20,000 nt of DNA from an uncultured virus (IMG/VR IMGVR_UViG_3300005253_000213). Lineage: Duplodnaviria > Heunggongvirae > Uroviricota > Caudoviricetes. The stretch is from IMG/VR virus record IMGVR_UViG_3300005253_000213; one strand, written 5' to 3'. The notes under the pieces were generated by a model. That model saw nothing but the letters and a program-made list of their open reading frames with translations, was not told the origin of the DNA and did not search any database. The position numbers and the translations under genes are program-made. Of this stretch, positions 1-20,000 are shown piece by piece (positions within the stretch are counted from its first letter, which is position 1; each line of letters starts with the position of its first letter).

Positions 1-2910
1 ACTCGTGCCGAAGAGCTGTTCCCACCGACGCTCACGTGGGAGATCTCGGCGCAACTTCAGGGCATAGACGTTTCGGAGCTGCTGACTCGTGCCAGCCGCG
101 GATCGGTGACGCTCAACGTCATCGATTTGAAGGGCAAAGGTGGCAAGCCTGATGTGCGTCGAGATGTTACCACCATTCCAGGTCATATCTGGGGTGGTTA
201 CCCCGGCGAACCGCGGCATGCCGACGTAATGATCATCGGGAAGCGTCCCGGTGATGACGAGATGGCGTCAGGCAGAAATCTGCAGGGCAATAGCGGTATC
301 GAACTCGCCAGGGTTTTCAGGAAGTGTGGGCTACCGTATCAGAGTTTCTGGGTCACGAACATAGTCCAGTTCCTGCCGCCCGATGGAGGAAAGAACCTCA
401 AAGCTCACCACAGGCAAGACTGCGCAACGTTGCTTGCGCAGGAGCTGCAGGCCGTCAGGCCGAAGTACATTCTGTTGCTGGGCTCCGATGCAGTGAAGTT
501 CCTTTTCGGGCGCAAGGCAACGATGACGAGTCTGCGTGGGGCAGTGCTCAACTTCAAGTACGACGAGGTTGGCGTACTTCCAACGCGTGACTACGGAAAC
601 GATCTCGATGTCATTACTACGGAGTTCAGCAAGGCACAGGTCATGGTCACGACGCATACAGCAGCAATTCTTCGTGAGCCTTCGCTCGTGCCTGGCTTCG
701 AAAAGGACATCGAGCTGTTTGCCGACCTCATACATGGCAGGCGTGGAACACAGCCGCCGATCGATCAGGTCAACAACTACCAGTACATCCGTGACGCGGA
801 GACGTTGAATGCGCTTGTCGATCGGCTCATTGCAGAGAACTACACCAGCATCTCGATCGACTGCGAGTGGGGCGGCACCAAGTTCACCAGCGGCTATCTC
901 CGAACGATCCAGTTCTCGTGGGCTGCGGGGCAGGCCGCTGTTGTCATACTTCGCGACTGCGAACACGGTCGAACACCTGTTTTCAAACCGGCTATCATCA
1001 ATGCCATCGAAGCCATACGGCGGCTGATCGATCGGCCCGGCGTAAAACTCTGGGGTCAGAATATGCGCTCCGACGCGCTCTGGCTCGAAGACTTCGGCCT
1101 TCCTGTGATGAAGCGCTTCGCGTTCGACACCATGTTGGCTGATCACGTCATCAACGAGAGCTGGGAGCACGGTCTGTTGGCACTCACGGTACGGTATACG
1201 AATATGGGCCGGTACGACTTCGAGCTTCAGAGCTGGCTCAAGCTGAATCCGCAACCTAAAGACGCCGGCTACGCGAACATACCGGATGCCATTCTGCATC
1301 CCTACAGTGCAGCTGATGCAGATGCGGTGTTCAGAATCACGCCGGTCCTTGTCGACATCCTTGGCCGTTCAGAGAACGCTGACATCGCCTGGCTCTTCTA
1401 CCAGATTGTGATGCCGGCGAGTCATCCCATCCACGAGATGGAGCGAACGGGCATGCTTGTTGATCCGGAGCGGATGGTAGATCTTTTATGGAAGTACGAC
1501 GCGAAGAAGAAAGAGATCCTGAAGGAGCTGCGCGCCAAGATCAACTGGCCCGAGTTCAATCCGCGCTCCTGGCCGCAGAAGCAGACGTTGCTGTTCGGTC
1601 CCAAGCAGGACGGCATGCTAGGCATGACGCCCATCAAGACGACCGAGAAGCCATCGCGTGAGTGGTCCGAGGTCATGAAGCTGCCAACTGAAGAGCGGGA
1701 GCGGCTGAATGCGGCTACTGACAGTGAAACGCTGAATCTGCTCTGGATCGATGCACCGGACGACTTCACGAAGGCTGTCATTCTCAAGCTCGAACACTTC
1801 CAGACGATCGACCAGATCACGAAGAACTTCCTTCGGCTGCCGAAGGGATACACCGAAACTGACGAGCTCAACGTCGCGTTCGATCGTGACATCTACGTGA
1901 GCGGCTTGCTGGGACACATCGATGACGACGGACGGATCCGGACAACAATTTCGCAGCTCAAGGAGACTGGTCGTTACAGCTCCAGCCGCCCAAACCTCCA
2001 GAACATCAGCAAACGGCAGGAGCCGCGCTACCGCGAGATCATGGGCGAGGCCATTCCGACGATTCGTTCCTGCTTCGTACACAGTCCAGGACATGTACTG
2101 GTCGAGGCCGACTACAAGTCCGCCGAGATCGTCACGCTGGCATATCTCAGTAACGATCCGCAGCTCATCGAGGATGCGCTCGGCCCGGTGAAGCTGCATG
2201 CCAAGGTCGCCGTCGATCTTCTTGGTGCGCCATGTAGTTACGAGGAAGTTGCGAAGAAGTTCGAGCATCTCTACGTTGGTGCCAAGAACATCAACTTTGG
2301 CATCCCCTATCAGCGTGGCGCCAGAGCAATCGCACGCCAGGTGAATCGCGAGACCAAGGGTAAGGCAAACATGACGGGTGACGAAGCCCAGGGGATCATC
2401 AACAACTGGTATGCGCGCTATGCCCGTGTCAGGTCGTTGGTGGATCGATGCAAGCGAGGAGTTCAACGAAAGCCACACTGGATTCCGAACCCATGGGGGC
2501 GTAGGCGGCGCTTCTATGTTTCGCCGAGTCAGTCTGTCATGGCGGCACAGGAGCGGGAGGCAGTCAACTTCCCGATTCAGAGCACAGTTGCCGAGGCGCT
2601 CAGTAAGGCGCTCTTCAATCTGTATCAGTATCGGCGACTGCATCCCGCATACAATTTCAAGATCCTGCTGGCTATTCACGATGCGATCCTCTTCGATGTG
2701 CCGGTAGAGATCTTGGATGAGTTCATCGACAGTGTTCTTCCGCTGTGCATGGTGCACGGCGTCGAGATACCGTCATGTGCATTCTACGGGTCGCCTACGT
2801 TCAAGCTCGACATCGATACTGACATAACGCTCAGATGGGGTGAGCAACCGCAGCGCGAACATCTTGAAGTACGTGGCGTACCGGAACGATTTCTTCCGAA
2901 GGTAGGATGA
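1..2910 (+). CDS. polA: Family A DNA polymerase with N-terminal UDG-family-4-like domain and 3'-5' exonuclease (SPO1-type architecture); possibly 5'-truncated by the window
   Basis: Frame 1 has no stop from base 1 to the GTG at 106, so the true start may be upstream. UDG-like motifs: VMIIGKRPGDDE, WVTNIV, LLLGSDA, TTHTAAILR. Exo motifs: IDCE, GQNMRSD, YSAAD. Pol motifs: ETGRYSSSRPNLQNI, A (ADYKSAE), B (AKNINFGIPY), NFPIQS, C (IHDA). Confidence 0.95.
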   Translation, partial: TRAEELFPPTLTWEISAQLQGIDVSELLTRASRGSVTLNVIDLKGKGGKPDVRRDVTTIPGHIWGGYPGEPRHADVMIIGKRPGDDEMASGRNLQGNSGIELARVFRKCGLPYQSFWVTNIVQFLPPDGGKNLKAHHRQDCATLLAQELQAVRPKYILLLGSDAVKFLFGRKATMTSLRGAVLNFKYDEVGVLPTRDYGNDLDVITTEFSKAQVMVTTHTAAILREPSLVPGFEKDIELFADLIHGRRGTQPPIDQVNNYQYIRDAETLNALVDRLIAENYTSISIDCEWGGTKFTSGYLRTIQFSWAAGQAAVVILRDCEHGRTPVFKPAIINAIEAIRRLIDRPGVKLWGQNMRSDALWLEDFGLPVMKRFAFDTMLADHVINESWEHGLLALTVRYTNMGRYDFELQSWLKLNPQPKDAGYANIPDAILHPYSAADADAVFRITPVLVDILGRSENADIAWLFYQIVMPASHPIHEMERTGMLVDPERMVDLLWKYDAKKKEILKELRAKINWPEFNPRSWPQKQTLLFGPKQDGMLGMTPIKTTEKPSREWSEVMKLPTEERERLNAATDSETLNLLWIDAPDDFTKAVILKLEHFQTIDQITKNFLRLPKGYTETDELNVAFDRDIYVSGLLGHIDDDGRIRTTISQLKETGRYSSSRPNLQNISKRQEPRYREIMGEAIPTIRSCFVHSPGHVLVEADYKSAEIVTLAYLSNDPQLIEDALGPVKLHAKVAVDLLGAPCSYEEVAKKFEHLYVGAKNINFGIPYQRGARAIARQVNRETKGKANMTGDEAQGIINNWYARYARVRSLVDRCKRGVQRKPHWIPNPWGRRRRFYVSPSQSVMAAQEREAVNFPIQSTVAEALSKALFNLYQYRRLHPAYNFKILLAIHDAILFDVPVEILDEFIDSVLPLCMVHGVEIPSCAFYGSPTFKLDIDTDITLRWGEQPQREHLEVRGVPERFLPKVG

Positions 2911-2921
2911 AGAGGAGGGAC

Positions 2922-3365
2922 ATGAGACCAACGTGGGATCAGTATTTCCTGAGAATTGCAAGGGAGGTGGCGAGTCGCTCTGTTTGTCTGCGCCATCAGA
3001 TCGGAGCTGTGATTGTCAGGAACAAGCGTATTCTGACGGCAGGGTACAACGGTCCACCTGCCGGCTTGAAGCACTGTGAGGCGCGAGGCGGGTGTCTGCG
3101 GGATAGAAAGAAGATTCCGTCCGGTACGAGGCTCGACGAGGATTACGCACTTCACGCTGAGGCGAATGCGCTTCTGCAGGCTGCGCTTCATGGCGTCTCG
3201 ACCGATGGGGCAACGATGTATTGTACACATGGTCCCTGCAGTCTGTGCGCGAAGCTGATGATCAATGCCGGTATCAAACGGGTGGTGTCGGCGAAGCCGT
3301 ATCCGAATGACTTCGCTGCCCAGCTGTTGTGTGAGGCTGGGGTGAAGCAGGAAGAGCATACGTAA
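2922..3365 (+). CDS. dCMP deaminase (ComEB/deoxycytidylate deaminase family)
   Basis: RPTWDQYFLRIA..SRSVC..IGAVIV..GYNG, Zn-binding HAEANA and PCSLC. GGAGG precedes ATG 2922; the alternative ATG 2907 overlaps the polA end. Confidence 0.95.
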   Translation: MRPTWDQYFLRIAREVASRSVCLRHQIGAVIVRNKRILTAGYNGPPAGLKHCEARGGCLRDRKKIPSGTRLDEDYALHAEANALLQAALHGVSTDGATMYCTHGPCSLCAKLMINAGIKRVVSAKPYPNDFAAQLLCEAGVKQEEHT

Positions 3366-3389
3366 AGGCACGCGGAAAGGAAGAGAAAC

Positions 3390-4907
3390 ATGGGGAGTAG
3401 TTACAAGACGCAAGTCTCAAGAGGTGGTCTCGACGGTTCCTCGGGGTTCCTGATTCGGGCGGCAGGTATGCCGCACCGGACCACGATGCCCTCGTGGGAG
3501 AAAGAGACCCAGTTTCGCATCTTCCCGGCGCCGAAAGAGGGTGGCGGTTGGTACCCTGCACGGCTGTCCGCGGAAGACAACGACTTCAGCCTGGCGGTCT
3601 GGAGCGAGCCCGTCGCGAGGCGGCTTGGCGTGTATGAGCAGTTTACGTTCATCACGCGCATTCCCGGCCGGCAGGGTGAATCACCGACGGAGCGGTTCTG
3701 CAACGCGCTGATCCAGATGATCGAGGAGAAGCCCCGCGACGTTCCGGAGGATTGGGTCATGTGGCCCAAGGGCGGACGCGGCCAGGCACCGAAGCTGGCC
3801 AAGGTCCGCAACTGCGTCTTCTTCCAGGGCATGACGATCATGTCCCAGGGAAAGACACTGGTCAATGCAGCAGGTCAGCCCGCGCCGCAGTTCCCGTCGA
3901 TGCTCATGGGGACGATCTCGATGCAGATCTTCTTCGAGCAGCTCGCGAACAAGCGGATCCAGGGCGCGCAGCTACCGCCCGATCAGCTGGTCGAGCAGGC
4001 CAAGACTGACGAGAACGCGCGGAAGCAGCTGGACCAGTACTGGGCAGCGGCGTTCGCTCTCGGTGACTGGTGCTCGTTGGAGGGCGGCCGGGTCGTGAAG
4101 ATCTATCAAGCTCCTCCCGGCGACAACTTCCAGCGTCCACACTACGAGATCCAGATGGCTGAAGCGGTTCCGCTCCAGGGAATCGAGGCAATGGTGCGGT
4201 CGTTCTACAGGCCGTGGGAGGAGCTGCTCCAGTTCCACACGGCAGAGGCGCAGATCGAACTGCTCAGCCGGGCGTTCCCACCCGAAGCCGTCGACTTCGT
4301 TTTCGGACACACGGAGTTCGAAGCGGCGCTTCCAACGTCGGTCAAGGGCGCATGGCACAACTGGAAGACGAATCAGGGCGCATGGACGCCGGGAATGCAG
4401 CCGGGAGTGGCTGCTACCGGTGCACCGGCGCCGAATCCTCCGATAGTCGGACCGGCCACGGTTCAGCCGACGACGGCAGTTCCGCCGTCACCGTTTTCAG
4501 TTGCACCATCGTCGGCAGCGTTTCCGCCGACACCAGCAGCAGCCTCACCGGCACCGGCACCAGCGGCAGCTTCACCGGCACCGGCAGCAGTTCCGCCGGC
4601 ACCAGCGGCAGCTTCCGCTCCGGACGGAGCCAGGCAGTTCGATCTGAGCGGTGGAGGTCAGGTACCGGGAGAGGTAGCAGACCAGCCGCTCATGGGCAGT
4701 GGAGCGTTCGCAACAACGCCTGCCGAGTTCCAGCAGCCGGTCGGCGCAGGTACGCCGGCAGCGGCACAGCCGACGACCGCCGCTCCTGCTGGTACACCTG
4801 CACCGGCTGCAGCAGCCGGCGAGGTAGATGCGGCAAAGCTGAACGCTGCACTCGATGATCTGCAGAAGGGACGTGATCAGGCTGCAGGGGGCAACCTCGG
4901 TGGCTAG
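3390..4907 (+). CDS. Putative single-stranded DNA-binding/replication protein with long Pro/Ala-rich C-terminal tail
   Basis: 505-aa ORF with AAGGAAGAG upstream. N-terminal FRIFPAP resembles the IRFLP strand of gp32-like phage SSBs, and the gene lies between the polymerase and the recombinase. The function is inferred. Confidence 0.45.
   Translation: MGSSYKTQVSRGGLDGSSGFLIRAAGMPHRTTMPSWEKETQFRIFPAPKEGGGWYPARLSAEDNDFSLAVWSEPVARRLGVYEQFTFITRIPGRQGESPTERFCNALIQMIEEKPRDVPEDWVMWPKGGRGQAPKLAKVRNCVFFQGMTIMSQGKTLVNAAGQPAPQFPSMLMGTISMQIFFEQLANKRIQGAQLPPDQLVEQAKTDENARKQLDQYWAAAFALGDWCSLEGGRVVKIYQAPPGDNFQRPHYEIQMAEAVPLQGIEAMVRSFYRPWEELLQFHTAEAQIELLSRAFPPEAVDFVFGHTEFEAALPTSVKGAWHNWKTNQGAWTPGMQPGVAATGAPAPNPPIVGPATVQPTTAVPPSPFSVAPSSAAFPPTPAAASPAPAPAAASPAPAAVPPAPAAASAPDGARQFDLSGGGQVPGEVADQPLMGSGAFATTPAEFQQPVGAGTPAAAQPTTAAPAGTPAPAAAAGEVDAAKLNAALDDLQKGRDQAAGGNLGG
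4531..4623 (+). repeat. In-frame imperfect 27-nt tandem repeat encoding PAAASPAPA units
   Basis: caccagcagcagcctcaccggcaccgg at 4531, caccagcggcagcttcaccggcaccgg at 4558, and a partial copy at 4600. Confidence 0.8.
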
Positions 4908-4918
4908 GTAACAACGGG

Positions 4919-4948
4919 GATGTGGGCGTCCTTCGGGGCGCCCATGTC
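4919..4948 (+). other. Intergenic stem-loop with cUUCGg tetraloop and no U-tract
   Basis: gatgtgggcgtcc-ttcg-gggcgcccatgtc forms 13 bp including G-U pairs; the recA SD (aaggagg, 4956-4962) lies just downstream. Confidence 0.75.
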
Positions 4949-4968
4949 TACCGTAAAGGAGGATAGCA

Positions 4969-6234
4969 ATGGCGAAGAAAGCCGCCAAGAAGGCCAAGAA
5001 GGGCGCAAAGAAGATCAAGCGAGCACCGGCTGAGCTCATGCGGCATCTAGCCATGGCGAGTGAGAAGAAGCTGGGTCCGGGTATCATGTACGAAAACGTC
5101 TCCGAGCACAGCATGCACCACATCGGTCTGCCGTTGCCTGCCCTTGCAATGGAGTATCTGCTAGGCAGCAACGTACTGTACCTTGGTGCGCTCTACGGAT
5201 TGGCTGGCCCGCCGCAGTCATTCAAGTCTGCGTTTGCGCAGGAGCTGGGCAAGATCATTGTATCACATGACGGTATCAACACCATATGCGAGACTGAAGG
5301 TGGCAAGATCGCTGCCGTCATTCTACAGTCGATCTACGGACGATATGCCGATCGAGTTTCGATGCGATTGGAACACAGTGTCGAAGCGGCGCAGTCATAT
5401 CTGTCCAACTGCATCGAGTGGTTCAAGAAGCAGTTCCCGAATCGGGATCAGCTCTTTGGCTTGATCCTTGACAGCCTGAACGGTTCCAGCTCCAACGAAC
5501 GTCACGCTTCGATCAAGAAGAAAGGTCACGCAGAACGTGGTTTCCCAATCGAAGCCATGCTCTGGTCGAAGTGGTTTCAGGATCAGGCACCGAAGTTCAT
5601 GCGCTGGCCCGCTGTATTCATTTTCGTGAACCACGAGAAGCGCGACATCAACGACCCGCGGCGCAAGAGACATCCTGGCGGTGATGCACAGGACTTCTAT
5701 TCAACGGTCTACATGCATGTTCACCGGGTGAAGACGAACGAAGGTGTGGAGCAGGTAGTCAATCATCTCACACTCCAAACCGTGAAGCACTCGTTCAGCC
5801 TGCCAAGGCGACGTATCAATATCCCGCTCGTGCTCGACAAGTCCAAAGGCCACCTGTTCTTCGATTGGGGTCACGCAACGGCTGACCTGCTTGCAGACAC
5901 AAAGAAGCTTGGTTCGGTAGTGAAAGACGTCGTCGAAGTCACGTCGAGCAGTAGCTCCATGGCGGCACTCACGCGGACGTTCAGCTGCAAGCAGCTGGGG
6001 CTGACACAAGTAACGGGTGCTGAGTTGGGAAAGGCAGTTCACGCCAACAAGAAGATCATGCGGGAACTGCGGAAAATTCTTTACGTCAGGATGAACACTG
6101 TCTGGGCTGGCGCCATGCCTGTGACAGATGCAGCACTCAAGGAGCCGCCAGTTACTCTGGATAGTAGCGAATCGGTCGTAAATGGCAGCGTCCGCGGAGA
6201 CGACGCTGAGCGTACGAAAGACCTTGATTTATAG
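4969..6234 (+). CDS. recA: RecA/UvsX-like recombinase with Lys-rich N-terminal extension
   Basis: Walker A GPPQSFKS (UvsX-like variant), Walker B LILDSL, IFVNH, and PGGDAQDFYS (cf. RecA PGGRALKFYAS). Strong SD aaggagg. Confidence 0.85.
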   Translation: MAKKAAKKAKKGAKKIKRAPAELMRHLAMASEKKLGPGIMYENVSEHSMHHIGLPLPALAMEYLLGSNVLYLGALYGLAGPPQSFKSAFAQELGKIIVSHDGINTICETEGGKIAAVILQSIYGRYADRVSMRLEHSVEAAQSYLSNCIEWFKKQFPNRDQLFGLILDSLNGSSSNERHASIKKKGHAERGFPIEAMLWSKWFQDQAPKFMRWPAVFIFVNHEKRDINDPRRKRHPGGDAQDFYSTVYMHVHRVKTNEGVEQVVNHLTLQTVKHSFSLPRRRINIPLVLDKSKGHLFFDWGHATADLLADTKKLGSVVKDVVEVTSSSSSMAALTRTFSCKQLGLTQVTGAELGKAVHANKKIMRELRKILYVRMNTVWAGAMPVTDAALKEPPVTLDSSESVVNGSVRGDDAERTKDLDL

Positions 6235-6279
6235 TTCCCTTTCGAGTAGCATGTACGTTGCTCACTTGAAGGGAGCTAT
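6231..6279 (+). promoter_or_regulatory. Hairpin pairing the recA stop region with the SD of the XRE gene
   Basis: atagttcccttt (6231-6242) pairs with gaagggagctat (6268-6279); inner stem gagtagc/gttgctc. Confidence 0.6.
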
Positions 6280-6282
6280 GGC

Positions 6283-6855
6283 ATGTCGAACGTTGCGGCG
6301 AAAGAAGATCTCAGATCGGCAAGTGGTAAGCTGCTGATTGCTGCCAGGGGCCGTGCGGGAGAGGCGTTGCTGAACTATCCGGCCTATCCGGAGAATTACG
6401 GGAAGGTGCCGATACGTTGGAAAGGGCGACGCAAGATCTACTGGCATTTGCTGGTCGATCTCATATTCATCGAGCCGCCCATAGATCCGTCGGCGTACGT
6501 TGCGTTGCCGCCGAACGATCTCATGGCCAGTCCCAAGATGCCAATGGCACCGGATCCGCGGTTGTACGATTTTGGGCAGAACCTGCGACAGTTTCGCAAG
6601 GAGTGTGGCTGGCAGCAGTGGCAGTTGGTGGATGAGCTGGAGCATCTCCACGTGAAAGTTTCACAAACGACCATCTCTTACTGGGAGCGCAACAAGATGG
6701 CTCCCAAGGGGAGGTTCATTGTGGCACTGGCGCGCGTGTTCAGGATACCAGCGTTCGCGTTCTTTCTCAACTTCCACGACTGCGACTACCTGGAACAGGT
6801 CTACAAGTACATGAAGACCGTTTTCATCATGCATTGCAGGAAGGCACCTGTATGA
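6283..6855 (+). CDS. XRE/Cro-family helix-turn-helix regulator with unknown N-terminal domain
   Basis: FGQNLRQFRKECGWQQWQLVDEL...VSQTTISYWERNKMAP...ALARVF is a typical HTH_3/XRE pattern. Confidence 0.85.
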   Translation: MSNVAAKEDLRSASGKLLIAARGRAGEALLNYPAYPENYGKVPIRWKGRRKIYWHLLVDLIFIEPPIDPSAYVALPPNDLMASPKMPMAPDPRLYDFGQNLRQFRKECGWQQWQLVDELEHLHVKVSQTTISYWERNKMAPKGRFIVALARVFRIPAFAFFLNFHDCDYLEQVYKYMKTVFIMHCRKAPV

Positions 6856-7361
6856 GCAAGCAGTATTTCCCAGGCTTGGAAGAGAGTCTGGCTGAGGGGA
6901 AGAATCGAGCCGAAGCGGCCTATGCGGAGAGAATTATTCGTACCGTTTTGCGAGAGTGGTATGACCCCAAACCAGTTCACGACATCATTCGCACGGCAGG
7001 CGACGAACTGGGATGGTCGTGGTTCAATGACACTCAGGGCTGTCCATTCAGCATCTACTCACGGAAGCTGACCTTCGGCCTAGTAGTGCTTTTGAAGAGT
7101 GCGGGTTTCACCAAATCGTCTATCTGGCAGGCGTATTTCGAGGTGAAAGCGAATCATGAGCGCGACGACAAGGTGGCGCTCATATTCCCAATTCCCGGCT
7201 TGAGTAACTGGGTCATCCACAATGACTTTCAGCTCGCACTCACACCTGGCTACCACACGATAGTAAGGCAGGCCGCTTCGATCGATCGGGGACTCATTAT
7301 CACACCGTTGCCGGCTTTTCTGGCAGCGCTCAAGGAGGCATGGTCACCATGGGACGCCTAA
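6852..7361 (+). CDS. Hypothetical protein
   Basis: ATGA overlap with the XRE stop; 169 aa; fits operon packing. Confidence 0.75.
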   Translation: MSKQYFPGLEESLAEGKNRAEAAYAERIIRTVLREWYDPKPVHDIIRTAGDELGWSWFNDTQGCPFSIYSRKLTFGLVVLLKSAGFTKSSIWQAYFEVKANHERDDKVALIFPIPGLSNWVIHNDFQLALTPGYHTIVRQAASIDRGLIITPLPAFLAALKEAWSPWDA

Positions 7362-7813
7362 CGCGCCCGAGCGTGACGCCCGAACGTTTGCACTCGGACG
7401 CCTACGCAGCCGTAGATGATCTCCGTGAGCTCGGCCGGGAGTGTCGAGAACGCGGAGTTTCGGAGCGGACTCGCCTGTTGCTTGGACGGCTTGCGAGTTA
7501 TCCGCCGAACGTACGACTGGTAGTCAATCTCAAGATGTTGACCGGGCTCCTGGTGAATGGACCGGTCTACAACGTACTCACCGAGGGATTGACGCCACTT
7601 GAACACGCGGCGCTCGTAGAGCTCGATATGAAAGCGCTTTCGAGCAGATCGCGCGAAGTGGCTCACGGGCTACTGAATATCCATGAGCGCTGGCGCGCCA
7701 TGAAGGAGTTCCGCCGCATGTTCAAGAAGGCAATGATGGCGAAGGGGTGTTTCATTTCACTCAACGGACAACCCGAGGAAGAGCATGAAAAGAAAAGCAG
7801 TACCTCAGCTTGA
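7349..7813 (+). CDS. Hypothetical protein
   Basis: SD aaggagg at 7332-7338 precedes ATG 7349; overlaps both neighbours. Confidence 0.7.
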   Translation: MGRLTRPSVTPERLHSDAYAAVDDLRELGRECRERGVSERTRLLLGRLASYPPNVRLVVNLKMLTGLLVNGPVYNVLTEGLTPLEHAALVELDMKALSSRSREVAHGLLNIHERWRAMKEFRRMFKKAMMAKGCFISLNGQPEEEHEKKSSTSA

Positions 7814-9071
7814 ATTTGCCGGCACGAAGTATCCCGGCAGGCGCGCTGTTGCTGAGATCTTCAAAGAGATCGAGCGGCAGGCGAAATCATATCAGGACTA
7901 CATCGTTGCCACGAAGAATGTGACGATGCGCCTCGATGACGCTCATGGGATTGTGTTGGTGTTTGCCGTTGGCGGCAAGGACCACGCGCTCCCAATGAGC
8001 ACTGGGTCATATCTGCAACTGGCGCAGTGGCTGGGTATCCCGACTACGTCGAGGTTTTACCAGCGGTTGCGGTTCGGCCATGCGGACTACCGCAAACGTC
8101 GAGCTGGCCACTTCAGCTCACGGTTTTGGCAAACCTGGTGTGATATGGTCAATGACCATTTCAGGATTCTCGGCATCCGAAAGCTGATACGCACGCTGAG
8201 GCGGAAGGACGGTGCGTGGTACATACGAGCGGTCCTCAGCGATCGCTACAAGATCATTCCGAACGGGCATCTTTTCATGGCCGTTGCGGACAAGATCAAG
8301 AAACTGGACGCGGAGGTATGGGATGCCCGATTGTCGGAAGATCGGCTCTACCTCTACTGTGTAGCTCCTGGCATCAGTGCGCAGATTCGCACCGATCGCA
8401 CGTTCGAAAGCGAGCGGCGCTGGTTGGGCGACGTTGGCGACGTGGTGAATGCCGCACTTACACTCAGCAACAGTGAGACGGGCCACGGCGGCTGCGAGGT
8501 CTGCCCTGCGATCGTAACGCAGGTGACGAGTTCGTATATCGTCAAGCAGAATGCACTGAGTATGCGCCACATTGGTGTACGTCACGAGATGGATGCGATG
8601 CTCAGTGACACCACGATCAAGAAAGAGAACCAGTTGGTTTTCGCCAAGATCACCGACATCGTACAGGCCACATTCGACCCGGACAAGTTCCAGGTCTTTG
8701 TGGACAAGCTCAGCGATGCGACACAGGACGAAGTCGAAGATCCGGCAGCGGCAGCGAGCGCGCTGCAAGTCGTCTATGATCTCGGCGAGGAGCGCAGGGA
8801 TGCCATCATCAGTTGGCTCGTGAGAAGCGGCGATAGGAGTCGCTACGGGCTCGCGATGGCGGTTGCCCGAGAGGCGCATGACAACCAGAACCTCGGCGCT
8901 GCCGAAGCAATCAAGCTGGAGCAGAGCGCTGCACACATCATCGAGAAGCAGACGTCACTGAAGTTGGCGCGGGCATACCGCGATAAGGAAACCGGGAAGG
9001 CTATGAAGGTGGCCATTCAGGCTGAAGTCGAGGAGGCGCAGCCCATAGGTGTGGCGGCGCTGGAAGAGTAA
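7785..9071 (+). CDS. DUF932/DUF945-like phage/plasmid protein
   Basis: RAVLSDRY, LSNSETGHGG.EV.P and RHIG resemble this family; the usual CxNG appears replaced by TSSY. Confidence 0.7.
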   Translation: MKRKAVPQLEFAGTKYPGRRAVAEIFKEIERQAKSYQDYIVATKNVTMRLDDAHGIVLVFAVGGKDHALPMSTGSYLQLAQWLGIPTTSRFYQRLRFGHADYRKRRAGHFSSRFWQTWCDMVNDHFRILGIRKLIRTLRRKDGAWYIRAVLSDRYKIIPNGHLFMAVADKIKKLDAEVWDARLSEDRLYLYCVAPGISAQIRTDRTFESERRWLGDVGDVVNAALTLSNSETGHGGCEVCPAIVTQVTSSYIVKQNALSMRHIGVRHEMDAMLSDTTIKKENQLVFAKITDIVQATFDPDKFQVFVDKLSDATQDEVEDPAAAASALQVVYDLGEERRDAIISWLVRSGDRSRYGLAMAVAREAHDNQNLGAAEAIKLEQSAAHIIEKQTSLKLARAYRDKETGKAMKVAIQAEVEEAQPIGVAALEE

Positions 9072-9093
9072 CTCGGAGAGAGGAGAGTCAGCT

Positions 9094-10012
9094 GTGACCG
9101 CAAAGAAGAAGGCGAAGAAGAAGGCGAAGAAGAAGGCGCCGAAGAAGCAGTCGGCAGCGGGGCCGGCCAAGCCGCCCAAGCCCGCTGCGAAGGCAAGTGT
9201 TCCTGCCAAGGCGCCCAAGGCCATGCTCGCGGAGGCCACCGAGCGCTTCAAGAAGGACATCGAGAAGCTGCGCAATCGGCGTAAGGGGCTCGCCGGTGAT
9301 CTGCTGCAGTACAGGTACGACATTGGCCTCATGGTAATCAAGATCGCCGAGGAGAAGAACAAGGCGACCCACGAGCGCTGCTACGGTTCGCACACCGTCG
9401 CGGATACGGCCAAGCTGCTCAGCGAGGCTCTCTCGACGGTCTACGCCTGCATGAAGTTCGTCAGGCAGTTCAGCAAGAAGGAGCTCGCGGAGTTCAAGGC
9501 CAAGGAGTGGCCGTGGCGGGCAGTTTCATCACTCGTCACCGTCGAGGATGCAAAGACCAGGAAGCAGCTCAAGGCCGACTTCGAGAAGGGCAAGTTCGAT
9601 ACCTCCGATGCGTTCAAGAACCAGGTCAAGCAGACGAACACCAAGCAGCGTGCCGACGGCACCAAGACGGACGGACGGGGCTCCGGCGGCGCTGGCGGCC
9701 AGGCCGNNNNNNNNNNNNNNNNNNNNNNNNNNNNNNNNNNNNNNNNNNNNNNNNNNNNNNNNNNNNNNNNNNNNNNNNNNNNNNNNNNNNNNNNNNNNNN
9801 NNNNGCTCAACACGGTCTTCGCACAGGCGGCGAAGCGCCTCCTGCCCGAGGCCATCGAGGGCGTGCGGACCTTCATCCAGAACTCGCAGAAGATGACTCC
9901 GGCAACGGCCGAGAAGGCGGCGGCCGAGATCAAGGAGTCCAAGGGCAACGTCGCGGCGGTCGAGAAGATGATCGTGCAGTACAAGAAGGCCGTGCAGGAC
10001 TCTGGAGTCTAG
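9094..10012 (+). CDS. Lys/Ala-rich DNA-binding protein with DUF1016_N/ParB-HTH-like domain; spans the assembly gap
   Basis: GTG 9094 follows gagaggag. N-terminus AKKKAKKKAKKKAPKK; YRYDIG..YGSHTVADTAKLL..VYACMKF..WRAVSSLV resembles DUF1016_N. After the Ns the coding-like frame LNTVFAQAAK...DSGV* ends at 10012 with the same strong GC3 bias. Confidence 0.6.
9707..9804. other. Assembly gap (98 N)
   Basis: Run of n; the true length is unknown. Confidence 1.
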
Positions 10013-10020
10013 TACGGTTA

Positions 10021-10062
10021 GTCGCGCGGGCACCGACAATAGTGTCGGTGCCCACGCGCGGC
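10021..10062 (+). other. GC-rich intergenic stem-loop, no U-tract
   Basis: gggcaccgaca-atag-tgtcggtgccc is a perfect 11-bp stem, extended by gtcgcgc/gcgcggc after a 2-nt bulge. Confidence 0.75.
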
Positions 10063-10079
10063 ATGGAAGGAGAAAGCCG

Positions 10080-10628
10080 ATGCCTGAGTCGAACAAGGCG
10101 GTGGAAGCGCTGATCGCGCTCAACAAGTTGCATGTGCAGACCAAGTCGCCGACGGCCTGGGAGTTGCATTTGCAGAACAAGGCGACGGCCTGGCAGCAGC
10201 TCCTACGCTATGGTGGGATCAAGACCGTTGGCAATCTGCTGGCGAGTCGCAAGGGCGTGTTCGGCTTCATCGCGATCGCGCTCAGCTACTGGCTTCTGCT
10301 CGGCAGACTGCCGGCAGAGGCTGCACCGGAGCTCATTGCCCAGATGGGCGAGGTCTTCGGCATGATCGTCGCGGTCGTGGTCGCTACCGTCGTTGGCGGA
10401 ACCGCGCTGGAAGATGCACTCAAGCGCGGTGCAACGAAGGCCGGACCTGCGTGGCTACCGCCCAAGCTGGCTGCGGCGGTAGGAAAGGCATACGATCGTC
10501 TGCAATCCGGTGACAACGAGGAAGAAGTCACGAAGGAGCTGGGGGCGGCAGTCACGAAGGAGCTGGGACCGGCAATCATCAAGTCGTTGCTGGCCAGTGA
10601 CGATTCCAGCTCGGCTTCTGCGGGCTGA
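10080..10628 (+). CDS. Two-TM membrane protein, possibly holin-like
   Basis: SD gaaggag. SRK followed by hydrophobic helix GVFGFIAIALSYWLLL, and a second helix VFGMIVAVVVATVVGG..ED; this resembles small SRK-motif phage holin-like proteins. Confidence 0.5.
   Translation: MPESNKAVEALIALNKLHVQTKSPTAWELHLQNKATAWQQLLRYGGIKTVGNLLASRKGVFGFIAIALSYWLLLGRLPAEAAPELIAQMGEVFGMIVAVVVATVVGGTALEDALKRGATKAGPAWLPPKLAAAVGKAYDRLQSGDNEEEVTKELGAAVTKELGPAIIKSLLASDDSSSASAG
10526..10567 (+). repeat. 18-bp direct repeat, period 24 (VTKELG x2)
   Basis: agtcacgaaggagctggg at 10526 and 10550. Confidence 0.85.
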
Positions 10629-10649
10629 CCAGGCGGCAACCCCATATCT

Positions 10650-10685
10650 ATAGAAGCAGCGATCTTTGGATCGCTGTTTCTATTT
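10650..10685 (+). terminator. Rho-independent terminator
   Basis: atagaagcagcgatc-tttg-gatcgctgtttctat forms a 15-bp stem with one G-U; the core stem is followed by tttctattt. Confidence 0.7.
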
Positions 10686-10692
10686 GAAAATC

Positions 10693-11190
10693 ATGCAATA
10701 TCGAGTGTGTCAAGCCTGCAGCATGCCGATTCTTCCGGGCGAGCGTGCGGTTGTGATCAGCGCTGCTGAGGTGCAAAAGGATTCTGGACTGACTGAGAGC
10801 ACGGAGGTTCCCTCGACGGTGCTCTGTACGCACTGCGGGACTCAGGTCATGATCGAAGCACCTGATATCGCCGAGCACGCCAGTCTGCACATCTACGTTG
10901 CCCGTGAAGTTCGTGAAAGATGGATCCATGAGAGTGCGCAACTCAAGACCGTGCTTGCGCAGTTGTTCGACTTCGTTCAGCGCAGCACCCACTTGCGCCG
11001 TATTTCATTCTTGTCACACAAGGATCCAAAGCAGCTACGTATTGTTCTGGACTTCTACGCTGACAAAAAGACGGTGCTGGCTTGGAGCGAACTCAGTAAA
11101 ACGCTTGTGGTGGAAGGAAGTGGTGTGGAGGCGGAGCAGCGCGAACGCGCTATCTATGCTCTTGATGATCACTCCGCGGGGGGTAAATAA
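10693..11190 (+). CDS. Hypothetical Zn-ribbon protein
   Basis: CQAC...CTHC. Start uncertain because no clear SD is present. Confidence 0.65.
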   Translation: MQYRVCQACSMPILPGERAVVISAAEVQKDSGLTESTEVPSTVLCTHCGTQVMIEAPDIAEHASLHIYVAREVRERWIHESAQLKTVLAQLFDFVQRSTHLRRISFLSHKDPKQLRIVLDFYADKKTVLAWSELSKTLVVEGSGVEAEQRERAIYALDDHSAGGK

Positions 11191-11283
11191 CGGGTGGTCA
11201 TCAGCATCCTGTTTGGGGCCGCCTCCACGTGAGTAAGCATATTGCATGCAGGTAGAGGACGCAAGCGAAGGAAAGAGGTTATC

Positions 11284-11889
11284 ATGAAACGAACATACAT
11301 GAAAACTGTCAAGCAGCCAGATCGCCAACCGTTTCCGCTCTCAAAACAAGCGGTCAAGGCTATGTATTATGAGGAGCACGTGAGCATGTGCGAGATAGGG
11401 AAGAAGGCGAAGCGCTCCAGACAGTGCGTAGCTCGGTGGATGACATATTGGGGATTCCAGCGTCGCACATCTCTCGAAGGGCTTCGTCTAGCGAGGAAGG
11501 ATGCTGCACACGGTCCTAACTGGAAAGGCGGAGAGTGGTTTCAGCCCAGCTCAGGTTATTGGGTTGTCTATGCTCCAAGTCATCCTTATGCGAGCACACG
11601 AAACACCATTCGTCGTTGCCGCGCTGTTGCAGAAGAGCGGATTGGCCGCTTGTGTACTGAACAAGAGGTAGTACATCATCTTGATTTCGACAAGGCTAAC
11701 GATGAGCCAGAAAATCTGTGTGTACTTTCGAAGAGGCTACATGCGCTTCTTCACATGGCATTGGGGCGGGTTGGCGCTGCCAAACTACTGCGGCGAAAAT
11801 GCCCTAACCTGCCGTCTATCACAGCAAAACTGGTCAAGCTGGTGTATACCGATCGGGTTGCTGAGGTAACCATCAATGAAAGGAGATAG
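11284..11889 (+). CDS. Free-standing HNH (HNH_3-like) homing endonuclease with N-terminal HTH
   Basis: HGPNWKGG, YAPSHPYA and VVHHLDFDKANDEPENL...HALLH. gaggt SD; visibly more AT-rich than its neighbours. Confidence 0.85.
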   Translation: MKRTYMKTVKQPDRQPFPLSKQAVKAMYYEEHVSMCEIGKKAKRSRQCVARWMTYWGFQRRTSLEGLRLARKDAAHGPNWKGGEWFQPSSGYWVVYAPSHPYASTRNTIRRCRAVAEERIGRLCTEQEVVHHLDFDKANDEPENLCVLSKRLHALLHMALGRVGAAKLLRRKCPNLPSITAKLVKLVYTDRVAEVTINERR

Positions 11890-12392
11890 TGTCATTGTAC
11901 ACTCCGTGTTTTGGTGATATGTGGGATCGGTGGGGCACACCCGTCTCGCTTTTCTGCATTACTGCGAATTCGTATTTGAGGCGCGATGGTGCGCTCACGA
12001 TGGGGCGTGGAATTGCCAAGCAGCTCAAAGACATGCAGCCGGAGATAGCATGGGATGCGGCAGCAGCAATACGCGATCAGCCGATTCCGCACGCCTATGG
12101 TTTTGTGGTCATCCCTGTGATCCAATCGGCAAACAGGGTGCGCAGCGAGATCAAGCAGATGGTCGGATTCTTTCAAGTGAAGGATCACTTCAAGAGCCTG
12201 GCTGATCTGAAGCTCATCGCACATTCGGTGCAGGCACTCAAGGCGTATCTCCATGACCATCGTCACATTCCCGAGGTCAACCTGAACTATCCAGGCATCG
12301 GCTACGGGTGTCGTACGGTAACGGATGTGGAGCCGCTCCTGCGGAGTCTACCGCCGGTCGTTCACATTTGGAGGTTTGCACATGAGCGATGA
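11889..12392 (+). CDS. Macro-domain protein (ADP-ribose binding/hydrolase, Poa1p/TARG1/DarG-like)
   Basis: GDMW, ITAN....G..TMGRGIAKQ, FQVK.H and YPGIGYG; SD aaggag precedes the GTG. Confidence 0.8.
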   Translation: MSLYTPCFGDMWDRWGTPVSLFCITANSYLRRDGALTMGRGIAKQLKDMQPEIAWDAAAAIRDQPIPHAYGFVVIPVIQSANRVRSEIKQMVGFFQVKDHFKSLADLKLIAHSVQALKAYLHDHRHIPEVNLNYPGIGYGCRTVTDVEPLLRSLPPVVHIWRFAHER

Positions 12393-12984
12393 GAAGAAAC
12401 GACTACGCGTCGAGTGCGAGCTGCACGAGAAGGACTTCTCGACGATCACGATCCGTGGCGAGAAAGAAGACATCGTTCGGCTCGCCGGTGCACTGCAATA
12501 CGGCATGAAGTGGATTCGTATGCGGCCGGACGGCGAGATCGAAACATCTGACGTCTACACGACACCGCCGGTCCCTATTGCTGACCCTGGGATGCGCAAC
12601 ATCTGGCAGCTCGATCCATTGCCGGAGGGGGCATCCGTTCAGATGAAGCTCTTCTACGATGATCCTGAGATGCAGGAGCCGAAGAGGGATTGGAGCAAGA
12701 AACATCGCTCCATCTATCTCCAGAGCATTCAGGGCTACGACGGACAGGATGCATACGTTTCACGTGCGAAGCGCTTGGCGGAAGCGGGCTTCGTATGTTT
12801 GCGCAGCTGCCGTGGTGATGACGGCAAGTACTGGGAGATCTGGTATCTGTCCGGTCCATGCTGCGGACGCGGTCCGCTCAAGGACATGAAGACGGCCGAT
12901 GAGATCAAGGAGTGGGTTCTCAGCACCATCGGTCCTGGGACAGTGACTCTCAGCGGAGAGCACTGGGGACTGTCAATCGACTAA
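12382..12984 (+). CDS. Hypothetical protein
   Basis: ggaggt SD precedes ATG 12382; coding-like composition. Confidence 0.75.
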   Translation: MSDEKKRLRVECELHEKDFSTITIRGEKEDIVRLAGALQYGMKWIRMRPDGEIETSDVYTTPPVPIADPGMRNIWQLDPLPEGASVQMKLFYDDPEMQEPKRDWSKKHRSIYLQSIQGYDGQDAYVSRAKRLAEAGFVCLRSCRGDDGKYWEIWYLSGPCCGRGPLKDMKTADEIKEWVLSTIGPGTVTLSGEHWGLSID

Positions 12985-12993
12985 GGAGGCGAA

Positions 12994-13605
12994 ATGCCGA
13001 CGAAGAGAAAGCGTGCTCGGAAGCGGAAACCGCTTTCCAAGGCTGAACTCGACGACTACTACCTGGTGAAGTTCACCTTGCCGGAAACGCATTCGCACAG
13101 AGGGTTGCGCTACGGTATCGTCAGTCACTCATCTTTCGATGAGGATGTGAAGCGGGAAGCGGAACGCGGCAATCTGGTCATATCTGACTGCGAGGTGCCG
13201 ATTCCTTGGATTCGTGCAGCTGATCACGTGGAGAAGGTACCAATTGGGCGTGGATTGCTGCCCAATATCGATCCCGTGGAGCAGTGGCTCGATGATAAGG
13301 GCAAAGCCGCGGCGCAACTTGCGTTGGCGTCACCAACGTGCGTCAACCAGCTCGTTTCGCTTGACGTTGCCGACGGTCTTGCCTGGTACATCATCGTGGA
13401 GGAGACCAAACGCACACTCACGGTTGAGTGGCGAAGCTATGGCGGAGGTGATCGCTATACCGACGTGATCCTGGGTTGGGGTGGTACATTTCCGCGGGAT
13501 CGCCTGGAGCCTCTTATCATGGATGCGGAAGAGCTCAACCGGTTCATCGCGGAAATCGATCGCCGGAAGAAACAGCCGGCACAGCAGGAGGCAACAGGGG
13601 TATGA
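12994..13605 (+). CDS. Hypothetical protein with basic N-terminus
   Basis: taaggagg SD; begins MPTKRKRARKRK. Confidence 0.8.
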   Translation: MPTKRKRARKRKPLSKAELDDYYLVKFTLPETHSHRGLRYGIVSHSSFDEDVKREAERGNLVISDCEVPIPWIRAADHVEKVPIGRGLLPNIDPVEQWLDDKGKAAAQLALASPTCVNQLVSLDVADGLAWYIIVEETKRTLTVEWRSYGGGDRYTDVILGWGGTFPRDRLEPLIMDAEELNRFIAEIDRRKKQPAQQEATGV

Positions 13606-14126
13606 ATGCGAGAATCAAGTTCAGCCTGGTTTCAGCCAGTACGCATCACTGCGACAACTGCAGCCGGGAACACAAGGCTGCGGCTCTGCACGGTATCGCC
13701 AATCTCTTTGATCGGCTTGAGCCTGGCGGTACCGTACCGTCGGGTGAGTGTCCCGAGTGTGGTGCGCTCTGCTACCCGGTAGAGACCGTTCAGCAGCGCC
13801 GAAAACGCCGACGCAGGCGGCAACTGGCAGCTTGCGATACTTGCAGTGAGTACTGCCAGTCTTCCGCAGCGGTTCTGATATGCTATGCCTGCGGTGAGAC
13901 AACGTGCATGGATTGCAGCAGGCTTTTGCTGGACCACGGCTACTCACACAGGTACATTCGCGTCTGCGCGAACTGCCTGGAAATCTGGCCCGAACGGTTT
14001 GGGCTTACGGCCGACGATGCGCCGGACAGCCACTTCTTGCTTCAGTTCATACCGGAACAACCGACTGACCTGAAGGAGTTCAGGGATGAACTGATCGAGA
14101 TAGGAAGGAAGAACGGATGTACCTGA
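13602..14126 (+). CDS. Multi-CxxC Zn-finger protein
   Basis: ATGA overlap. Six CxxC pairs (CDNC, CPEC, CDTC, CYAC, CMDC, CANC) with an Arg run between the second and third. Confidence 0.75.
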   Translation: MNARIKFSLVSASTHHCDNCSREHKAAALHGIANLFDRLEPGGTVPSGECPECGALCYPVETVQQRRKRRRRRQLAACDTCSEYCQSSAAVLICYACGETTCMDCSRLLLDHGYSHRYIRVCANCLEIWPERFGLTADDAPDSHFLLQFIPEQPTDLKEFRDELIEIGRKNGCT

Positions 14127-14407
14127 CATGTTTGGCATGCAGGGAGCGGGTTGAGACACAACATCGTGATCTCGATCGCGCAATGCGGGAAACGAAGTAC
14201 CGCCCGATATTTCCCGAGAAGGGTGTGAGGTGGCTCTGCAGCAAGTGCGCTGCCAAGGCAGAAGAGCACGCGGCAGCGCTGCTGGAGCTACTCAAGGGTG
14301 AGATAGCGCCGCTCTGGCATCTGGTATCCGAGAAGCGCCGGCTCAAGATCGTGAGTGACAATGCCCCTGATACCGATAGCGCTGAAACAAGCGGACAGGG
14401 AGCCTAA
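14117..14407 (+). CDS. Small Zn-ribbon hypothetical protein
   Basis: CLAC...CSKC; purine-rich SD upstream. Confidence 0.65.
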   Translation: MYLTCLACRERVETQHRDLDRAMRETKYRPIFPEKGVRWLCSKCAAKAEEHAAALLELLKGEIAPLWHLVSEKRRLKIVSDNAPDTDSAETSGQGA

Positions 14408-14915
14408 CGCTCACTGGTGCTTCATTGGTGATATGCGCATCCTCTTCTCATACGAGACACCCGTTGCTTTCGAGCGCGGGTCAGTTCGTTGTGTGAGCAA
14501 GATGCGCGTCACCAAGACAACGCGCCGGCAGCTTTCCAGGCTCTGCGCGAAGTGGCCGGCGCAAGAACATGATGAGCTACTGCGGTTGATCGCTGACAAC
14601 CTGCTCGTCATTATCAAGGATCTCAAGGGCGGTTACGACATCGTCCATGAGTCCCGGCAGTACAACACTATTCTCACTGACCTCGTTGACATGCTTGGTA
14701 CACTTGATGACCAAGACTGGGACGATGTTGGGCGGCTCAAGCAGGCGGTCGATCAAGTGCATTCGGCCGCCCTTGCTGCGATGCTCAACTTGACCGGAAC
14801 CAGAGGAGATCCAAAGGTGCTGTTTTCGACAACGTCGAGTGGGATACTGCTGAAAGCACTGGTTGACAGGGTTGCTGCGGGCAAGCTTGTACCGAACCCA
14901 GCGGTGTCACGATGA
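14361..14915 (+). CDS. Hypothetical phage protein
   Basis: FSYETPVA...TKTT..Q resembles a pattern seen in small phage proteins; start uncertain (14355 or 14361). Confidence 0.65.
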   Translation: MPLIPIALKQADREPNAHWCFIGDMRILFSYETPVAFERGSVRCVSKMRVTKTTRRQLSRLCAKWPAQEHDELLRLIADNLLVIIKDLKGGYDIVHESRQYNTILTDLVDMLGTLDDQDWDDVGRLKQAVDQVHSAALAAMLNLTGTRGDPKVLFSTTSSGILLKALVDRVAAGKLVPNPAVSR

Positions 14916-15244
14916 ACTTCTTCGACGAAGCAACGTGGGGACCGATCGTCAACGAGCTCGACAGGCGTACTCGTTACTGGCTGCAGGCTCGTCAGGCTGC
15001 GTGGCAGTTCTTCACAGAGGCAGTACGTGAGCTTCTGAAAGACGAGATCGAGATCAGCATGAAGCTCGTTGTTGAGATGGCTCGGTACAACGCTCGAAAG
15101 GTCGGCATTGGCGTGCGGATTTCAAACAGCTACACTACCTATGTCCGTGATCTGATATGTGTGGAGCTGCCCGCGGCCGAGAAGTATCTGACTGGTGGAC
15201 GGCGTAAGGTCAAGGACGAGGACGAACTGAGTCTGGAGGACTAA
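14912..15244 (+). CDS. Hypothetical phage protein
   Basis: ATGA overlap upstream and TAATG overlap downstream. Confidence 0.7.
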   Translation: MNFFDEATWGPIVNELDRRTRYWLQARQAAWQFFTEAVRELLKDEIEISMKLVVEMARYNARKVGIGVRISNSYTTYVRDLICVELPAAEKYLTGGRRKVKDEDELSLED

Positions 15245-15960
15245 TGTTCGTGGATATTTACTGCCTGCTGTACGGTGATCACGCACGGCTGCACCTCCGG
15301 CTGTTGAAGAGCCTTGTCAGGTATCTGCCATCGGGCGAGGCTCATGTCGTTATCTGGGCGAATGTTGTCTGTCATCGAACAGCAAAATGGCTCCACGATC
15401 ATGCGCCCGAGGATTGGGATCTCGTTTTCAGTGAAGAGAACGTGCCAAAGTACACGGCTATGCGAAAGATGCTTCACGAAACGCATAAGCCAACGACACC
15501 TTGGATCGTCTGGTTTGACGACGATTCTCATGTTGTGCAACCAGACTGGTGGTCCAAGACAAGGAAGTACATCGAAGAGAAGGAGTCGGAGAGCATCGTA
15601 TACTTCGGGGAGCGGTGGTACGTTCATCACTTACCCGGTCAGCCAGAGTTCATCAAGAAAGCAAGCTGGTACGCAGGCAGAGCTTGGGAGCTGTGTCCGA
15701 CCAGGAAGAAAGGCGTGCGGAAGCCCGGAATTACTTTTGCAACCGGCGCCTACTGGTGGCTGAGAACCGATGTAATGAAGCGACTGGACTGGCCGGATAT
15801 GCGATTACGGCATAATGGCGGGGACACATTGCTCGGTGAGGCGGTGAGGCAAAGCGGTTTGCCTTTTCACAACTTTCACTATGGCGTAAAGGTCAACGAC
15901 GCACTGCGGCGCGGCTATCACGAGAAGCCAGCAGGAGCGAGCGTCAACGTTCGGCGATAG
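15244..15960 (+). CDS. Glycosyltransferase, GT-A fold (GT2-like)
   Basis: WIVWFDDDSHV DxD motif after a hydrophobic strand, SEENVPK, FATGAYW and GGDTLLG; ggagga SD. Confidence 0.75.
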   Translation: MFVDIYCLLYGDHARLHLRLLKSLVRYLPSGEAHVVIWANVVCHRTAKWLHDHAPEDWDLVFSEENVPKYTAMRKMLHETHKPTTPWIVWFDDDSHVVQPDWWSKTRKYIEEKESESIVYFGERWYVHHLPGQPEFIKKASWYAGRAWELCPTRKKGVRKPGITFATGAYWWLRTDVMKRLDWPDMRLRHNGGDTLLGEAVRQSGLPFHNFHYGVKVNDALRRGYHEKPAGASVNVRR

Positions 15961-15983
15961 GTAAAATGAAAGGACGGAATAGA

Positions 15984-16283
15984 ATGGCCAGGAGGCGAAC
16001 TCGGAAGAGCGCACAGATACCAGATAGCGCCGGTAAGGAGCTTCTGATCTGTGACCCCAGAACAGCGTGCAAACCTGATCTGACTGCGGCAATCTGTATG
16101 ATCGCAACGAAAGTATCGAAAGTGGACCTGAATCACGCGACTACCTATGTGGTAGGAGTAGGCACCCGCACTCGCAGGCAGCTCGTTGCGGAACTCGACG
16201 TTGCGCTCCAGACAGCGAACCGCCAGGGTTACACGGTGAATTACTACGGTCCGACCGACTCGCAGGACGACTTGGAGCTCTAG
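15984..16283 (+). CDS. Hypothetical protein
   Basis: Fills the gap between the GT and HNH genes; start 15966 or 15984. Confidence 0.6.
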   Translation: MARRRTRKSAQIPDSAGKELLICDPRTACKPDLTAAICMIATKVSKVDLNHATTYVVGVGTRTRRQLVAELDVALQTANRQGYTVNYYGPTDSQDDLEL

Positions 16284-16353
16284 CTGAAGGAGAATGTTCG
16301 TAGGTAAGAGAAGCAATCGATCTGTGATTGCTGGTACGAAGGGATAATCAGTC

Positions 16354-17007
16354 ATGAAGATATGTCCCGATTGTGGGCTTGAGAAGGCATTGAATGCCTT
16401 TCGTAAGGATACAAGATACAGGGATGGGCGGGGTTCTTACTGCAGGCCATGCACACGCAAGCGTTCAAAGCAGTGGCGGTGTGCGCATTCAGCACGAGCA
16501 AAGGCAGTGAGTGCGTGCTACTACAAGCGGCATTCGAAACGGCTGACAGCAGTGCATGCGCGCTGGGCAAAAGCACACCCAAACGCGTGTAGAGCATATG
16601 CAAGCCGCTACAGGGGGGAGAATCCAGAAAAACGGCGTGCGAGCGTTACTCGCTGGGCTAGAACGCACCCAACGCAGGTTCGCGAGAATGGTCGCTGCCG
16701 CCGTGCATGGAAACAAGCTGTGAATGAGAATTTCACAGCTGAAATGGACCAGTTCGTCCACGAGTTCTGGGGATACCAGTGCGCTGTTTGCAGAACATTC
16801 GAGGAGCTATGCGTAGATCACTGGCTTCCGCTCTCGAAAGGGTTCCCACTAACAACGGGGAACGCTGCTCTGCTTTGCAGCTCGTGTAACAGTAAGAAGG
16901 GTGCCAAGCTGCCAGAAGCTGTCTACAACTGGAAGTTCGTGAAGGCAGTGGAGCAGCACCTTCACAAACAAACACAACAGTGGTCAGCCGTAATAGAGGC
17001 CGCTTGA
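16354..17007 (+). CDS. HNH endonuclease, copy 1 (Zn knuckle + five 15-aa repeats + HNH)
   Basis: N-terminal CPDC/CRPC; CAVC..DHWLPLSKG..N..LLCSSCN.KK. Confidence 0.9.
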   Translation: MKICPDCGLEKALNAFRKDTRYRDGRGSYCRPCTRKRSKQWRCAHSARAKAVSACYYKRHSKRLTAVHARWAKAHPNACRAYASRYRGENPEKRRASVTRWARTHPTQVRENGRCRRAWKQAVNENFTAEMDQFVHEFWGYQCAVCRTFEELCVDHWLPLSKGFPLTTGNAALLCSSCNSKKGAKLPEAVYNWKFVKAVEQHLHKQTQQWSAVIEAA

Positions 17008-17022
17008 AAGGAGGTCAAAACA

Positions 17023-17580
17023 ATGCACGCAGGTGATGCAATCTGGTATCTCTATGCCGGGCTGCGTCTCATCGAACGACAACATGCGAACGAGTCGTCA
17101 ACACTCAAACTCGTGAATCACCTGCGCTCCAGCGTCAAGACGCTTGGAGAGCATTGTGGCGTACCCGAGCCATCCGAGGACGATTACACGAAACTCTCTG
17201 TCGCGTTAGAGAATTTCGACGACAACGGGGATGACTTGAGTATGGAAGCCGATGTAGAGTACGCCACAGATCAACTGCCGCGCAAAACGAGTCGCGGCAA
17301 GTACAGCGATCCGAGCACCGTCGAAGCAGCTGTGCAGTTCGTCGACGAGATGGTCAACAGTGGTTGCTTCGACTGGGCGGACTTCGTTTGCATGATTCAA
17401 GAGCAGCTCGGCCGCGACAGCCCGTTCATCACGTCCAAGCAGTTCAAGGCGCTGAAGAACATCGCTGTACGCGGCAAGGTCGATGTTGGTGAAGATGAGG
17501 ACGAGTCGTGGTGGGATCTGTTCGAAGACGAACATCCCGAGGTGGCGAAAATAGTGCTGGAGCAATCGGAACTGGCCTAG
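17023..17580 (+). CDS. Acidic hypothetical protein
   Basis: aaggaggt SD; strongly Asp/Glu-rich. Confidence 0.8.
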   Translation: MHAGDAIWYLYAGLRLIERQHANESSTLKLVNHLRSSVKTLGEHCGVPEPSEDDYTKLSVALENFDDNGDDLSMEADVEYATDQLPRKTSRGKYSDPSTVEAAVQFVDEMVNSGCFDWADFVCMIQEQLGRDSPFITSKQFKALKNIAVRGKVDVGEDEDESWWDLFEDEHPEVAKIVLEQSELA

Positions 17581-17606
17581 CTCCGGCCGAACGAGAGGAC
17601 TACCGT

Positions 17607-18086
17607 ATGGAAGTTCGAGAACGCATTGCGCTCGTCATCGATTTTGAGCGCAGACTCGGAGCAGATGTTATCAGGAGCACGCCAGGGATTCCAGCTCCAT
17701 CCGAGCTGAGGCACAGAGCTCGTCTGGTTCTTGACGAGGCGCTTGAACTGTGTGAGGCGCTGGGTGTCAAGGTCAGTCTTCTTGGTGATGATCGTGACAT
17801 CTGCAAGCGTCCACTCAAGTACGAGACGGAGCGTCCACCAGACATCGTAAAGGTGGCCGATTCGCTGAACGATATCGAGTACGTAGTATACGGGACAGTA
17901 ACTTCGTTTGGCATTCAGGAAGCAACTGATGAGCTTTTTCAGGAAGTACATCGATCGAATCTGGCGAAGTTGGAGAGCGGTATAGTGAGGGATGGAAAGC
18001 CAGTGAAGCCAGCTGGCTGGCAACCGCCCGACTTGCGGGGCATTCTCCAGCGGAGATTCCCCAAGCGAGCGTTACTGTTTCGATAA
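17607..18086 (+). CDS. MazG-like/DR2231-type (PRA-PH superfamily) nucleoside-triphosphate pyrophosphohydrolase
   Basis: R.RLVLDEALEL, VADSLNDIEYVVYG, FQEVHRSNLAK and DGKPVKP.GW.PP; gagagga SD precedes ATG 17607. Confidence 0.88.
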   Translation: MEVRERIALVIDFERRLGADVIRSTPGIPAPSELRHRARLVLDEALELCEALGVKVSLLGDDRDICKRPLKYETERPPDIVKVADSLNDIEYVVYGTVTSFGIQEATDELFQEVHRSNLAKLESGIVRDGKPVKPAGWQPPDLRGILQRRFPKRALLFR

Positions 18087-18123
18087 GGCGGTTGATCGCA
18101 TGGAAAGAGGGAGGAGGCGTATC

Positions 18124-18378
18124 ATGCCGGAGAAGGAGAAGCCCGGTTCTCTGGTTGAGGACACGCAGACGGTTGTCTGCCAAGCCTGTGGAGGGAGGAT
18201 GGTCACATACACTAAGGGGGACGGTCCTGTAGCGGGTTGCCTGCTTCTCCTCCTCGGTCTGGTCCTCAGCACGATTCTCATCGGCATTCCGCTGATCGCA
18301 TGGGGCATCTACGTCATGGTTCGGCAGCATAAGTTCTGGCGCTGCGCTTCTTGCGGAACGGTCATTCCGAGAACGTGA
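18124..18378 (+). CDS. Small membrane protein with LITAF-like CxxC-hydrophobic-CxxC layout
   Basis: CQAC, about 30 hydrophobic residues, then HKFWRCASC; ggaggagg SD. Confidence 0.75.
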   Translation: MPEKEKPGSLVEDTQTVVCQACGGRMVTYTKGDGPVAGCLLLLLGLVLSTILIGIPLIAWGIYVMVRQHKFWRCASCGTVIPRT

Positions 18379-18408
18379 TATCTGCTCCGGTCAGTGACCC
18401 GAAGGTAG

Positions 18409-18437
18409 TTGACTGCAGATGAGCTGATTCATATAAT
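18409..18437 (+). promoter_or_regulatory. Sigma70-type promoter upstream of HNH copy 2
   Basis: TTGACT (18409-18414), 17-nt spacer, TATAAT (18432-18437). Confidence 0.8.
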
Positions 18438-18459
18438 CAGCGAAAGGAGTCAGTTAGCC

Positions 18460-19068
18460 ATGAAAGTGTGCGCTAGCTGTAAGATTGAGAAGCCATTGAG
18501 TGCGTTCTACAAGAACGCAAAAGGGAAAGGTGGGCGACATTCTCGCTGTAAGGTATGTGTTGGTAAGACAAGACATGCCTGGCGGATAACCAATTTGACC
18601 CGAGTCAAGGCGGTTGATGCGTGTTACCGCAAAGAACACGCAGAGCAGGTGAGGGCAACAGTAACATACTGGCGGAAAACACATCCAGAAGAGTGTAGCG
18701 CAATTTCGAAACGCTACTATGAAAGACACCCAGAGCGGGTTCGTGTAAATGCCTGGCGTCGTCGTGCTCGAAAACGGGCTGTATCTGAAGATTTCACTGT
18801 CGAGATGGCACAGTTCGTTCGCGAGTATGGGGGGCATCAGTGCGCTGTTTGCGGGAAATCTGAGAAGCTGTGTATCGATCACTGGTTGCCGCTTTCAGCG
18901 GGGTATGCACTGACGATGGCCAACGCTGTACTGCTCTGTGGCTTGTGTAATCGCAGAAAGAGTGCTAAGCTGCCTGATACTGTCTACAAACGGAAGTTCG
19001 TAAAAACAGTGGAACGGCAGCTTCGTAAGCAAGTACAACAGTGGGCAGCTATGGTAAGGGTTGCCTGA
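18460..19068 (+). CDS. HNH endonuclease, copy 2 (Zn knuckle + four 15-aa repeats + HNH)
   Basis: aaaggag SD precedes ATG 18460. CASC/CKVC; CAVC..DHWLPLSAG..N..LLCGLCN..K. Paralog of 16354-17007. Confidence 0.9.
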   Translation: MKVCASCKIEKPLSAFYKNAKGKGGRHSRCKVCVGKTRHAWRITNLTRVKAVDACYRKEHAEQVRATVTYWRKTHPEECSAISKRYYERHPERVRVNAWRRRARKRAVSEDFTVEMAQFVREYGGHQCAVCGKSEKLCIDHWLPLSAGYALTMANAVLLCGLCNRRKSAKLPDTVYKRKFVKTVERQLRKQVQQWAAMVRVA

Positions 19069-19080
19069 AACGGAGGTACA

Positions 19081-19431
19081 GTGGCAACGCCCGATCATTT
19101 CAAAGAACGACGGCAGGCGAAACGAGAAGCTCGGAAAGTCAGGGCCGATCGGCTGAAGAAATGGGTGCCACTTATCAAGACACTCTGTGATCGGTACGGC
19201 ATAACTGTCGCGGAAATTCCCAGCGGATTCCAACTACGTCATCAGGAGTACATCATCAACTGGTGGCTGCCAACGAACAAGATCATGATTCAGTATGCTG
19301 GCAGCGGTGAGACGCGCGAGTTCATGCCCGACGGCGAGCCGGGTGAGCCAAAGATCATTACGGCCATCAAGAAGCTCGTCGAGGTTACTCGGGGAGAAAA
19401 AGTATCGACAACGACACAGTCACCGTCCTGA
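19081..19431 (+). CDS. Hypothetical protein
   Basis: ggaggt SD precedes GTG 19081. Confidence 0.75.
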   Translation: MATPDHFKERRQAKREARKVRADRLKKWVPLIKTLCDRYGITVAEIPSGFQLRHQEYIINWWLPTNKIMIQYAGSGETREFMPDGEPGEPKIITAIKKLVEVTRGEKVSTTTQSPS

Positions 19432-19844
19432 TACGGACGACGACGGTTTCGACCAGGTGCCGGCTGTGTGATGAACGCAATATCTCAGGCATGCCGGTCA
19501 TCTGTGTCGATAACCCGTTCACGACGCGAATCCAACGGCGATACTACTGCACTTTCTGTTATGAAGAGCTGGTTCGCCGTGCAGCGCAGGACGTTCCTGC
19601 GCTGGAGAATGGGGCCACTGATGAGCAGAACGTCCAGCAGGTCAAAGTACTGTTGGGCGTGGATCCGGGCCGAGTTGAGCGGAAGTCTTCAACGCCGGTC
19701 ATGGATCTGAATCTCGATATCAAGGTAGCATGGCCCGCTGCGCTCCTGAACGATCGTGTGCCGTTCGCTCACTTCTACCCGCGAGGGAAGGCATTGGAAG
19801 CCCACAAGGCAGCTGCGCACTGCTGGCTATATGGGGATGACTAG
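19428..19844 (+). CDS. Hypothetical Zn-ribbon protein, start uncertain
   Basis: First ATG is at 19491, but the open frame upstream encodes CRLC, which could pair with the downstream CTFC. CTG at 19428 overlaps the previous TGA. Confidence 0.5.
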   Translation: MIRTTTVSTRCRLCDERNISGMPVICVDNPFTTRIQRRYYCTFCYEELVRRAAQDVPALENGATDEQNVQQVKVLLGVDPGRVERKSSTPVMDLNLDIKVAWPAALLNDRVPFAHFYPRGKALEAHKAAAHCWLYGDD

Positions 19845-19896
19845 CACGATCACCACAATCGGGGGTGTCCGCCTGTACGATTTGTAAGAAAACCAC

Positions 19897-19925
19897 TTGA
19901 CCTAGTGGTTGGTACTTTGTAGACT
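19897..19925 (+). promoter_or_regulatory. Sigma70-type promoter
   Basis: TTGACC (19897-19902), 17-nt spacer, TAGACT (19920-19925), in an AT-richer intergenic region. Confidence 0.65.
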
Positions 19926-19949
19926 ACCACCCATAGAAAGGGGGAACCT

Positions 19950-20000
19950 ATGAGAAGGTTCCTAGCCGTAACCATCATCGTGATGGTCGCAATGCTCACG
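19950..20000 (+). CDS. 5' end of a secreted or membrane protein (runs off the window)
   Basis: aaaggggg SD; MRRFLAVTIIVMVAMLT looks like a signal peptide. Confidence 0.6.
   Translation, partial: MRRFLAVTIIVMVAMLT

What the first reader, a model, noticed from the sequence alone, without database searches (positions are those of the whole stretch)
16474..18759. Paralogous HNH nucleases with a variable array of 15-aa repeats (5 vs 4 units): possible modular DNA reader or molecular ruler
Seen: both proteins have a 40-aa Zn knuckle, an array starting at residue 41, and a 102-aa HNH region. Copy 1 (16474-16698) reads WRCAHSARAKAVSAC/YYKRHSKRLTAVHAR/WAKAHPNACRAYASR/YRGENPEKRRASVTR/WARTHPTQVRENGRC. 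Copy 2 (18580-18759) reads WRITNLTRVKAVDAC/YRKEHAEQVRATVTY/WRKTHPEECSAISKR/YYERHPERVRVNAWR. Every unit has W/Y at position 1 (alternating) and H/N at position 5, mostly Ala at 11, with basic variable residues. The proteins are 217 and 202 aa, exactly one unit apart. The HNH regions align without gaps at about 62/102 identity by hand count, while the arrays are more diverged. Inference: the array is a tunable helical module that either reads sequence unit by unit or sets the distance between binding and cut sites.
Basis: partly seen in the sequence, partly recalled or inferred. Interest (0 to 1): 0.8.

Follow-up and report, generated by a model that had tools for sequence, protein, structure and literature searches.

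The report
Phage HNH nucleases with 15-residue helix repeats
Two mobile-looking phage HNH nuclease genes carry 5 and 4 copies of a basic 15-residue single-helix repeat that is widespread but appears in no family library searched, and it probably forms an adjustable DNA-binding arm.

Summary
HNH1 (16354-17007, 217 aa) and HNH2 (18460-19068, 202 aa) share three parts: a CxxC...CxxC zinc ribbon, an array of 15-aa units (5 vs 4), and a Cys4 HNH module that is 62/102 identical. They differ by one 15-aa gap. Period 15 is far beyond chance (z 9.0 and 8.0; 0 of 2000 shuffles).

The repeat belongs to a large family, not to this pair alone. Its consensus is [WY]-R-K-A-[NH]-P-E-K-v-R-[AE]-x-x-R-[RK]. In homologs, 140 of 158 unit spacings are multiples of 15, with 1-12 units detected per protein. 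AlphaFold2 (pLDDT 96.9) makes each unit one 14-residue helix, broken only at the N/H residue.

An array-only profile finds 608 proteins. They include Cys-less HNH, endonuclease VII, HTH and TniQ fusions, and most lack the zinc ribbon. Pfam, NCBIfam and PDB sequence searches gave no family or solved structure for the array.

HNH1 is missing from the same gene junction in 3 of 3 informative relatives. All three HNH genes in the window have low GC3.

Best reading: free-standing homing-type endonucleases with a cationic, unit-adjustable nucleic-acid-binding arm. A unit-by-unit code and a pure ruler role are both unproven. The pure ruler is weakened because the array often occurs without the ribbon.

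The parts
16354..17007 (+). HNH1 gene, 217 aa: zinc ribbon, 5-unit array and Cys4 HNH module
   Evidence: ORF. Pfam HNH scores 31.7 bits against a cut-off of 21.4. phrog_1035 matches at 1.6e-24 over residues 1-210. AF2 pLDDT is 96.9.
16354..16473 (+). HNH1 zinc ribbon (aa 1-40; C4, C7, C30, C33)
   Evidence: The four Cys are at least 90% conserved in 106 sequences. AF2 gives strands 16-18 and 26-30. VIA matches Hpy99I chain 3fc3_A at Z 5.2, rmsd 1.4, 38 residues, model 1..39.
16474..16698 (+). HNH1 array, 5 units of 15 aa (aa 41-115)
   Evidence: Unit strings. Period-15 z = 9.0. AF2 helices run 46-59, 61-74, 76-89 and 91-104, with single-residue breaks at 45, 60, 75, 90 and 105, which is repeat position 5. 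K+R 19 vs D+E 3.
16699..17007 (+). HNH1 linker helix (RRAWKQ...), beta-beta-alpha-metal HNH core and C-terminal helix (aa 116-217)
   Evidence: Invariant in 106 sequences: C143, C146, H156, C175, N179, K182. VIA Z 6-8 to HNH domains of Cas9, IscB and McrA.
18409..18437 (+). Promoter-like site just upstream of HNH2
   Evidence: TTGACT, 17 nt, TATAAT; 11 of 12 matches. AAAGGAG lies shortly upstream of the ATG at 18460. This is a consensus match only: the region has 2 such sites and shuffles give 2.5 on average.
18460..19068 (+). HNH2 gene, 202 aa: zinc ribbon, 4-unit array and Cys4 HNH module
   Evidence: ORF. Pfam HNH scores 30.4 bits against a cut-off of 21.4. phrog_1035 matches at 2.9e-28. 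47% identical to HNH1 with one 15-aa gap.
18580..18759 (+). HNH2 array, 4 units of 15 aa (aa 41-100)
   Evidence: Unit strings. Period-15 z = 8.0. K+R 14 vs D+E 7.
15966..16283 (+). Conserved gene on the 5' side of the HNH1 insertion
   Evidence: Its homologs in L009 (5705-5989) and L011 (994-1296) are followed after 9-11 bp by the homolog of 17023-17580, with no HNH gene between them.
17023..17580 (+). Conserved gene on the 3' side of the HNH1 insertion. Its first ~30 nt are a candidate homing target (inference).
   Evidence: Relatives found are 36-38% identical in protein. All start MHAGDAIW, and 23 of the first 29 coding nucleotides are invariant in 4 sequences.

Best explanation
HNH1 and HNH2 are two free-standing, homing-type HNH endonuclease genes sitting between conserved genes of a phage replication and nucleotide-metabolism module.

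Each protein has three parts:
- an N-terminal Cys4 zinc ribbon;
- a chain of cationic, proline-punctuated 15-residue units, each forming one short helix;
- a small Cys4 beta-beta-alpha-metal HNH nuclease with little specificity of its own.

The array, with the ribbon where one is present, is the nucleic-acid-binding arm that holds the nuclease on its target. Conserved Arg/Lys at positions 2, 3, 8, 10, 14 and 15 would contact the phosphate backbone. Adding or removing whole units lengthens or shortens the contacted DNA, or the reach to the cut site, by roughly 1-2.3 nm per unit.

What is shown: the architecture, the periodicity, whole-unit gain and loss, the predicted helices, the occurrence of the array with other domains, and the presence/absence of HNH1 at its site. 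What is inferred: DNA binding, homing, and the effect of unit number.
For: **Nuclease module**
- Pfam HNH scores above its cut-off for both proteins.
- The catalytic His and Asn and the four Cys are invariant in 106 homologs.
- The fold matches HNH domains of Cas9, IscB and McrA at Z 6-8.

**Array**
- Period-15 z is 9.0 and 8.0.
- 277 units were detected in 119 of 152 homologs, and 140 of 158 spacings are multiples of 15.
- Distances are quantised in 15-aa steps.
- AF2 gives one helix per unit, pLDDT 96.9, for both the 5-unit and a 9-unit protein.
- Units carry K+R 5.10 and D+E 2.23 on average over 1037 units.

**Occurrence with other domains**
- An array-only profile finds 608 proteins at E <= 1e-3 among 7999 scored.
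- Of the best 115, Pfam sees HNH in 37, HTH_38 in 5, Endonuclease_7 in 3 and TniQ in 1.
- Only 27 of the 115 have a zinc-ribbon motif before the array.
- The recognisable partners (nucleases, HTH, TniQ) are DNA-targeting domains.

**Mobility**
- 3 of 3 informative relatives (L009, L010, L011) lack an HNH gene at the HNH1 junction.
- GC3 is 0.555 (HNH1) and 0.493 (HNH2), against 0.615-0.688 in four of the five flanking genes.
- HNH1 and HNH2 are not sisters in the tree.
- A distant relative in L002 also sits inside a replication module, next to that phage's own RuvC-like resolvase gene.
Against: - No binding, cleavage or homing was tested, and no DNA complex could be modelled with the tools at hand.
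The three-dimensional path of the array is therefore unknown. It does not fit straight helices (rmsd about 10 A over 60 residues).
- Full-length matches to predicted viral proteins have low TM (at most 0.50 by the query) and mostly rmsd above 10 A. The arm may be flexible or poorly defined.
- The 3 relatives without HNH1 resemble each other more than the window, so insertion here and loss there cannot be told apart. The HNH2 site could not be examined in any relative.
- The flanking MazG-like gene also has low GC3 (0.535).
- A cationic helical array could equally bind RNA.
Confidence: 0.6

Rival explanations
1. Pure ruler or spacer. The zinc ribbon is the sequence-specific anchor. The array is a semi-rigid rod that sets the distance from binding site to cut site and does not itself bind DNA.
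For: - Length changes only in whole units.
- The helices are rich in E, K and R.
- Idealised geometry gives about 8-16 A per unit for a zigzag and 23 A for a continuous helix.
- A precedent is the linker of I-TevI acting as a distance determinant. This is recalled and comes from no call.
Against: - 88 of 115 array-bearing proteins have no zinc-ribbon motif before the array. Some begin with the array after a conserved MPYK start.
- The net charge of about +2.9 per unit is unlike near-neutral ER/K single helices.
Confidence: 0.13
2. Modular reader. Each unit reads a few base pairs through the variable stripe (positions 9, 12, 13 and 2), so unit order spells the target and unit number sets its length.
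For: - Positions 13, 12, 9, 2 and 3 hold 60% of 948 differences among 300 near-identical unit pairs, against 33% if uniform.
- They are also the highest-entropy columns.
- The array is found with several DNA-targeting domains.
- Unit number turns over quickly within a shallow clade.
Against: - There is no TALE-like pattern. Units within HNH1 share only 1-6 of 15 residues, and differences are spread over many positions.
- On an ideal helical wheel, positions 9, 12 and 13 lie on the same side as the conserved Trp. In an idealised zigzag that side faces the neighbouring helix, so these residues may be packing residues (inference).
- No pairs of array and known target exist to test a code.
Confidence: 0.13
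3. Structure-specific junction resolvase of the endonuclease VII type, serving recombination-dependent replication, with the helical array as a dimerisation or DNA-arm-binding stalk.
For: - The best PHROG is labelled 'endonuclease VII'.
- Relatives in cultured phages carry that label.
- The zinc ribbon resembles that of Hpy99I (Z 5.2).
- The window encodes a UvsX-like recombinase.
Against: - Pfam Endonuclease_7 is below its cut-off for HNH1 (17.4 vs 23.6 bits) and absent for HNH2 at E <= 1.
- There are two diverged copies, and HNH1 is dispensable in 3 of 3 relatives.
- L002 has its own RuvC-like resolvase next to its copy.
- Strong like charges argue against self-association of the arrays.
Confidence: 0.07

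Closest known systems
Zinc-ribbon HNH nicking endonucleases of phages and prophages (N.phiGamma type; PMC3592412, passages read)
   Same: A zinc ribbon joined to a [CxxC]2 HNH catalytic domain. The small HNH module has only short specificity of its own.
   Different: Those enzymes have no repeat array, and per that paper's abstract they sit next to the cos site and terminase genes. Here 60-75 residues of 15-aa units separate the ribbon from the HNH, and the genes lie in a replication module.
Free-standing HNH homing endonuclease genes of T4-like and ICP1 phages (PMC2988022 and PMC2790892: search listing only; PMC10448857: passages read)
   Same: Nuclease genes placed between conserved phage genes, present or absent among relatives, with a DNA-binding end and a nuclease end.
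   Different: [quoted passage not shown] Here the order is reversed, the HNH is of the Cys4 PF01844 type, and the binding end is a short-helix repeat.
Repetitive DNA-binding domains in T5orf172 homing endonucleases (CapR-type zinc fingers; PMC10448857, passages read)
   Same: Repeated DNA-binding modules in a homing endonuclease. In-frame gain or loss by recombination between degenerate repeats, proposed in that paper to shift specificity.
   Different: Those repeats are whole zinc-finger domains, with an example deletion of 228 bp. Here the unit is 15 aa (45 bp) and forms a single helix.
NUMOD / IENR nuclease-associated modular DNA-binding motifs (mentioned in PMC5714182, passages read; details recalled)
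   Same: Short modules, single or in tandem, attached to HNH and GIY-YIG homing endonucleases.
   Different: No NUMOD family matched either protein at E <= 1, nor any of 106 homologs at E <= 0.01.
TAL-effector-type repeat readers (recalled)
   Same: A tandem helical repeat whose copy number varies.
   Different: TAL repeats are about 34 aa with two helices, are near-identical, and have two hypervariable residues. Here the units are 15 aa with one helix and are highly diverged.
T4 endonuclease VII / Hpy99I (PF02945)
   Same: A Cys4 zinc ribbon (VIA Z 5.2, rmsd 1.4 over 38 residues to Hpy99I) and a beta-beta-alpha-metal nuclease.
   Different: Below the Pfam cut-off. Neither protein is known to me to carry such an array (recalled).

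Membership tests
HNH / His-Me finger endonuclease (PF01844) | Profile score above Pfam's gathering cut-off | tested here: met
   31.7 and 30.4 bits against a cut-off of 21.4.
HNH / His-Me finger endonuclease (PF01844) | Catalytic His, metal-binding Asn and the two CxxC zinc pairs | tested here: met
   C143, C146, H156, C175, N179 and K182 are invariant, and D155 and N170 are at least 90% conserved, in 106 sequences.
HNH / His-Me finger endonuclease (PF01844) | Beta-beta-alpha-metal fold | tested here: met
   AF2 gives strands 152-156 and 171-175 and helix 176-182. VIA Z 6-8 to HNH domains of Cas9, IscB and McrA, and Z 4.8 to Gme HNH 4h9d. This rests on a predicted model only.
T4 endonuclease VII family (PF02945) | Profile score above Pfam's cut-off | tested here: not met
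   HNH1 scores 17.4 bits against a cut-off of 23.6. HNH2 has no match at E <= 1. The PHROG label 'endonuclease VII' is an annotation only.
Free-standing homing endonuclease gene | Present or absent at one syntenic site among relatives | tested here: met
   For HNH1, 3 of 3 informative relatives (L009, L010, L011) lack it. For HNH2 this was not tested, because no relative covering its site was found.
Free-standing homing endonuclease gene | Cleaves the endonuclease-less allele and is copied into it | not testable with these tools
   Needs cleavage and co-infection assays.
NUMOD1/3/4 DNA-binding modules | Match to the Pfam NUMOD profiles | tested here: not met
   No match at E <= 1 for either protein, and none in 106 homologs at E <= 0.01. 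HMMER's filters can drop very weak matches.
TALE-like one-repeat-one-base reader | Near-identical repeats differing mainly at a few specificity residues | tested here: not met
   Units within HNH1 share 1-6 of 15 residues. In 300 near-identical pairs, the top five positions hold 60% of the differences.
ER/K single-alpha-helix spacer | Balanced acidic and basic residues in an unbroken helix | tested here: not met
   K+R 5.10 vs D+E 2.23 per unit, and the helix breaks every 15 residues. The definition of this class is recalled.

The most novel reading that the evidence does not exclude
The 15-residue unit is a new class of modular nucleic-acid-recognition repeat with one short helix per unit. 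Mobile-element nucleases (Cys4 HNH, Cys-less HNH, endonuclease VII) and a TniQ protein share it. Each unit would read a few base pairs through the variable stripe at positions 9, 12, 13 and 2. Whole-unit gain, loss and shuffling would then retarget the enzyme. That would make it a natural scaffold that could be reprogrammed, with units far shorter than TAL or PPR repeats.
Probability: 0.13. Interest if true: 0.85.

Novelty: new variant of a known kind. Interest (0 to 1): 0.6.

Why it matters
Homing endonucleases pair a weakly specific nuclease with modular DNA-binding parts, and those parts decide where mobile genes spread in phage genomes.

This repeat is short and regular, and its copy number changes by whole units. 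It is joined to at least four kinds of DNA-targeting domain in hundreds of proteins, from phages of many hosts to giant viruses. Yet no Pfam, NCBIfam or PDB entry that I could search describes it.

If it binds DNA, it explains how this large group of 'HNH endonuclease' annotations finds its targets. It would also give a simple system for asking how repeat number tunes footprint or cut distance. If it reads sequence, it could be engineered.

If it turns out to be a non-specific basic arm, the finding is a useful annotation and no more than that.

Tried and rejected
**Searches for relatives that found nothing useful**
- Megablast of 14000-20000 against phage records: no match.
- Single-protein scans of viral contigs with the MazG-like gene, HNH1 and gene 19081: one tiny match or none.
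- The GTDB genome scan with A2: none. The viral scan with A2 gave one full-length relative, L002.
- Alignment A1 was too diverse for a locus scan, so the smaller alignment A2 was used instead.
- No whole genome is held for this window.

**Searches for a known family or structure for the array**
- The word-index search with the array of P0005 alone gave only 2 hits. The array profile A4 worked.
- The Atlas search with the array part gave nothing above 0.76.
- The PDB profile search with A4 gave nothing significant. The best match is a single unit-like motif in the RecA C-terminal domain, at 5.8 bits per stretch.
- Fold searches gave only generic long or kinked helices for the array (Z <= 5).
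- PF27269 (YonG_N) appears in precomputed columns and Atlas rows but is not in the local Pfam copy. What it covers could not be checked.

**Other negative results**
- Rfam and tRNA scans of the window: none.
- Earlier-findings look-ups: nothing, plus one tool error.
- Six literature searches found no description of this repeat. This covers only the open-access library held. Supplements were not opened.

**Not done**
- Complex prediction was not used. No protein-protein claim is made, and DNA cannot be a chain there.
- Model coordinates are not exposed, so the array geometry was only estimated from ideal phi/psi values.

**Considered and rejected**
- A packaging-type HNH: the genes lie in a replication and nucleotide-metabolism module, and there are two diverged copies.
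- A recent tandem duplication: the two proteins are not sisters and the DNA has no tandem repeat.
Full report
**What is there.** The window reads as one strand of a phage replication and nucleotide-metabolism module. PHROG matches include:
- DNA polymerase at 106-2907;
- dCMP deaminase;
- a UvsX-like recombinase;
- a MazG-like pyrophosphohydrolase at about 17610-18083;
- an unrelated HNH gene at 11242-11889.

No similar DNA exists among 50,697 phage records, and no whole genome is held for the window.

The finding covers two genes, HNH1 (16354-17007, 217 aa) and HNH2 (18460-19068, 202 aa). Both pass Pfam's HNH cut-off, at 31.7 and 30.4 bits against 21.4. Neither has any Pfam or NCBIfam match over residues 1-115. 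Their best PHROG is phrog_1035, labelled 'endonuclease VII', at 1.6e-24 and 2.9e-28 over nearly the full length.

- BLASTP aligns the two proteins at 103/217 identities with one gap of exactly 15 residues.
- By part, identity is 16/40 in the zinc ribbon, at best 24/60 in the array, and 62/102 in the C-terminal region.
- The unit strings are as quoted.
- A BLOSUM62 autocorrelation of the array peaks only at period 15. It gives z 9.01 and 7.99, with 0 of 2000 shuffles reaching it. Periods 7-23 otherwise give z <= 2.07.
- The DNA shows no tandem repeat, and units within HNH1 share only 1-6 of 15 residues. The units are therefore old, not a recent slippage product.
- The 202-aa length of HNH2 rests on the ATG at 18460. 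A TTGACT-17-TATAAT site (11 of 12 matches) and an AAAGGAG precede that ATG. Homologs begin MK.C..C.

**The repeat is a family trait and changes by whole units.**

*Size of the family.* A full scan of 1.84 billion cluster representatives with HNH2 gave 31,740 proteins at E <= 1e-3 and 4,288 at E <= 1e-10. Many of these match through the HNH domain alone.

*Unit detection.* I built a unit HMM seeded from the two window proteins and three homologs, so it leans towards canonical units. It was run on the 152 proteins then in hand: the best 150 of that scan plus P0002 and P0003.
- It found 277 units of at least 6 bits in 119 of the 152 proteins.
- 140 of 158 spacings between successive units are multiples of 15: 94 at 15, 28 at 30, 12 at 45 and 6 at 60.
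- The consensus is [WY]-R-K-A-[NH]-P-E-K-v-R-[AE]-x-x-R-[RK].
- Positions 1, 5, 6 and 7 are the most conserved. Positions 9, 12 and 13 are the most variable.

*Ribbon-to-HNH distance.* I measured from the last ribbon Cys to the first HNH Cys.
- Both anchors could be placed in 129 of 152 proteins.
- The distance falls in one residue class mod 15 in 52 proteins and in three classes in 83.
- The main series is 65, 80, 95, 110, 125, 140, 155 and 170, which corresponds to 2-9 units.

*The closest relatives.* In the alignment of the 12 closest proteins, nearly all gaps in the array are blocks of whole units.

*Tree.* I built a maximum-likelihood tree of the C-terminal module from 59 rows. These were 59 of the first 60 of 152 protein ids; the remaining ids were left out to save time.
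- It gives a clade with support 98/95: (P0006,(HNH2,(P0005,(P0003,(P0002,HNH1))))).
- The end branches in that clade are at most 0.22.
- Unit numbers across it are 5, 4, 9, 4, 6 and 5.
- Unit number therefore changes faster than the nuclease module diverges. The two window genes are not each other's nearest relatives.
- Some family members carry near-identical neighbouring units, for example P0177. Expansion by duplication is therefore still going on.

**Predicted structure.** AlphaFold2 on a 106-sequence alignment (106 of the 152 proteins) gave mean pLDDT 96.9 and pTM 0.70 for HNH1.
- The model has a two-hairpin ribbon and helices at 31-44, 46-59, 61-74, 76-89, 91-104 and 106-120.
- The HNH beta-beta-alpha core and a long C-terminal helix follow.
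- The single non-helical residues 45, 60, 75, 90 and 105 are exactly repeat position 5 (N/H), followed by Pro or Ser. Each unit therefore contributes one 14-residue helix that starts at position 6.
- The 9-unit relative P0005 gave the same pattern (pLDDT 96.9, pTM 0.61). Its one joint that lacks Pro is read as continuous helix.

Fold searches agree on the two end modules:
- The HNH core matches Cas9, IscB and McrA nuclease domains at Z 6-8.
- It also matches the C-terminal domain of a threonylcarbamoyladenosine dehydratase at Z 10.7.
- The ribbon matches Hpy99I at Z 5.2, rmsd 1.4 over 38 residues.

The array matches only generic helices at Z <= 5, and it fits straight coiled coils badly (rmsd about 10 A over 60 residues). 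Matches to predicted viral proteins span the full length but reach TM of at most 0.50 by the query, and most have rmsd above 10 A. The overall path of the arm is therefore not reproducibly defined.

I could not read the model coordinates. An idealised backbone with 14 helical residues and one cap residue in the beta region gives these values:
- about 100-120 degrees between helix axes;
- about 10-16 A rise per unit;
- 23 A per unit if the helix were continuous.

This is geometry from assumed phi/psi values, not a measurement on the model.

**The array also occurs with other domains.** A profile of eleven 60-residue arrays (A4) was searched against proteins longer than 105 aa. It found 608 proteins at E <= 1e-3 among the 7,999 candidates scored.

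Of the 115 new proteins among the 120 listed hits:
- 113 have at least 3 detected units;
- Pfam sees HNH in 37, HTH_38 in 5, Endonuclease_7 in 3, TniQ in 1 and a replication-protein domain in 1. Pfam finds no family in many of the rest;
- only 27 have a zinc-ribbon motif before the array.

Examples:
- P0158 and P0174: array plus a Cys-less HNH;
- P0230: HTH_38, array and HNH;
- P0236: array plus endonuclease VII;
- P0189: TniQ with a C-terminal array;
- P0198: array plus 300 residues of unknown function;
- a group of 30 proteins of about 500 aa, with up to 12 detected units among those tabulated, on contigs of about 10 kb to 1.6 Mb, mostly over 200 kb.

Units are strongly cationic, with K+R 5.10 and D+E 2.23 on average over 1,037 units. 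The HNH1 array has 19 K+R and 3 D+E.

On an ideal helical wheel, R2, R10, R14 and K3 form one stripe. W1, A4 and the variable positions 9, 12 and 13 form the opposite side. This is my inference from 100 degrees per residue.

**Mobility.** I searched metagenome contigs with the downstream neighbour gene (17023-17577). This found one identical copy and three informative relatives at 36-38% protein identity.
- In L009 and L011, the homologs of 15244-15960 and 15966-16283 are followed after 9-11 bp by the homolog of 17023-17580.
- In L010, the homolog of 15244-15960 abuts the homolog of 17023-17580 directly.
- None of the three has an HNH gene at that junction.
- The first 29 coding nucleotides of the downstream gene are invariant at 23 positions across the four sequences. 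That makes this stretch a candidate target, by inference only.
- GC3 is 0.555 (HNH1), 0.493 (HNH2) and 0.500 (the third HNH gene). Most neighbouring genes lie at 0.62-0.71, though the MazG-like gene is also low at 0.535.
- A 35%-identical relative in viral contig L002 lies between a DNA polymerase exonuclease subunit gene and a RuvC-like resolvase gene.
- In cultured phages the relatives are at most 30% identical. Nine of the 12 records are from Streptomyces phages, labelled 'HNH endonuclease' or 'endonuclease VII'.

Two caveats apply. The three HNH-less relatives resemble each other, so the direction of the event is open. The HNH2 site was not covered by any relative.

**Mechanism.** My best reading (confidence 0.6) has three elements:
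- These are homing-type endonucleases.
- The cationic helix chain, with the ribbon where one is present, binds DNA and positions a weakly specific HNH module.
- Whole-unit gain or loss changes the length of DNA contacted, or the reach to the cut site.

Rival readings:
- *Pure ruler between ribbon and nuclease (0.13).* This fits the quantised length. It fails to explain the arrays that have no ribbon, and the strong positive charge.
- *Unit-by-unit reader (0.13).* This is not excluded. Among 300 near-identical unit pairs, positions 13, 12, 9, 2 and 3 hold 60% of 948 differences. That concentration is far from TALE-like, and these residues may pack against the neighbouring helix.
- *Endonuclease VII-type resolvase (0.07).* This is unlikely given the Pfam score, the two diverged copies and the dispensability of HNH1.

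RNA binding cannot be excluded. No known RNA family or tRNA lies in the window.

**Comparison with what is known.** Both proteins are members of the HNH / His-Me finger family, and every defining feature I could test was met. They are not members of PF02945 by Pfam's cut-off.

They work like free-standing homing endonucleases that have a modular binding end. Repeated DNA-binding modules with in-frame gain and loss have been described for other phage homing endonucleases (PMC10448857, passages read). Zinc-ribbon HNH nickases are also known (PMC3592412, passages read).

What is different here is the module itself. It is a 15-residue, one-helix, proline-punctuated basic repeat. I found no family, solved structure or paper that describes it:
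- Pfam;
- NCBIfam;
- PDB sequences;
- the Atlas;
- six literature searches.

PF27269 (YonG_N), seen in precomputed columns, could not be inspected. Subscription journals are not in the library searched. I therefore rate the finding a new variant of a known kind, with interest 0.6.

Noticed in passing
window 11242-11889 (+): A third HNH endonuclease gene of a different family (phrog_7545, 9.8e-17), with no 15-aa units and low GC3 (0.500). The window therefore has three HNH genes within 8 kb.
   Followed up: partly
P0164, P0165, P0171 and others (30 of 115 array-profile hits): A group of proteins of about 500 aa, with up to 12 detected units among those tabulated. They have a conserved MPYK-type start, no Pfam domain and an acidic C-terminal part. 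They sit on contigs of about 10 kb to 1.6 Mb, mostly over 200 kb, so they are probably cellular genomes.
   Followed up: partly
P0189 (510 aa): A TniQ domain (PF06527, 1.7e-08, residues 6-159) is followed at the C-terminus by the same 15-aa units. This links the array to a transposon target-selection protein.
   Followed up: partly
window 17023-17051; L009 6001-6029; L011 1306-1334; L010 355-383: The first 29 coding nucleotides of the gene downstream of HNH1 are invariant at 23 positions in four sequences whose proteins are only 36-38% identical. This may be the homing target, or it may only reflect the conserved MHAGDAIW start.
   Followed up: partly
PDB chains 3cmu_A and 1aa3_A (RecA residues 275-299): The RecA C-terminal domain has a single unit-like motif (W-L-K-D-N-P-E and following helix). 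The match to the array profile is not significant (5.8 bits per stretch; E 0.54 for 1aa3). It is the only solved look-alike of the helix-cap-Pro corner.
   Followed up: no
BFVD hits Q5UPT5, A0A1V0SI84, V9SGI5: Full-length structural matches extend to giant-virus proteins (Mimivirus L246, Klosneuvirus, Tunisvirus). They also include phages of Bacillus, Gordonia, Flavobacterium, Listeria, Klebsiella and a crAss-like phage.
   Followed up: no
L002 3746-5853: A 35%-identical relative lies between a DNA polymerase exonuclease subunit gene and a RuvC-like resolvase gene in a viral contig.
   Followed up: partly
VIA hits 9hmo_A and 9hmp_A, aligned to model residues 107-213: The best structural match of the HNH module plus its flanking helices is the C-terminal domain of yeast threonylcarbamoyladenosine dehydratase (Z 10.7, rmsd 2.6, 102 residues). 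That is higher than any bona fide nuclease.
   Followed up: no
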